A stretch of 64,000 bases of DNA, taken from assembly GCA_025350705.1 (NCBI GenBank), contig JANXXH010000079.1, positions 1,725 to 65,724 on the forward strand, written 5' to 3'. How positions within the stretch are numbered: the first letter of the stretch is position 1; each line of letters begins with the position of its first letter. The translations under genes and the position numbers were made by a program. Origin of the DNA: Gallionella sp. (GTDB lineage: Bacteria; Pseudomonadota; Gammaproteobacteria; Burkholderiales; Gallionellaceae). The notes under the pieces are model-generated. The model worked only from the letters and a program-made list of their open reading frames with translations, made no database searches and had not been told where the DNA came from. Positions 1 through 64,000 of the stretch are shown one piece after another.

Positions 1-158
1 AGCCGCAATTCTGCGGGCGGTGATGTATTCAAAAAACTGCTCCGGTATACTGTATGTGATGCAGCCCGGATTCTATACTGCACGTTGGCGCCTTTGTCAT
101 TGTATGGATGATGTGGTTTAATTGGATAATATTCCACCGGTACAGGAGCACACTAACT

Positions 159-812
159 ATGAACCGCATACAAAACAACATTGTCGTTTATTTGGTTACT
201 GTCACTCTACTCACTGCCACGGCAGCTTTCGCCGCTGAGTCCCCTGATGTGATCAAGCAGCGCATAGGTACTGGCAATCCTGTCGCGGGCAAGACCCGAT
301 CAGAGTTGTGTCAGGGCTGTCACGGCGAGGTCGGACTCAGTCTGGAAGATTTGATTCCAAATCTTGCCGGACAATATGCCAACTATATCGCGAAGCAACT
401 GCGCAATTTTCAGACTGGGTCGCGCACGCATCAGATCATGAGCGCCATGGCGACGACCATTAACGATGCCCAGCTGATCGATATTGCGGCTTATTTTGCC
501 AGTCAGCCCAAGATGCATGGCAACGGCAAGGGAGACAACGCCGTTGCTAAGAATCTGTTCCTGAAAGGCGATGCAAAAAGGGGTATCCCCCCATGCATGA
601 GTTGTCATGGTGAAAACGGCAAGGGCAAAGCGCCTAACATTGCGACCTATCCGGTGATCGGCGGTCAGCACAAATCATACTTGCGGGCACAGCTCACGCA
701 TTGGCGCAGCGGCGAACGCAGCAACAGCCCGGACGGTGTGATGAACAAGGTCGCCAAATCTTTGACTGATCCAGAGATCGAAGCGTTGACGGATTATCTT
801 TCCGGTTTATAG
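159..812 (+). CDS. Di-heme cytochrome c4
   Basis: Signal peptide ending AFA, two CxxCH motifs (CQGCH, CMSCH), PNLAGQ/IGGQ motifs, distal Met residues; AGGAG upstream of ATG 159. Confidence 0.92.
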   Translation: MNRIQNNIVVYLVTVTLLTATAAFAAESPDVIKQRIGTGNPVAGKTRSELCQGCHGEVGLSLEDLIPNLAGQYANYIAKQLRNFQTGSRTHQIMSAMATTINDAQLIDIAAYFASQPKMHGNGKGDNAVAKNLFLKGDAKRGIPPCMSCHGENGKGKAPNIATYPVIGGQHKSYLRAQLTHWRSGERSNSPDGVMNKVAKSLTDPEIEALTDYLSGL

Positions 813-950
813 TTTGGCCGGCCTGTAGTTTGGCCGGCTCGTAGTCGAGCCGGGATGCCGTCTTGTCATGGCGCATCCTGTGCGCATCTGGCGCGCTTGC
901 GGCGATTGTCAGCTTTGTCATTGCTCGAGCGATGTGGTTTAATCCCTCCC

Positions 951-1823
951 ATGAAATTCCTCTTCAAAAACGTTGCGCTGATCGGTAAATACAAGGCTCC
1001 GGAAATCGCCGGGCCGTTGTTGCGGCTGGCTGAATTTTTGTTGTCCAAAGGTTTGACCGTGGTGGTGGATAGCCTGACCGCCGAACACATCAAGAACAAT
1101 CCATATCAGGCGATGAGTCTGGATGAGATCGGACGCACGGTTGATCTGGCGATCGTGCTGGGCGGCGATGGCACCATGTTGAACATCGCGCGCACCTTGT
1201 CGCCGTGCAAGATTCCGCTGATCGGGGTGAACCAGGGGCGGCTCGGATTCCTGACCGACCTCACGCTGGATAACATGCAGGACAGCATAGCGGCGATGCT
1301 GGATGGCAAGTTCGTCACCGAGGAGCGCCTGCTGCTTTGCGCGCGGGTGATACGCAACGATGTCGAAGTGTTCAGCGGCTCGGCGTTCAACGAGGTGGTG
1401 GTACACCGCAACAATATCAGCAGCATGATCGAGTTCGAAGTGCGCGTGGACGGCGAGTATGTCTACAACCAGCGCGCCGACGGGCTGATCATTGCGACCC
1501 CTACCGGTTCCACTGCCTATGCAATGTCTGCGGGCGGCCCGATACTGCATCCCAGCCTCGATGTGCTGGAGCTGGTTCCGATCTGCCCGCACACCTTGAG
1601 CAACCGGCCCATCGTGGTGAAGGGTTCGTCGGAGCTGGAGATACTGATGCATCGCACCAGCAACATTCGCGTGCGCTTCGATAGCCACACCAGCCATGAT
1701 TTGCAGTTGCATGACAAGGTCATCGTCTCGCGCCATCCTGAGGCAGTCTGCCTGTTGCATCCGGTGGGGCATAGCTATTACCACACGCTGCGCGAGAAGT
1801 TGCTCTGGAACCAGACTTTATAA
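951..1823 (+). CDS. nadK: NAD kinase
   Basis: GGDGT, NE and TPTGSTAY motifs; upstream of recN. Confidence 0.96.
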   Translation: MKFLFKNVALIGKYKAPEIAGPLLRLAEFLLSKGLTVVVDSLTAEHIKNNPYQAMSLDEIGRTVDLAIVLGGDGTMLNIARTLSPCKIPLIGVNQGRLGFLTDLTLDNMQDSIAAMLDGKFVTEERLLLCARVIRNDVEVFSGSAFNEVVVHRNNISSMIEFEVRVDGEYVYNQRADGLIIATPTGSTAYAMSAGGPILHPSLDVLELVPICPHTLSNRPIVVKGSSELEILMHRTSNIRVRFDSHTSHDLQLHDKVIVSRHPEAVCLLHPVGHSYYHTLREKLLWNQTL

Positions 1824-2010
1824 ATGACAACCTACTGTGCGACCAATCTGATGGAACTACTAGCCATTCCACTAGGCCGCCACAAAACGGCAACCAAGTG
1901 TCTCTGGTTATGCGGCGTTGCGTGCTCTCTTGCTCCTCGTCTACCAACATCGGTATGCCTCGTCGCGCGTTGCGCGGCGCCTTGCATCTTGGCCTGCTCG
2001 TGACGGTTGT
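1824..2010. repeat. Composite MITE-like repeat: module A (1848-1911) nested in module B
   Basis: CTGATGGAACTACTAGCCATTCCACTAGGCC recurs at 54919; GCGGCGTTGCG..GCTCCTCG..TCGGTATG..GCGCCTTGC recurs at 40186; ends ACAACC/GGTTGT. Confidence 0.8.
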
Positions 2011-2023
2011 TGGAGAAAGGTAG

Positions 2024-3685
2024 ATGCTGAAATTTTTGTCCATCCGCGATTTCGTCATCGTCTCCTCGCTTGAGCTGGATTTCTCCGCCGGATTTACCGC
2101 GCTGACCGGCGAGACCGGCGCTGGCAAATCAATCTTGATCGACGCGTTGTCGCTGGCACTTGGCGAGCGTGGCGATGCGACCATGGTACGCAATGATTGC
2201 GAGCGTGCCGAGATCGCCGCCGAATTCGATGTGAGCGCGCTGCCGCACATGCAGAACTGGCTGCAAGAACAAGAGCTGGAAGGCGATCAGGGCGTATGCC
2301 TGCTGCGTCGAGTGCTGGATGCCGGGGGACGCTCGCGCGGTTTCATCAACGGGCGCAGTGCCACACTGCAACAGATGCGCGAAGCAGGCGATCAGTTGCT
2401 GGATATCCACGGGCAGCATGCACATCAATCGCTGGTGCGCCCCGATGCACAGCGCATGTTGCTGGATGGTTATGCTGGCATGACTGACAGCGCGGAAAAA
2501 GTCGCAGCCTTGTATCGCGAGTGGCAAACCTTGCGCCGCCGCCGCATCAGTTTGAGCGAGAATGCCGATGCAATGACCGCCGAGCGCGAGTTGTTGCAGT
2601 TCCAGTGCAACGAGATGGAAAGGCTGGGCTTTAATGTGGCGGACTGGAATGCCTTGCAGGAAGACTATGCGCGCTTGGCCCATGCGGCGAGCCTGTTGGA
2701 GACTGCGGCGTTCGGCATCGAAACCTTGAGCGAGGCGGACACTGCGTGTCTGGCGCAACTCAACGCGCTGACGGTGCGCATTCGCGACGGCATGCAGCAC
2801 GATGCAAGCCTGGGTGAAACACTTAAGATGTTGGAAAGTGCTCAGGCCGAATTGCAGGAAGCCGTATATGCGCTGCGCCATTATCAGCAACGTCTGGATA
2901 CCGACCCGCAACGCTTGCGCGAACAGGAACAACGTATCCAGAGCGTGATGGATGCCGCACGCAAATATCGCGTCGCACCGGAGCAACTGGATCAGGCGTT
3001 GCAGCGCATCGTGGCGCGTCTGGAAGAGTTGGGCGGCGATGCTGATCTGGCCGAGCTGGAGCAGCAGGAAAAAACCGCACAGCAAAATTATCTTGCAGCC
3101 GCGCAAAAATTATCGGCAGCACGAAAAAGATCCGCAGACAAATTATCGCGTGAGATCAGCGAGGCGTTGCAGACCTTGGCGATGCAGGGTGGCAGTTTTG
3201 CGGTGGCATTGCTGCCGCTGGCCGAAGGTAATGCCTACGGACTGGAAGCTGTAGAGTTCCAGGTCGCCGCCAATCCCGGCGTGCCGCCGCGCAGCTTGGC
3301 CAAGGTCGCATCGGGTGGCGAGTTGTCGCGCATCAGCCTGGCGATCCAGGTTGCGACCTCGAAGATCGCCAGTGTGCCGACGCTGATCTTCGATGAAGTG
3401 GACAGCGGCATCGGCGGGCGAGTCGCTGAGATCATCGGGCACTTGCTGAAAAAACTGGGCAAGTCCTATCAGGTATTGTGTGTTACGCATTTGCCTCAGG
3501 TTGCAGCAGCGGCTGACCAGCAGTGGCAAGTGAGCAAGGCAGTGGAAAATGGTGTCACACTGAGCCATATCACCGTGTTGAATATTGAGCAGCGTGTTGA
3601 GGAAATTGCGCGCATGCTGGGCGGCGTGAAGATCACCGAGACTACACGGAAACACGCGGCCGAAATGTTGAGCGCGTCAGCTTGA
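2024..3685 (+). CDS. recN: DNA repair protein RecN
   Basis: GETGAGKS Walker A, coiled coil, SGGE signature, FDEVD Walker B. Confidence 0.97.
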   Translation: MLKFLSIRDFVIVSSLELDFSAGFTALTGETGAGKSILIDALSLALGERGDATMVRNDCERAEIAAEFDVSALPHMQNWLQEQELEGDQGVCLLRRVLDAGGRSRGFINGRSATLQQMREAGDQLLDIHGQHAHQSLVRPDAQRMLLDGYAGMTDSAEKVAALYREWQTLRRRRISLSENADAMTAERELLQFQCNEMERLGFNVADWNALQEDYARLAHAASLLETAAFGIETLSEADTACLAQLNALTVRIRDGMQHDASLGETLKMLESAQAELQEAVYALRHYQQRLDTDPQRLREQEQRIQSVMDAARKYRVAPEQLDQALQRIVARLEELGGDADLAELEQQEKTAQQNYLAAAQKLSAARKRSADKLSREISEALQTLAMQGGSFAVALLPLAEGNAYGLEAVEFQVAANPGVPPRSLAKVASGGELSRISLAIQVATSKIASVPTLIFDEVDSGIGGRVAEIIGHLLKKLGKSYQVLCVTHLPQVAAAADQQWQVSKAVENGVTLSHITVLNIEQRVEEIARMLGGVKITETTRKHAAEMLSASA

Positions 3686-3721
3686 GTTATGATGCATTGG
3701 ATTTGAATATCGATTAGGAAT

Positions 3722-4075
3722 GTGATGCGTATCAAAATTATTTTGCTTGCTGTGATTTTGCTTTCCCCGGTGCTGTCCTCGTGCGGCCTATACAAGATGG
3801 ACATTCGACAGGGGAATCTTGTGACACCGGATATGCGCGAGAAGATTAAGGTTGGCATGACAAAACAGCAGGTGCGTTATGTGCTGGGCACCCCGATGAT
3901 CAACGATGCATTTCATGGCAACCGCTGGGATTATGCGTATCGTCTGGAACACCAGGGAAAAATGACCGAGAAGCAAGACCTGACAATTTATTTCGAGGGC
4001 GACAATCTGACGCGCATAGTTGATGGCAACCAACCTGCTGAAACTGCGCCTAAGCGCGCAGAAGCTCAAAAGTAA
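3722..4075 (+). CDS. bamE: Outer membrane assembly lipoprotein BamE (SmpA/OmlA)
   Basis: Lipobox LSSC, QGN, GMTKQQVRYVLGTP, RWDY. Confidence 0.94.
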   Translation: MMRIKIILLAVILLSPVLSSCGLYKMDIRQGNLVTPDMREKIKVGMTKQQVRYVLGTPMINDAFHGNRWDYAYRLEHQGKMTEKQDLTIYFEGDNLTRIVDGNQPAETAPKRAEAQK

Positions 4076-4083
4076 AAGGATAG

Positions 4084-4893
<810 letters not shown>

Positions 4894-4934
4894 ATTAGAC
4901 TCCGACACCTTTCGCTCGGACACCTTTCGCTCGC

Positions 4935-5109
4935 GAAGGTGCCCGGCAGCAACTGTCGCTGCAAATCCACCACCAAAAAGCGCGGGCTGGTGTCTATGTG
5001 CTTGTATCGGGCCATTTCAGTCTCCATTGTTCTATCCAGCAGTTTGACCTTGATATTTGACTTGGTTCGATGCAGGATGCGCGAATGGATAGACTTTTTC
5101 TACAGCCTC
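4935..5109 (-). mobile_element. Truncated IS1182-like element (one end plus ~27 transposase codons)
   Basis: Minus-strand MARYKHIDTSPRFLVVDLQRQLLPGTF from 5015 resembles IS1182-family N-termini; end sequence GAGGCTGTAGAAAAAGTC (5092-5109); breaks off at a 15-bp tandem duplication (4904-4933). Confidence 0.65.
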
Positions 5110-5852
5110 GTTAGGCCTCACGCAATGACAGCCTCGCACCGCACCGCCGAAGAAGCCAAGGCCGAGCACATTCGTTTGATGGGCGATGAGCTTGGAACCA
5201 TCTATTCTGCGCTTTGGCAAGAGGTCGCTTGGGTATACGGTAAGTGGTCCGACTTCGTTGCCCTGTTCGGAACGAAGGAGTCACGGGTCGACCTTCTGAA
5301 CGCCGCGGCGCCTGCGTTCTGCAGACTTGTTCAGGACTCCATCTGGGAGAACGTCCTTCTGCATATTGCTCGGCTAACAGACCCACCAGCCACCGCGAAG
5401 AAGCAGAACCTGACGATCCAGCGACTACCAGCACTGATTGATCGAGCCAACTCAAAAGCAACGGTCAGCTCCAAAGTTCAGGACGCCTTGCAAGCTAGTG
5501 CTTTTGCTCGGGACTGGAGAAACCGCCATATCGCCCACAGCGATCTCGACCTCAAGGTCTCGGAAACAGCGAAGCCACTCGAGTTTGCTTCTCGCCAAAG
5601 CGTCAATCTGGCGCTCGCAGCTCTATCCGACGTGCTCAACGCCGTAGCGGCGGAGTACTTGGATTCGTCCAGCTTCTTCGACACACTTGACGGTGACGCC
5701 CTAGCACTGCTCTACGTGATTGATGACGGGCTTCGCGCTGATGCACAACGACGGCAACGTCTAAGGGACGGCATCTATGACCCTGATGCATTCAAGCCTC
5801 GTGACCTGTAGCCCAGTGAGGCCTACTCCTTCGCTCAGCTCAAACGTTAGCA
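5110..5852 (+). mobile_element. Orphan integron-type gene cassette with degenerate attC
   Basis: Begins GTTAGGCCTCAC (5110); near-complement GTGAGGCCTAC at 5816-5826 just after the stop; GCTCAGCTCAAACGTTAGCA at 5833-5852; no room for a promoter before the ORF. Confidence 0.72.
5125..5811 (+). CDS. HEPN-domain protein (AbiU2-like putative RNase)
   Basis: RNRHIAH (R-x4-6-H) motif, RLTD..K.NLTI segment, predicted helical; 228 aa from ATG 5125. Confidence 0.7.
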   Translation: MTASHRTAEEAKAEHIRLMGDELGTIYSALWQEVAWVYGKWSDFVALFGTKESRVDLLNAAAPAFCRLVQDSIWENVLLHIARLTDPPATAKKQNLTIQRLPALIDRANSKATVSSKVQDALQASAFARDWRNRHIAHSDLDLKVSETAKPLEFASRQSVNLALAALSDVLNAVAAEYLDSSSFFDTLDGDALALLYVIDDGLRADAQRRQRLRDGIYDPDAFKPRDL

Positions 5853-5855
5853 AGC

Positions 5856-5923
5856 GTAGCCCGCATGAAACACTGTGAAATGCGGGGAATTCCCGGATTC
5901 CACTAAAGCTGCATCCGGGCTAC
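5856..5923. repeat. GTAG-type REP doublet
   Basis: GTAGCCCG...CGGGCTAC inverted ends with internal hairpins. Confidence 0.75.
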
Positions 5924-5984
5924 ATGGCTGAACAATATGACACGAGTCTAACGGCACCTGAGTCAAATTGATTTTGCCCGGTCA

Positions 5985-6518
5985 CTATGACACCAGCATT
6001 TTGATCCCGATCAAGATCAGTACCACCCCGCCAAAGATTTCTGCCTTGCCCTCCAGCCAGGTGCCGCTGCGCTTGCCGATGACGACACCCAGCCAACTGA
6101 ACGCGAAAGTCGTGACGCCGATGATCGTGCAGGCGAGGTAAACATTGACATCGAGCAGCGTCAGGCTGAAGCCGGCGGCCATCGCGTCGATGCTGGTGGC
6201 GATGGCGAGCAGCAGCATGACCTTGTGGGTGATCGCGGCGATGTCTTCCTCGATGCCTTCGCTGAGTCCTTCGTAGATCATCTTGCCGCCGATCAGCGCG
6301 AGCAGGCCGAAGGCGATCCAGTGCGACCAGGCTTCGACCCAGCCCAGCAGGCCACGGCCAGCCAGGTAGCCGATGAAGGGCATCAGTGCCTGGAAGCTGC
6401 CGAAGTACAGTCCGGCCTTGAGTCCGAGTCCGCGCGCATCGCCTTTAGAGCCGAGGCCGATGGAGACGGCGAAGGCGTCCATGCTCAACGCGATGGCCAA
6501 TACGATCACTTCTATCAT
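5985..6518 (-). CDS. mntP: Manganese efflux pump MntP
   Basis: [10 protein letters not shown] and [10 protein letters not shown] repeated motifs, multiple TM helices. Confidence 0.93.
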
Positions 6519-6631
6519 CTGGTGCTTTCCTGAATATCCGGTCAGAATGCGAAGGGGTATTGTAGCGTGCATGTGTTTTGGTTTTTGGACGAGGTGATTA
6601 GGGATTGGGGATGAGGCTGGGATGCTTGGAG

Positions 6632-9553
6632 ATGTTACGTCACGTCGTAAGACTGCTTGCGTTGTTGTGTCTGCTGCACTTGCCCATCTCTTATGCGAAG
6701 ACCGATCCGTCATTTTCCTGGATGACGCTGACCTCGCCGCATTTCCTGATCCACTATCATCAGGGCGAAGAGCAGCTCGCGCAGCGCGCGGCAGTGATCG
6801 CTGAAGATGTGCATACCCGATTGGTGCCGCTCATGAAATCGCAGCCGCATACGCGCACCCATATTGTCCTGGTCGATGCGATGGATGATGCCAATGGATC
6901 GGCTACGCCGCTACCCTATAATCTGATTACGCTTTACATCACCCAGCCGTTCGGCGAATCCATCTTCGGCGCAGGCAACTATGACGACTGGATGCGGCTG
7001 TTGATCACCCACGAATACACTCACATCGTCCAGCTCGACATGGTGAACAGCCTGCCGGAAGTGTTGAGCAATATTTTCGGCAACCTGTATTTCCCCAACA
7101 TGTTCCAGCCGGTCTGGCTGATCGAAGGTCTGGCGGTCTACGAAGAGACCGAATTGACCGGCGGCGGCCGCAACCGCTCGCCCGCATCAGACATGGTGTT
7201 GCGCATGGCAGTGCTGGAGAACAATTTTCCCGACATCAGTCATGCGGCGAACTACGCCGAAAAGTGGCCGGCTGGCGAAGTACCCTACTTGTTCGGGGGC
7301 AGCTTTACCGCTTTCATTGCAAAGAAATACGGACGCGAAAAATTGGCCGACCTGTCGATAGACTACAGCGGACGCTGGTGGCCTTTTCTGGTGAACGGCA
7401 CGGCACAACGCGTGCTGCATAGCGGGTACGGCGAGTTGTGGGACGAATGGAAAAGCGAGCTGACGAGGCGTTATGACGCGGACAAGCAGAAAGTGCTGGC
7501 ACAGGGCTTGAGCGCATCGCGCGCGCTGACCCCGAATGGATTCAACAAGGGCGGTTACGAAAATCTCGCGCCTGCGATCTCCCCGGATGGCAAACAGATC
7601 GCTTATTTCGTACAGAACGCCGATTTACACCCCGCGATCCACCTGATGAACATCGACGGCAGCGCCGACCGCAAGCTCGTCGATAATATCAATTCTTCGG
7701 CACCGGGCATCGCCTGGAGAGCGGATGAAAAGGGTTTCTACTACACCAAGATCGAGGTGGTGCGTAACACCGATCTCTACAACGACATCTATTTTTACGA
7801 TCTGGAACACCGCAAGGAGATACGCCTCACCACGCGTCTGCGTGCGCGCGATCCTGCTCCGTCGCCGGATGGTACCAGGCTGGTATTCGTGACCAATGGC
7901 CTCGGCAAGACGCGAATCGCGACGATGCCGCTAGCGCCGGAAATGATCACAGCAAAACCGGCACGTGCAGAGGACATCAGCTGGCTGACTGAAGACAGCG
8001 AGTACCAGTTCGAAACCCCGCGCTTCAGCCCCGACGGGCAGATGATCGCCGTCGGCGTCAGGCAGCCGGACGGTTACAAGGATATCTGGATACTCGATAG
8101 ACTGGGTAACAAGATCGAAGAGCTGATGCACGACCGCGCCATCGACGGCGGTGCGGTGTGGAGTGCGGACGGCCGCAGCATTTATTTCTCCTCGGACCGC
8201 AGCGGCATTTTCAATATTTATGTATATGACCTCGATCACAAGCAGATATCGCAGGTCAGCAATGTGCTCGGCGGCGCTTTCATGCCATCGGTCACACCGG
8301 ACGGCAGCTCGATCGCGTTTGCGGATTACAGTTCACGCGGTTTCGACATACACGTGATGGACAACCAGCCAGCGATCCGAAAAGTGGCGGACAGCTATCG
8401 CGATCCATATCCGGTGATGACGTATGAGGAGAAGGCGGTTGAGACAGAGCTGAGCTCGTACAATCCCTTGCCGACGCTGGCTCCGCGTTTGTGGTTGCCC
8501 AACTTTGGTTACAGCTCCTATAGCGGCATGCTGGGCGGCCTGTTTACCTTTGGCGCCGATGCGGTGGAGCGCCATAGCTATACCTTGAGCGCGATGTATG
8601 GTCCGTCGAAACACCGAACCTGGTATGACTTCAATTACCGCTACGATGGCATGTTCCCGAGCTTGAAATTGCGCGCGCAGGATATCGACATGACTTATGC
8701 GCATCTTCTTTCGCAGAAGCAGGGTTTCATCGCCGAGGCAGATTATGTCGAGCGATCCCGCAGGCTCGATGCTGCGCTGGTTTTTCCATTGCACAAGATC
8801 GACTGGCAACAGGATTTGACCTTTGGCTTGCAGCGCAAAAGCGTATCGAATCTCACCCCGGTGCCGCCCTGGAGCGGCTATGACGGGACGATTCCGGCGC
8901 AGGGCATACAGGCTTCCGGGAGGCTAAGTTACCTTTTCAATAATGCCAAGACCTATGGCTATTCGATCAGCCCGGAAGATGGCCGCAATATCGAATTCGG
9001 CTACGAGCAACTCGATAAAAAACTCGGCAGCGATTTCAACCTGAAAAAATACAGTGTCGATTGGCATGAATATATCGATTTCCCATTCAAACACCATGTG
9101 CTGTTGCTGCGCGGCTATGCGGGAAAATCGACCGGCGATGTCCTTGCGCAGCGCGCCTTCCAATTGGGCGGAGACATGCCCGGCGACATGACCATCAACG
9201 TGGAGGACAACAACGTCTATTTGCGCGGTTATCCGGCCAATGAATACCGCAGTCAGAAAGTCGGGCTCGCTAGTGCGGAATACCGCTTCCCGATCAAAAA
9301 TATTGAATGGGGAGGCGGTAATACTCCGTTCTTCTTCAAGCGGGTGCACGGCGCCGTGTTTGCCGAAGCCGGCAATGCATGGGACGATGTCTTTGACCAG
9401 AAGGATCTAAAGAAGTCGGTGGGTGTCGAAGCAAGGCTGGACATGACGCTGGCCTATTTCCTGCCGGTCACCGTGCGATTGGGCCTTGCCAAGGCGCTCG
9501 ACGACAAGCGTGACACAATGATGATCGTCAGCATCTGGGCGGAATTATTTTAG
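6632..9553 (+). CDS. Exported zincin peptidase-like + TolB/PD40 propeller + Omp85/BamA-like barrel fusion
   Basis: Signal peptide, HEYTH..WLIEGLA, repeated SPDG motifs, YLRGY and AEYRFP barrel motifs, C-terminal F. Confidence 0.75.
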
Positions 9554-9613
9554 TGCTCAGGCGGAACGCGCTTCTGGGTGGCGGGATATCTTGTTCCATA
9601 AATCCGGATCATG

Positions 9614-9997
9614 TCAGTTCCAAAATAGCCACGGGTTGTGAGTGATGGCGACCAGCACGATATAGCCGAACACCAGTTGTGCCATGATCCATGCGGTGAG
9701 GCGAACGGTTTTGCTTCGTCCGAATCTGAAAGCAACCAAGCCCAGCACGACATACAGCAACAGCGCGAGCACTTTGGTGGTCAGCCAGGCATCCACAAAA
9801 GGATATTGGCGGATGCTGAATGCCAGCGCTGAGGCTGAGACGATCAGCAGCGTATCCACCACATGCGGCACAATCTTGATCCAGCGCCGGCTCATGATGG
9901 CCGAGCCACTCAGGCTCCATATGCCGCGCAAAAAAAACAGCATAAAGCTGCCTGCCACGCTGGAGATGTGTAAGGCTTTGAGCAACAAAACACTCAT
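9614..9997 (-). CDS. SirB2-family membrane protein
   Basis: KALH, PHVVDTLL, WLTTK motifs; 4 TM segments. Confidence 0.85.
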   Translation of the reverse strand: MSVLLLKALHISSVAGSFMLFFLRGIWSLSGSAIMSRRWIKIVPHVVDTLLIVSASALAFSIRQYPFVDAWLTTKVLALLLYVVLGLVAFRFGRSKTVRLTAWIMAQLVFGYIVLVAITHNPWLFWN

Positions 9998-10132
9998 GCC
10001 AGGCCTTTTTTAATGTATCTGGGTGTATGGCGATAATCAGGGATGCCGGTGTAGGCCGAATAATCCATTAGTACCTCCTGTTGCAGCAGCTGCAACGTGT
10101 TCTTGACAATTGGTTGCTTTAAGCGTATTTAT

Positions 10133-10155
10133 AATATGTATTCTATCTGTATGTT
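10133..10155. promoter_or_regulatory. NsrR-like box between sirB2 and the eNOR operon
   Basis: AATATGTATTC-T-ATCTGTATGTT resembles the 11-1-11 AANATGCATTT consensus; overlaps TATAAT at 10130-10135. Confidence 0.5.
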
Positions 10156-10396
10156 CAGGTTGAATCGACAGGTTTTCATGGAGTTGCTTTTACAGGCGGA
10201 AAGAAAGAATATGATATCCCTGAAATCAAAAATGGTTTTGGTTAAACTTTTTTGTTTTCTGTGCACCCAGTTTGATTTTAGATGTACTCTTTTTAAACAG
10301 GGCGAAGCACGCGAGCATATCTGAATTATCTTATGCTCAATTGCGCTGGGAATATGTAAATCCGTTAATAACAGATAATAAGCGGGAGATTACATA

Positions 10397-10540
10397 ATGG
10401 AATTATTCAAATCCGGGAACGAGTCCGCTTCCTTCATGCAGCAGATGCTGCACAATAAATTTTTTCTTTTGACTGTGGTGCTGGCCGTTTGCGCAGCGCT
10501 ATATTTATTTGTCGGCCTTTTCGTGCTGCTCGGCCATTAA
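10397..10540 (+). CDS. 47-aa single-TM peptide, paralog of 10708-10860
   Basis: GGGAG RBS; MELFKSGNESASFMQQMLHNKFFLLTVVLAVCAALYLFVGLFVLLGH; below ORF-track cutoff. Confidence 0.6.
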   Translation: MELFKSGNESASFMQQMLHNKFFLLTVVLAVCAALYLFVGLFVLLGH

Positions 10541-10707
10541 TTATCACATTGCAAGATTCTTGAAGTAGCTTTATTGCGGTAGCAGCTGTTTGCAACACAA
10601 TTAGAGTTAGATAGTAAGGAATATCAGCTGTCGTTCAATTATTGATTTGATTCTCGTATCAACCATCAATGGCGTCAGCCATCAATTGTTAAGGGAAGGA
10701 GCAAGCA

Positions 10708-10860
10708 ATGTCAGAGTCTACCAATAATACAAATCCTCATTTCATGCAAAAGGTGCTGGATAACAACTGGCTGTTGTTAGCCTTGGGCGTATTGACACCT
10801 ACAGTGCTGTATATCCTGTGGGGCCTGTGGGATGTGATCCACATACCAATGATTCCTTAA
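10708..10860 (+). CDS. 50-aa single-TM small subunit candidate of the eNOR complex
   Basis: AAGGAG RBS; MSESTNNTNPHFMQKVLDNNWLLLALGVLTPTVLYILWGLWDVIHIPMIP; directly before subunit II. Confidence 0.75.
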   Translation: MSESTNNTNPHFMQKVLDNNWLLLALGVLTPTVLYILWGLWDVIHIPMIP

Positions 10861-10899
10861 GATCACCATGTTTTCTTAATACAAAAAGGAGAAGCAGCT

Positions 10900-11457
10900 A
10901 TGGGAACTTCTTATACCACTCCAACAAATCCGGACTGGTGGCGCGAACCGATCGAGCGCACCGAGATAATCTGGATCGTACTTTCATTTGCGTGGTGCCT
11001 GTTCATGTTCGGCTGGATGGTCAGCTGGCACTGGATCGGTAACCAGAACATGCGCAACGAGGCCTACAAAACCACGCCCGATGCGTATTCCAAGAAACTG
11101 GCGGATCAGCTGGCGAAATATTCTGTCCGCAAGGATGCGGCAACCGGTGAAGATGTCGTGGCACCGCCCCCGGGCAGCGATGTTTATCTGGCCGGTATGC
11201 AATGGCAATGGCGTCCCATTCTGGAATTTCAAAAAGGCAAAACCTATCGTCTGCATCTTTCTTCTCTTGATGTGGGTCATGGTTTCTCGTTGCAGCCTGA
11301 GAACATCAACTTTCAGGTTTATCCGGGCTACGAGCAGGTGCTCAATTTGACCCCGAACAAATCCGGCACGTTCAGCGTGGTATGCGGTGAATACTGCGGC
11401 GGCGTTAACGCTATGGGCCATCACACGATGTTAGGCAGAATTTACGTTAAGGAGTAA
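10900..11457 (+). CDS. Heme-copper enzyme subunit II (CuA cupredoxin)
   Basis: One TM helix, DVGHG and CGEYCG..GHHTM CuA ligands. Confidence 0.92.
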   Translation: MGTSYTTPTNPDWWREPIERTEIIWIVLSFAWCLFMFGWMVSWHWIGNQNMRNEAYKTTPDAYSKKLADQLAKYSVRKDAATGEDVVAPPPGSDVYLAGMQWQWRPILEFQKGKTYRLHLSSLDVGHGFSLQPENINFQVYPGYEQVLNLTPNKSGTFSVVCGEYCGGVNAMGHHTMLGRIYVKE

Positions 11458-11463
11458 ATAAAA

Positions 11464-13179
11464 ATGGCGACCACTACATTATCTGAATATCGTGTTGATC
11501 CTGTATCCGGCCTCAAGATCAACAGGACGGCGAACACTCTGGTTAAGTGGAATGCGTTTGCAGCAGTCGTATTTTTGCTGGTAGGCGGGCTGTTTGGCCT
11601 CGGGGTGGCGCTTACCCGCATGCCGAGTGTGCAGTTGCTCCCGCCCGAGATGTTCTACATGTTCCTGACGGCTCATGGCCTTATTAATCTGGCGGTATGG
11701 ATCATCTTCTTTGAGATGGCCGTATTGTATTTTCTGGGTGCGCATGTGCTGGGCAACCGGCTGGCGACCCCCCGCTTTGCATGGGCGCAGTTCTGGCTGA
11801 TGCTGGTTGGTGCGGCGATGGTCGCGGTGGCCGTGCTGGGAGGTAATTCCAGTGTGATGATGACCTCCTATCCGCCCTTGGAAGCGGCCCCGCATTTTTA
11901 TCTGGGCTTGATCCTGTTCGCAGTGGGTGCGTTGATCGGCTGCTTCGTGTTTCTCGGCACGCTGGTGGTTGCCAAGAAAGAAAAAACCTACAGCGGATCG
12001 CTTCCGCTGGTGGTGTTCGGCGGCGTGACGGCTTGCGTGATCGCGATATTCACGATCGTTTCCGGCGCGCTGATCCTGATCCCGACCTTTATCTGGTCGT
12101 TACATATAATCGATGGCTTCACTATTAATCCAATGATGTACCGGGTCGTATGGTGGGCGTTCGGCCACTCCTCGCAACAGATCAACGTGGTCACGCATAT
12201 CTCCATCTGGTATCTGATCGCGTCATTGGTGTTCGGCGCCAAGCCGATGTCCGAGAAGGTGAGCCGTTTTGCGTTCCTGTTGTATATCCTGTTCCTGCAA
12301 CTGGGTTCGGTGCACCATCTGCTGTCTGATCCCGGGTTGACTTCTGCATGGAAGATATTTAACACCAGCTACATGATCTATCTCGCAGTGTTGGCCAGCA
12401 TGATCCACGGTTTGACCGTTCCCGGCTCCATTGAAGTAGCACAACGCAAGAAGGGTATGGATGCAGGTTTGTTTACCTGGCTGCGCAAAGCACCCTGGGG
12501 CAATCCGGTCTTCTCCGGCATGTTCCTGTCGCTGGTCGGTTTCGGTTTCATCGGCGGCATCACGGGTGTGGTGATGAGCGTGGAACAGATCAACATGATC
12601 ATCCACAACACGATGTATCTGCCGGGGCATTTCCATGGCACTCTGGTAGCAGGTACCACGATGGCGTTTATGGCGGTGACTTATTGGCTGATCCCGGTGG
12701 TGTTCCAGCGCAAGATAGCTTTGGCCGGGGTGGCGAAATTGCAGCCCTATGTCTTTAGTCTGGGTGCCTGGGTCTTCTCGATCTCACTGATGGGTGCCGG
12801 TACGCTGGGTGTGCAGCGCCGTCATGCGGATATCACTTTTGCCGGCCAGCCTTTGGCTTATGAGTATCCTGAAATCGCCAAGGGCCTGATGGACTTCGGC
12901 GAGATCTTCGCGGTGATCATGTCGGTCGGCGCGATCATGTTCATCATCGTCGTGCTGGCGTCCATTTTTGCAGGTGAGCGCATTCCGGAAGGTTCCGCAC
13001 CATGGCCGAAAGTTGAAGATGCCGATGTCGCGTTTGCTAAGACCGGCAAGAAACATATCGGTATCGGCGGCTTCGAAGCACCGGGTACTTTTGTGCTGGC
13101 CTTGATCCTGTTCGTGACTCTCGTGTTGTACTATTTTATCAACTTCAAGTATCTGTCCACGGTGTGGGGCATGTCCTAG
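11464..13179 (+). CDS. Heme-copper superfamily subunit I, eNOR-type nitric oxide reductase
   Basis: Six His ligands (TAHG, FGHSSQQ, VHHL, GHFHG); cross-linking Tyr of HPxVY replaced by Gln. Confidence 0.82.
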   Translation: MATTTLSEYRVDPVSGLKINRTANTLVKWNAFAAVVFLLVGGLFGLGVALTRMPSVQLLPPEMFYMFLTAHGLINLAVWIIFFEMAVLYFLGAHVLGNRLATPRFAWAQFWLMLVGAAMVAVAVLGGNSSVMMTSYPPLEAAPHFYLGLILFAVGALIGCFVFLGTLVVAKKEKTYSGSLPLVVFGGVTACVIAIFTIVSGALILIPTFIWSLHIIDGFTINPMMYRVVWWAFGHSSQQINVVTHISIWYLIASLVFGAKPMSEKVSRFAFLLYILFLQLGSVHHLLSDPGLTSAWKIFNTSYMIYLAVLASMIHGLTVPGSIEVAQRKKGMDAGLFTWLRKAPWGNPVFSGMFLSLVGFGFIGGITGVVMSVEQINMIIHNTMYLPGHFHGTLVAGTTMAFMAVTYWLIPVVFQRKIALAGVAKLQPYVFSLGAWVFSISLMGAGTLGVQRRHADITFAGQPLAYEYPEIAKGLMDFGEIFAVIMSVGAIMFIIVVLASIFAGERIPEGSAPWPKVEDADVAFAKTGKKHIGIGGFEAPGTFVLALILFVTLVLYYFINFKYLSTVWGMS

Positions 13180-13191
13180 AAACGAGATGAT

Positions 13192-13215
13192 GGAAAGGGT
13201 GCAATGGCCCTTTCC
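13192..13215 (+). other. Intergenic hairpin
   Basis: GGAAAGGG...CCCTTTCC stem with no U tract. Confidence 0.45.
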
Positions 13216-13247
13216 TGATTCCAGCTGGACCAGAGAGGGAGCATAAG

Positions 13248-14108
13248 ATGATGATCAGACAATATATCGATGTATTCAAGTTGCGCATCGGATTGGTGAT
13301 TACCTTTGCCGCATTGGGCGGCATGGCGATCACACCGGGCGCGTCCTTGCCGATATGGAAGATACTGGTTCTTTCGCTGACGGTCCTGATGGGGTCGGCG
13401 GCGGCCGGAGCCTTCAACCAATACAGCGAGCGCGACATGGATGCGAAAATGCCGCGCACCAGGAACCGGCCATTCGTGACAGGTTATTTTCAGCATGGCT
13501 TGAAGTGGCTGGCGATAATCGGGTTGCTGCTTCTGGTTGCGGTAGCGACTGCGGCATACGTGCTGAATGCGATGGCTGCACTGAATATTTTTCTCGGCGC
13601 GTTCACTTACGCCATCGTTTATACGGTATGGCTGAAGCGGCGTACCTGGCTGAATATCGTATTCGGCGGATTGGCCGGCAGCTTCGCGGTGCTTGCGGGC
13701 GCGGCAGCGGTCGATCCTTCGTTCGGCCCGCTTCCGGGATTGTTGGCGCTGGTGCTGTTCCTGTGGACACCGCCGCATTTCTGGAGTCTGGCGATAGCCA
13801 TTCGCGATCAGTATGCCGCAGCAGGAGTGCCGATGCTGCCCGTGGTAAAAGGCGACCAGAAAGCAGCGCAAATCATATTGGGGCACACCATTCTGCTGGT
13901 GTTCGTATCGCTGATGCCGATGTATTACGGTTTAAGCTGGATCTATCTCGCTGGTGCCTTGTCGGGTGGCGGTTACTTCCTGATCAAGAGCGTGCAACTG
14001 GTGCAGAATCCGACGAGAAAAACGGCAATGGCTAATTTCTTCGCGTCACTGGTGCAGATCAGTTTATTGATGTTCGCGCTGATGCTGGAAGTGCTATTCG
14101 CCGGCTGA
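13248..14108 (+). CDS. ctaB: Protoheme IX farnesyltransferase (heme o synthase)
   Basis: NQYSERDMDAKMPRTRNRP, YTVWLKRRT, WTPPHFWSL. Confidence 0.95.
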   Translation: MMIRQYIDVFKLRIGLVITFAALGGMAITPGASLPIWKILVLSLTVLMGSAAAGAFNQYSERDMDAKMPRTRNRPFVTGYFQHGLKWLAIIGLLLLVAVATAAYVLNAMAALNIFLGAFTYAIVYTVWLKRRTWLNIVFGGLAGSFAVLAGAAAVDPSFGPLPGLLALVLFLWTPPHFWSLAIAIRDQYAAAGVPMLPVVKGDQKAAQIILGHTILLVFVSLMPMYYGLSWIYLAGALSGGGYFLIKSVQLVQNPTRKTAMANFFASLVQISLLMFALMLEVLFAG

Positions 14109-14128
14109 CTCCCGCTTTGTTCAAATAG

Positions 14129-14168
14129 ACATCCCGTCTGGTATGCGCACAGACGGGATGTTTTGTTT
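14129..14168 (+). terminator. Rho-independent terminator
   Basis: ACATCCCGTCTG/CAGACGGGATGT 12-bp stem followed by TTTGTTT. Confidence 0.75.
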
Positions 14169-14228
14169 AATGAAGGACAAATTATTTTTAGACAGGCTCA
14201 GGTGCTATCATTTCCATGGGCCAACTAT

Positions 14229-15137
14229 ATGAAAGCATCCCTCATGCATCGCTGCTTATTGCCGCTTATCGGGGCGGTTCTGTTGATTGCAACCGCGCCT
14301 TCCCCGGCTCAGGATGGCGATACCGATGGCATCAGGCTGTATAAAAACGCCGTATCTAATGCGAAGCTGCATGTGCAACCGGAAAAGGTCGTCACTCAGG
14401 TTTTTGATGAGAAGGATGCCCTGAAAATAAGCCAGGCCGCGATAGGCCAACAACTTGGCGATTACACTTTTTTGAATCGCAGCGGGCATACCGTGCGATT
14501 GTCAGACTATCGGGGCAAGCCGCTGGTCATCGACATGATCTATACCCATTGCCCGTTTGTCTGCGCCATCAAGACCCGCAACCTGGAAGCGCTCAAACTG
14601 TCTCTGGATGCATTAGGGGCTGACAGTTTCGGAGTGATGACGATCGGTTTCGATACCGAGAACGATACGCCGGAAGCGATGGATGATTTCGGCAAACGTA
14701 TGGATGCGAAAATGCCCAACTGGGAATTCGTCAGCGCGGACGCGGATACGATAAAAAAATTGAGCAAGGATCTGGGATTTGTTTTTTTTCCTTCACCCGC
14801 AGGCGGCTTCGATCATATAACCCAAACCTCTTTTGTCGATGGGCAAGGCAAGGTCTACCAACAGATCTACGGAGAAGAGTTTGACAACAAGACGCTGCTC
14901 GAGCCGTTGAAGAACATGATCTATAACATCAAGGCGGCGGAGCCGGGATTGGCTGGCCTATCGAACAGGGTGCGGCTATTTTGCACGGTGTATGACGCCA
15001 GGACAGGGAAATACAATGTCGATTACAGTTATTTTTATGGCATTGGTATGGGGATATTCGTTTCGATATTTATTACCTGGTGGATCGTGGTCGAATATCG
15101 ACGCAGCCCCAAGCGTAGCAAGCCAAACCATGTTTGA
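14229..15137 (+). CDS. SCO-family copper chaperone with C-terminal TM anchor
   Basis: Signal peptide, CPFVC motif, distal His (FDHIT). Confidence 0.88.
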   Translation: MKASLMHRCLLPLIGAVLLIATAPSPAQDGDTDGIRLYKNAVSNAKLHVQPEKVVTQVFDEKDALKISQAAIGQQLGDYTFLNRSGHTVRLSDYRGKPLVIDMIYTHCPFVCAIKTRNLEALKLSLDALGADSFGVMTIGFDTENDTPEAMDDFGKRMDAKMPNWEFVSADADTIKKLSKDLGFVFFPSPAGGFDHITQTSFVDGQGKVYQQIYGEEFDNKTLLEPLKNMIYNIKAAEPGLAGLSNRVRLFCTVYDARTGKYNVDYSYFYGIGMGIFVSIFITWWIVVEYRRSPKRSKPNHV

Positions 15138-15207
15138 TAAAGGTAGAAAAAACTTTCTTTGTGTGACTACACTGGAATCGTCGATATTATTTACATAGAA
15201 AAATAAA

Positions 15208-17148
15208 GTGATCAAATTCATCCATCGTACCGGCCAGAGCATTTTTTTAATTCTGGAAAACGGACTCAACGGCGTATTCTGGCCGGCACTGAACCCGCTT
15301 TATTTTTTGGGCGCGATCACCTACTGGATGTTCTGGATCATCGTCGTCAGCGGTTTTTATATCTATGCCTTTTACGATACCGGCGTAAATGACGCCTTCA
15401 ATTCGGTGGAGCGTATCACCCACGGGCAATGGTATCTGGGCGGTATCATGCGCAGCCTGCATCGTTATGCTTCCGACGGGATGGTGCTGGCCGCGGTATT
15501 GCACATGCTGCGCAATTTCTTCTTCGACCGCTACCGGAATTTCCGCTGGTTCTCGTGGTACACCGGCGTCATCGTGCTGTGGCTGATCTATATCGCAGGC
15601 ATCAACGGTTACTGGCTGGTCTGGGACAAGCTCGCGCAGTTCGTCGCGGTGGCGAGCGCAGAGTGGCTGGATGCGCTGCCGATCTTCAGTGTTCCGATGG
15701 CGCGCAATTTTCTGGAGCAGGGCAGCGTGAACGACCGCTTCTTCTCGCTGCTATCGTTCATTCATCTGGGCGTTCCGCTGGGCGCCTTTGCACTGATCTG
15801 GATACACACTCAGCGCGTTCCGCAGGCCAAGACCTCGCCGCCGCAAGCGCTCAAGATCGGATTGGTTTTATCCATGATCGCGCTTGCGCTGCTCAAGCCT
15901 GCGTTAAGCCAGGGTCAAGCGGATCTGGACTCGATTTCATCCATGCTGAATCTGGACTGGTTCTATCTGTGGAGCTATCCGTTGATCTACACATGGGGTC
16001 CCGGCAAAGTGTGGATCCTGGCAGGCGGCGTGACCGGCTTTCTTTTGTTGTTGCCGTTTTTAGGCGGGAAGAAACGCGTCAAGGATGATTATGAGATCAC
16101 CGCTGTTCCCGGTGGGCGCAAGTTTACGGTCAAGGTGGGCGAGACCATACTTGAGGCCGCACTGAATCAGGGAGTGAATCTGCCGTATCAATGCCGCGAC
16201 GGTGCGTGCGGAACCTGCAAGGGCAAGGTACTGCGAGGCAAGGTCGATTATGGTACTTACCAGCAAGGCGTGCTCAGCGATGCGGAAAAAGCACAAGGCA
16301 TGGCATTGTTCTGCTGTGCCAAGCCATTAACCGATCTGCACATAGAGTGCCATGAAATCGCAGAGCTGGTGAAATTCCCGGCGAAGACGATAAATTTCAG
16401 CGTGCAGAAAATGGAACGTGCGGCGCAGGATGTGATGCTGATCGAATTGCAGCCCGAGGAAGATGCACAGATGGATTTTATCTCCGGCCAGTATATTGCT
16501 GTGCTGCTGGATGATGGCAGCAAACGCAGTTTCTCCATTGCCAATGCACCGCATGAAACAGACCGGTTGCAACTGCATATCCGTCTGGTGGAAGGCGGCA
16601 AATTCACCAGCCATGTCTTCAATAAAATGAAACAGGGTGATGTGCTGCAAGCGGAAGGCCCGCTCGGCACTTTCTTTATGCATGAAGACAGCGGCAAGCC
16701 CATCATCTTCATGGCGGGTGGCACAGGCTTCGCGCCGGTCAAGAGCATGGTGGAACATGCATTCAATATCGGGCTGAAGCGTCCCATGGTGTTGTACTGG
16801 GGAGCCAGGACACCGGCTGATCTGTACCTCGCGGCCTTGCCGGAAAAGTGGCAACAGGAGCATGACAACTTCAAGTTCATTCCGGTTTTGTCAGAGCCCA
16901 AACCCGAGCATGGCTGGCAGGGCAGATCCGGCCTGGTTCATGAAGCCATATTGCAGGATCATCAAAATCTGGACAGTTATCAGGTTTATGCCTGCGGGCC
17001 ACCGGTGATGATCGATGCAGGCCGTGCGGCATTCGTCGCGAAGGGATTGCCTGAAGACCAATATTATTCCGACGCCTTTCTGTTTACTCATTACAAGACT
17101 CCGGTTGTAGAACCTTCGCTATCCTCTGAGGGAGTGACGCATGACTAA
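15208..17148 (+). CDS. Cytochrome b/b6-like domain fused to [2Fe-2S] ferredoxin-FAD-NAD(P)H reductase
   Basis: Four heme His (SLHRY, VLHML, FIHLG, WIHTQ); CRDGACGTC..C; RSFSIA; GGTGFAP; CGPP. Confidence 0.9.
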   Translation: MIKFIHRTGQSIFLILENGLNGVFWPALNPLYFLGAITYWMFWIIVVSGFYIYAFYDTGVNDAFNSVERITHGQWYLGGIMRSLHRYASDGMVLAAVLHMLRNFFFDRYRNFRWFSWYTGVIVLWLIYIAGINGYWLVWDKLAQFVAVASAEWLDALPIFSVPMARNFLEQGSVNDRFFSLLSFIHLGVPLGAFALIWIHTQRVPQAKTSPPQALKIGLVLSMIALALLKPALSQGQADLDSISSMLNLDWFYLWSYPLIYTWGPGKVWILAGGVTGFLLLLPFLGGKKRVKDDYEITAVPGGRKFTVKVGETILEAALNQGVNLPYQCRDGACGTCKGKVLRGKVDYGTYQQGVLSDAEKAQGMALFCCAKPLTDLHIECHEIAELVKFPAKTINFSVQKMERAAQDVMLIELQPEEDAQMDFISGQYIAVLLDDGSKRSFSIANAPHETDRLQLHIRLVEGGKFTSHVFNKMKQGDVLQAEGPLGTFFMHEDSGKPIIFMAGGTGFAPVKSMVEHAFNIGLKRPMVLYWGARTPADLYLAALPEKWQQEHDNFKFIPVLSEPKPEHGWQGRSGLVHEAILQDHQNLDSYQVYACGPPVMIDAGRAAFVAKGLPEDQYYSDAFLFTHYKTPVVEPSLSSEGVTHD

Positions 17149-17689
17149 GCCGCTACAATATCCCGTGTTTTTGCAATATCTGGGGCAAGGATTGTTCTAT
17201 GCCATGTTCGTGGCCGTGATCGGTTTCTTCTCTACTTCTCCGGCATATACCCACCTGCCGCCTGACGAGACGCTGATCAAGCTGAGTTTCAGGCATGCCG
17301 GTCAGCTCAAGGGCGAGTGCCGCGACTTCACCCCTGAAGAACTTGCCAAGTTGCCCGCATACAAACGCAAAGGGACCAAAGAATGTCCGCGCGAGCGCGC
17401 CGATGTGGTCGTCGAGCTGGAAATGGACGGCAAGCAGCTCTATCATGAGATATTGCGGCCGACCGGTTGGGCACACAGCAGCACGTCGAATATATACCGG
17501 CGTATTCCGGTGAAGGCCGGCGTTCATAACCTGAAGGCGCGTCTCAGGGATCATGACGGAAATGATTTTAATTTTACCCATGAAGAAACGGTAACCCTTG
17601 CGCCGGGGCGCATTCTGGTGATCGATTTCAAGGATGCGGACGGCGGATTTATTTTCAAGAACAAGATTAAATTTGGAGATAACGGATGA
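17141..17689 (+). CDS. Membrane-anchored hypothetical protein with two Cys
   Basis: Overlaps both neighbours; N-terminal TM helix; GEC and ECPRER. Confidence 0.8.
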   Translation: MTKPLQYPVFLQYLGQGLFYAMFVAVIGFFSTSPAYTHLPPDETLIKLSFRHAGQLKGECRDFTPEELAKLPAYKRKGTKECPRERADVVVELEMDGKQLYHEILRPTGWAHSSTSNIYRRIPVKAGVHNLKARLRDHDGNDFNFTHEETVTLAPGRILVIDFKDADGGFIFKNKIKFGDNG

Positions 17690-19080
17690 GTTCAACACAT
17701 CAGCAAACAGGTATCGAAATAGGTGATGGCGGTGCACGCGGATTCGCGCTTTCGATGCCGTCGGAGGCCGGCCGCAGATTAGCTTCCGGCTGGTTGTGGC
17801 TGGGCTTGGCATCGCTGGTGGGAGCGGGGCTGTTCGCCATTCTGTTGGTGCTAGCGCGCACTCCCTATTTTCAGGATTTCTTTCCCTGGGTCGATTTCTT
17901 TCATACCGCATTGGTGGTGCATGTCGATCTGTCGGTGCTGCTGTGGTTCCTTGCATTCGCCGGAGTGTTGTGGAGCCTGAATTCCTCATCCAGATTTATC
18001 GTCATAGGCTGGCTGGCCTTGGTGCTCGCGGCCAATGGTGCCGTGATGATCGTCTTGTCTCCTTTTGTTGAGACAGGTATACCTGTGATGAGTAATTATG
18101 TGCCGGTCATTCATAGTACTTTCTTCATGATGGGGTTGATCGTTTTTGCCGTAGGCATCGCATTGCTGGTGCTGCGCAGCTTGATCGCGCTGCCCGCTGC
18201 AAATCTGTGGCGGGGAGCGGAAGGATCGATACGGTTTGGTTTTTTGGCCGCCGCTATTTCCACACTGTTCGCGCTGGCCGCTTTCGGCTGGTCATACATC
18301 ATGATTCCCGGCACATACGACACCACGCAATATTATGACCTCCTGTTCTGGGGTAGCGGACATGTGCTGCAGTTCACCTATCTGCTGTTGATGCTGGCCG
18401 GATGGCTGTGGCTGGCGGATGCCTGCGGCGCAAGCATCCCGCTGACCCCGCGGATCGCGACAGTCCTGCTGATGCTGGTGCTGTTGCCGATATTCTATGT
18501 CCCCGTTATCTACCTCACCTATGCAGGTTCGTTGCCTGACTACATGGGACAGTTCACCCAGTTGATGAAAGTGGGCGGCGCTTTTGGTCCTGTGCCCATT
18601 GCGCTGGCCATTGTATACGGGATCGTGAAAGGCGAACGCACATCGGCGACTGGCCCGCAACGCGCGGCATTGCTGTCATCCATGTTCCTGTTTGCGATCG
18701 GCGGAGGCATCAGCCTGATGATCAGGGACAGCAACACCATCATCACCGCGCACTATCACGGAACCGGAGGCGCGATCAGCCTCGCCTTCATGGGGCTCAC
18801 CTTCCATCTGCTGCAACGCCTCGGCTACCGCGAGCCGGATCTGAAGTGGGCGACACTGATGCCTTACATATACGGCGCGGGTCAGGCGCTCCACATCTTC
18901 GGCTTGCTGTGGTCAGGCGGCTATGGCGTGCAGCGCAAGGTGGCAGGCGCCGCGCAAGAGCTGCATGGCTTCGCGCAGAAAGCAGGCATGGGATTGATGG
19001 GCTTCGGCGGACTGATCGCCGTGATCGGCGGTATTGTATTTCTGGTGGTGGTGTTCAGAGCCATGCGGCGGATGAAGTAA
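17686..19080 (+). CDS. Degenerate heme-copper subunit-I paralog
   Basis: About 12 TM segments; VVHVD, FWGSGHVLQF, AHYHG, YGVQRK; no HH pair. Confidence 0.75.
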   Translation: MSSTHQQTGIEIGDGGARGFALSMPSEAGRRLASGWLWLGLASLVGAGLFAILLVLARTPYFQDFFPWVDFFHTALVVHVDLSVLLWFLAFAGVLWSLNSSSRFIVIGWLALVLAANGAVMIVLSPFVETGIPVMSNYVPVIHSTFFMMGLIVFAVGIALLVLRSLIALPAANLWRGAEGSIRFGFLAAAISTLFALAAFGWSYIMIPGTYDTTQYYDLLFWGSGHVLQFTYLLLMLAGWLWLADACGASIPLTPRIATVLLMLVLLPIFYVPVIYLTYAGSLPDYMGQFTQLMKVGGAFGPVPIALAIVYGIVKGERTSATGPQRAALLSSMFLFAIGGGISLMIRDSNTIITAHYHGTGGAISLAFMGLTFHLLQRLGYREPDLKWATLMPYIYGAGQALHIFGLLWSGGYGVQRKVAGAAQELHGFAQKAGMGLMGFGGLIAVIGGIVFLVVVFRAMRRMK

Positions 19081-19286
19081 AAAGGAACAACTCATTACAA
19101 AAAAGTCTCGGCGTCAATATCGGGCATCAATGACGCAAGCCCCGCTCAAATCATGTTGATGTTTTAGGGGTGAAAAAGCGAGCTACCGCATTGTGCCAAT
19201 TCCAGTACTTCTTTCGTATAGCGTTCAAGCCCCCTGCCAAGTGCAGTCGCTCGGGAAGGTACTCCATAGCAGATTAGGCATCAGAA

Positions 19287-20258
19287 ATGAATCAGAGGAT
19301 TAATCAGAAGTTGTTGGTTTGTGTATGCTTGTTTGCGTTGGGCGCGCAAGTATTTGCAGATTCGCTGCCTGATGCATCGATAGATATTTACGAAGAGAAA
19401 TATTTCTATGCAGAGAAAGCTCTTGATGCAGGCGACTATGTAAAAGCTGAAAAATTACTAAGAACGCTGGCTGAACAAGGTTATGCTCAAGCACAATTCA
19501 AACTTGGGTTGATATATGCCCTGGGAAATGGTGTTCCTCAAGATTATAAAGAGGCGGTGAAGTGGCATCGGCTGGCAGCAGAACAGGGTCTCGGTAATGC
19601 ACAATTTAATCTTGGGGTGATGTATGACCAAGGAAATGGTGTTCCTCAAGATTACAAAGAAGCGGTGAAGTGGTATCTACTAGCCGCAGGACATGGTATC
19701 GCTGAAGCACAAGATAATCTTGGATTGATGTATAGCAATGGGCAGGGTGTTCCTCAGGAGTACACCGAAGCGGTGAAGTGGCATCGGCTGGCAGCAGAAC
19801 AGAATTTTCCTAGCGCACAAACAAACCTTGGGACGAAGTATTACTTGGGGCAGGGTGTCACTCAAGATTTTCATATGGCAGTGGGGTGGTGGCGGCGGGC
19901 AGAACGTGGCAATTCTAAAGCTCAATTCAATCTTGGGTTGATGTATGACCTGGGGAAGGGTGTTTCCCAAGAATACAAAGAAGCGCTGAAGTGGTATCGG
20001 TTGGCCGCAGAACAAGGTCATGCTTCAGCACAATTAAATCTTGGGGTGATGTATGGCAACGGACAAGGAGTGCCTAAAAACCATGTTCTGGCATATATGT
20101 GGGCATACATAGCAACTACCAATGACGCATCCAGCAAGATACAAAAACTTTCTACGGAAGTCCTATCTTTAGTTGCGAGACAAATGAAATCTAACCAAAT
20201 AGCCGAAGCGCGTGAACTAGCCGGAAAATGTATCTCAAATAAATTTAAGGGGTGTTAG
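19287..20258 (+). CDS. Secreted Sel1-like repeat protein
   Basis: 36-aa AQFNLGVMY..G.GVPQDYKEAVKW repeats; visibly AT-richer than flanks. Confidence 0.93.
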   Translation: MNQRINQKLLVCVCLFALGAQVFADSLPDASIDIYEEKYFYAEKALDAGDYVKAEKLLRTLAEQGYAQAQFKLGLIYALGNGVPQDYKEAVKWHRLAAEQGLGNAQFNLGVMYDQGNGVPQDYKEAVKWYLLAAGHGIAEAQDNLGLMYSNGQGVPQEYTEAVKWHRLAAEQNFPSAQTNLGTKYYLGQGVTQDFHMAVGWWRRAERGNSKAQFNLGLMYDLGKGVSQEYKEALKWYRLAAEQGHASAQLNLGVMYGNGQGVPKNHVLAYMWAYIATTNDASSKIQKLSTEVLSLVARQMKSNQIAEARELAGKCISNKFKGC

Positions 20259-20361
20259 TAAATCAGGGTGTAAGTCATATCAAACCGTGAACGACCGCTA
20301 ACGAAAATTTTGAATGTCTGCATCGGAAGCAGAAGTTGGCGTTATCCGAAGCGACTCTTTA

Positions 20362-20559
20362 TTATTCCGAGGGCTGCACAAAATAATTGATCAAGCCGAA
20401 CGTGATACATGCCAGCGTCAATATAATCACGAAGAAAATGAGACTGCGCAAGCCGCGATTCTGGAAACGTTCTCCGCGCGAGATTTCGATGCGGTCGAGT
20501 AACCAGTCGGACATGAAGTAGAGGCCGCCAGCGATCAGTGTGTAGTAGATGACTTCCAT
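20362..20559 (-). CDS. Small 2-TM hypothetical protein
   Basis: 65 aa, two hydrophobic segments, AGGGA RBS. Confidence 0.7.
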   Translation of the reverse strand: MEVIYYTLIAGGLYFMSDWLLDRIEISRGERFQNRGLRSLIFFVIILTLACITFGLINYFVQPSE

Positions 20560-20678
20560 GTTATTGTCCCTAGATAGTTAACGCACGCACATTATATGAT
20601 GCCGCCGGTCTTCGCAGAGATGGATTCAAGCTATTGTTTCAGATACCCTGATGATGGTTTTGATTCGAGGACATTGAA

Positions 20679-22214
20679 TTGAGCATTCCCATCCCCACTG
20701 AGTCATACGCGCGCAGGGTGCTGCTTCGGCTTGAAGGAACGCTGAACAAGGTTTTCGGCAATGACCTCAACCCGTTTTACCATCTGGGCGCGCTGGGATT
20801 CTATTTCTTCTGGGTGGTGGTGGTCAGCGGCGCCTATATCTATGCCTTCTATAAGACGGGCATCGAATTATCTTATCCCTCAGTCGAATATCTCACGCAC
20901 GAGCAATGGTATCTGGGCGGGGTCATGCGCAGTCTGCATCGCTATGCTTCCGATGCGCTGGTGTTGGTCATGGTGCTGCATCTGTTGCGCGAATATATTC
21001 TGGGACGCTATCGCGGGGCACGATGGTTCGCCTGGATCACCGGTGTGCTGCTGATATGGTTGATCATTGCTGCAGGCATCAACGGTTACTGGATGGTATG
21101 GGACAAGCTGGCGCAATATTCCGTCGTGTCTGTGATGGCTTGGTTCGACTGGTTGCCGATATTCAGCGAACCGATGTCGCAAAGTTTTATTTCGCAGGAA
21201 GTGCTCAATGACCGTTTCTTTTCGCTGATCTCGTTTGCGCATGTGACCGTTCCGCTGCTTATTCTGTTTGTGCTCTGGATACACATCATGCGCATCAGCA
21301 AGCCGGTGGTCAATCCACGGCGTAGTCTTGCGCTGGGAATGTTGCTGACGCTGTTGGTGCTGGCATTGCTAAAGCACGCGCTGAGCCAAGGTCCATCAGA
21401 TATGGGGATCGAGCCAGCCAACATAAACATCGACTGGTTTTATTTGTTCATTCATCCGCTGCTGGATGTGTGGCCGGCAGGACAGGTATGGGCGCTGGTG
21501 ATCGGAGTCAGCTTGCTGTTCTGCGCGTTGCCGTGGTTGCCGGGCAGGCATAAGCAGATACCGGTCGCCGAAGTGCATCTCAAGGAATGCAGCGGATGCA
21601 GGCTTTGCGTCGCCGATTGTCCCTATGAGGCGGTGGTGATGAGGCCGCGCAGCGACGGCATGCAATTCAGGGAAGAGGCGGTGGTCGTGGCGGATCGTTG
21701 CGTGAGTTGCGGCATCTGCGTCGGGGCATGTCCCTCATCAAACGCTTTCAGGAGCGAAGCCGGATATGTGAGCGGAATCGAAATGCCGTCGCTGCCGATA
21801 TTCGGGCTGCGCACCGCGATGATGAATGAATTGGCGAAGCTGGAGGGCGATGTCCGCATCATGGTTTTCGGCTGCGATAATGCAGCGAATATTGAGAAGC
21901 TGCGCAGCAAAGGAGTGGCCGTATTGAGCCTGCCCTGTATTGCGATGTTGCCGCCATCCTTCATCGAATATGCGCTGCACGAGCATCACGTCGAAGGCGT
22001 ATTCATCACCGGCTGCCGCGAGGGCGATTGCTACCATCGCCTGGGTGTGCTGTGGACAGGGAAGCGACTGACCGCAGAGCGGGAGCCGCGCCTGCGCAGC
22101 CGCGCCGATCGCGAACGCATCAGGCAATGCTGGGCTGCTTCCGCCGATCTCGAAGAATTGGAATCCGAATTGGAGTCATTCCGTTCCAGCCTGCAACGGG
22201 GTTCGGGTAGTTGA
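20679..22214 (+). CDS. Cytochrome b-like domain fused to 2x[4Fe-4S] ferredoxin and MvhD/FlpD domain
   Basis: Four heme His; CSGCRLCVADCP; CVSCGICVGACP; FGC..LPC..GCREGDCYH; TTG start uncertain. Confidence 0.88.
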   Translation: MSIPIPTESYARRVLLRLEGTLNKVFGNDLNPFYHLGALGFYFFWVVVVSGAYIYAFYKTGIELSYPSVEYLTHEQWYLGGVMRSLHRYASDALVLVMVLHLLREYILGRYRGARWFAWITGVLLIWLIIAAGINGYWMVWDKLAQYSVVSVMAWFDWLPIFSEPMSQSFISQEVLNDRFFSLISFAHVTVPLLILFVLWIHIMRISKPVVNPRRSLALGMLLTLLVLALLKHALSQGPSDMGIEPANINIDWFYLFIHPLLDVWPAGQVWALVIGVSLLFCALPWLPGRHKQIPVAEVHLKECSGCRLCVADCPYEAVVMRPRSDGMQFREEAVVVADRCVSCGICVGACPSSNAFRSEAGYVSGIEMPSLPIFGLRTAMMNELAKLEGDVRIMVFGCDNAANIEKLRSKGVAVLSLPCIAMLPPSFIEYALHEHHVEGVFITGCREGDCYHRLGVLWTGKRLTAEREPRLRSRADRERIRQCWAASADLEELESELESFRSSLQRGSGS

Positions 22215-22256
22215 AAAGCGAGGGCAATGCTTGTTCAGTATGGATTACATTCTCGT

Positions 22257-23429
22257 TTAATGTTCCTTGCCATCAACCCGTGGCTGCATCAGGAAGGGAA
22301 TATACCGCGATGCGAGCAGCGCAAAACAGATAAACCAGCATGACGCCGCGAGGTAAATCCAGAGTGTGTAGCCTGCTGGATAAAACTGCGGTGCGATGAT
22401 ACGAAATACAAATGCCAAAATCATCACACGCAGAGCCAATTTGTCGAACATGTCAAAAACCACCTTTCTGCCCGTGTGCCCCTTGGCTATTCTGATCAGC
22501 ATTGCGGGAATAATCAGGCCCATCACACCGAAGGTAAAGACATGGAGGGACACGGATACCGCCCATTCTGGATGGACGATCTGCCCGAGAAATTCAATCG
22601 GCAGTTGCGAGACGAGCATGATGTAACCCAGATACATGATGCCGGTGTCGAGCCGCCGCATCGCCAATTGCGGCTTCCAGTAAATGAAGCGGCCTGCGAG
22701 CAGAAGCGCGAGCAGCAGGGCGATCCAGCCTGACAACTGCTGCGGCATCAGGCTTGCGAACACCAGCAGCAGTCCGAGCATCTTGATCGCCCTGTTCAGC
22801 ATCGGATGATTCAAAATCGAAACCTGAAAAACACCCTTCATGAATTGGGGCAGCGTTCGCTCCAGCATCACCAGAAAAGCCATCCGAAACAGTCCCACCG
22901 CCATGCTCCAGCCGATTAAGTAGTAATCGGCGCTGAGCATCAAGTTCTTGGTCAACAAAAATAGCGGAAGGATCAGCAACAAGAAGTAATTGTCGCGGTA
23001 GGAGTCGGTCTTGCGATTGCGTAGCAGCGTCCACATCAGCATTGCGACGATGGCAGCAATGAACAGGTTGTTGGAGATTCGGAACAGCAGCGGCGGCCAA
23101 ACTCCCCCGAACCGCATCCCGGTACTCTCGAACAGCCATGCCGCCATCAGGAACATCAGCGCGTAACCGGAGTAGCCGCGCACCCCAACCCAGTTCTTGG
23201 TTGCGGTCAGCAGGAAACCGCCGAGTACCGCCCAGCCGAAACCGAAGAACATTTCATGGGCGTGCCACTGCACCATATTAAACGTAGTCTGCAGCGCGGC
23301 GATCACGCCCGAATAAATCAATGCCCACAACAACGGCAGACTCAAGCCCGATAACATCGCCAGTGCAAAGAACGGCCGAAAGCCGACCAGCCAGAGCGGA
23401 TGTGCAGGCAGGTATATTTTGTTTTCCAT
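22257..23429 (-). CDS. nnrS: NnrS family protein
   Basis: GFRPFF, WHAHEMFFGF, GFLLTA..NW, GHTGR. Confidence 0.93.
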   Translation of the reverse strand: MENKIYLPAHPLWLVGFRPFFALAMLSGLSLPLLWALIYSGVIAALQTTFNMVQWHAHEMFFGFGWAVLGGFLLTATKNWVGVRGYSGYALMFLMAAWLFESTGMRFGGVWPPLLFRISNNLFIAAIVAMLMWTLLRNRKTDSYRDNYFLLLILPLFLLTKNLMLSADYYLIGWSMAVGLFRMAFLVMLERTLPQFMKGVFQVSILNHPMLNRAIKMLGLLLVFASLMPQQLSGWIALLLALLLAGRFIYWKPQLAMRRLDTGIMYLGYIMLVSQLPIEFLGQIVHPEWAVSVSLHVFTFGVMGLIIPAMLIRIAKGHTGRKVVFDMFDKLALRVMILAFVFRIIAPQFYPAGYTLWIYLAASCWFICFALLASRYIPFLMQPRVDGKEH

Positions 23430-23440
23430 GCGCTGGTCTT

Positions 23441-23830
23441 TCACTCCCGCTGCAACAAACTTTCGAGCACTGGAAAAAGCTCGCGCTCCTCGAACCGGAC
23501 ATGAACCGACAGGCATTTGCCGAAGTTATCCAATGCCCCGGCATCGTTCTGTCGCAGGGCATCGAGCAGCCCGCGCAATTGCTGATTGTCTGCCAAGGTG
23601 CGCTCACTCAGCGCTTGTGTTTCTGTGTTGTGCAGCAGCGGCAGTAACGATGCTTCCTCTAACTGGAAGTGCGGCTTCAGTTGATTCGCGCATGCACGGA
23701 TCACGCGCTGGCAGGTTAGGCTCACCAGAGCCTCATCACCGGATTGCGCCGCGCGCTCGCAGGCTTTTGCCAGCGTAAGTGCGGTGTGGTGCTCTTGTGA
23801 CAGCGGCTGCAGGATAGCGCTACGTTTCAT
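23441..23830 (-). CDS. Hemerythrin-like (HHE) protein
   Basis: LSQEHH, HFQLEE, HVRFEERELF; one expected His reads N (ADNQQ). Confidence 0.82.
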   Translation of the reverse strand: MKRSAILQPLSQEHHTALTLAKACERAAQSGDEALVSLTCQRVIRACANQLKPHFQLEEASLLPLLHNTETQALSERTLADNQQLRGLLDALRQNDAGALDNFGKCLSVHVRFEERELFPVLESLLQRE

Positions 23831-23886
23831 GTGTCATTCAAACCGGCGTGACGAAAAAGACATCCGGACCATCGCGATGTTCAAGC

Positions 23887-23909
23887 AAAATGCAACTTTT
23901 TTGCATTGG
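23887..23909. promoter_or_regulatory. NsrR-like box upstream of hemerythrin-nnrS
   Basis: AAAATGCAACT-T-TTTTGCATTGG (ATGCA-N7-TGCAT). Confidence 0.55.
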
Positions 23910-24093
23910 GTAAACATGTTGATCTCCTTGATTGATAGATTTCATTTCCACCTTCCTTAAAAAGCGGACTTTACTGACTTCTGGGTGGTACGGTCTGCGG
24001 GGAGCAGGGTACCCTGCTGTGCGAATTCATTCGCAACCACACTATTTGCCCAGCCACGGTGCCTGCCGACATCAAGGCGCCGGGATTCGAGTG

Positions 24094-24534
24094 TTACCGT
24101 ATCGGATGAGATAGCCGACCTTGTGCCACATGATAGTCACAGTACTTCATGTCTTCGTTCAAGATGTGCTGGATCAATACTTGTTTCATTTCCAGCCCCG
24201 CCTCGAGCCAGCCGTGCGCCATCTTGCCGCGGTCAACACTTTTCATGATCTCGTTCAAAAAAGCGGTGATCTGCGCATGTTTCTGCGCATGTTGTTCCGC
24301 GTCCGGGTAGCCCCACTCCTTGAACGCTGCCTCCTCATGGGCGAAGTGCATCGCCGCATCATCCAGAATGGCTCGCATAAGGCTTTTGATCTCTTTCTTA
24401 TTCTTGCGCAGGACGATGGCTTCATTCAGTTCGTTGACAAGCCGGATGAAATGCTGGTGCTCGGCATCTATCTCCGGGATGTACATACTTAGACTCTCAT
24501 TCCAGTCCATTCGCCAAATAGGTTTAGTTTCCAT
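24094..24534 (-). CDS. Bacteriohemerythrin
   Basis: IDAEH, HFAHEE, H..KH, HILNED. Confidence 0.9.
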   Translation of the reverse strand: METKPIWRMDWNESLSMYIPEIDAEHQHFIRLVNELNEAIVLRKNKKEIKSLMRAILDDAAMHFAHEEAAFKEWGYPDAEQHAQKHAQITAFLNEIMKSVDRGKMAHGWLEAGLEMKQVLIQHILNEDMKYCDYHVAQGRLSHPIR

Positions 24535-24549
24535 AGTTTTCCTCCGCAG

Positions 24550-24846
24550 TTAAGAGGTACTCAAATATTCAGGCGGAAAATTCATACCCCTGTTCACGAA
24601 AAGCCGCAGACAGGTATCCACCACTTGCTGGTCATGGCGCGTGCCGCGTGAACGGATGATCTTGCCAAGTGCAGTCTCGATTCCCGGCCCCGGACGGTAA
24701 GGGTGGTGCGAGTTGATAGCCTCGACTACCCATGTGGTCAATAAAATGCCGATAAATCCACCCACGGCCGAAATGATTTTCTCGGCATGCCCGGTCGTGT
24801 CAGGCGCTACCCCGCAGCAACCAAAGAATTTTTTGATAAGACGCAT
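24550..24846 (-). pseudogene. Chimeric remnant: HPP-family N-terminus joined to HD-GYP C-terminus
   Basis: HAEKIISAVGGFIGILL followed abruptly by EAINSHHPYRPG..RGTRHDQQVVDTCLRLF. Confidence 0.6.
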
Positions 24847-24974
24847 GCCGACAATGGGCTATGGTTGACGAACTTGAAATTTATCGCCCAACGTGTGCGG
24901 AAACGCATTCAAGCCCACAGCGGTCAGGCGGACATGCAGCACACTCTAGCAAGTGTGCCATGCCGGAGTATGGT

Positions 24975-25235
24975 TTATTTACGTGTGAAGTTGATGGCGA
25001 TTTGTCCGGGCTCGCGGGTGACATAATTGATTGCGATGCTTTCACCGTAACGCTGAGTCAATTGGGCAAGCAACGGCAATGGATCGTGGTCATTGACGAA
25101 TGCCATCGTCTCACCCGGATTCAGCGCGTCCAATGCGCCAAAAATTGCGGCGTGACGAAAGCGTTTTGCCACACCGCGCGCATCGAACGGGTAACGCAGG
25201 TCAGAGGAGATAGTATTCGAACAATTATGTGTCAT
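24975..25235 (-). CDS. DUF2249 protein
   Basis: RHAAIF..LNPGE..NDHDPLPL. Confidence 0.85.
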   Translation of the reverse strand: MTHNCSNTISSDLRYPFDARGVAKRFRHAAIFGALDALNPGETMAFVNDHDPLPLLAQLTQRYGESIAINYVTREPGQIAINFTRK

Positions 25236-25311
25236 TTTGGATTCCTTAAGATTGAAAGTTATTTGAGGAATACTGTATGCGAAACGTACCGCGAACCACG
25301 CGACCACCATT

Positions 25312-25334
25312 AACATGCATTAATGATACATGTT
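25312..25334. promoter_or_regulatory. NsrR-like box in a divergent promoter
   Basis: AACATGCATTA-A-TGATACATGTT; half-sites 9/11 complementary. Confidence 0.75.
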
Positions 25335-25432
25335 ATATTATGCAATGCCAATACTTTCCGGTTTTGCCTGCCATTGCAGCAACGCCATTGACGCAACGAA
25401 ATCACTGCCCGTAATTTTATGAGGATGCTGAT

Positions 25433-25864
25433 ATGCAAACCATTGCCGAATTTATGAGCGCTGACCATCACGCTTGTGACGAGGTATTCGCCATCGCCGA
25501 ACAAGCCGCTTTAGCCAACAACTGGAGCGATGCGGAAACTGCGTTTAACAAGTTCCGGGCCGCGCTGGCCAGGCACTTTCGCATGGAAGAGGACGAGCTT
25601 TTTCCCACGCTGGTCTCCGCCGGCGGTCCTGCCGGACCGGTGCTGGTAATGCGCATGGAACACGCGCAGATGAATACGCTTATCGAACAAATGGCCGGTA
25701 CATTGGCTCACCAGGATGCGCAGGGGTATGGTGGCCTGTCGGAGACGCTGCTGATTGTGATGCAGCAGCACAATCTCAAGGAAGAACAAATGCTTTATCC
25801 CATCGCGGATCACTTTCTGGCATCACAGCGTGAAGCACTGCTTGACCGCATGCGGGTGGACTGA
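25433..25864 (+). CDS. Hemerythrin-like (HHE) protein
   Basis: DHHACD, HFRMEE..LFP, GGP..VMRMEH, HNLKEEQMLYP. Confidence 0.9.
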   Translation: MQTIAEFMSADHHACDEVFAIAEQAALANNWSDAETAFNKFRAALARHFRMEEDELFPTLVSAGGPAGPVLVMRMEHAQMNTLIEQMAGTLAHQDAQGYGGLSETLLIVMQQHNLKEEQMLYPIADHFLASQREALLDRMRVD

Positions 25865-25869
25865 TCACC

Positions 25870-26100
25870 ATGTGCGCGAACATGGCACGCGAGCTGGATG
25901 TGCGCGGACTGCCGCCGCCCGAGCCTTTCGAGCATGTCATGCGCGCATTGCCGACACTCCCCGCCGGAGCAGTCCTGCATGTGCATATTGATCGCGAACC
26001 TTACCCGCTTTACGAGGTGTTGCGCGACAGCGGTTATGCCTGGCAGACCACCGCGATGACAGATGGCAGCTTTTCAATTCGCATCAGCCATAGCGCATGA
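25870..26100 (+). CDS. DUF2249/TusA-like protein
   Basis: LDVRGLPPPEP, REPYPLY; start may be 25882. Confidence 0.82.
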   Translation: MCANMARELDVRGLPPPEPFEHVMRALPTLPAGAVLHVHIDREPYPLYEVLRDSGYAWQTTAMTDGSFSIRISHSA

Positions 26101-27383
26101 AAACCATCTCGCTCAGTACTGAACAGGCACCGCCGATTTCTGTGCCGCTGCGCTTCTTTGCTGCCGCCCCGTTGTTCCTGCTGCTGGCTGCGCTGATGTT
26201 GGTGTACGGCGCAGTCAATCCATTTGCCGATATACACTCGCCCGCGCTGCTTGCCGCGACCCACTGCATCACGCTGGGGTTCATGGCGATGATCATGCTG
26301 GGCGCGATGCAGCAAATTTTGCCGGTGGTGATCGGCAGCCCGATGCCGGCATCTAGGCTGACTGCGTGGCTCACTTTCCTGCCGTTGATATTCGGCGCAC
26401 TGCTGCTGCCTGCCGGTTTCATGCTGGGCAAACCGGTATTGCTCAATCTCGCCTGGCCGCTATTGGGCTTGGCTTTTATAACATTCATCAGTGCCAGCCT
26501 GATCAGTCTGGCGCGCTCTCCCGCACACAATGCCACCAAGACCACGATACTGCTGTCCATCATCGCGCTTGGCGGAGCCATTGCATTGGGCATGCTGCTG
26601 GCGCACGGCTATGCCAGCGGCTTGCAGCTGCCCTATGCCAAGCTGGCCACAGCCCATATCAGTCTGGCGTTGGGCGGCTGGGTATTGTTGCTGATCGTCG
26701 GCGTGTCCTATCAGGTGGTGCCGATGTTCCAGCTCACACCCAACTACCCGAAATGGTTAGCCCGCAGTTTAACTCCCGCGCTATTTATCGTGCTGATGTT
26801 GAGCTTGCTGTCCCTGCTGCTCGAACCCAGGCCGTACTGGATAGTGATCGTTGCACAAAGCCTGTTCTGGTTTATGGCAGGCTGTTTTGCCGTGGCCACA
26901 CTCCGGCTGCAAAGCAAGCGTCGCCGCCGCGTTGCGGATGCCACTTTGAGTTTTTTCCGGCTGGGCATGCTGGCACTGTTGTGCACTGCACTGCTCGCTT
27001 TGGCGACTCTGTTTTTTCCGGCTGTTGATCGTCTCGGCACGCTATCCGCTGTGTTATTCCTGCTCGGCTTTGCGATGTCGTTGATGCACGGCATGCTGTA
27101 CAAGATCGTGCCGTTTTTGGTGTGGTTCCATCTGTTCCGTGGCGGGGTAAAACGCGGCATTCCCAATATGAAGGAGATCATCCCGGAAGCCTGGATGTGG
27201 CGGCACTTGTGGCTGCATCGCAGCACACTGCTTGCAGCACTTTTCGCACCCTGGTGGAATGCGGCAGCATGGCTGGTCGCACTTGGTTTGCTGCTGCAAG
27301 GCATGCTGCTCGGATACGCGCTCCTCATCGCTATCGCAGTGTATCGGCGCACGCTTGAGCGCATCGAGGAGGATTTACCATGA
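26097..27383 (+). CDS. Polytopic membrane protein with conserved His, typical neighbour of DUF2249/hemerythrin genes
   Basis: About 12 TM segments; ATHCITLG, AHISLAL, QVVPMF, GMLYKIVPFLVWFHL. Confidence 0.75.
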   Translation: MKTISLSTEQAPPISVPLRFFAAAPLFLLLAALMLVYGAVNPFADIHSPALLAATHCITLGFMAMIMLGAMQQILPVVIGSPMPASRLTAWLTFLPLIFGALLLPAGFMLGKPVLLNLAWPLLGLAFITFISASLISLARSPAHNATKTTILLSIIALGGAIALGMLLAHGYASGLQLPYAKLATAHISLALGGWVLLLIVGVSYQVVPMFQLTPNYPKWLARSLTPALFIVLMLSLLSLLLEPRPYWIVIVAQSLFWFMAGCFAVATLRLQSKRRRRVADATLSFFRLGMLALLCTALLALATLFFPAVDRLGTLSAVLFLLGFAMSLMHGMLYKIVPFLVWFHLFRGGVKRGIPNMKEIIPEAWMWRHLWLHRSTLLAALFAPWWNAAAWLVALGLLLQGMLLGYALLIAIAVYRRTLERIEEDLP

Positions 27384-27594
27384 GCTTCTTGTTGCTCAAA
27401 GGACTGTAAATCAATTATTCATGATATTCCACAGCGGATGCTACTCCATACTGACATGACTCAACAGCCCGCTTTGAGAATCCTTAAGATTCGAAATTAT
27501 CTCACACACACAAGCTTGGACAACCCATTTAATTCAATGATAATACGCTTCCTCTATCGAGCAGATGTTCCACATTTATTTCCGGGTAAGCCAA

Positions 27595-28281
27595 ATGAAA
27601 AAAATGACCAACAAAAATATGCCAACCAAGGGATGGATCTTTTCATATAGCCCCAAAGCCTTGTTATTGTGCGTTGTGTTTATTTCAGGTTGTGGAGACA
27701 AGCTCGTTCCTGCGCCGTTCGTGTTCGATATGACGCGTCTCAATCAGGACGGCAGTGTGAACGACGGGAGCGACTATGCAAAACATCCCTGGGCTTGCGT
27801 GCAGGACAACCAATCGAATCTGGTCTGGGAAGTGAAGAAAACCGAACCCGGATTGCAGAACATCAATAACACTTACAGCTGGTACGATCCCGATCCACAG
27901 ACCAACGGCGGCTGGGCGGGCAAGGCCAACGCCGGGGTCTGCACCGGCAGCGATTGCGATACTGCTGCCTACATCAGGGCGCTCAATGCAAAAAAACTTT
28001 GCGGCCTGAACGATTGGTATCTGCCCAGCCGTTTTGAATTGAACACCATCGTGGACACCAGTGTTTTATTTCCGGGGCCTACTTTCCCAAAGGCTTATTT
28101 CCCGGAATCTTTGGCCGGTAAATACTGGACTGATACAACGTTCAGAACCCGCCGTGGCGGTGCATGGATATGGAGCTTCGATGCAGGCAGCGATACCGTC
28201 GTGGAAAAAAGCGAGGCGCACAGCATCAGGCTGACTCATGTTGCCCCGAAAAAGCCTGAAGTGAAGACGGTGCAAAAATAG
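27595..28281 (+). CDS. DUF1566 (Lcl C-terminal) putative lipoprotein
   Basis: FISGC lipobox, CVQD..LVWEVK, LCGLNDWYLPSRFEL; start uncertain. Confidence 0.8.
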   Translation: MKKMTNKNMPTKGWIFSYSPKALLLCVVFISGCGDKLVPAPFVFDMTRLNQDGSVNDGSDYAKHPWACVQDNQSNLVWEVKKTEPGLQNINNTYSWYDPDPQTNGGWAGKANAGVCTGSDCDTAAYIRALNAKKLCGLNDWYLPSRFELNTIVDTSVLFPGPTFPKAYFPESLAGKYWTDTTFRTRRGGAWIWSFDAGSDTVVEKSEAHSIRLTHVAPKKPEVKTVQK

Positions 28282-28345
28282 TTAACTTGTAATTCCCCGC
28301 AGTCTTGCTGCGTGGACAATTCCTGTCCGTGAGTCAGGGATCAGA

Positions 28346-28378
28346 GTAGGGTGGATGCGCTGTGCTTATCCACCCTAT
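28346..28378. repeat. GTAG-type REP hairpin
   Basis: GTAGGGTGGAT...ATCCACCCTAT. Confidence 0.65.
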
Positions 28379-28395
28379 ATATTTTTAGTTCCTAC

Positions 28396-29481
28396 TCAAT
28401 CTGATGCAGCCTCTGTCGCGACACTGATTTTATGATTTAACGCGACCAGCAACAGCACGAGCAGTGCCGCGCCGCCATTGTGCGCCACTGCAAGCGCTAG
28501 CGGCAGCTGCAGGAAAATTGTCGCAACACCAATACTGAATTGCAGCGCGATCATGATCAGCAGCCAGCGCGCGGTCTTGCGTAAATCGTCTATTTTGTAT
28601 GCTCTAAGTGACACCCATGCAACCAGCATAACCACGACCAAGGCAAAGGCGCGATGTGCCCAGTGGATCGCGGTCAGCGCAGGGAAGGGCAGGTAGTCGC
28701 CTTTGGCGGTCATGCCCAGATCGTGCCATAACGAAAAACCATTTGCAAAATCCATTTGTGGAAATAACGCACCCTGGCACAGCGGGAAATCCGCGCAAGC
28801 CAGCGCCGCGTAGTTGCTGCTGACCCAACCGCCGAGCGCGATCTGTATCGCCAGCAGCACGATAGCCAGTGCCGCCGGAATGCGCAGTGCAGCAGCCGGT
28901 TGTGATATAGATGGATGATCGCTTAGCCGCGCGCCGAACCACGTCAACAGTGCCAGCAGCGACATGCCCAGCAGCAGATGTATGGTCACGATGATGGGTT
29001 GCAGTTTCATCGTAACCGTCCATGCGCCGAAAGCGCCCTGCACACAAACGAATGCAAACAGCAGTGTCGGGAACAGCGGCGCAAATTTCATTTGCGTGCG
29101 GCCCGATTGCAGCCACTTGCGCCATGAGATCGCCATCATCGCGACGATCAGCACACCGATGCTCATCGCCAGGTAGCGGTGGATCATCTCGATCCATGCT
29201 TTCATGACCGTCACCGGGCCGGTCGGCATCGCGGTTTCGGCGGCGCTGATGACTGCATGCGCCTGCAGCGGGTTGGCATGTCCATAGCAGCCGGGCCAGT
29301 CCGGGCAACCGAGGCCGGAATCGGTCAGCCGCGTGAATGCGCCGAACATGATCAGATCAAAGGTGAGGAATAACGTGACCCAAACAAGTTTGCGATATTT
29401 ATCGGTATCGCTCGACACCCAGACGATAGTCAGCGGCAACAATGCCACCAGCAAGCCCATCGCGGCAAGCTGGATCAGCAT
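28396..29481 (-). CDS. ctaA: Heme a synthase (COX15/CtaA)
   Basis: GLGCPDWPGC, EMIHR, TIHL, CADFPLC, HWAHR, AHN. Confidence 0.93.
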   Translation of the reverse strand: MLIQLAAMGLLVALLPLTIVWVSSDTDKYRKLVWVTLFLTFDLIMFGAFTRLTDSGLGCPDWPGCYGHANPLQAHAVISAAETAMPTGPVTVMKAWIEMIHRYLAMSIGVLIVAMMAISWRKWLQSGRTQMKFAPLFPTLLFAFVCVQGAFGAWTVTMKLQPIIVTIHLLLGMSLLALLTWFGARLSDHPSISQPAAALRIPAALAIVLLAIQIALGGWVSSNYAALACADFPLCQGALFPQMDFANGFSLWHDLGMTAKGDYLPFPALTAIHWAHRAFALVVVMLVAWVSLRAYKIDDLRKTARWLLIMIALQFSIGVATIFLQLPLALAVAHNGGAALLVLLLVALNHKISVATEAASD

Positions 29482-29719
29482 GATGGTCTTTCCGAATCAG
29501 CTTGCTGAACTGGCATAGAGTTTTATTCCGTTCCAAAAATGAAATCGGTATCACCGTAGTGACACTACCCATTACACCTTGCAGAGTCAAGAACATGGCA
29601 TAGTCAATAACTGAGCTTGCCCCGTGAAGCGAATTTCGCTAACCTCGCGCAAACAAGACTTATACTAATTATTGGCGCATCATCCGGGCGTCAAGTATTT
29701 CAACCCAGAGGAATCCACA

Positions 29720-30328
29720 GTGAAAACGATAGCTGTTTGGCTGGTCATCGCTGTATTGTTCGCCTCAACTGCCGATGCACGCCAGACCATCAATGGTTGT
29801 TTGATCAAACGAAGGGCCAGTTGCCCCGGTGCCAACCTTGCCGGTGCGAACCTCAGCAAGTCCAATCTGGGCAGTGCAGATTTGTCGGGCGCAGATTTGT
29901 CAGGTGCCAACCTGAGCGGCGACAAGATTTCCGAGGCTAACTTGATGAAAGCGAATTTGTCGAATGCCAATCTCGCGGAGGCCGATCTCTCGGAAAGCTA
30001 TTTGAACAACGCGAATCTGTCGCATGCGAATCTTATCAAAGCAGATCTGTCCCAAAGCACGATGCCGGGTGTTAATCTCATGGAGGCTAATCTGGCAGGT
30101 GCCAATTTTTCATTGGCGAATCTTAAAGGCGCTGACTTGACTGGTGCCAATGCAAAAGGGACTGTGTTTGCGATGACCAGCCTGGTCGATGCCAACCTTA
30201 GCCGCGCCGATCTGACCGAGGCCACACTGATCGGTGCCGATTTGCGCAACGCTATTTTGCTGGACACAAGATTTTGCAAAACCACGATGCCGGATAAAAG
30301 TATCAATAACAGCGGCTGCCAAAAATAA
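29720..30328 (+). CDS. Exported pentapeptide-repeat protein
   Basis: Signal peptide from GTG 29720; A(D/N)Lxx repeats; terminal Cys pairs. Confidence 0.9.
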   Translation: MKTIAVWLVIAVLFASTADARQTINGCLIKRRASCPGANLAGANLSKSNLGSADLSGADLSGANLSGDKISEANLMKANLSNANLAEADLSESYLNNANLSHANLIKADLSQSTMPGVNLMEANLAGANFSLANLKGADLTGANAKGTVFAMTSLVDANLSRADLTEATLIGADLRNAILLDTRFCKTTMPDKSINNSGCQK

Positions 30329-30346
30329 TATGAGCTGGAGCAATCA

Positions 30347-31279
30347 ATGTATAAAAAAATTCTGCTGCTGACTTTTGTGCTGTCCTTTGTCGCGGTGGTG
30401 TTCAGCGCCTACGCGCGGCTTTCCGATGCGGGGTTTGGATGTGCCGAATGGCCTGCCTGCTATAAGGAAAATGCGCTGAAGGAAAGACAGCCGCCCCAGG
30501 CCGATGTCGCGCGCGACCATACTTCGTGGCGGTGGAAGGTGCAGAACATGGTGGGGTTGCTGCTTGGAATTCTGGGTATCGCGCTCTGCGGCCTTGCGTG
30601 GCAGCAGCGCAAAGAATTGCGGCAATCACCTTTGCTGCCAACCGTGCTGTTGGGGATGATGGCATTTATGGCGGTATTCGGCATCTGGGCTTTTTCTCAT
30701 TTGCCGCGATCGGTGATCGTCCCGGTGCATCTTGCCGGAGGGAGTGCCACGCTGATCGTGCTGACGTGGCTCGTGTTGCGCCAGATGGCACCGGTTAAGA
30801 TGAGTGCAGACGTGATGAAGAGCTGGCGCGGATTTGCTTTGCTCGGCTTGGCGCTGGTGCTGAGCCAGATCATGCTGGGCGGTTGGGTAAGCGCCAATTT
30901 CGCCGGGCTGGCCTGCACCGAATTTCCGCTTTGCAAAGGCTCGCTGCTGCCGCCTATGGATTTTTCATTCGACCTGCAAAGATACGGACTGCCGCTTTCC
31001 GATGAGAAGCTTACGGCGATACACTTGATACACCGGCTCGGTGCGCTGCTCACCTTTCTCTACTTGAGCTGGTTGTCTTTCAAGATCCTCGCGGTGGAGG
31101 GGCTGCACAAGATCGGCAAGGCCATACTGGGATTGCTGGTGTTCCAGTTTGCGCTCGGTATCGCGAATGTGCTACTCAGCTTGCCGCTTGCGGGCGTAGT
31201 GCTGCACAACGCGGTGGCGATGCTGTTGCTGGTTACGCTGGTGATGCTGAATTACAGGCTTAAAGAATCGGGGACATGA
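30347..31279 (+). CDS. Divergent CtaA/COX15 paralog
   Basis: GFGCAEWPAC, PVHL, CTEFPLC, HLIHR, LHN retained; first ExxHR motif absent. Confidence 0.85.
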   Translation: MYKKILLLTFVLSFVAVVFSAYARLSDAGFGCAEWPACYKENALKERQPPQADVARDHTSWRWKVQNMVGLLLGILGIALCGLAWQQRKELRQSPLLPTVLLGMMAFMAVFGIWAFSHLPRSVIVPVHLAGGSATLIVLTWLVLRQMAPVKMSADVMKSWRGFALLGLALVLSQIMLGGWVSANFAGLACTEFPLCKGSLLPPMDFSFDLQRYGLPLSDEKLTAIHLIHRLGALLTFLYLSWLSFKILAVEGLHKIGKAILGLLVFQFALGIANVLLSLPLAGVVLHNAVAMLLLVTLVMLNYRLKESGT

Positions 31280-31358
31280 TCTATCCTTACTACTTGTAGC
31301 TGACACTCCGCTATAATTTGTTCCTGTCTTTTTTGTAGTCTTTTATCTTGGGGCGAAC

Positions 31359-33650
31359 ATGAACAAAATCGTGAAGTATGGTTTGTTGGGCGTGGGCGGC
31401 ATCGCTGCGGTTGCCGTGGCGGGAGTGGCCTATGTGGCGGCGACTTTCAATCCCAACGACTACAAGCCGCAGATCATCAAGGCGGTAAAAGACAACAAGC
31501 AGCGCACCCTCAAGCTCGATGGCGACATCAAGCTGACTTTCTTTCCCAGCATCGGTGCCAGCCTCGGCAAGATATCGTTGTCTGAATATAAAAGTGAACA
31601 GGAATTCGTCGCCATCGACAGCGCCCATGTCTCGCTGGCATTGTTGCCGCTGTTCTCCAAACAAGTGGTGGTGAACGAAGTCGCAATCAGCGGCGTGAAG
31701 GCAAAGTTGATCAAGCACAAGGACGGCAAGCTCAACATCGACGACCTGTTGTCCAAGGATGCAGCTCCGGCCCCGGATGCAATCAAAGTGGATGCAGGCA
31801 AACCAGCGGCACACGCCACACCTGCTGCTGGCGCACCGGTAAAGTTTGACATCGCTTCCGTGAGCCTGGACAAAACCGCATTGAGCTATCGCGACGAAGC
31901 CAGCGGGGCGCAATATGCGGTGAAAGACCTGAGCCTCAAGACCGGGCGCATCGCCAACGGCGTGCCGGGCAAGATCGAATTGAGCGTCGTCGTCCAGGCC
32001 AACCAGCCCAAGCTGGATATTGCAGTGCAACTGAAGACCACGCTCACCTTCGATCTGGAGAAGAGCCGTTATCATGCCGAGGGCATGGATCTGCAAGTCA
32101 AGGGCAGCGCGCTCGACATCCGCGATCTGAACGCAAAGGTCAATGGCGATGTCAACGCGAATCTGGGCACACAGGAATTCAGCGCGAAGAAATTATCGGC
32201 TAACGTATCCGGTATCAAGGGCAAAAATAATTTCGACGCCAAGCTGGATGCGCCCTCACTCAATCTGACCAAGGATAAATATTCCGGTGACAAGCTGACA
32301 TTGAACGCCAAGATGGACGGCGCCGTCGGCAACATCGTCGCGGCGCTTTCCGTGCCCGGCGTGGAAGGCAATGCACAGTCATTCAAGATCAGCGCACTGA
32401 CGCTGGATGCGGAAGTGAAACAACCCGAGCAGACTTTCAAAGTAAAACTTGCCACGCCGGTTGCGGGTAGTCTCGAATCCCAACAATTCAACATGCCCAA
32501 GCTGTCGCTGGCGGTGAACGCCACGGGCGACAAGTTGCCGAACAAATCCATCAGCAGTGAATTGAAAGGCAGCGTGCAGCTCGATACGAAGAAACAGAAC
32601 GTGGCGGTGAACCTCGCAGGCGGTTTGTTGCAAAGCCAGATCAAGGCCGATGTCGCGGTAAATAATTTCGATCATCCGGCCATTAAATTTAACGTGGAGG
32701 TGGATCAGTTCGATGCCGATCTCTATCTGCCGAAGAAAGCGGAAGGTGCTGCCGCACCAGCCGGCAAATCGGCGGGACCTGAGCAGCCGTTCGACCTCTC
32801 CGCATTGCGCGATCTCAACATCGACGGCAGCCTGCGCGTGGGCACGCTGAAAGCAGCGAACATCAAGACCGCGCAACTGCGCATCGACGTCAAGGCGCGC
32901 GACGGGCTGGTGAGCGTCAATCCGCTGTCGCTCAACCTGTATCAAGGCAGCGCCAAACTCAGCGCCATAGTGAATGCCACTCCGGCCAAGCCCACCTTCG
33001 CCATCAACGGCAATCTGACCGGCGTCAATATCGGAACGCTGGCCAAAGATGCGGCCAATCTCGACATCGTCGAGGGCAAGGGCAACATCACGCTCAACCT
33101 CACCACGCAGGGCAATCTGGTTAGCGCGTTGAAAAAAGAACTGGGCGGCAATGCGTCAGTCAATCTTGCGAATGGTGCGATCAAGGGCATCAACCTGTCC
33201 AAGCTGGTGCAGGGTGTGCAGTCGCTGGGCAAGAACAGTGGAGCGCAAACCATGGGCGTGAACAAGGACGAGAAAACCGACTTCAGCGAATTCAAGGCCA
33301 GCTTCAAGGTGAACAACGGCGTGGCGCACAACGACGACCTCAGCGTGAAAGCGCCGATGCTGCGCATCGCGGGGTCGGGCGACATCGACATCGGCAACGA
33401 AAGCCTCAATTACACCACCAAGGTCACGATGTCCAAGACCGAAGGCGGCGGCACTGGTACTTTGCCGGTGTATCTGAGCGGGCCTTTCACCGACCTGAAA
33501 TACAAGGTGGACTTTGGTGCGTTGGTGGCGGATGTCGCCAAGCAGAAGCTTGAGGCCAAGAAAGAAGAAGTGAAGGATAAAGTAAAGGAAGATGCCAAGG
33601 CAAAGTTGCAGGAAGAATTGAAGAGAGGTTTGAAAGGACTATTCAAGTGA
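31359..33650 (+). CDS. asmA: AsmA family protein
   Basis: N-terminal anchor, FNPNDYKPQI, beta-rich body, NGVAHNDDL; upstream of mutY. Confidence 0.9.
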   Translation: MNKIVKYGLLGVGGIAAVAVAGVAYVAATFNPNDYKPQIIKAVKDNKQRTLKLDGDIKLTFFPSIGASLGKISLSEYKSEQEFVAIDSAHVSLALLPLFSKQVVVNEVAISGVKAKLIKHKDGKLNIDDLLSKDAAPAPDAIKVDAGKPAAHATPAAGAPVKFDIASVSLDKTALSYRDEASGAQYAVKDLSLKTGRIANGVPGKIELSVVVQANQPKLDIAVQLKTTLTFDLEKSRYHAEGMDLQVKGSALDIRDLNAKVNGDVNANLGTQEFSAKKLSANVSGIKGKNNFDAKLDAPSLNLTKDKYSGDKLTLNAKMDGAVGNIVAALSVPGVEGNAQSFKISALTLDAEVKQPEQTFKVKLATPVAGSLESQQFNMPKLSLAVNATGDKLPNKSISSELKGSVQLDTKKQNVAVNLAGGLLQSQIKADVAVNNFDHPAIKFNVEVDQFDADLYLPKKAEGAAAPAGKSAGPEQPFDLSALRDLNIDGSLRVGTLKAANIKTAQLRIDVKARDGLVSVNPLSLNLYQGSAKLSAIVNATPAKPTFAINGNLTGVNIGTLAKDAANLDIVEGKGNITLNLTTQGNLVSALKKELGGNASVNLANGAIKGINLSKLVQGVQSLGKNSGAQTMGVNKDEKTDFSEFKASFKVNNGVAHNDDLSVKAPMLRIAGSGDIDIGNESLNYTTKVTMSKTEGGGTGTLPVYLSGPFTDLKYKVDFGALVADVAKQKLEAKKEEVKDKVKEDAKAKLQEELKRGLKGLFK

Positions 33651-33660
33651 TTGTTGGCAA

Positions 33661-33729
33661 TGTAGGAGCGGGCCATGCCCGCGAACCTATTGTTCAATGA
33701 CAAGCTCGCGGGCATGGCCCGCTCCTACA
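33661..33729. repeat. GTAG-type REP inverted pair
   Basis: TGTAGGAGCGGGCCATGCCCGCGA...TCGCGGGCATGGCCCGCTCCTACA. Confidence 0.85.
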
Positions 33730-34782
33730 ATGTATAGTTTTTCGTCCCGCCTCATCCGTTGGCAAAAACAGCACGGACGCCACGACCTGCCGTGGCAACG
33801 CGCGGACGCCTATCATGTTTGGCTGTCCGAGATCATGCTGCAACAGACGCAGGTCGCCACCGTCATCCCGTATTATCTGCGCTTCATCGCATCGTATCCC
33901 ACCCTCACCGCACTCGCCGATGCATCAGAAGAACAAGTGCTTGCGCACTGGAGCGGCCTTGGCTATTACGCGCGCGGGCGCAACCTGCATCGCACCGCAA
34001 AGATCATCGTGGAAAAACATCGCGGCGAATTCCCGCGTGAGTTTGAACAGATAATCGAACTGCCGGGTATCGGACGTTCTACAGCAGCAGCGATCTGCGC
34101 ACTGGCTTACCACGAACGACACGCGATACTGGATGGCAACGTCAAGCGCGTGCTGGCGCGTTATTGCGGCATCAGTGGGTCACCCAGCGTTAAGTTCGTG
34201 GAAGCACAGCTCTGGCAGCAGGCCGAAACCTTGTTGCCGCAAAGCGATATTGCCAGTTACATACAAGCACAGATGGATCTGGGTGCGACGTTGTGCACGC
34301 GCAGCAAGCCAAAGTGCGGTGAGTGCCCGGTGAGAAGTGATTGCGTCGCGTTTCAAAGCGGAAGAGTGAACGAGCTGCCCGCGTCGCGTTCGCGCAAGAA
34401 TGTGCCGGAAAGACACACTACATTTTTATTGTTGATGCATTGTAATGACATCCTGCTGGAGAAGCGGCCCGGCAGCGGCATCTGGGGCGGGTTGTGGTGT
34501 CCGCCGCAGTTTGATGATGAGGTTGCGGCAAGGGATTGGTTCTTGCGAAATGGAATGGATGCGAGTCATGGGGAAAGGCTGGAGACTTTCTCCCACATCT
34601 TTACTCATTTCAAATTGCACATCACGCCGCTGAAGATTCAGCTTGCGCGAAAACCTTTGCGTGCTGCGGAGGCGGGGAGTGTTTGGTTGAACGAGGGGGA
34701 GGCGTTGCGGGCGGCGATACCGACGCCGGTGCGTTCGGTGTTGAAAAAAATATGCCGGGCAACCCCCAGTAAACTCTACTGA
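33730..34782 (+). CDS. mutY: A/G-specific adenine glycosylase
   Basis: WLSEIMLQQTQV, LPGIGRST, DGNVKR, C-x6-C-x2-C-x5-C. Confidence 0.96.
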   Translation: MYSFSSRLIRWQKQHGRHDLPWQRADAYHVWLSEIMLQQTQVATVIPYYLRFIASYPTLTALADASEEQVLAHWSGLGYYARGRNLHRTAKIIVEKHRGEFPREFEQIIELPGIGRSTAAAICALAYHERHAILDGNVKRVLARYCGISGSPSVKFVEAQLWQQAETLLPQSDIASYIQAQMDLGATLCTRSKPKCGECPVRSDCVAFQSGRVNELPASRSRKNVPERHTTFLLLMHCNDILLEKRPGSGIWGGLWCPPQFDDEVAARDWFLRNGMDASHGERLETFSHIFTHFKLHITPLKIQLARKPLRAAEAGSVWLNEGEALRAAIPTPVRSVLKKICRATPSKLY

Positions 34783-35264
34783 ATCCGCACAATTTCAACA
34801 CCTCTTGTCCTTGCGACTTGTTGCGTGGCGCTAACGATTTCCTGGTTGACCGTATCGTCCGGTTCAGCTGCGGGTGGAAATTTTTCCAATACTTTACTGG
34901 AGAACTCGCTGATGGTTTGCAGGTGGTCGCTATTGACGGCAGGGGCTGTTGCCTGAAAGTACAACATTCCATTGCGCTTGGTGATCGCCAGCAAATAAGC
35001 CGCATGGCCATGCGCGGTGACGTGTGTATCCTGAACTTCGAAGAATTGCGTTGTGCTGTTTCCTACATCACCGGAGGATTCAAGCAAGCGTTGTGCGATA
35101 GCTTCGACAAGTGGCTGCGCCAGATTGAGATTGGGCGCGAGCAAGGCATGGTATTTTCCGGGGCGCTCGATGACCAAGGGATTATTCAGTGGAGGTGTTT
35201 TACCCGGGCGAAAATAAAATATATACAACAAGAACAGAGTGATTATGGTCAGGGTTTCTATCAT
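34776..35264 (-). CDS. Hypothetical protein with N-terminal TM helix
   Basis: 162-aa ORF with AAGGA upstream. Confidence 0.7.
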   Translation of the reverse strand: MIETLTIITLFLLYIFYFRPGKTPPLNNPLVIERPGKYHALLAPNLNLAQPLVEAIAQRLLESSGDVGNSTTQFFEVQDTHVTAHGHAAYLLAITKRNGMLYFQATAPAVNSDHLQTISEFSSKVLEKFPPAAEPDDTVNQEIVSATQQVARTRGVEIVRIQ

Positions 35265-35340
35265 GCTGGGTGCGTTCCTTCGGGATGAGTTTTATTTGAT
35301 GCGAGGTATCAATTTTACATGCATAAGGAGGATTAAAGAA

Positions 35341-35590
35341 AACTTCGCCGGGTTTGCCCGGCGGCAAGCTACTTTCTTTTGCTTCGCCAAAAAGAAAGTA
35401 ACCAAAGAAAAGGCGACCCCGGTTTGCCGCCCCTGCGGGGTACCCTCGATCAGACGCAAGCAAGCGGGGCTGCGCAACTCGCACGATCCGCTGCGCGGCC
35501 ACGTGCTCAAACAGTGCTCGCCCAACCCCACCGCTCGTTCGCGTCTGATCGAGGCGGCGCTCAGGGGATAAAAAATCAAAATCCTAAACC
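35341..35590 (+). repeat. MITE-like repeat, copy 1
   Basis: AACTTCGCCGG..CTTTCTTTTGCTTCGCCAAAAAGAAAGTAACCAAAGAAAAGGCGACCCC..GCCGCCCCTGCGGGGTACCCT. Confidence 0.85.
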
Positions 35591-35624
35591 CACCGTGTGG
35601 GCACTTCGTGCCCATCCTATCGAA

Positions 35625-36297
35625 CTACAGCTCACGTTCACGCCAACCCAGCTCCTTTAAAACAAAGAAGAACTCGAAGTTCCCATAGATATTTATTACA
35701 AAAACTATGTCAGCAGTTTTTACGCCTGCAAAGCAGTAGCGGACGGTATTGTTATTGATGGCGTGAATTTTTGCGCGCCCAAGATTTTCATACATTCTTT
35801 TTTGAAAGTTCAGGATGAATGACATCTGGATGGAACACACTTATTTCGTAGTGCTCTATTAGCACCTTGCCGCAATGTTGGTAGAAAAGAGCCTTCACAA
35901 TCCGTTCAATTGCGCCCATTAGGGACTCGTTCAATTCTGTTGGCAGTTTGAACACTCCAGCTCGAACAGTATTTCCATTTGCTGCTATAAAATTTTCAAT
36001 TCTAGTGTTCTCATTCACTAACCGTAAAAGCCGCTGATTTTTTGAAAGAGTTGAATCAACGCTCTCACGAAGTTCTTTTGACCAAGGCGCATCAGCAATT
36101 TGCCCGATGCAAACTTTCAGAAGCTCATCAACAACATTGGAAGAATTATTGCATTCTGCACAGGCAGCTACCGTATTTAGGTTTCCTGCAAGATGCCTTA
36201 TGGACTTTGGATAGAGTGCTTGCTGAGGAAGATGCTCTCTAGTCAAAGGCCTGACTTCGCCACAGATTTGGCACTTCCCTTCCTTGGCCGCCATCAT
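35625..36297 (-). pseudogene. HNH endonuclease-like gene, apparently frameshifted at an A6 run (35798-35803)
   Basis: CQIC..TREHL..ACAECN; removing one A joins 35788-36324 to 35625-35840; low GC; start uncertain. Confidence 0.7.
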
Positions 36298-36394
36298 ATT
36301 TATCATAGAATGAAATGCAAGCAATGTACCGTAGCTGAATTGTTTTGCCTATCTGCTTTGGTATAGTGGGCAACTTGTTGTCCACCCGATGTTC

Positions 36395-36628
36395 GGTTTT
36401 AGGTTTTTGTTTTTTCCTCCCCTGTGCGCCGCCGAGTAGCGGAGGCTGGTCAGGGGATTTCGGCGAGGACTGTCTGAGCACGCAGTGCGAGTTCCGCAGC
36501 CGCCTGATCAGTTGAGCAACGCAGGGTACCCCGCAGGGGCGGCAAACTGGGGTCGCCTTTTCTTTGGTTACTTTATTTTGGCGAAGCAAAAGAAAGTGAC
36601 TAGCTGCCGGTCTACCACCGGCGAAGTT
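36395..36628 (-). repeat. MITE-like repeat, copy 2 (inverted)
   Basis: Reverse complement matches 35341-35590, diverging in the distal hairpins. Confidence 0.85.
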
Positions 36629-36637
36629 GATCTTGAT

Positions 36638-36675
36638 TGTTGGGTTACGCGATAAAGCTGCTAACCCAACCTACG
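36638..36675 (-). repeat. GTAG-type REP
   Basis: Minus strand CGTAGGTTGGGTTAGC...GTAACCCAACA. Confidence 0.7.
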
Positions 36676-36692
36676 CGCAACCCCCAACAACC

Positions 36693-37292
36693 TCACTCTC
36701 CCCACTTCTTCATCAACTCCTGCTTCACCCCAAGATGATCCAATATCCTCGCTACCACAAAATCCACAATATCCTGCACGCTCTGCGGATGATGATAGAA
36801 CCCCGTATTGGGCGGCATGATGACCGCACCTGCGTGAGAGAGCTTGAGCATGTTCTCCAGATGGATCGCGGAGAAGGGCATCTCGCGCGGCACCAAGATC
36901 AGCGTGCGCTTTTCCTTGATCATCACATCGGCGGCACGTGCGATCAGATCATCACTGATGCCACCCGCGATCTTGCCAAGTGTACCCATCGTGCAGGGGC
37001 AGACTACCATCGCGTCGCCGGGGTTGGAGCCGGAGGCCATCGGTGCGTACCAATCCTGGATGCCGAACACTTTTAATTCGCCACTGAATTTTCCAAAGCG
37101 TTCATTGAGCATCTGCTCTGCATCCTGCGGGCGGTTAGGCAATGTGAAATCGAGTTCCTGTTTTGCGACGATCTGCGCGGCTTGGGAATATATAAGATGA
37201 ACACGCTGTCCGCTTTGCAGCAGGCATTCGAGCAGTCGCATGCCGTAAGGCAGGCCGGATGCGCCGGTGAAGGCGAGTGTGATTGTTTTCAT
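36693..37292 (-). CDS. ubiX: Flavin prenyltransferase
   Basis: TGASG, ASGS, PCTMGTL, RAADV.IKE, PRE.P. Confidence 0.95.
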   Translation of the reverse strand: MKTITLAFTGASGLPYGMRLLECLLQSGQRVHLIYSQAAQIVAKQELDFTLPNRPQDAEQMLNERFGKFSGELKVFGIQDWYAPMASGSNPGDAMVVCPCTMGTLGKIAGGISDDLIARAADVMIKEKRTLILVPREMPFSAIHLENMLKLSHAGAVIMPPNTGFYHHPQSVQDIVDFVVARILDHLGVKQELMKKWGE

Positions 37293-37342
37293 ACGCGTGT
37301 CGTTAGATGTCATGGGGTCTGATTATCCCCGAAAAAACCGCT

Positions 37343-37414
37343 GTCCACGAAATACACGAAAAGCACGAAATGTTACGCTGGAAATTTTTCGTGTCTTTCG
37401 TGATTTTCGTGGAC
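37343..37414. repeat. CACGAA-type palindromic repeat overlapping a gene end
   Basis: GTCCACGAAATACACGAAAAGCACGAAA...TTTCGTGTCTTTCGTGATTTTCGTGGAC. Confidence 0.75.
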
Positions 37415-37933
37415 CAATGTTTTTTTATCTTCCATGAATCGCGCCGCGATCAATCCGTTTACCGTACCGAACACCAGCGCGGCGGTGGCGAAGACTGGGA
37501 TCAGGTAGGCGATGCCGGCATGCGGGATCAGCCACAAATACACGACCAGCATCTGCCCTGTGATGTGCGCGAAGGCGGCGTAGATGCTGTGGCTGACCGG
37601 GCCGAACCAGCGCGTTGGCAAATGCTGTGCAAAAGCCAGCACGATCAAACTGAGCACTGCGCCGGACAGGCTGAGAAAAAATCCCGGGGTTAAAAAATTT
37701 CCGAACAGTAAGCTGCCCGCCACGACGCGCAACAACGATACCCATACAGCGGTGCGCCAGCCGTAACGGGCCAGCACGATCAGCGTGACGATGTTGGCCA
37801 GCCCCGGCTTGACGCCGGGCAACGGGGAGGGGATGGCGCTCTCCAGTATCGTCAGGCCGAGCGCGACTGCTGCCATGTGCGCGATGTGATGGTCTTCGGA
37901 AGTGGTGTTTAATTTAATAGTTGAGGCTGTCAT
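37373..37933 (-). CDS. Gx transporter family (heptaprenyl diphosphate synthase component I-like)
   Basis: ESAIPSPLPGVKPGLANI, SLSG, AHITGQ. Confidence 0.85.
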   Translation of the reverse strand: MTASTIKLNTTSEDHHIAHMAAVALGLTILESAIPSPLPGVKPGLANIVTLIVLARYGWRTAVWVSLLRVVAGSLLFGNFLTPGFFLSLSGAVLSLIVLAFAQHLPTRWFGPVSHSIYAAFAHITGQMLVVYLWLIPHAGIAYLIPVFATAALVFGTVNGLIAARFMEDKKTLVHENHERHEKFPA

Positions 37934-38294
37934 ATTTTCTTTTGCTGCCTATTAACTCAACGCTTACTTGATTAGGTAAGCATAACGCGATTTCGCCAGC
38001 CTGTTGCAGCCAGCCCTGGCGCACGCAGTATTGTCTGGGGCTGGGGTCGGAGGCGATGCGCGCTTTGCGATCATGAATGGAGATGATGCTGACGCCAAGC
38101 GGGCCGGGCACTTCGATCTGCTGGTCGGGCGACAGCGGCACTTCACGGAATATCTTGCCGCCGCCGCGTATGACGGCTTTGTCGGCAAGGTCGCCGTTCC
38201 ATAGTTTGAGTGTCAGCAGTGCCACGAAAATGCTGCCCAGCAGCAGCGTTAGCCAGTCACCGGGTTTGATGTGCTGCAATGCTGCACTGAACAT
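37914..38294 (-). CDS. NusG domain II (DUF1312)-containing membrane-anchored protein
   Basis: N-terminal TM helix, GPLG, SP..YCVRQGW..ALCLPN. Confidence 0.85.
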   Translation of the reverse strand: MFSAALQHIKPGDWLTLLLGSIFVALLTLKLWNGDLADKAVIRGGGKIFREVPLSPDQQIEVPGPLGVSIISIHDRKARIASDPSPRQYCVRQGWLQQAGEIALCLPNQVSVELIGSKRKYDSLNY

Positions 38295-38297
38295 GGC

Positions 38298-39137
38298 TTA
38301 TTGCGTTAGTGCGCGATGGCGCACCAGCATTTGTTGCTGATGTTCGAAATATCGCGCGAGCTTTTCTGCCAGATATACCGAGCGGTGCTGTCCGCCGGTG
38401 CAACCGATGGCAACGGTCAGATAACTGCGATTGTCCGCGATGAAACTGGGCAGCCAGCGTTCTATGAAATCACGGATATCGCCAAACATATCCTGTGTAC
38501 TGGGAGTGCTGTCCAGAAATTCGATCACCGCCGCATCGCGGCCGGTAAGTGGTTGCAGCACTGGGTTGTAGTACGGATTGGGCAGGCAGCGCACATCGAA
38601 CACAAAATCCGCATCCATCGGAATACCGTGTTTGTAACCGAATGATTCGAACAACAGTGTCAGCCGCGCGCGATCCAGTTTGATGAATTGTTTTATCCAG
38701 GCGCGCAGGGAATTGGCATTAAGCTCGGTGGTGTCGATATGGTGTCCGATGTCGCTGATCTCGGCGAGCAGTTCGCGTTCGTGTTTGACGCATTCCGGCA
38801 AGGTGCGAACCCCGTCACTGAGCGGGTGCAGACGGCGAGTTTCGGAAAAGCGTTTGACCAGCGTGTCGGTCTGCGCATCCAGAAATAAAACATGGACGTC
38901 CACGTTTTGCTGTTTGATTTTCTGCAAAAGCGAAGGCAGGCGCTGTACGCTGTTGGCACTGCGCACATCTACGCTGACGGCAATGCTGTTGTAACCAGCA
39001 TGCTGCAAATGTTCAACCAGTGTCGCAAGCAAGTCGGCGGGCAGATTGTCCACACAGTAATAACCGCTGTCTTCCAGCACTTTGAGTGCGACGCTTTTGC
39101 CGGAGCCGGATAAACCACTGATCAGGAATAGTTGCAC
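38298..39137 (-). CDS. rapZ: RNase adapter RapZ
   Basis: [31 protein letters not shown]; GTG start 39137. Confidence 0.96.
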
Positions 39138-39150
39138 CTTCGGCTCCTGT

Positions 39151-40089
39151 TTAATCTTCCAGCAGCAGTTGGTCGTGTCGCGAGATGAACTCCTGCATGC
39201 TGTCGATGCCGCGCTGTTGCAGCACAAAGTTGCGCGCTGCTGCTTCTACCAGCACTGCCAGGTTGCGTCCGGCGACCACCGGGATATTGACTGTGCTGAT
39301 GTTCACGCCGAGGATATCCTGATGCGTGGCATTAAGCGGCAGGCGTTCGATTTGCGACAAGTCGCCACCGGGCGGGCGATGCAAGTGTACGATGAGCTTC
39401 AAGCTTTTTTTTCGACGCACGGCGGTTTCGCCGAACATCGTGCGGATATTCAGCACGCCCAGGCCGCGCACCTCGAGAAAATCGCGCAACAACTCAGGGC
39501 AGCGGCCATCCAGTGTATCCGGTGCGACGCGATGCAATTCGACGATGTCATCGGCGACCAATCCGTTGCCGCGCGAGATAAGCTCCAGCCCGAGTTCACT
39601 TTTGCCGACTGCGCTCTCGCCGGTGATCATCACGCCGACGCCAAGCACGTCGAGAAACACGCCGTGGCGTGTAGTGGATGCCGCCAGTTCCTTGGCGAGA
39701 TAGTGGCGGACCAGCCACATCAGATGCACGCTGGGTTTGGGCGAGGCGAACAGTGGAATGTGCGACCGGTTGGCAAAATCGATGAGTTCAGCTGGTATGT
39801 CGGATGTGCCGGCCACGATCAAACAGGTCGTACCGCTTTGCTCGATCTGGTGAAACGCATCGTTGCGCTGTTCCGTGCTGAGATTGCGCAGATAATCCAG
39901 CTCGGTCTCACTCAGTACCTGCACCCAGTTCGGGTGGATCAGGTTGAGATGGCCGATGAGTCCTTTGTTGGTGGCGTCGACATCATCGTTGTTGATGATG
40001 CGATCGGTGCCATCCGCTCCGGCAACGCGGCTGAGTTGCAGCCGTTCCTGCTTATCCTCAAATAGTTGCCGTACATTAACCTGACTCAT
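39151..40089 (-). CDS. hprK: HPr kinase/phosphorylase
   Basis: [22 protein letters not shown]. Confidence 0.96.
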
Positions 40090-40294
40090 TAGAAAACCTC
40101 TTTAAATCTACTGCGCGATTCGATACACCCGCAAGGAGTAGGCCGGTGAGTGCCCGGCGGCAATGTTGCCGCCACCCTTCCGCTCGCGGCGTTGCGCAGT
40201 GCTCGCTCCTCGCCTACCCATTCGGTATGTCTCGTACGCTGTGCTCCGGGCGCCTTGCTCTCGCACCGCTCGCTACGATTTAAAGCGGTTCTCA
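40090..40294. mobile_element. MITE with terminal inverted repeats: module C (40127-40185) nested in module B
   Basis: AGAAAACCTCTTTAAATC / GATTTAAAGCGGTTCT ends; internal segments recur at 1912 and 55065. Confidence 0.78.
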
Positions 40295-40753
40295 TGTTGT
40301 GCTGTTCCAGTCATGCAGCAATTGATAAAGACCGGAGCTTTCATTGCAGGCGAGCAGGCGATTGCGGAATGATGTGTCGCTGAACATTTGCGCCAACTCT
40401 CCGAGAATTTGCAGATGCAATTCGTTGGCGCGCTCCGGTACGAGCAACACGAAAATCAGGCTCACAGGTTGGCCGTCAGGCGCGTCGAATGGAATCGGAT
40501 GGGATGTCTTTACAAACACGGCAATCGCATCGCGCAATTTTGCGACACGTCCATGGGGGATCGCCACGCCTTGTCCCAAACCGGTTGAACCGAGTTTCTC
40601 GCGGGCAAACAGGCTGTCGAACACCTGGCTGCGCGCGATCTGCTGGTTGTTTTCAAACAACAAGCCGACACGCTCGAACACGCGTTTCTTGCTGGCGGAT
40701 TCAGTATCCAACAGAATGTTGTCGGGCGGCAGGATTTTGCTGATCAGATTCAT
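40292..40753 (-). CDS. ptsN: PTS IIA-like nitrogen regulatory protein
   Basis: REKLGSTGLGQGVAIPHGR, FDAPD. Confidence 0.95.
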   Translation of the reverse strand: MNLISKILPPDNILLDTESASKKRVFERVGLLFENNQQIARSQVFDSLFAREKLGSTGLGQGVAIPHGRVAKLRDAIAVFVKTSHPIPFDAPDGQPVSLIFVLLVPERANELHLQILGELAQMFSDTSFRNRLLACNESSGLYQLLHDWNSTT

Positions 40754-40816
40754 TTATGGGGAGGAAATAAAAATGGGCGGCGGGATTTTATTTGATTCCC
40801 CGGCGCCCGTGGTTGA

Positions 40817-41140
40817 TTACTCTGCCGCCGCAAACTTGCCGGTATCATCATGGCGGCGTGCCGACAGTTTCTCCTTGTGTTTAACCACTTGGCGATCCAG
40901 CTTGTCCACCAGGGCATCAATCGCGGCGTACAGGTTTTCGTCATCGCATTCCACGAACACATCCTTGCCGCTGATGTGCACGGTGGCTTCGGCTTTCTGT
41001 TTCAATTTTTCAATGGAAAGGATGATGTTCACGTCGATCACATTGTCGAAATGACGTTTGATCTTGCCGAATTTACCGGTCGCATAGTCGCGAATGGCGG
41101 GTGTGATTTCCAGGTGGCGTCCGGTTAGATGGAGATTCAT
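40817..41140 (-). CDS. hpf: Ribosome hibernation promoting factor
   Basis: TGRHLEITPAIR, LYAAID; downstream of rpoN. Confidence 0.95.
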   Translation of the reverse strand: MNLHLTGRHLEITPAIRDYATGKFGKIKRHFDNVIDVNIILSIEKLKQKAEATVHISGKDVFVECDDENLYAAIDALVDKLDRQVVKHKEKLSARRHDDTGKFAAAE

Positions 41141-41154
41141 GATGTGCTCCTTTT

Positions 41155-42600
41155 TTAGAGTGATTTACGGAGATTCACCGGGAGAATGCGTAATGCGTCC
41201 CGGTACTTTGCTATGGTACGCCGGGCGACGACTATGCCCTGCTGTGCCAAGATTTCTGCCATGCGGCTGTCGGTAAGCGGTTTGTGCGTGTCTTCCGCGC
41301 TGACCAGTTGCTTGATCAACTCGCGTATCGCGGTGGAAGAACAGGTGCCGCCGCTTTCCGTGGCCAGGCCGCTGCCAAAGAAATGTTTGAATTCATAGAT
41401 GCCGCGCGGGGTCAGCATGAATTTCTGGGTGGTGCTGCGCGATACGGTGGATTCGTGCATTTCCAGCTCATCGGCGATCTCGCGCAACACCAGCGGGCGC
41501 ATCGCGATCTCGCCATGCTCGAAAAAGTTGCCCTGCCGCTCCACGATGGCTTCAGCGACGCGCAAGATGGTATCGAAACGTTGTTGCAGGTTTTTGATCA
41601 GCCACTTCGCCTCCTGCAATTGCGTGGAGAGTTGCGAGGAGTTTTTGTCGGAGCGTTGCTGCAGGATGTTGGCGTAAATCTGGTTTACCCGAAGCTTGGG
41701 CATTGCTTCCACATTGAGGCGTACGCGCCATTTGTTCCTGTGCTTTTCCACGACCACATCGGGCACCACGTAATCGGCGACACTTTGGCCAAACTCGGCA
41801 CCGGGTTTGGGATTCAAGCCCATGATCAAGTGTTGCGCAGCGCGCAATTCATCGTCCGAGCAACGCAGCAATTTTTTGATCTTGCTGAAATCATGTGCGG
41901 CCACCAGATCGATGTGCTGGCTCACCAGGCGGATCGCCAGATCGCGCTGCGGGGTGTCCTCCGGCAATGCTTTGAGCTGCAAGGCCAGGCACTCGCACAG
42001 ATTGCGCGCTGCCAGACCGGGCTGGTCTAGGTGTTGCAGTTGCACCAAAGCGGTCTCGAGATCATCCAGCGTGATTTCAAGTTCGGCTGGCAATAGCGCT
42101 ACCAGTTCATCCAAATCCTGCGCCAGATAACCATTTTCATCCAGCGCATCGATCAGCATCCCGACTACCTGGCGATCTTTCCCGTCGACTGAGCTGATGG
42201 TCAATTGGCTATGCAGGTGCGCACGCAGGCTGGCTTGCTCCTCGGCTTGCTCGGGGCGGGTTTCGTCTTCGTCATCCGTGCTGCGCGTTGAGTTACCACC
42301 GGTATTCCAGTCGGCGGGCTCGTTGTTAAAATCTACCTCGTTGCGGTCATCGTTAGACGACGGCCCGGATTCGTCATTGGCGGTGCTCACCGTACCGGGT
42401 GATGTTATAGACGGAGTGTCCAGCGAAAAAGTGCTGGCCGGAAATTCCTCGGCTACTTCCAGCATGGGATTTTCTTCCAGCATGCGTGCGACTTCCTGAT
42501 GCATATCCTGCGTGGAGAGTTGCAGCAAGCGGATAGCCTGTTGCAACTGCGGGGTAAGCGTCAGTGATTGGGAGAATCGAAGTTGAAGAGTGGGTTTCAT
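41155..42600 (-). CDS. rpoN: RNA polymerase sigma-54
   Basis: LTPQLQQAIRLLQL, HESTVSR, RpoN box ARRTIAKYR. Confidence 0.98.
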   Translation of the reverse strand: MKPTLQLRFSQSLTLTPQLQQAIRLLQLSTQDMHQEVARMLEENPMLEVAEEFPASTFSLDTPSITSPGTVSTANDESGPSSNDDRNEVDFNNEPADWNTGGNSTRSTDDEDETRPEQAEEQASLRAHLHSQLTISSVDGKDRQVVGMLIDALDENGYLAQDLDELVALLPAELEITLDDLETALVQLQHLDQPGLAARNLCECLALQLKALPEDTPQRDLAIRLVSQHIDLVAAHDFSKIKKLLRCSDDELRAAQHLIMGLNPKPGAEFGQSVADYVVPDVVVEKHRNKWRVRLNVEAMPKLRVNQIYANILQQRSDKNSSQLSTQLQEAKWLIKNLQQRFDTILRVAEAIVERQGNFFEHGEIAMRPLVLREIADELEMHESTVSRSTTQKFMLTPRGIYEFKHFFGSGLATESGGTCSSTAIRELIKQLVSAEDTHKPLTDSRMAEILAQQGIVVARRTIAKYRDALRILPVNLRKSL

Positions 42601-42631
42601 TGCCTGGTGTTGTATAGGGGTGATATTCGCG

Positions 42632-43375
42632 TCACAGCTTGAAGTTTTCGCCCAGATACACTTTCCTTACGCCTTCATTATAGATGATTTCATCCGGTTT
42701 GCCTTCAGCCATTACCGAGCCGGCGTTGATGATGTAGGCGCGGTCGCAGATGCCCAAAGTTTCGCGCACGTTATGGTCGGTGATCAATACGCCGATGTTG
42801 CGCTCCTTGAGGAAGCGGATGATCTTCTGGATGTCCAGCACGGCGATCGGATCCACGCCGGCGAAGGGTTCGTCTAGCAGGATGAAGCGCGGATTGGTCG
42901 CCAATGCGCGTGCGATTTCCACGCGCCGCCGCTCCCCGCCGGACAAGCTGATGGCGGGGTTGTCACGGATATGCACAATGTGCAGGTCTTCCAGTAACTT
43001 TTCCAGGCGATTCAGCATGTCTTCCTGGCGAGTTTGCGTGCCACCGTCAGGAAGGCTTTGCAATTCCAGCACCGCTTGAATGTTTTGTGTCACTGTCATG
43101 CGACGAAAGATCGAAGCCTCCTGTGGCAGATAACCGAGTCCCAGTCGCGCGCGGCTGTGTATCGGCAAATGAGTGATGTTTTGGTCATCAATAAAGATTT
43201 CTCCGCCGTCGGCGGAAATCAGTCCCACGATCATGTAGAACGTAGTGGTTTTTCCCGCACCGTTAGGGCCGAGTAGACCGACTACTTCACCACTCTTTAG
43301 CGACAGTGAAGCATCGTGCACCACGGTGCGCGAGCCGTATTTTTTTTTCAGGCCGATAGCGCGAAGTTCACTCAT
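42632..43375 (-). CDS. lptB: LPS export ABC ATPase
   Basis: [27 protein letters not shown]. Confidence 0.97.
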
Positions 43376-43976
43376 GTTCATTCAGTAGAGGAGAGATTGT
43401 GCCGGGAGTGATGGGCGGATGATCCGGTGCGGGCGGTGATGTATCAGCTTCTTTGGGCTTGGGTTGTAGCACTGCACGCACCCTCTGTGGCGGGGCATTC
43501 GCCGAGCGGGGGCCGCTGTCCACCTGAAAGATTTCGGACTTGGCGCTGTAAGTAATATGTTCGCCGCTTACCTCATCCTGTCCGCGTTTGAGGCGAGCAT
43601 TTTCGAAGAAGTTAAGCGTATCTGTGCGCGTGTCATATTCGATCCGTTCGCCATAGCCTTCCACGTACTCCTCCAAACCCTCGCGTTTTTGCCGGAACTC
43701 GGCGTTCTTTCCATATGCCGCAGCGTGGTTGAATCCGTCCTTGTCCTGTGTCACGACGACCTTGTCACTTCGTATGAGCAGCGTGCCCTGGGATAAACGC
43801 ACATTGCCGATGAAGGTGCTGATCTGCTGGGCATCGTCCATAATCACTTGATCGGCCTCCAGGTGCATCGACTCGTGGCGATCGGCGTGTTCGGCAAAGC
43901 AGGCTGGCGTCCATAACAGCAGAAATGCGGGAAGCAGGAAAGCTGCCAACAAAAGTTTATTGCTTATTCGGTACAT
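43368..43976 (-). CDS. lptA: LPS transport periplasmic protein
   Basis: Signal peptide, EAD..GNV..QG; gene order. Confidence 0.9.
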
Positions 43977-44538
43977 GTTCGCTTCTAACTTGGGAAAGCA
44001 GTTTCAGGATGCGTGACTTGTTGTCCCATTCCATGCCTGTCGCACGAATGATGTTGTGCGCATCGATGACGATGACAGTGCGGTCGGTGTTCACTATATC
44101 GCGATCCGGGATGATATGCAGATACTCCGTTTGCAATGTCAGTCCTGATTGCCGGGCGCTTGCCTCGCGCAGAATTTCGATATCGTCGTGCAGGAATATC
44201 TCATCACCCTTGCCGGAGATGGCGCCGCGCCTGGCGATCGCTTGTATTGACGGTTGTCCGGCCGATATCATGGTGATACGCGGAGCTTCCAGTAAAGTGC
44301 TGTCGTCATCCGGGTAATGCAGCATTTTTTTTGCAGCCATGATGAAGTTCGGCATACCCTGCTCATTCAACTTTGTCGCAGAAAAATTTTCCACGATAGC
44401 ATCGGGGTCGTGGCGTTTGTTGCTGTCCGGCTTGGCCGGTTCCGGCTGGACTTGCTGGTTCAGCCAATAGGCGGCCCCCAGCAAACCAAATAAGGGTAGC
44501 AGCGGCAACCAGTAACGAACGCGGGAAACAATATTCAT
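43957..44538 (-). CDS. lptC: LPS export protein LptC
   Basis: N-terminal TM helix, HYPDDDS; gene order. Confidence 0.9.
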   Translation of the reverse strand: MNIVSRVRYWLPLLPLFGLLGAAYWLNQQVQPEPAKPDSNKRHDPDAIVENFSATKLNEQGMPNFIMAAKKMLHYPDDDSTLLEAPRITMISAGQPSIQAIARRGAISGKGDEIFLHDDIEILREASARQSGLTLQTEYLHIIPDRDIVNTDRTVIVIDAHNIIRATGMEWDNKSRILKLLSQVRSEHVPNKQ

Positions 44539-45053
44539 TGCAAATAGGGTGCGATTTGCGCATCCAGCGTGCCTTGCGCCGACATGATCAACTCGCAGGC
44601 TTCGCGTACCGCACCATGTCCACCGCTACGTTGCGTGACATAGTGGGAATGTTCGCGCACCAGCAGTGGAGACTCGGGTACGCTGATCGCCAAACCGACA
44701 TGGCGCATCACCGTGAGATCAACTACATCGTCGCCCATATAGGCGGCCGCATCGCGTGACAGTTTGAGCTTGTTGAGCAGATCGACCATTGCTTCCAGTT
44801 TGTGTTCCACGCCCTGAAAGACATGCGTGATGCCGAGATTCTTCGCGCGCGCCTCGACACAGCGTGAAGTGCGTCCGGTGATGATGGCGATCTCCACCCC
44901 GCTGTTCTTGAGCATCTTCAAGCCGTGCCCATCCAGTGAATTAAAGCGCTTGAACTCCTCGCCGGAATCGGAGTAATACAATCCGCCGTCCGTCATCACG
45001 CCATCCACATCGAACGCGACCAGGCGTATCAACTTTGCGCGGCTTGTCAGCAT
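44535..45053 (-). CDS. kdsC: KDO 8-phosphate phosphatase
   Basis: DVDGVMTDG, ITGR, GDDVVD, GGHGAVRE. Confidence 0.95.
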   Translation of the reverse strand: MLTSRAKLIRLVAFDVDGVMTDGGLYYSDSGEEFKRFNSLDGHGLKMLKNSGVEIAIITGRTSRCVEARAKNLGITHVFQGVEHKLEAMVDLLNKLKLSRDAAAYMGDDVVDLTVMRHVGLAISVPESPLLVREHSHYVTQRSGGHGAVREACELIMSAQGTLDAQIAPYLQ

Positions 45054-45073
45054 GTGTTTCTCCCAAATAAAAC

Positions 45074-45144
45074 GTAGGGTGGGCAGGTTTTTCTGCCCAC
45101 GGTGTACCGTCCGCGTGGGCACGATAAAGCTGTGCCCACCCTAC
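45074..45144. repeat. GTAG-type REP doublet
   Basis: GTAGGGTGGGCA...TGCCCACCCTAC. Confidence 0.8.
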
Positions 45145-45148
45145 AAGA

Positions 45149-46135
45149 TCAAATCACCTTTGCATGCAACAGGTCATGCATGTTCAGTGCGCCGACCAGT
45201 TTAATTTGCTCATCCACAACCAGTATCTGGCTGATATTGTATTGTTCCATCACCTGCACGGCCTCGGCGGCGAGATTGTCCGGGCCGATGCAGCGCGGAT
45301 TGGCAGACATCACGTCGCGCACCGGGGTGGCGTTGAAATCCAGTTTCTTCGCCAGCGTGCGGCGAAGATCTCCATCGGTGTAGATGCCCAGCACATGCTG
45401 TCCGGCATCCACGATGGCGGTCATGCCCACGCCTTTTTTCGATATCTCCAGGATCGCGTCACCCAGCATTGCGTTTACACTTACCATCGGCAGCCGCTCG
45501 CCAATACGCATGATGTCGCTCACGTGGGTGAGTAAACGCCGCCCCAGATTGCCGCCCGGATGAGAGCGGGCAAAATCTTCCGCGCCAAAACCTTTGGCAT
45601 CCAGCAATGCCATCGCCAGTGCGTCGCCCAACGCTAACGCAGCAGTGGTGCTGGTAGTGGGTGCCAGGCCCATCGGACAAGCTTCTTTATCCACGGCTGC
45701 ATTCAGATGCACATCGGCCAGTTTTGCCAGGCTGGAGACAGGATTGCCAGTCATGCTGATGAGCTTGGCGCCTTGGCGTTTAATGCCCGGCACGATGGAC
45801 AACAGTTCCTGGCTTTCGCCGGAATAGGACAGCGCGATGATGACGTCGTCCGGTGTAATCATGCCGAGATCACCATGGCTGGCTTCGCCCGGATGAACGA
45901 AATAGGCGGGGGTGCCGGTGCTGGACATGGTCGCGGCGATCTTGCGCGCGATGTGCCCGGACTTGCCCATGCCGCTGACGATGACGCGGCCATCGCAACG
46001 CAGAATGATATTCAGCGCGTGCAGGAAATTTTCATCGAGCCGGGCGCTGAGAGCCTGTACGGCGGCGGCTTCGATGTTCAGCACTTCTCGGGCAAGGTCG
46101 AGCGCGCGGGGTGCGGCGGAGATGGGTTTGGTCAT
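45149..46135 (-). CDS. kdsD: Arabinose 5-phosphate isomerase
   Basis: GMGKSGHI, EASHGDLG, HPGG, CBS pair. Confidence 0.96.
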   Translation of the reverse strand: MTKPISAAPRALDLAREVLNIEAAAVQALSARLDENFLHALNIILRCDGRVIVSGMGKSGHIARKIAATMSSTGTPAYFVHPGEASHGDLGMITPDDVIIALSYSGESQELLSIVPGIKRQGAKLISMTGNPVSSLAKLADVHLNAAVDKEACPMGLAPTTSTTAALALGDALAMALLDAKGFGAEDFARSHPGGNLGRRLLTHVSDIMRIGERLPMVSVNAMLGDAILEISKKGVGMTAIVDAGQHVLGIYTDGDLRRTLAKKLDFNATPVRDVMSANPRCIGPDNLAAEAVQVMEQYNISQILVVDEQIKLVGALNMHDLLHAKVI

Positions 46136-46288
46136 GGGCCGGGATTATAGCAGTGCGTTCAACCCGCAGCGAAATTTTGACCGGCAGAAAAATATCGGGG
46201 TGTGGCGAAATATTTTCTGGAAATTTTGAAAGCGTTCGCCAATTAGGGCATTATCCGTGCATAGGAATCATAATCCTTGAACATGTAC

Positions 46289-48265
46289 ATGACTAATTCA
46301 TTACAACTCCTGCTGATCCTGCTCGCCGTCGCCGTGGGCGTGGTGGTGCTTTGCCGCATTCTGCGCCTGCCGGCGATGCTGGGGTACCTCCTCGTCGGCA
46401 TCCTGATCGGTCCTCATGCGCTGGGTTGGATACCCGATGCGCCGGAGACCCGCGATCTGGCCGAATTCGGCGTGGTGTTCCTGATGTTCAGCATCGGGTT
46501 GGAATTCAGTCTCGGGCGGCTGCGCAGCATGCAGCGGCTGGTATTCGGCTTGGGTACTGCGCAGGTGGTGGCGACCATTTTGCTGGTCATGCTCACCTCG
46601 CTTTTCTTCGGGTTGGATTGGCGCGCCGGGCTGGCTTTGGGCGGTGTGCTCGCGATGTCCTCGACCGCGATCGTCAGCAAGATGCTGGTCGAGCGCGCTG
46701 AACTGAGTACGCCACACGGCCAGAAGATCATGGGCGTGTTGCTGTTCCAGGATCTGGCCGTGGTGCCGCTGATCATCATCATCCCGGCTCTGGCCAGCAG
46801 CGGGCAGAATCTCTATGTCACGCTCGGGCTCGCCCTGCTCAAGGCTGCTGTGGTATTGGCGGCCATGCTGATCTTCGGGCAACGGTTATTGCGTCCATGG
46901 TTTCATCTGGTGGCGATGCAAAAATCTTCAGAACTGTTCATGCTCAACGTGTTGCTGTTCACGTTGGGTTTGGCTTATATCACTGAACTGGCCGGGCTTT
47001 CCATGGCGCTGGGCGCATTCGTCGCCGGCATGCTGATCTCCGAGACCGAATATCGTATTCAGGTGGAAGAAGACATCAAACCATTCCGCGACGTGCTGCT
47101 TGGTTTGTTCTTTGTCACTATTGGCATGTTGCTCGACCTGCATAGCGTGATCTCCGGATTCGGTTGGGTGCTGCTGATCCTGCTGATCCTGCTGCCGTTC
47201 AAGGCGGCGGTGGTGGCGCTGCTGGCGCGCTGGTTTGTCGGGGATTGGGGTGCGGCGATCCGTAGCGGACTGGGGTTGGCGCAAGCAGGCGAATTCGGTT
47301 TCGTGCTGCTGACTTTGGCTGGCGGGGTGAATTTGTTGCCGCAAGACGTGATGCAGAACGTGCTGGCAGCGATGCTGATCTCGATGCTGACCGCGCCGTT
47401 CCTGATCCAGCACGCCGAATTCATCGTCCGGAATCTGACGCCATCCGCATGGATGGATAGTGCAATGTTGATACACCAGATCGCGGTGAAGAGCATGTCC
47501 AGCGACGCGCACATCATCATTTGCGGTTATGGGCGCAGCGGACAGGCATTGTCGCGCTTTTTGAAACGGGAGAATTTCCGTTTCATCGCACTGGACCTTG
47601 ATCCGCGCCGGGTTCATGAGGCTTCCGCAGAGGGTGAGAGCGTGGTATATGGCGATGCAGCCAAGCGTGAGGTTTTGCTGGCCGCCGGGCTGATGCGTGC
47701 TAAAACTTTGGTGATCACCTACAACGACAAACATTCAGCACTCAAGATCCTGCACCATGTGAATCAAATGCGTCCCGACCTGCCGGTAGTGGTGCGCACG
47801 ACTGACGATGCCCACATAGAAGAACTCAAGAAAGCCGGTGCGGCCGAGGTGGTGGCTGAAGTGACGGAAGGCAGCGTGATGCTGGCCTCACAGGCGCTGC
47901 TGATGTCCGGCGTGCCGCTGAACCGGGTGATCCGCCGCGTCCAGGAAAACCGCGCAGGGCGTTATGCGGCATTCAGCGGTTATTTTCGTACCGCTCAATA
48001 TACGGTGGACGAGCCCAGCGAAAACTTGCAGCCGCGTTTTCTCAGCGTGCGGCTCAAAGAAGATTCCGCAGCCGTGGGCAGAAAGCTGGGTGAGGTCGGC
48101 CTGATGGAGTTGAATGTCGAAGTGAATGCCGTGCGTCGGCGCAACAATGTGCACGGCGCGCAACCGAGCGAAGAAATGTTGCTTCAGACAGGGGACATCC
48201 TGGTGCTGCTTGGGTTGCCGGAAGCGTTGCAGCAGGCGGAGTTGCAACTGCATAAAGGCCAATAG
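46289..48265 (+). CDS. CPA2/Kef-type cation:proton antiporter with TrkA-N and TrkA-C domains
   Basis: SSTAIV, FQDLAV, QAGEFGFV, CGYGRSG. Confidence 0.92.
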   Translation: MTNSLQLLLILLAVAVGVVVLCRILRLPAMLGYLLVGILIGPHALGWIPDAPETRDLAEFGVVFLMFSIGLEFSLGRLRSMQRLVFGLGTAQVVATILLVMLTSLFFGLDWRAGLALGGVLAMSSTAIVSKMLVERAELSTPHGQKIMGVLLFQDLAVVPLIIIIPALASSGQNLYVTLGLALLKAAVVLAAMLIFGQRLLRPWFHLVAMQKSSELFMLNVLLFTLGLAYITELAGLSMALGAFVAGMLISETEYRIQVEEDIKPFRDVLLGLFFVTIGMLLDLHSVISGFGWVLLILLILLPFKAAVVALLARWFVGDWGAAIRSGLGLAQAGEFGFVLLTLAGGVNLLPQDVMQNVLAAMLISMLTAPFLIQHAEFIVRNLTPSAWMDSAMLIHQIAVKSMSSDAHIIICGYGRSGQALSRFLKRENFRFIALDLDPRRVHEASAEGESVVYGDAAKREVLLAAGLMRAKTLVITYNDKHSALKILHHVNQMRPDLPVVVRTTDDAHIEELKKAGAAEVVAEVTEGSVMLASQALLMSGVPLNRVIRRVQENRAGRYAAFSGYFRTAQYTVDEPSENLQPRFLSVRLKEDSAAVGRKLGEVGLMELNVEVNAVRRRNNVHGAQPSEEMLLQTGDILVLLGLPEALQQAELQLHKGQ

Positions 48266-48286
48266 AAAAGCCCGCCGAAGCGGGCT
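48266..48286 (-). terminator. Terminator between convergent genes
   Basis: Minus strand AGCCCGC-TTCG-GCGGGCTTTT. Confidence 0.75.
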
Positions 48287-48308
48287 GTGTCACGCCGGGT
48301 GATTGGTA

Positions 48309-48983
48309 TCAAACTCCCATGCAGACGGCATAAAGTGTGGTATCAAGCACGTTTGCAGTGGTTACTGCGGCAGTAGAAGCAGAGGTTCCCGCTGCAATAG
48401 TCATCATCGTGCCCGTATCCGTTTTGCCGTCGTCCAGCATGATATCAAGCTGCTTGGCAAAACTGCCGGGAATGGCGTCAGAGCAAATAATGTTGGTGCC
48501 TCTTAGTTGCACGCCCCCGGCACCGGTGATGACCATTTGCGTCGAATTGGTAACACCCAAAACTCCACCCAGCGTATTTCTTGGTGGGTATCCCAAAAGA
48601 TCGGTTGTGTCTGTGACGCCATTGGCGATGCCCGACAACCGCACATGCTGCCAAAAGAGAAACGACTCTGTAGTTGCGGCAGCGGCGGTATAGAGATTCC
48701 ACGTGCCCTCGATACTGCCATTACCGGTGGTTCCGCCTGTCGTAGCGATGGTTGCCCCCGATACATGCTGCGAAGCCTGTGCATCATCGCCTGGCATTGC
48801 GTGGAATTTATCCTGATAGTTGTAGATAAACAGCCCGGTGCTTTTGAAATCGCCCGCGAGGTTCTTGACCTTTGCGCTGTTGATGAGTTCTTGTCCTTTC
48901 AGCACACCGCCGAGCAACAGGCCGATGATCACCAGTACAATGGCGATTTCGATCAAGGTAAAACCGGATTGGATGCGTTTCAT
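48309..48983 (-). CDS. Type IV pilin/pseudopilin-like protein
   Basis: GFTLIE prepilin cleavage/methylation motif; LDDG; C-terminal Cys pair. Confidence 0.9.
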   Translation of the reverse strand: MKRIQSGFTLIEIAIVLVIIGLLLGGVLKGQELINSAKVKNLAGDFKSTGLFIYNYQDKFHAMPGDDAQASQHVSGATIATTGGTTGNGSIEGTWNLYTAAAATTESFLFWQHVRLSGIANGVTDTTDLLGYPPRNTLGGVLGVTNSTQMVITGAGGVQLRGTNIICSDAIPGSFAKQLDIMLDDGKTDTGTMMTIAAGTSASTAAVTTANVLDTTLYAVCMGV

Positions 48984-49028
48984 TGTGATAATCTCCTGAA
49001 TTTGGTGAGCTGCGTTTTAATTAATTGC

Positions 49029-49044
49029 AGCAAGCACTATGCCA
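49029..49044 (-). promoter_or_regulatory. Sigma-54 -24/-12 promoter of the pilin-like gene
   Basis: Minus strand TGGCATAGTGCTTGCT with exact GG-N10-GC spacing. Confidence 0.75.
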
Positions 49045-49215
49045 AGGTCGCGATGATTTTTTGATTTTGTCATTCCGTGCGGGCAGGAGTCCAGATGAAT
49101 CAAACATTTAAACAAAATAAAAATCCGCTACAACGAATGTTTCAGGAGATTGAAATAGACGATGTTTAACTGGCCAGCAGTGATCCTGACGAAATACTGA
49201 CAGAGTAATGACGAA

Positions 49216-50922
49216 ATGCTGACGCTCAACATCGGAAATCATTGGCATAGCGGACGCTGGCAGTTGCTGGCGATGCTCGGGCTATTGCACGGCGCGCTGC
49301 TGCTCGGTGTGGAAAGTTCGTGGGTTCATCCATTGTTGCTGGCGCACCTTGGGCTGTTCCTGCTCTGGCAACCATTGTGGCGCGGTGAGCGCGAAGTGGG
49401 GCGCGGCGCATTTGCATTCATCATGCTGGCGGCGATGGTTGCGATGTTCTGGTTGAACTGGTGGACTGTCGCTCTTTGGTTGACTGGGCTGTTTGGTCTG
49501 GTGGGTGCACGCGTATTCGTTTTCCGCGATCGCTGGACGCGCTTGTTGTACCTGTCGGTAGTGGCCTACCTGCTTGCGGTGTTGCTGCTCTGGGTGGTGC
49601 CGAATTTATTTGCGGCCCAGTCCACCATTGAGGTCGGGCGCATCCTGATGTGGTATGTGCTGCCGTTGTTGTTGCCGGCCATGATATTTCTTCCGGTTAA
49701 AAAACAGCTGGCCGAGGGCGGGCAGACGGTGGACTTCATGTACAGCTTGATGCTGTTCATGTTGCTGGCCTTGGTGGTGCTTGGCAGCCTCGCCTTCATG
49801 ACCTTGCAACGGCTGGAGTATCTCGATGCCCTGTTGCGCACCCTGTTCCTGATCGGATTGATCTTGTTGGCATTCGGAGTGCTGTGGAATCCGCGCTTCG
49901 GTTTCAGCGGTCTGCAGGTGATGTTTTCGCACTACCTGTTGAATGTGGGCACACCGTTTGAAAACTGGCTCGCTCAGTTGACCAAGGCAGTTCAGCGTGA
50001 ACCCAATGCGGCGGCCTATCTGCGCAGCGCTGTTACCTTGCTGGCAGATTTGCCGTGGCTGTCAGGCTTGTCCTGGCAATCGCCCGACGATACCGGACTG
50101 CTTGGACAATTCAGCAAGCACGCGACAGTAGTGTCCGACAGTGGATTGCGCCTGACGCTGTATGCCAAACAGCCGCTCAACCCAACGCTGATGCTGCATG
50201 TTCACCTGCTTGTTCAATTGATCGGTTATTTTTATCAGGCTAAACAGCGCGAGCAAAGCCTGCGCGACATCACGCGTTTGCAGGCCGTATATGAGACCGG
50301 ATCGCGCCTCACCCACGATATGAAAAACATGTTGCAATCGCTGCTTTCGCTTACCTCCATAGCGCAAAGCCGCGAAGAGCGGGCACAGCAATTACTCCAG
50401 CAACAACTTCCGCTGCTTACCCAGCGCATCGAGATGACGCTGGCCAAGCTCCAGCAACCGTTGATTGAAAACGAAACCCTGCAGCTTGCTCTGAACGCAT
50501 GGTGGGATACTCTGCGGCAGCGCAATCAACATCAGGTTGTCGAATGGCGTGTGCCGGATAGCCTGCCGGACAAAAGCATTCCCGCTGCGCTGTTCGATTG
50601 TATATTCGACAACCTGATCGATAACGCCTTGAGAAAACGCCAATCCGACCCGGGCATCACCATCTCCGTCGAAATTCGATCTGAGCCGGTGTGTTTGGCC
50701 GTTTGCGACAACGGCGATCCCTTACCGGAAAATATTGCCGCAAACATATTGCGCGGCGTTGTCGTATCTGAAAATGGGCTGGGGATCGGCTTGTACCAAG
50801 CTGCGCGCTGGGCCGTGCAGCTTGGCTATCGACTGTCGTTGGTCAGCAACAAGGCCGGGAATGTGTGTTTCGAGTTGCGAGACAGCAAGGGAATGAAGGA
50901 AAGGCGAAATCTGAATTTGTAG
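49216..50922 (+). CDS. Membrane sensor histidine kinase
   Basis: Multiple TM segments, H-box THDMKN, NLIDNA, DNG, GLGIGL. Confidence 0.82.
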   Translation: MLTLNIGNHWHSGRWQLLAMLGLLHGALLLGVESSWVHPLLLAHLGLFLLWQPLWRGEREVGRGAFAFIMLAAMVAMFWLNWWTVALWLTGLFGLVGARVFVFRDRWTRLLYLSVVAYLLAVLLLWVVPNLFAAQSTIEVGRILMWYVLPLLLPAMIFLPVKKQLAEGGQTVDFMYSLMLFMLLALVVLGSLAFMTLQRLEYLDALLRTLFLIGLILLAFGVLWNPRFGFSGLQVMFSHYLLNVGTPFENWLAQLTKAVQREPNAAAYLRSAVTLLADLPWLSGLSWQSPDDTGLLGQFSKHATVVSDSGLRLTLYAKQPLNPTLMLHVHLLVQLIGYFYQAKQREQSLRDITRLQAVYETGSRLTHDMKNMLQSLLSLTSIAQSREERAQQLLQQQLPLLTQRIEMTLAKLQQPLIENETLQLALNAWWDTLRQRNQHQVVEWRVPDSLPDKSIPAALFDCIFDNLIDNALRKRQSDPGITISVEIRSEPVCLAVCDNGDPLPENIAANILRGVVVSENGLGIGLYQAARWAVQLGYRLSLVSNKAGNVCFELRDSKGMKERRNLNL

Positions 50923-50977
50923 AGATAGTCATATGTGATAAGCTCCGAGCCGTTGTTACTATCGTTATGTTTGCTTA

Positions 50978-52087
50978 ATGTCCTCTCGTATTATGTCTGC
51001 CATTTCGGCATCCTCATTACCAAATGCGCTGCTGCGCCAGGAAGTTCTTGATCTGCACGCTTACCATGTGCCGGACAGTTCCGGCTACATCAAGCTGGAT
51101 GCGATGGAAAATCCTTATCTTGTGCCGCCCGAACTGCGCGGCGAGATCGCCGAGGCGGTCGCTGCTGCTGCCATCAACCGTTATCCCGATCCCGGTGCTG
51201 CATCGCTCAAGGAGAAGATCCGTGCAGTGACTGGTTTGCCACAGGGGATGGAGGTATTGCTCGGCAATGGTTCGGACGAGTTGATCCAGTTGCTGGCGAT
51301 GGCCGTCAACAAGCCCGGCGCGGTAATGCTCAGCGTGGAGCCTTCGTTCGTGATGTACAAGATGATCGCGACATTTACCGGCATGCGTTATGTGGGCGTG
51401 CCATTAGCACTTGATTATTCCCTGGATATGCCGGCGGCACTCGCGGCTATCAAGCGTGAACGGCCTGCGCTGATTTTTTTGGCTTACCCGAATAATCCCA
51501 CCGGCAATTTATTTTCGGCGGACGCCGTGGTGCAGATCATTGAGGCAGCGCCGGGTTTGGTGGTGGTGGATGAGGCTTATTATGCCTTTGCCAGCGATAG
51601 TTTTATTCCGCATTTGGCGCGTTATCCTAATCTGTTGGTGATGCGTACTTTTTCCAAGCTCGGCATGGCCGGGTTGCGCCTCGGTTTTCTGTCGGGCAGC
51701 GTGGCGTGGTTGGGGCAGTTGGAAAAGCTGCGCTTGCCGTATAATGTCGGCGTATTGCCACAATTGGTAGCCGAAAAGTTATTGGTACATCATGAGGTAT
51801 TGCTGCAGCAAGCGGAGCAAATCAAGCTGGGCCGTGCAAAGTTGTATCAACAACTAAGCGAAATCGCAACAGTAAAGGTTTATCCCAGCGAGGCGAATTT
51901 CCTGCTGTTCCGCGTGGCTAATGCGACGGCGATATTCAATGGCTTGAAGCAGCGCGGTGTGCTGATCAAGAACCTGGACGGCGGGCATCCGATGTTGAAA
52001 GATTGCTTGCGTGTGACGGTCGGCACGCACGCGGAGAACGAAAAATTTATTGCTGCATTACAAGAAACCATTAATCAATCCGCATAA
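50978..52087 (+). CDS. hisC: Histidinol-phosphate aminotransferase
   Basis: GNGSDE, PNNPTG, DEAY, RTFSK..GLRLG. Confidence 0.96.
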
Positions 52088-52095
52088 GGCTAATC

Positions 52096-52683
52096 ATGCG
52101 TAGCGCGAAAGTTTCACGCAACACCCTGGAAACCCAGATCAACATCGAGTTGAATCTGGACGGCAGCGGCAAATCCAAATTTGATACTGGTCTGCCGTTT
52201 CTCGATCACATGCTCGACCAGATCGCCCGGCATGGCTTGCTGGACCTGAATATTCTGGCCAAAGGCGATCTGCACATAGACGCACATCACACCGTGGAAG
52301 ACATCGGCATCACGCTGGGTCAGGCGTTCAATCAGGCGGTTGGCGACAAGAAAGGTTTGCGCCGCTACGGTCACGCCTATGTGCCTCTGGATGAGGCAAT
52401 ATCCCGCGTGGTGCTGGACATTTCCGGTCGCCCCGGTCTGGTGTTCAATTGCGAATTCGTGCGTGGCAGCGTTGGTGACTTTGATGTGGATCTGATCAAG
52501 GAATTTTTTCAGGGCTTCGTCAATCACGCCTTGGTGACGCTGCATATCGACAATCTGGCTGGCGACAATGCACACCATCAGGCCGAGACCATTTTCAAGG
52601 CATTTGGCCGCGCATTACGCATGGCGCTGGAGCTTGATCCGCGTATGGTCGGCGTGATGCCTTCCACTAAAGGCACCCTGTAG
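52096..52683 (+). CDS. hisB: Imidazoleglycerol-phosphate dehydratase
   Basis: [15 protein letters not shown]. Confidence 0.97.
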
Positions 52684-52690
52684 AATTACA

Positions 52691-53323
52691 ATGACAGATG
52701 TTGCGGTAGTCGATTACGGTATGGGCAACTTGCGGTCGGTCGAACAAGCCTTGCGCAAAGTTGCGCCTGCTGCCGAAATCGTTGTCACAGATGATGCCGA
52801 CGTGATTGTAAATGCCAAGCGCGTGGTGTTCCCCGGGCAGGGCGCGATGCCTGACTGCATGCGCGAGCTGGATGCGCGCGGATTGCGCGATGCAGTGTTG
52901 CTGGCCGCACGCAGCAGACCTTTTCTCGGCATCTGCATCGGCTTGCAAATGTTGTTCGAGCGCAGTGCCGAGGGGGATACTGCCGGGCTGGGGATTTTGC
53001 AGGGCAAGGTGGTGCGTTTTGCCAGTAACATGCGCGATGCTCAAGGCAATAAACTCAAGGTGCCGCACATGGGTTGGAATCAGGTGCATCATGTGCAGCA
53101 TCCGTTGTGGGTTGGCATAGATCAGGATACGCGTTTTTATTTTGTGCATAGCTACTATGTGCAGCCGCAGGATGCATCGTTGGTGCAGGCGACCTGTAAA
53201 TACCCGCAATCTTTCGTGTGTGCGGTGGCAAAGGGCAATTTGTTTGCCGTGCAATTTCACCCGGAAAAAAGCCACACAGCAGGGCTGAAACTGCTGCAAA
53301 ACTTTATGCAATGGAACCCTTAA
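52691..53323 (+). CDS. hisH: IGP synthase glutaminase subunit
   Basis: DYGMGNL, GICIG, QFHPEKS. Confidence 0.97.
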   Translation: MTDVAVVDYGMGNLRSVEQALRKVAPAAEIVVTDDADVIVNAKRVVFPGQGAMPDCMRELDARGLRDAVLLAARSRPFLGICIGLQMLFERSAEGDTAGLGILQGKVVRFASNMRDAQGNKLKVPHMGWNQVHHVQHPLWVGIDQDTRFYFVHSYYVQPQDASLVQATCKYPQSFVCAVAKGNLFAVQFHPEKSHTAGLKLLQNFMQWNP

Positions 53324-53339
53324 TTTTTAACGTACTGCC

Positions 53340-54110
53340 ATGCTGATTATTCCTGCGATTGATTTGAAAGATGGTCATTGTGTGCGCCTTAAACAAGGCG
53401 TGATGGAAGATGCCACAGTGTTTTCCGAAAACCCCGCCGCGATGGCGCAGCATTGGCTGGCGCAAGGCGCGCGACGCTTGCATCTGGTGGATCTGAACGG
53501 GGCTTTTGCCGGCAAGCCGAAAAACGAAGCCGCCGTGCGCAGCATCATAGCCGCAGTGGGTCTGGATGTGCCGGTGCAACTGGGCGGCGGAATCCGCGAT
53601 CTGGAAACCATCGAGCGCTATCTCGACATCGGCGTGACCTACATCATCATCGGCACCGCCGCAGTAAAAGTGCCGGGTTTCCTGCATGAGGCCTGCGACG
53701 CTTTCCCCGGACACATCATGGTGGGGCTGGATGCCAAGGGCGGCAAAGTGGCGGTGGATGGATGGTCCAAGTTGACCGGACACGATGTCGCCGATCTGGC
53801 GCAGCGATTTGAGGGATACGGCGTGGAAGCCGTTATTTATACCGACATCGGGCGCGACGGCATGTTGTCCGGCGTGAACATCCCGGCTACCGTCGAGCTG
53901 GCAAGGCCGTTGCACGTGCCGGTGATCGCCAGCGGCGGCATCACCAATCTGGACGATGTGCGCGTGCTGTGTGCCGTGCAGGCAGAAGGCATCACCGGAG
54001 CGATCACCGGCCGCGCGATCTATGAAGGCACGCTGGATTTCAAGGCGGCGCAAGCGCTGGCGGATGAGCTGACCCCGGCAGCCAGCATACAGAATGGGGC
54101 AGTACTCTAA
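53340..54110 (+). CDS. hisA: ProFAR isomerase
   Basis: IPAIDL, HLVDL, GGGIR, TDIGRDG. Confidence 0.97.
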
Positions 54111-54112
54111 CC

Positions 54113-54871
54113 ATGCTCGCCAAGCGCATCATTCCTTGCCTGGATGTAACGGCTGGCAGAGTCGTCAAGGGCGTGAGCTTCGTCGAATTGCGCGATGCCG
54201 GTGACCCGGTGGAAATTGCACGCCGTTACGACGAACAGGGCGCGGATGAACTGACCTTTCTCGACATCACTGCCAGCTCGGATGACAGGGGAATCATTTT
54301 TCGCATCATCGAGCAGGTTGCTTCGCAGGTATTTATTCCCTTGACTGTCGGCGGTGGGGTGCGCGAGGTGCAGGATGTGCGCAATCTGTTGAATGCGGGT
54401 GCGGATAAAGTCAGTATCAATACTGCTGCGGTACTCAACCCGCAACTGGTCGCCGATGCGTCTGGACGTTATGGTTCGCAATGCATCGTGGTGGCGATCG
54501 ATGCCAAGCAAACACAGCCGGGGCATTGGGAAGTATTCACCCATGGCGGACGCAATGCCACGGGTCTGGATGCGGTGGCTTGGGCAAGAAAAATGCAAGA
54601 CATGGGCGCGGGAGAAATCCTGCTGACCAGCATGGACAGAGACGGGCAAAAGATCGGATTTGATCTGGCATTGACCCGATCCATTACCGATGCGCTGGAT
54701 ATCCCGGTGATTGCCAGCGGCGGCGTGGGTAATTTGCAACATCTGGTCGACGGGGTAAAAAAGGGCGGGGCGGATGCGGTGCTGGCGGCGAGCATTTTCC
54801 ACTTTGGCGAATACACCGTGCAGCAGGCCAAACAGTTTATGGCGAAGCAGGGCATTGAGGTGCGGTTATGA
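54113..54871 (+). CDS. hisF: IGP synthase cyclase subunit
   Basis: [21 protein letters not shown]. Confidence 0.97.
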
Positions 54872-55140
54872 CACGGTGCGCGAAAGCGACGGGTGCGGGA
54901 ATAACCGCATCGCACCTCCTGATGGAACTACTAGCCATTCCACTAGGCCAGCAAGCTGGCAAGTGGCTGGTTATCCCGCAAACGGCTGGCTGCGCCATAA
55001 CCAGCGACTTGGCGAGCGTCGTTTGCTCACCTAGTCGAATGGCTAGTAGTTTCATCAGTAACGTACCCGCAAGGGGTAGGCCGATGGGTTCCCCGCTGCT
55101 GAGCAGCGACCCATTCGCTCTGTCGGAGGTGCGTTTATGA
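54868..55140. repeat. Composite repeat insertion with 15-bp junction duplication, read as a 90-codon bridging ORF
   Basis: Module A at 54919-54974 and inverted at 54997-55058; module C at 55065-55120; GAGGTGCGGTTATGA versus GAGGTGCGTTTATGA. Confidence 0.85.
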
Positions 55141-55526
55141 GCGAGACTTGGTTGAACAAAGTCAACTGGTCAGATGACGGGTTGGTAGCGGCCGTTGCGC
55201 AAGATGCCATCTCCGGGCGTGTGCTGATGGTGGGGTGGATGGATCGCGATGCGCTGAAACTCACACAACAAAAAGGCGAAGCGGTATATTGGTCCCGTTC
55301 GCGCAAGAAACTATGGCACAAGGGCGAAGAGTCCGGGCATATTCAAAAGGTAAAAGAGATTCGTCTTGACTGCGATGGCGATGTGATCCTGTTGCAGGTT
55401 GAACAACAAGGCGGCATCGCCTGTCATACCGGACGCGAGAGCTGCTTCTACAACCGTCTGGAACTGGGCAAGTGGGTGGAGGTGGATGCGGTGTTGAAAT
55501 CTCCTGAAGAGATATACAAGAAATGA
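55137..55526 (+). CDS. hisI: Phosphoribosyl-AMP cyclohydrolase
   Basis: [26 protein letters not shown]. Confidence 0.97.
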
Positions 55527-55876
55527 AGCCGGATAATATGAACCCAGATAATATGAATCAGGACATCTTGCAAAGATTGACCGAAACGCTTAAGGCGCGC
55601 AAACAGGCGTTGCCGGAAAGTTCCTATGTCGCCAAGCTATTCAGCAAGGGCGAAGACGCCATCCTGAAAAAAATCGGCGAGGAGGCGACCGAGGTCATAC
55701 TCGCGAGCAAGGCGGGAGATAAAACTCATCTGGTATATGAAACCGCCGATTTGTGGTTTCATTGCATGGTGTTGCTGGCGCATCATGGTTTATGCGCGGA
55801 TGATGTGCTCAACGAATTGGCAAGACGCGAGGGTTTGTCTGGAATCGCCGAGAAAGAAAGCAGGAAGAAGGACTGA
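55523..55876 (+). CDS. hisE: Phosphoribosyl-ATP diphosphatase
   Basis: [23 protein letters not shown]. Confidence 0.96.
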
Positions 55877-55878
55877 GC

Positions 55879-56226
55879 ATGAGCGACTGTTTATTTTGCA
55901 AAATCGCTCGCGGTGAAATTCCTTGCCGCAAGGTGTACGAGGATGACGAGGTGCTGGCGTTCCACGACATCAACCCGGTCGCGCCGGTGCATTTCATGTT
56001 GGTGCCGAAACTGCATCTGGCTACGCTGGCCGATGCCGGAGATGTGCATGCGGAGTTGCTCGGCAAGATGTTGTTGCTGGCGCCCAGGCTGGCGAAAGAG
56101 CAGGGATTGGATAATGGCTTCCGCACCGTGATCAACACAGGCAAAGGCGGCGGCCAGGAAATTTTTCATTTGCACATCCACGTCATCGGCGGTGGCAACA
56201 TCCCTCCGATGGTGAGGCGCAGTTGA
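55879..56226 (+). CDS. Histidine triad nucleotide-binding protein
   Basis: CLFCKI, HLHIH. Confidence 0.95.
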
Positions 56227-56266
56227 TTTACCAAAGCGCGGTGCAACTAATTTAAAGGAGAACGAG

Positions 56267-56485
56267 ATGGGCGGATTGAGTATTTGGCATTGGCTGATCG
56301 TATTGTTGGTAGTCGTATTGATATTCGGCACCAAGAAACTGCGCAACATGGGCAGTGATTTGGGTGGTGCGGTAAAGGGCTTCAAGGAAGGCATGAAGAG
56401 CGAAGACGAATCCGCCAAGCAGATCAAAGAAGGCGGGCAGACCATCGAAGGCGAAGTGAAAGACAAAAAAACGACTAATGTTTAA
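56267..56485 (+). CDS. tatA: Twin-arginine translocase TatA
   Basis: [17 protein letters not shown]. Confidence 0.96.
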
Positions 56486-56509
56486 GTCCATTCTTTACGG
56501 ACAGCAAAG

Positions 56510-56902
56510 ATGTTTGACTTCAGCTTTTCGGAATTGATGGTGGTGATGGTCGTGGCGCTCATCGTCATCGGGCCGGAACGCCTGCCGAAAGTGGCGCGCA
56601 CCATGGGCCACCTGTGGGGACGCGCGCAGCGCTATGTGAATGGCGTGAAAGCCGACATCGAGCGCGACATGGCGATAGAAGAGTACCGCCAGTTGCAGCA
56701 AAAAGTGCAAGCCGAAGCCGGCGCGCTGGAGCAGTCGGTCAAACAAGTGACACAAACTGCGGATCAACGGGTGCAGCAGATCAACGAGGCTGTTGCCAAG
56801 CTTTCATCATCCGATCAGGCAACACCCAACCAGGCAACGCATCTGCCGACGCAATCTGCCGAGGATCCATCCGCGCCACCACCCGACAATAAATCCGCAT
56901 GA
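56510..56902 (+). CDS. tatB: Twin-arginine translocase TatB
   Basis: MFDFSFSEL..GPERLP. Confidence 0.96.
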   Translation: MFDFSFSELMVVMVVALIVIGPERLPKVARTMGHLWGRAQRYVNGVKADIERDMAIEEYRQLQQKVQAEAGALEQSVKQVTQTADQRVQQINEAVAKLSSSDQATPNQATHLPTQSAEDPSAPPPDNKSA

Positions 56903-57633
56903 GTACCAGCGAAAGTTTCATCGCTCACCTGATTGAGCTTCGCAAGCGGCTGTTGAATTCATTCATCGCCATAGTGCTGGTATTTTTTGGTCTGGTTTAC
57001 TGGACGGCGGACTTGTATGCCTTGTTGGCGCAACCGCTGCTTTCAAGATTGCCGCAAGGCGGGCAGATGATCGCCACCGACGTCACCACGCCGTTCCTGG
57101 TGCCGCTCAAGGTGACGATGATGGCCGCGTTCTTGATTGCGCTGCCTTACATCCTGTATCAGATATGGCGTTTCGTCGCCCCCGGTCTCTATGCGCACGA
57201 GAAGCGCCTGGTGGTGCCGCTGATCGTGGCCAGCATGCTGCTGTTTCTTTGCGGTATGGCATTCGCCTACTTTCTGGTATTCCCTGCGGTATTCCGTTTC
57301 ATCGTCGCATCCGCTCCTCAAGGCGTGGCGGTGATGACCGACATCGACAAATACTTGAGTTTCGTGTTGGGCTCGTTCATGGCTTTCGGCATTACCTTTC
57401 AGGTGCCGGTGGCGGTGGTAGTGCTGGTCAGGATGGGAGTCGTGACGATAGAGAAGCTGCGCGAAATTCGCCGTTACGTCATTGTCGGTGCATTCATTGT
57501 CGGTGCGATCTTCACCCCGCCAGATGTCGTGTCGCAGCTCATGCTGGCGATCCCGTTGTGCTTGCTTTACGAAGCCGGCATCGTGGTTGGGAATTGGGCG
57601 AAACCGACTGAAAAAACCGCTGAAGCAGGTTAG
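56899..57633 (+). CDS. tatC: Twin-arginine translocase TatC
   Basis: HLIELRKRL, FVAPGLY..EK, TPPD. Confidence 0.97.
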   Translation: MSTSESFIAHLIELRKRLLNSFIAIVLVFFGLVYWTADLYALLAQPLLSRLPQGGQMIATDVTTPFLVPLKVTMMAAFLIALPYILYQIWRFVAPGLYAHEKRLVVPLIVASMLLFLCGMAFAYFLVFPAVFRFIVASAPQGVAVMTDIDKYLSFVLGSFMAFGITFQVPVAVVVLVRMGVVTIEKLREIRRYVIVGAFIVGAIFTPPDVVSQLMLAIPLCLLYEAGIVVGNWAKPTEKTAEAG

Positions 57634-57702
57634 ATGTGCATTGTGATACATCCTTGCGCCGGTGTTGACCAAACTTTGTACCCGCGCAAATTTAAAACAA
57701 CG

Positions 57703-57728
57703 AGGGCAGATGAAAACACATCTGCCCT
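57703..57728. terminator. Hairpin between convergent genes
   Basis: AGGGCAGATG-AAAACA-CATCTGCCCT. Confidence 0.55.
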
Positions 57729-57773
57729 TCCAACTTGCCACTTTAAATTTTCTTGCAACTGACGACTTTAGAA

Positions 57774-58880
57774 TCAGTCGTCCTTATCCCCGCCCATGCG
57801 CTTCGTCACGTATTTGAGATCGAAGTCGAGCACCCGTGCGGCGAGGCGGTCGATCAGAACGGATTTTCTGTCGTCGTTTTTCTCGTGGGTTTTGTCGCTC
57901 TCGTGTTCTTCATCGCGGCCCAGGTCTGTGTGTTCTTTGTTGATGAGTGCGAGCATCGTCTGTATCTGTTTCTTGCCGACCTGAGGCTGGTTTAAACGGT
58001 ATGCGCTGATCGCGGATTGGAAGTAGCTGTCGAGCTGTGAGGAGAAGGTCGCATCGAGCAGCTTCATCCCGATCCAGGTGTGCATGTGGGTCTGGATGCG
58101 TTCGAGCAACACAGCGGGGTCGAAGGGTGTGGGGACGGCAATGGTGGGGACGGCGGCCGAGTGGGGGACAAAATTATTTTTCACAAGCTGCAAGGCCTGC
58201 TTGCCTATGTCGCTTCCGGGGTCAACACCCTCACCAGAAAATTGGAGTCCATAGACTTTCACATTTCCCTGCAATTGGGCTATCCCAATTCCCGGCAAAT
58301 CCTGACTGGAAAAACCGAAACCGCTTTGACTTGCGCCTGGTTTAACACCCTGCGTTATATCAAAATTAGTCCGTAAATATGACCAACTAATCCGCAGTCC
58401 ACTAAAGTTTGGTACTGCGGCTCCGTCCCAACCTGATGGCGTGTCGAGTGCCTGTACGCCAGCAATCAAATCCGCCAGTATGCTTTGTTTATCAGGTGGT
58501 GTACCGCTTATGGGTTTTAGCAATGGGCGGCTTGCATTTATATTGCCAGTCAGATCAAACACAAATCTTACCAGCATTTGCTTGCTCTTCATGCCATTGC
58601 TAAGTTTATAGCGATAGACCATTTGCTTGTTCTCGTCCATCTTAATCGATGAACTAATCACCGGATCAATTTTGGTGGCGGGTTCAAATGTGGCTTTGGA
58701 AAGACCGGATAAGTCATGCCCAGTATCATCCGACACCTCTTCCCAATAAGTAATGTTGTAATTTCCGCTGGCTGAATCAAACACAATGCCTTCTCCGGGA
58801 ACGGCTGCTGCCAGACTGGGCATAACAAGAAAGGCCAGTACAACTGTCAATAACGTAGTGTATAAAATTGCAGTTTTCAT
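57774..58880 (-). CDS. Exported hypothetical protein
   Basis: Signal peptide MKTAILY..SLAAA; ATGA overlap with the upstream gene. Confidence 0.75.
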   Translation of the reverse strand: MKTAILYTTLLTVVLAFLVMPSLAAAVPGEGIVFDSASGNYNITYWEEVSDDTGHDLSGLSKATFEPATKIDPVISSSIKMDENKQMVYRYKLSNGMKSKQMLVRFVFDLTGNINASRPLLKPISGTPPDKQSILADLIAGVQALDTPSGWDGAAVPNFSGLRISWSYLRTNFDITQGVKPGASQSGFGFSSQDLPGIGIAQLQGNVKVYGLQFSGEGVDPGSDIGKQALQLVKNNFVPHSAAVPTIAVPTPFDPAVLLERIQTHMHTWIGMKLLDATFSSQLDSYFQSAISAYRLNQPQVGKKQIQTMLALINKEHTDLGRDEEHESDKTHEKNDDRKSVLIDRLAARVLDFDLKYVTKRMGGDKDD

Positions 58881-60172
58881 TCTGCTACTCCCATTAAACG
58901 AATATGATAATGACGATTCGAGTCTTGCGAACCATCTAGCCCTATGCAATCCGGTGCCTTGCGCCCTTGATGATCTATCTTATCGCTGGTGCAGTGAATA
59001 TCGGCATTAATTTGCGCGTCAAGTGCAATTTTTTCAAAGCGATCAAAATTATTGAAGGGTACTGCGCCAGTAGCTTCATTAGCGCGTATGTCAATTACCG
59101 TGCCGCGTTTATGTTCATGATGGCCTGGTTTCCAGTTGCCGGTAAAGTCAAACAACCCGCCCCACTCAAGACTGGCATCGTTCAAATGCAGCACAGGTTG
59201 ATTCGGATAAAGAAAATGATAGTTGATCGCCAGGACGACCAGTTGACTCTTTGCATCATCGGTCAGGTAATGGTTGTCGTGATGTTTTTTGCCCTCTTCT
59301 CCTCCGATCAAAACGTAAAGCGATGGGTCACCAGGTATCGTCGACAACCCATCCACCATGACCTTAATCTCAGCCGTTATCGGGTTGTTGGTACAGGTAG
59401 GGTTGTCGCATTGGGCGGTGAAAGAATGTTTACCTGAAACTTCCGGTGCGCCGAAGGTAAAGCTGACCGTGCCGTCCGCCAATGTGGTTCCGGTAGCCGG
59501 AATCAGTGTGCCCTTGCCTCTTGGCGCCTCGCTCTCGCCGTGGACATGTCCGCCCGAAGTGACATCCACATCGACCTTGATGCCCACCGTCACGCCTTCT
59601 TTGGGTTGACCGGTCAGGGTATCGATGACTTTGGCGATGATCTTGGCCGACTTGGACGGCTCCACTTGTCCAGGTGAAATTTGCAGCGAGAGGGAATATT
59701 GATCCAGCACACAGCTAGTTTTAGTGGGGTCGGGCACATAGGGATCATCGCAAGTGCAGGGATTTCCAATTGGTTGGGCATGCGCCGGGCAACTGGTCGA
59801 GTAAGTAATATGGTAACTTGCAAAGCAAATATTTTTCGGGCAATACCCCTGACTGTCCTTGGGGAAAGTGGCATAGACATCGCATGCCGCACATTCGCCG
59901 CCCATATTAATCCAGTCGGATTCCGCGCCCACATCGGCCTTAACGCAGGCAAGGAACGCCTCATAATTTCAGTTGTCAGTCATTCCGTCTGACAGGCGAA
60001 TCTTGATGCAATTGCTCGCGCTTGCGAATGTGCCGCCTCGCACCGTGCCCGAAGCCTGAGCCGGATTGACCAGCGTCATCGACGCGATCGCGATGACCGA
60101 AAGATACAGGGCGAGGCAGAGCGAAGCAGACCGGAGAAATCTTGTTGCATCAAACGTTGGCGCAGCCATCAT
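58877..60172 (-). pseudogene. Secreted Cys-rich + Ig-like + MepA/LAS-type peptidase gene interrupted by one in-frame TGA (59969-59971)
   Basis: ORFs 59969-60172 and 58877-59932 share a frame with no other stop; signal peptide ending PAQA; NDASL..GG..GHHEHKRGTVIDI..HYH. Confidence 0.7.
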
Positions 60173-60431
60173 TTTCCCCCTTGATTATCCAAAACGCGAC
60201 CTGTCGTTCAGCACAAGACAGCATCGGTGTTATGTCAGCGTGAGTGGCGAAAATAGAGCTTGCCTGATCACCACTGCCCGGTAGCTGAACTATACCAAAA
60301 GCAATGTAACTGAATAACTAGCGATGGGTGATGAATATCGGAACAGCGGAACCTTTCAGTTGCTGGCAGATCAGCACATTAGTGTGAAAAGAAAGCTGGG
60401 CTATGTAAAGCACCAATGCCACCCTACAAAG

Positions 60432-61589
60432 CTACTGCGCTACCGGCTTCGGGCGCTTGCCGATCTTCACTTGCAAACTTATTTCATCCCCGTTGCGCAT
60501 CAGCTTGATTGGGACAACCTTGCCGGGCGGGAGGTTAGAAACGGTCTCCAGCATGGCACTCCAATTGTCGATGGCGGTGTTGTCTATCGAAATCAGAATA
60601 TCCCCGGTTCTTATGCCAGCCTGATCTGCCGGGCTGCGGCGCACCAGTTCGGTAACCAGCACGCCTTTGCTGTTACCGAGCTTGAATGATTCAGCCAGTT
60701 CCGGGGTGAGTTCCTGCACGCCTGCACCTATCCAGCCGCGCGTCACCGAGCCGTGCAGGATGATCTGTTCCATGGTTTTTTTCGCGGTGGCGGCGGAAAT
60801 GGCGAAGCCGATACCTAGCGAGCCGCCGTTCGGCGAGTAGATCGCGCTGTTGATGCCGATCAGGTTGCCGTTGCTGTCCACCAGCGCGCCGCCGGAATTA
60901 CCGGGATTGATCGCGGCATCGGTCTGGATGAAGTTTTCAAAAGTGTTGATACCCAGATGGTCGCGCTTGAGCGCGCTTACGATGCCCATCGTGACCGTTT
61001 CACCCACGCCGAACGGATTGCCGATCGCGAGCACCATATCGCCCACACGCGCTTTTTCAGGATGACCGAAAGTGATGGCGGGCAGGTTGTTGCCGGGCAG
61101 CTCGATTTTGATCACCGCCAGATCGGTTTCCGGATCGGAGCCGATGACGTGCGCCTTGGCCTTGCGGCCGTCGGACAGCGCGACTTCGATTTGATCGGCG
61201 GCTTCCACCACGTGCTGGTTGGTGAGGATGTAACCATCGGGACTGACGATCACGCCGGAGCCCAGGCTGGAACTGGTCTGAGGCTCATTATCGAACTGGT
61301 CGCCAAAGAAAAATTTGAAGCGCGGGTCATCCATGAAGGGATTGACCGGGTTCTTGATGGTGGTGCTGGTGAAAATATTCACCACGGCAGGCATGGCTTT
61401 TTGTGCTGCGGCACTCAAGCCCATCGCAGGAGACTTGTCGTCGCTGGCCAGCGGGGAGTTTTCATACAGGGTGACCACACCGGTGCGCGCAGCATTCGGC
61501 AGCAACTCAGGCTTGAGAGTATGGATAATAAACAGCAGCGCCAGCGCGATGGTGACGGTTTGGGAGAATAGAAGCCAGTGTTTACGCAT
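60432..61589 (-). CDS. HtrA/DegS-DegQ family serine protease with one PDZ domain
   Basis: TNQHV, DLAV, GNSGG. Confidence 0.95.
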   Translation of the reverse strand: MRKHWLLFSQTVTIALALLFIIHTLKPELLPNAARTGVVTLYENSPLASDDKSPAMGLSAAAQKAMPAVVNIFTSTTIKNPVNPFMDDPRFKFFFGDQFDNEPQTSSSLGSGVIVSPDGYILTNQHVVEAADQIEVALSDGRKAKAHVIGSDPETDLAVIKIELPGNNLPAITFGHPEKARVGDMVLAIGNPFGVGETVTMGIVSALKRDHLGINTFENFIQTDAAINPGNSGGALVDSNGNLIGINSAIYSPNGGSLGIGFAISAATAKKTMEQIILHGSVTRGWIGAGVQELTPELAESFKLGNSKGVLVTELVRRSPADQAGIRTGDILISIDNTAIDNWSAMLETVSNLPPGKVVPIKLMRNGDEISLQVKIGKRPKPVAQ

Positions 61590-61629
61590 GGTAAGATGAA
61601 TTCAATGGTTTTATATTGTTTAAGGAAAC

Positions 61630-62379
61630 ATGATGCTGCTTAACGAATTACGCGATTATAACGCAAGCCTGTTGCAAACCGCTCTGTTCAAAGATTACTG
61701 CCCGAATGGCGTGCAAGTGGAAGGCCGTGCGGAAGTGCGGCGTATCGCAACCGGGGTGACGGCTTCGCAGCAGGTGCTGGACGCGGCGATCGCGTGGGGT
61801 GCGGACGCGATCCTGGTGCATCACGGTTATTTCTGGCGCAATGAAGAAGCAACGCTGGTCGGCATCAAGAAAAAACGCATCGCGCAATTATTGCGCAACG
61901 ATGTGAGCCTGCTGGCCTATCACCTGCCGCTCGATGCGCACGCCGAACTGGGCAACAACGCGCAACTCGGCAAGTTGCTCGGTCTGGTCGCGCAGGGCAG
62001 ATTCGGTGAACAAAACATTGCCTGGTTTGGTACGCTGGAAAGGCCTCGGCCACTTATGCAATTTGCGCAGCAGATTGCCCATGATTTGCAGCGCACCCCG
62101 CAAGTCATCGGCGATGGCGCCAAAAGTATCAGCAAAGTGGCGTGGTGCAGCGGCGGTGCGCAAAATTATTTCGAGGCGGCGATTGCGCAAAGCGTGGATG
62201 CCTACATCACCGGAGAGATATCCGAACAGAATTTTCATCTGGCCAACGAAACCGGCGTGGCCTTCATTGCCGGTGGACATCATGCGACGGAGCGTTTGGG
62301 CATCCAGGCGTTAGGCGAGCATTTGGCAAAACAGTTTGGTTTGGAGCATCGTTTCTTCGATCAGGCCAATCCGATCTGA
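61630..62379 (+). CDS. Nif3-like dinuclear metal protein (YbgI)
   Basis: DYCPNG, VHHG, YHLPLDAH, GHHATE. Confidence 0.95.
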   Translation: MMLLNELRDYNASLLQTALFKDYCPNGVQVEGRAEVRRIATGVTASQQVLDAAIAWGADAILVHHGYFWRNEEATLVGIKKKRIAQLLRNDVSLLAYHLPLDAHAELGNNAQLGKLLGLVAQGRFGEQNIAWFGTLERPRPLMQFAQQIAHDLQRTPQVIGDGAKSISKVAWCSGGAQNYFEAAIAQSVDAYITGEISEQNFHLANETGVAFIAGGHHATERLGIQALGEHLAKQFGLEHRFFDQANPI

Positions 62380-62437
62380 TTCGACAGGCCAGTTTAATTT
62401 CCCCCGGTTTAACGTTTCCGCTAATGTACAATTTCGC

Positions 62438-63073
62438 TCAATCGATCAGTTGGTCACGCAGCTGATTCAAGGAGGCGGCCAGGCTGCTTGGTGCGCTCTC
62501 TAATGCTGTATTGGCTTGTTCGATCAGCGCGCGCTGCCCTATCAACAGTGCTTTAATAATCTCCTCGACATCATCCAATAGTTTTTCAGGTTGTTGCGCG
62601 TAGCGCAGCAAAAAATCTTTGCTGCGTGGATGAAAGTTTGTCCACTGCCAGGCAAGAAAATTTTCATTACTCTTGAAACCGGCTTGCTGCAGCGATACTT
62701 GCAGACCGCGCACGGCAGGCAATCTGAGTTGATCCGGTGTGGGTGCGGCGCTCCATATCAGGCCGAAATAAATGCGCCATGAGCCGCCCTGATATTGCTG
62801 TTCCATCATGGGCCGTAGGTAAAGCGCTTGCTGCTTGCCGGTAGTGCAATGCAGTCCGACCAGGTTATCCGGTGTGCTCTTGTCTTCGGTAGGTTCAATT
62901 CGCCACGTCAGCCCATGTTCGATTACCAGCGCTCGCAAGCGCTCCATAAGTTTTCGCCAAAGTTGATTGTTCATTTGTTCGCGTAGCTTGTCCATCTGCT
63001 CTGCAACAGACAAACCCAGCGGCAAATTCTCTGCTTGGGCAAAAAAATCCAGTACAGCTTGTTCTTCCTTCAT
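62438..63073 (-). CDS. Hypothetical protein
   Basis: 211-aa ORF with no recognised motif. Confidence 0.7.
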   Translation of the reverse strand: MKEEQAVLDFFAQAENLPLGLSVAEQMDKLREQMNNQLWRKLMERLRALVIEHGLTWRIEPTEDKSTPDNLVGLHCTTGKQQALYLRPMMEQQYQGGSWRIYFGLIWSAAPTPDQLRLPAVRGLQVSLQQAGFKSNENFLAWQWTNFHPRSKDFLLRYAQQPEKLLDDVEEIIKALLIGQRALIEQANTALESAPSSLAASLNQLRDQLID

Positions 63074-63405
63074 CGTGTCATACCCTGAAAATGGCTTAAA
63101 TTAACATTGTGGCAAATATGGTTTCAGTAAAATATTGTATATAAGTGATTGCTGTAATTCTGCACGGCATATAACTTTTTTTGCAAAATCACGGATAAGT
63201 TGTGCTATTCAGTGTTGACTTTATATTTCAGACTGGACATTATTCGGGTTCGTGGTCGCGCCGCGCTCTTTCAGGCGGAAAAACAAAGGTGGATAATAAT
63301 AATTATCGCGACACAGCGCATCAAAAAAATAATCCGATATACCTGTTCAGTCATGCTGGCGAACAGCCAGTGTGGGACACATTGTTTGCTGGGGGAGCCC
63401 TTACG

Positions 63406-64000
63406 ATGCACCGTTTCTTACGTTTGTCTGTTTTACTGATGGGCCTGTTTGCCGCTGTGGGTAGTTATGCAGCTGATGCTCCTCAATCCGAGCCTATGAC
63501 CGAAGATGATTTGGGTCCGGCTATCGAGCAGCCTATCGAGTTTCCGCATGTCCGTCATGCCAAGGATATGCAGATCAACTGTATGTACTGTCATACCTAC
63601 GCGCGGCGCAGTGCGGTAGCTGGCATTCCTCCCCTGCAAAAGTGTATCGGTTGCCATAACTGGATTGATTCGGTGAAGGATAAGCCGCGCATCAAGACAC
63701 TCTTTGAATACTGGGAAGCCAAAAAAGCGATTCCCTGGAAGAAGGTGCACGATCTTCCGGACTTCGTGCGATTTAACCACGAGCGCCATATCAAACGCTT
63801 TTACTTTCAACTGAACCGGCCTGTCCAGGAGGTTTGCGGCTATTGTCACGGCGACGTGAAAGAAATGACGGTGGCACGCCGCCAGAAGCTGCTCTCCATG
63901 GGCTGGTGCGTCGCATGCCATCAAAAAGACCACCCGGTCACCGCCGAGGGCGGGACGCCTATCGGCAATCAAGCTTACTGGTACGGCATGCGTAAGCCAC
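63406..64000 (+). CDS. Multiheme cytochrome c, ActA/QrcA type (alternative complex III); truncated by window end
   Basis: Not in the ORF track; hand translation gives QPIEFPH..CMYCH..CIGCH..IPWKKVHDLPDFVRFNH..CGYCH..LSMGWCVACH; GGGAG RBS. Confidence 0.88.
   Translation, partial: MHRFLRLSVLLMGLFAAVGSYAADAPQSEPMTEDDLGPAIEQPIEFPHVRHAKDMQINCMYCHTYARRSAVAGIPPLQKCIGCHNWIDSVKDKPRIKTLFEYWEAKKAIPWKKVHDLPDFVRFNHERHIKRFYFQLNRPVQEVCGYCHGDVKEMTVARRQKLLSMGWCVACHQKDHPVTAEGGTPIGNQAYWYGMRKP

What the first reader, a model, noticed from the sequence alone, without database searches (positions are those of the whole stretch)
14229..22214. Pair of Rieske-less cytochrome b fusions (b-ferredoxin-FNR and b-[4Fe-4S]2-MvhD) beside an eNOR: candidate undescribed electron-transfer complex
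Seen: 15208-17148 and 20679-22214 have paralogous cytochrome b domains. They share QWYLGG.MRSLHRYASD, AGINGYW.VWDKLAQ and NDRFFSL, keep all four heme His, and have DWFY where bc1 has PEWY. Their tails differ: [2Fe-2S]+FAD+NAD(P)H reductase in one, 2x[4Fe-4S]+MvhD/FlpD in the other. No Rieske or cytochrome c1 gene is in the window. The first fusion overlaps a 182-aa anchored two-Cys protein, which overlaps the subunit-I paralog. Known: MvhD normally relays electrons in Hdr/Mvh/Flx complexes, and cytochrome b normally needs a Rieske partner. Inference: a heterodimeric membrane wire linking NAD(P)H to quinone or to the periplasmic side. It could feed the NO reductase, reduce metals or hemes for its assembly, or run in reverse to make NADH in a lithotroph.
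Basis: partly seen in the sequence, partly recalled or inferred. Interest (0 to 1): 0.85.

Follow-up and report, generated by a model that had tools for sequence, protein, structure and literature searches.

The report
Cytochrome b redox partners of eNOR
The two genes are real paralogous membrane cytochromes b fused to cytoplasmic redox domains; they belong to a conserved, never-tested accessory module that almost always accompanies one kind of nitric-oxide reductase (eNOR), and both the architecture (2014) and this operon (2026 preprint) were already described.

Summary
Observation confirmed. 15208-17148 encodes cytochrome b + [2Fe-2S] ferredoxin + FAD/NAD reductase. 20679-22214 encodes cytochrome b + 2x[4Fe-4S] + MvhD. 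The cytochrome b parts are 46% identical, keep all four haem His, and read xDWF where bc1 has PEWY. No Rieske gene lies on this contig.

Linkage to eNOR is very strong. In two genome samples, 22/22 and 46/47 eNOR genomes also carry the cyt b-MvhD gene, even where the two are unlinked. In 65 of 80 related loci eNOR sits directly upstream.

The pair is not the conserved unit. The widespread core is cyt b-MvhD plus the 182-aa protein, which is often fused to it, usually with the 464-aa subunit-I paralog. The FNR-tailed copy is a single-origin duplicate in Gallionellaceae/Nitrosomonadales. Another lineage independently added a diflavin NADPH-reductase tail, and some lineages have no tail.

Not undescribed. 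The 'PDWF-FeS' cytochrome b clade was catalogued in 2014, and this exact operon was noted in Ferrigenium straubiae in 2026. This scan has also met the family several times on other DNA. Function is untested.

Best reading: a transmembrane haem wire serving eNOR's electron supply or maturation. The heterodimer idea remains untested.

The parts
10900..11457 (+). eNOR subunit II (one TM helix plus cupredoxin domain with CuA-type ligands H...CxxxC...H..M)
   Evidence: Weak COX2 Pfam match; ligand motif read in the translation; conserved upstream of the module in related loci
11464..13179 (+). eNOR subunit I (haem-copper superfamily; helix VI reads GHSSQQ, with no Tyr; HH pair present)
   Evidence: COX1 2.4e-65; sequence; 87% identical to the F. 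straubiae KS orthologue (L022), which is classed as eNOR; the Gln substitution is named as the eNOR hallmark in PMC8756737
13248..14108 (+). UbiA-family prenyltransferase (haem O synthase-like)
   Evidence: PF01040 6.7e-52
14229..15137 (+). Sco1/SenC copper chaperone: signal peptide, CPFVC motif and a C-terminal TM anchor (the ORF is open from TTG 14163; the likely start is ATG 14229)
   Evidence: PF02630 2e-15; sequence; hydropathy; directly followed by a cytochrome b gene in 67 of 67 linked loci
15208..16092 (+). Cytochrome b domain of the FNR-tailed fusion (six helices A-F, four haem His, LDWF motif)
16114..17019 (+). Cytoplasmic tail of the first fusion: plant-type [2Fe-2S] ferredoxin, FAD-binding and NAD(P)H-binding domains (BenC/MmoC-like reductase)
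   Evidence: Pfam; NCBIfam BenC 1.4e-64, below its cut-off; a free-standing paralog 54.6% identical lies on contig C9
17141..17689 (+). p182: N-terminal TM helix plus a periplasmic eight-strand beta-sandwich; no known family; overlaps both neighbours
   Evidence: No Pfam or NCBIfam hit; model pLDDT 92; fused to the C-terminus of cytochrome b in many relatives; alignment A1
17686..19080 (+). p464: subunit-I paralog keeping both haem-ligand sets and one of the three metal-B His; HH pair lost
   Evidence: invariant H79, H226, H356, H358, R417, K418
19287..20258 (+). Sel1-repeat protein: a strain-specific insert, not part of the conserved module
   Evidence: PF08238 1.2e-61; no match in any of the 80 related loci
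20679..21563 (+). Cytochrome b domain of the MvhD-tailed fusion (IDWF motif)
21567..22196 (+). Cytoplasmic tail of the second fusion: 2x[4Fe-4S] ferredoxin plus an MvhD/FlpD [2Fe-2S] domain
   Evidence: Pfam; matches to solved MvhD chains 5odc_D and 9sw2_D; cluster Cys invariant in 30 distant relatives
22257..23516 (-). NnrS (NO-stress haem-copper membrane protein), convergent neighbour
   Evidence: PF05940 3.1e-72; kept in only some related loci

Best explanation
**What they are.** Both genes belong to the Rieske-less 'PDWF-FeS' clade of cytochrome b. They form part of a conserved accessory module of eNOR-type nitric-oxide reductase gene clusters.

**Anatomy.**
- Each protein is a six-helix, two-haem cytochrome b with both termini in the cytoplasm.
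- The C-terminus carries a cytoplasmic redox module. The two haems therefore form a wire across the membrane, from that module (near haem bH) to the periplasmic face (haem bL and a conserved D-W pocket).
- The 182-aa protein has a TM helix and a periplasmic beta-sandwich and packs onto this face.
- The conserved core is cyt b-2x[4Fe-4S]-MvhD plus p182, usually with p464, a haem-binding subunit-I paralog without the catalytic metal site.
- The NAD(P)H-reductase-tailed copy here is a later duplicate confined to Gallionellaceae and related Nitrosomonadales.

**Proposed mechanism (inferred, not shown).** Electrons enter from NAD(P)H through FAD and [2Fe-2S] in one paralog. In the other they enter from an unknown cytoplasmic donor through MvhD and the [4Fe-4S] clusters. 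In tail-less relatives the source is probably quinol. They pass bH to bL and are used at the periplasmic side for eNOR.

**My odds for the use:**
- About 0.35 for maturation or upkeep of eNOR's metal centres, together with Sco1, p182 and p464.
- About 0.3 for direct electron supply to the enzyme.

Since cytochromes b are dimers, a mixed dimer of the two paralogs is plausible but untested.
For: **Domains, haem ligands and topology**
-.
- The cytochrome b part of a natural triple fusion matches bc1 cytochrome b over about 290 columns.

**Linkage to eNOR**
- 65 of 80 related loci have COX2-eNOR I upstream.
- 14 of the other 15 loci are cut by a contig end.
- The remaining locus (L033) has eNOR on another contig of the same genome.
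- Genome samples: 22/22 eNOR genomes (class sample) and 46/47 (phylum sample) also hold cyt b-MvhD.
- The converse is 22/26 and 46/49; every exception is in a fragmented assembly.
- In some genomes the two sets lie on different contigs or 900 kb apart yet still co-occur, and cyt b-MvhD and p182 stay adjacent.

**Natural fusions**
- cyt b-MvhD-p182, in about 35 of 150 representatives.
- cyt b-p182, cyt b-p464 and Sco1-cyt b also occur.
- The triple fusion folds as one body: pLDDT 91, pTM 0.90.

**Direction of electron flow**
- Two unrelated NAD(P)H-reductase tails were recruited independently: Fer2-FAD-NAD, and flavodoxin-FAD-NAD.
- The FNR-tailed cytochrome b domains can be placed as one group on the tree (one change; SH-aLRT 82). 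They sit inside a clade supported at 99, together with eight MvhD-tailed copies.

**Deep-branching relatives**
- They still sit next to eNOR-type COX1 (GH[QS]SQQ) and Sco1.

**Published support**
- The orthologous proteins were reported in the proteome of culture KS under nitrate-reducing Fe(II)-oxidising conditions.
Against: - No experiment exists on any member of the family.
- p182 has no invariant metal or cofactor ligands; only G109, G127 and D137 are invariant. Its Cys pair is lost together in some lineages. No redox bridge from haem bL to CuA or Sco1 is therefore visible.
- Tail-less cyt b-p182 proteins stand alone in at least one eNOR operon (L086). A cytoplasmic donor is therefore not universal.
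- The invariant Asp-Trp of the Qo-like motif would equally fit a quinol site working in either direction.
- When the cluster is split, Sco1 stays with eNOR in two genera and with the cytochrome b genes in one. Its adjacency is therefore weak evidence.
- p464 was not found in one genome that has the rest.
- The genome samples cover Pseudomonadota only.
Confidence: 0.6

Rival explanations
1. Bifurcating or reverse quinol:NAD(P)+/ferredoxin oxidoreductase. Quinol is oxidised at the Qo-like pocket. One electron goes to a high-potential periplasmic acceptor that feeds eNOR. The other runs bL to bH to the Fe-S/flavin tail and makes NAD(P)H or another low-potential reductant. NO reduction would thus pay for reducing power in lithoautotrophs. 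This is the preprint's idea and the first reader's third option.
For: - The Asp of the Qo-like motif is invariant and the following Trp nearly so; further near-invariant positions lie in the periplasmic loop between helices C and D.
- The tails are the same modules that reduce NADP+ in photosynthesis: Fd-FNR and flavodoxin-FNR.
- Many hosts carry the names of groups known for iron or sulfur lithotrophy: Gallionellaceae, Zetaproteobacteria, Thiotrichaceae, Sulfurifustaceae.
- Tail-less forms could run an ordinary Q-cycle-like reaction.
- The idea was proposed for F. straubiae.
Against: - The electron would have to move from the positive to the negative side against the membrane potential and still reach about -320 mV.
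- No Rieske-like first acceptor is evident. p182 lacks invariant ligands, and Rieske genes lie elsewhere in the genome.
- BenC/MmoC-type and diflavin reductases normally work from NAD(P)H outward (established knowledge of those families).
- The canonical Qi-site residues are not apparent in the alignment (my reading).
Confidence: 0.15
2. The trio cyt b + p182 + p464 is an enzyme in its own right. p464 would be a haem-only catalytic subunit, p182 its subunit-II-like cap, and the cytochrome b its built-in electron donor. It would act on NO or a related small molecule alongside eNOR.
For: - p464 keeps invariant ligands for two haems, one active-site His and the propionate-binding R/K pair, with 58% mean column identity.
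- The gene order p182 then p464, with an ATGA overlap, mimics subunit II then subunit I.
- A cyt b-p464 fusion exists.
Against: - p464 was not found in at least one genome that has eNOR, cyt b-MvhD and p182. It is missing from several loci.
- Two of the three metal-B His are lost.
- Fold searches with the p182 model listed no cupredoxin among their best matches.
Confidence: 0.1
3. An obligate heterodimeric wire. The FNR-tailed and MvhD-tailed cytochromes b form a mixed dimer. Electrons from NAD(P)H cross between the two bL haems and leave through the MvhD tail, or to quinone. Function would then depend on the pair.
For: - bc-type cytochromes b are dimers with bL-bL electron exchange (established knowledge).
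- Second paralogs arose at least three times independently: the FNR tail, the diflavin tail, and the tandem MvhD copies in Zetaproteobacteria.
- In one operon an FNR-tailed copy is paired with a tail-less cyt b-p182.
Against: - Most lineages carry a single cyt b-MvhD gene, so the pair cannot be the basic working unit.
- A cytoplasm-to-cytoplasm path has no evident purpose beside a periplasm-facing enzyme.
- No interface was tested here.
Confidence: 0.08
4. Electron supply for haem A/As synthesis. The fusions would act as the ferredoxin/ferredoxin-reductase system that feeds the membrane haem A synthase (CtaA), whose product eNOR needs.
For: - eNOR uses a modified haem a, and many eNOR operons carry ctaA.
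- ctaA lies beside the module in L049 and in the P0149 context.
- The FNR tail resembles oxygenase reductases.
Against: - The linkage is to eNOR, not to CtaA in general. A- and B-family oxidase operons with CtaA are not known to carry this module (my knowledge).
- The conserved tail is MvhD, not the FNR type.
- Nothing links p182 to CtaA.
Confidence: 0.05

Closest known systems
'PDWF-FeS' clade of cytochrome b (Kao & Hunte 2014, Genome Biol Evol, PMC4122944)
   Same: The architectures are the same. [quoted passage not shown] It also lists one from Alicycliphilus denitrificans BC fused to a ferredoxin and a flavin oxidoreductase. They have an xDWF Qo motif and no Rieske protein in the cluster.
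   Different: The paper only catalogued the clade. It gave no link to eNOR, no p182 or p464 partners and no function. In the window the first motif position is L or I rather than P.
eNOR operon of Ferrigenium straubiae KS (bioRxiv 10.64898/2026.01.22.701106)
   Same: Gene order is the same, and the proteins are 67-87% identical (L022). Both cytochrome b fusions were noted there, reported in the proteome, and proposed to be a quinol:NAD+ oxidoreductase or supercomplex.
   Different: The preprint treats the two genes as unusual and as markers of Ferrigenium. Here the MvhD form is found with nearly every eNOR in the Pseudomonadota sampled. The window comes from a different Gallionella-like genome (75% identity for the MvhD-tailed fusion).
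Cytochrome b of bc1 and b6f complexes (PetB/QcrB)
   Same: Same fold for helices A-F, four His ligands for two haems, and a cd/ef-loop pocket with an acidic residue followed by Trp.
   Different: No Rieske or cytochrome c1/f partner; six helices rather than eight (or 4+3); only 24% identity to the genome's own canonical cytochrome b; cytoplasmic redox domains fused at the C-terminus.
NADPH oxidase / ferric reductase (NOX, FRE) and MsrQ-type two-haem membrane reductases
   Same: It would work alike: a cytoplasmic FAD/NAD(P)H domain feeding two stacked b haems that carry electrons to the outer face.
   Different: The membrane domain is unrelated (PF00033, not the ferric-reductase domain). An extra [2Fe-2S] ferredoxin sits between the flavin and the haem. 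This is a resemblance from general knowledge, not a tested relationship.
Anammox Rieske/cytochrome b complexes with NAD(P) oxidoreductase subunits (Kuenenia stuttgartiensis)
   Different: Those complexes keep a Rieske subunit and have separate reductase subunits. They are not linked to eNOR.

Membership tests
PDWF-FeS clade of cytochrome b (Kao & Hunte 2014) | Cytochrome b fold with four His ligands for two b haems | tested here: met
   PF00033 above its cut-off in both proteins; H87, H101, H188 and H202 invariant; fold match to bc1 cytochrome b for a clade member
PDWF-FeS clade of cytochrome b (Kao & Hunte 2014) | Qo motif of the xDWF type | tested here: met
   LDWF and IDWF in the two proteins; Asp invariant and Trp nearly invariant in 30 relatives. 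The first position is hydrophobic, not Pro.
PDWF-FeS clade of cytochrome b (Kao & Hunte 2014) | C-terminal fusion to a non-Rieske Fe-S module (4Fe-4S + MvhD, or ferredoxin + flavin oxidoreductase) | tested here: met
PDWF-FeS clade of cytochrome b (Kao & Hunte 2014) | No Rieske protein in the gene cluster | tested here: met
   The four Rieske matches in the genome lie on contigs C78, C49, C21 and C83; none lies on the window's contig C40
Cytochrome bc1 / b6f complex | Adjacent Rieske iron-sulfur protein and cytochrome c1 or f | tested here: not met
   The canonical Rieske-cytochrome b pair is on contig C83.
Cytochrome bc1 / b6f complex | Eight-helix cytochrome b, or a 4+3 split form | tested here: not met
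   Six hydrophobic segments; the chain leaves the membrane after helix F into the cytoplasmic tail
eNOR gene cluster (Murali et al. 2024) | Subunit I with three metal-B His, no cross-link Tyr, and the characteristic Gln | tested here: met
   GHSSQQ in helix VI and the HH pair; the Gln hallmark is stated in PMC8756737; 87% identity to the F. straubiae KS subunit I, which is classed as eNOR
eNOR gene cluster (Murali et al. 2024) | CuA-type subunit II | tested here: met
   H, CxxxC, H and M ligands in the 185-aa protein. The Pfam COX2 match is weak (17.9 bits, below the cut-off).
eNOR gene cluster (Murali et al. 2024) | NO reductase activity without O2 reduction | not testable with these tools
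   Shown only for the Rhodothermus marinus enzyme
MvhD/FlpD | FlpD domain with the Cys ligands of a [2Fe-2S] cluster | tested here: met
   PF02662 at 43.5 bits against a cut-off of 22.3; C399, C420, C446 and C451 present; matches to 5odc_D and 9sw2_D
MvhD/FlpD | Works docked to an HdrA-type flavoprotein | not tested
   No partner was searched for. None is conserved in the operons seen.
Rieske-type protein (p182 as a substitute) | CxH ... CxxH cluster-binding boxes | tested here: not met
   Absent from the sequence. The two Cys are co-lost in several lineages and no His is invariant.
NOX/FRE ferric-reductase superfamily | Ferric-reductase transmembrane domain | tested here: not met
   Pfam lists only Cytochrome_B families for the membrane part, plus one weak below-cut-off 7TMR-DISM_7TM match. 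The likeness is functional only.

The most novel reading that the evidence does not exclude
A Rieske-free electron-bifurcating Q site. Quinol oxidised at the D-W pocket gives one electron to a membrane-anchored copper protein (the Sco1-like protein, which is fused to this cytochrome b in some organisms) or straight to eNOR. The other electron goes through the two haems to the Fe-S/flavin tail. NO reduction would then drive production of NAD(P)H or reduced ferredoxin in iron- and sulfur-oxidising autotrophs without reverse electron transport.
Probability: 0.08. Interest if true: 0.9.

Novelty: new member of a known kind. Interest (0 to 1): 0.5.

Why it matters
eNOR is a widespread source of N2O. 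It occurs in wastewater phosphorus removers, nitrate-dependent iron oxidisers and saline habitats. Its natural electron donor and its assembly pathway are both unknown; the purified enzyme was assayed only with artificial donors.

A module that accompanies nearly every eNOR sampled here is the obvious place to look for both. It consists of a two-haem membrane wire with interchangeable cytoplasmic redox heads.

- the near-perfect genome-level co-occurrence;
- the natural fusions that tie p182, p464 and Sco1 to the cytochrome b;
- the independent recruitment of two different NAD(P)H-reductase tails;
- the tail-less minimal form.

If the module turns out to couple NO reduction to making low-potential reductant, it would change how energy budgets of anaerobic iron and sulfur oxidisers are drawn. 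If it is an assembly system, it would be a new way of delivering electrons to the periplasm for metal-centre maturation.

Tried and rejected
- **Complex prediction** (cytochrome b domain + p182 + p464, with p464 as the partner): score 0.00, no verdict. It is not evidence either way.
- **Fold searches with the p182 model.** Foldseek against the PDB gave a best E of 9e-4 and TM 0.37. The wide VIA search gave a best Z of 8.7 to the luminal sandwich of HGSNAT. Both show only a generic beta-sandwich; no redox fold was among the best matches.
- **Protein atlas look-up of p182**: only unnamed clusters.
- **Sequencing runs**: no RNA holder listed; the holders are sediment metagenomes.
- **Reaching another phylum** through the 'Gemmatimonadota' MAG of L059: the sample returned the same Pseudomonadota genomes. 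Whether eNOR in other phyla carries the module was therefore not tested.
- **Neighbours of the unlinked cyt b-MvhD/p182 pair in L089**: a methyltransferase and a B12/radical-SAM gene downstream. Nothing interpretable.
- **Sco1 as an obligatory partner.** I considered this because Sco1 directly precedes a cytochrome b gene in 67/67 linked loci. I weakened it because Sco1 stays with the eNOR genes when the cluster is split in G408, G449 and G219.
- **p182 as a Rieske or copper-site substitute.** Rejected for lack of invariant ligands.


Full report
**1. What is in the sequence**

The region holds one co-directional run of genes:
- a CuA-type subunit II (10900-11457);
- a haem-copper subunit I (11464-13179);
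- a UbiA-family prenyltransferase (13248-14108);
- Sco1 (14229-15137);
- cytochrome b-Fer2-FAD-NAD (15208-17148);
- a 182-aa protein without any family, p182 (17141-17689);
- a 464-aa weak COX1 relative, p464 (17686-19080);
- a Sel1-repeat protein (19287-20258);
- cytochrome b-2x[4Fe-4S]-MvhD (20679-22214).

NnrS lies convergent downstream.

The two cytochrome b parts are 46% identical over 342 columns (E 3e-90). All four haem His are invariant across 30 diverse relatives, as is the Asp of the DWF stretch. All cluster Cys are present. The overlaps 17141-17148 and ATGA at 17686 are real. The genome's four Rieske genes lie on other contigs, one of them next to the canonical cytochrome b.

**2. 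Topology**

Hydropathy gives six membrane segments (helices A-F). Lys/Arg are concentrated in the N-terminus, the B-C and D-E loops, and after helix F. They are nearly absent from the A-B, C-D and E-F loops.

This is the canonical cytochrome b orientation. Both ends are in the cytoplasm, so the Fe-S and flavin tails are cytoplasmic. The cd and ef loops, with their invariant Asp and nearly invariant Trp, are periplasmic. In fusion proteins p182 follows the cytoplasmic tail with its own TM helix, so its beta-sandwich must be periplasmic. Sco1 here has a signal peptide and a C-terminal anchor. That fits the natural Sco1-cytochrome b fusion P0262.

**3. The enzyme next door is an eNOR**

Subunit I reads GHSSQQ in helix VI, with no Tyr and with the Gln that is cited as the eNOR hallmark. 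It keeps the HH pair and the helix-X His pair. Subunit II has CuA ligands. The protein is 87% identical to the Ferrigenium straubiae KS orthologue, which two papers class as eNOR.

**4. Linkage to eNOR**

A scan of one genome per species with the MvhD fusion returned 80 loci, from 88% down to 46% identity.
- In 65 loci, COX2-eNOR I-(UbiA)-Sco1 lies directly upstream.
- In 14 of the other 15, a contig end cuts the locus within about 1.2 kb.
- In the last one (L033) the eNOR gene is on another contig of the same genome.

Whole-genome samples:

| Sample | Genomes | eNOR genomes | of these with cyt b-MvhD | cyt b-MvhD genomes | of these with eNOR |
|---|---|---|---|---|---|
| Class | 400 | 22 | 22 | 26 | 22 |
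| Phylum | 300 | 47 | 46 | 49 | 46 |

The window's own genome is left out of these counts.

All exceptions are fragmented or incomplete assemblies. In several genomes the two gene sets are on different contigs or 900 kb apart, yet still co-occur. Even there, cyt b-MvhD and p182 stay adjacent. Related genomes are not independent, so no statistic is offered.

**5. The pair is not the conserved unit**

There are two operon forms.
- Gallionellaceae and related Nitrosomonadales: Sco1-cbFNR-p182-p464-cbMvh.
- Loci labelled as Gamma-, Alpha- and Zetaproteobacteria: Sco1-cbMvh-p182, with p464 after it or upstream.

Loci labelled Zetaproteobacteria or Mariprofundaceae (L062, L075) have two tandem MvhD copies.

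On a tree of the cytochrome b domains, the FNR-tailed copies can be placed as a single group (one change, SH-aLRT 82). They sit within a clade supported at 99, together with eight MvhD-tailed copies from a second group of loci labelled Nitrosomonadales, with one labelled Gallionellaceae. The Zetaproteobacteria duplicates are separate. The tree was a quick search rooted at the midpoint, so the order of events is not established.

The FNR tail's closest relative in this genome is a free-standing reductase on contig C9, 54.6% identical.

**6. The family is larger and modular**

A search of 1.8 billion cluster representatives with the cytochrome b domain alone found 321 at E<=1e-30. Their architectures are:
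- cytochrome b + 2x[4Fe-4S] + MvhD;
- the same with p182 fused at the end (about 35 of the best 150);
- cytochrome b + p182 with no redox tail;
- cytochrome b + Fer2-FAD-NAD;
- cytochrome b + flavodoxin-FAD-NAD, a diflavin reductase (P0136);
- cytochrome b + p464 (P0173);
- Sco1 + cytochrome b + ferredoxin (P0262).

Contexts of these variants:
- P0136 is a second paralog in an operon that already has cbMvh-p182-p464. It sits after PCuAC-like, CtaG and Sco1 genes and before NnrS. This is an independent reinvention of the 'one MvhD copy plus one NAD(P)H copy' arrangement.
- P0149 is a tail-less cyt b-p182 sitting beside an FNR-tailed copy that has its own p182.
- In L086 a tail-less cyt b-p182 is the only cytochrome b in an operon with p464-like, COX2, eNOR-type COX1 (GHQSQQ) and Sco1.
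- The deep-branching triple fusion P0226 also follows an eNOR-type COX1 and Sco1.

**7. The partners**

*p182.* It has no Pfam, NCBIfam or named atlas family. Its model (pLDDT 92) is a TM helix plus an eight-strand sandwich with only generic structural neighbours. Only G109, G127 and D137 are invariant. H52, C60 and H129 are kept in at least 90% of sequences and C82 in most. The two Cys are lost together in the Zetaproteobacteria-labelled loci L075 and L080 and in P0237. That pattern reads as a disulfide, not a cofactor site.

*Triple fusion.* A natural triple fusion folds with pLDDT 91 and pTM 0.90. The three parts are therefore predicted to form one defined body.

*p464.* It keeps invariant His for a low-spin and a high-spin haem, one His of the metal-B site and the R/K pair. 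It lacks the HH pair. It was not found in one Rhodospirillaceae genome that has the rest of the module.

**8. Mechanism**

Shown:
- two haem sites spanning the membrane;
- cytoplasmic cluster and flavin domains with complete ligand sets under purifying selection;
- a periplasmic partner tied to the cytochrome b by gene fusion;
- tight genomic linkage to eNOR.

Inferred:
- *Direction.* Two unrelated NAD(P)H-reductase modules were recruited independently, and such modules usually deliver electrons. This favours flow from the cytoplasm outward. The layout would then work like NADPH oxidases or ferric reductases, though the membrane domain is unrelated.
- *Quinol.* The tail-less form and the invariant Qo-like Asp mean that quinol is probably also a substrate.

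Not decided: what the electrons do at the periplasmic face.
- About 0.35: maturation or upkeep of eNOR's Cu, Fe or thiol centres. The genes sit in the assembly-gene half of the operon; a Sco1 fusion exists; p464 looks like a non-catalytic copy of subunit I; and, as far as the text I read goes, the R. marinus enzyme was isolated and assayed with artificial donors, with no cytochrome b mentioned.
- About 0.3: direct electron supply, since eNOR's natural donor is unknown.
- About 0.15: the reverse or bifurcating model of the preprint. The electron would have to travel against the membrane potential to about -320 mV without any visible high-potential first acceptor.

A mixed dimer of the two paralogs is plausible. 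Cytochromes b are dimers and second copies arose repeatedly. It cannot be the basic mechanism, because most lineages have one copy.

**9. What is already known**

- Kao & Hunte (2014, PMC4122944) defined a 'PDWF-FeS' clade. [quoted passage not shown] No Rieske protein is in the cluster.
- The 2026 F. straubiae preprint describes this very operon. It reports the proteins in the proteome and proposes a quinol:NAD+ oxidoreductase or supercomplex with eNOR.
- The Gallionellaceae pangenome paper does not mention these genes in the passages that name eNOR or cytochrome b.
- Earlier notes of this scan had reached the same family on other genomes, and one of them gave me the 2014 reference, which I then checked.

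No member has been studied experimentally, as far as the library searched shows.

**10. Verdict**

The claim that the system is undescribed does not hold, and the emphasis on a heterodimer is not supported by the distribution. This copy is an ordinary member of a known but uncharacterised family. The family itself remains a good experimental target.

Noticed in passing
window 19287-20258: A Sel1-repeat gene sits between p464 and the MvhD fusion only in this genome. None of the 80 related loci has a match, and in most the two genes are a few hundred bases apart.
   Followed up: partly
own genome, contig C9:1406-2383 (outside the window): A free-standing Fer2-FAD-NAD reductase is 54.6% identical to the tail of the first fusion. 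It is a likely relative of the module that was fused to the duplicated cytochrome b.
   Followed up: no
L081:8001-10484: A cytochrome b of the same clade is fused to a flavodoxin-FAD-NAD (diflavin, CPR/CysJ-like) reductase. It is encoded after PCuAC-like, CtaG and Sco1 genes and before NnrS, in an operon that also has cbMvh-p182-p464.
   Followed up: partly
L062 and L075 (labelled Mariprofundaceae and Zetaproteobacteria); also about fourteen ~2-Mb genomes of one family: Two tandem cyt b-MvhD genes sit side by side. This duplication is separate from the Gallionellaceae one. In the two Zetaproteobacteria-labelled loci aligned (L075, L080), p182 lacks both Cys.
   Followed up: partly
L033:3985-11521 (Gallionellaceae MAG): Here Sco1-cbFNR-p182-p464-cbMvh forms its own block behind a dihaem cytochrome c gene and hyp/gltX genes. 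The eNOR subunit I is on another contig of the same genome.
   Followed up: yes
L059 and L014: The record labels look wrong. The 'Gemmatimonadota' MAG of L059 is treated as Pseudomonadota by the genome collection. A 'Polaromonas' MAG (L014) carries a Gallionella-type operon at 64-88% identity. Both are probably binning or labelling errors.
   Followed up: no
G639:C34:6388-7902: One of the two tandem cyt b-MvhD copies in this genome has an in-frame TGA.
   Followed up: no
L089:3905-6448: Where cyt b-MvhD/p182 is unlinked from eNOR, a methyltransferase gene and a B12-binding radical-SAM gene follow on the same strand.
   Followed up: no
L049:12057-18391: In a Thiotrichaceae MAG the eNOR module is followed by a hemerythrin, a small cytochrome c and a complete nap (periplasmic nitrate reductase) cluster. 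A Crp/Fnr regulator and ctaA lie upstream.
   Followed up: no
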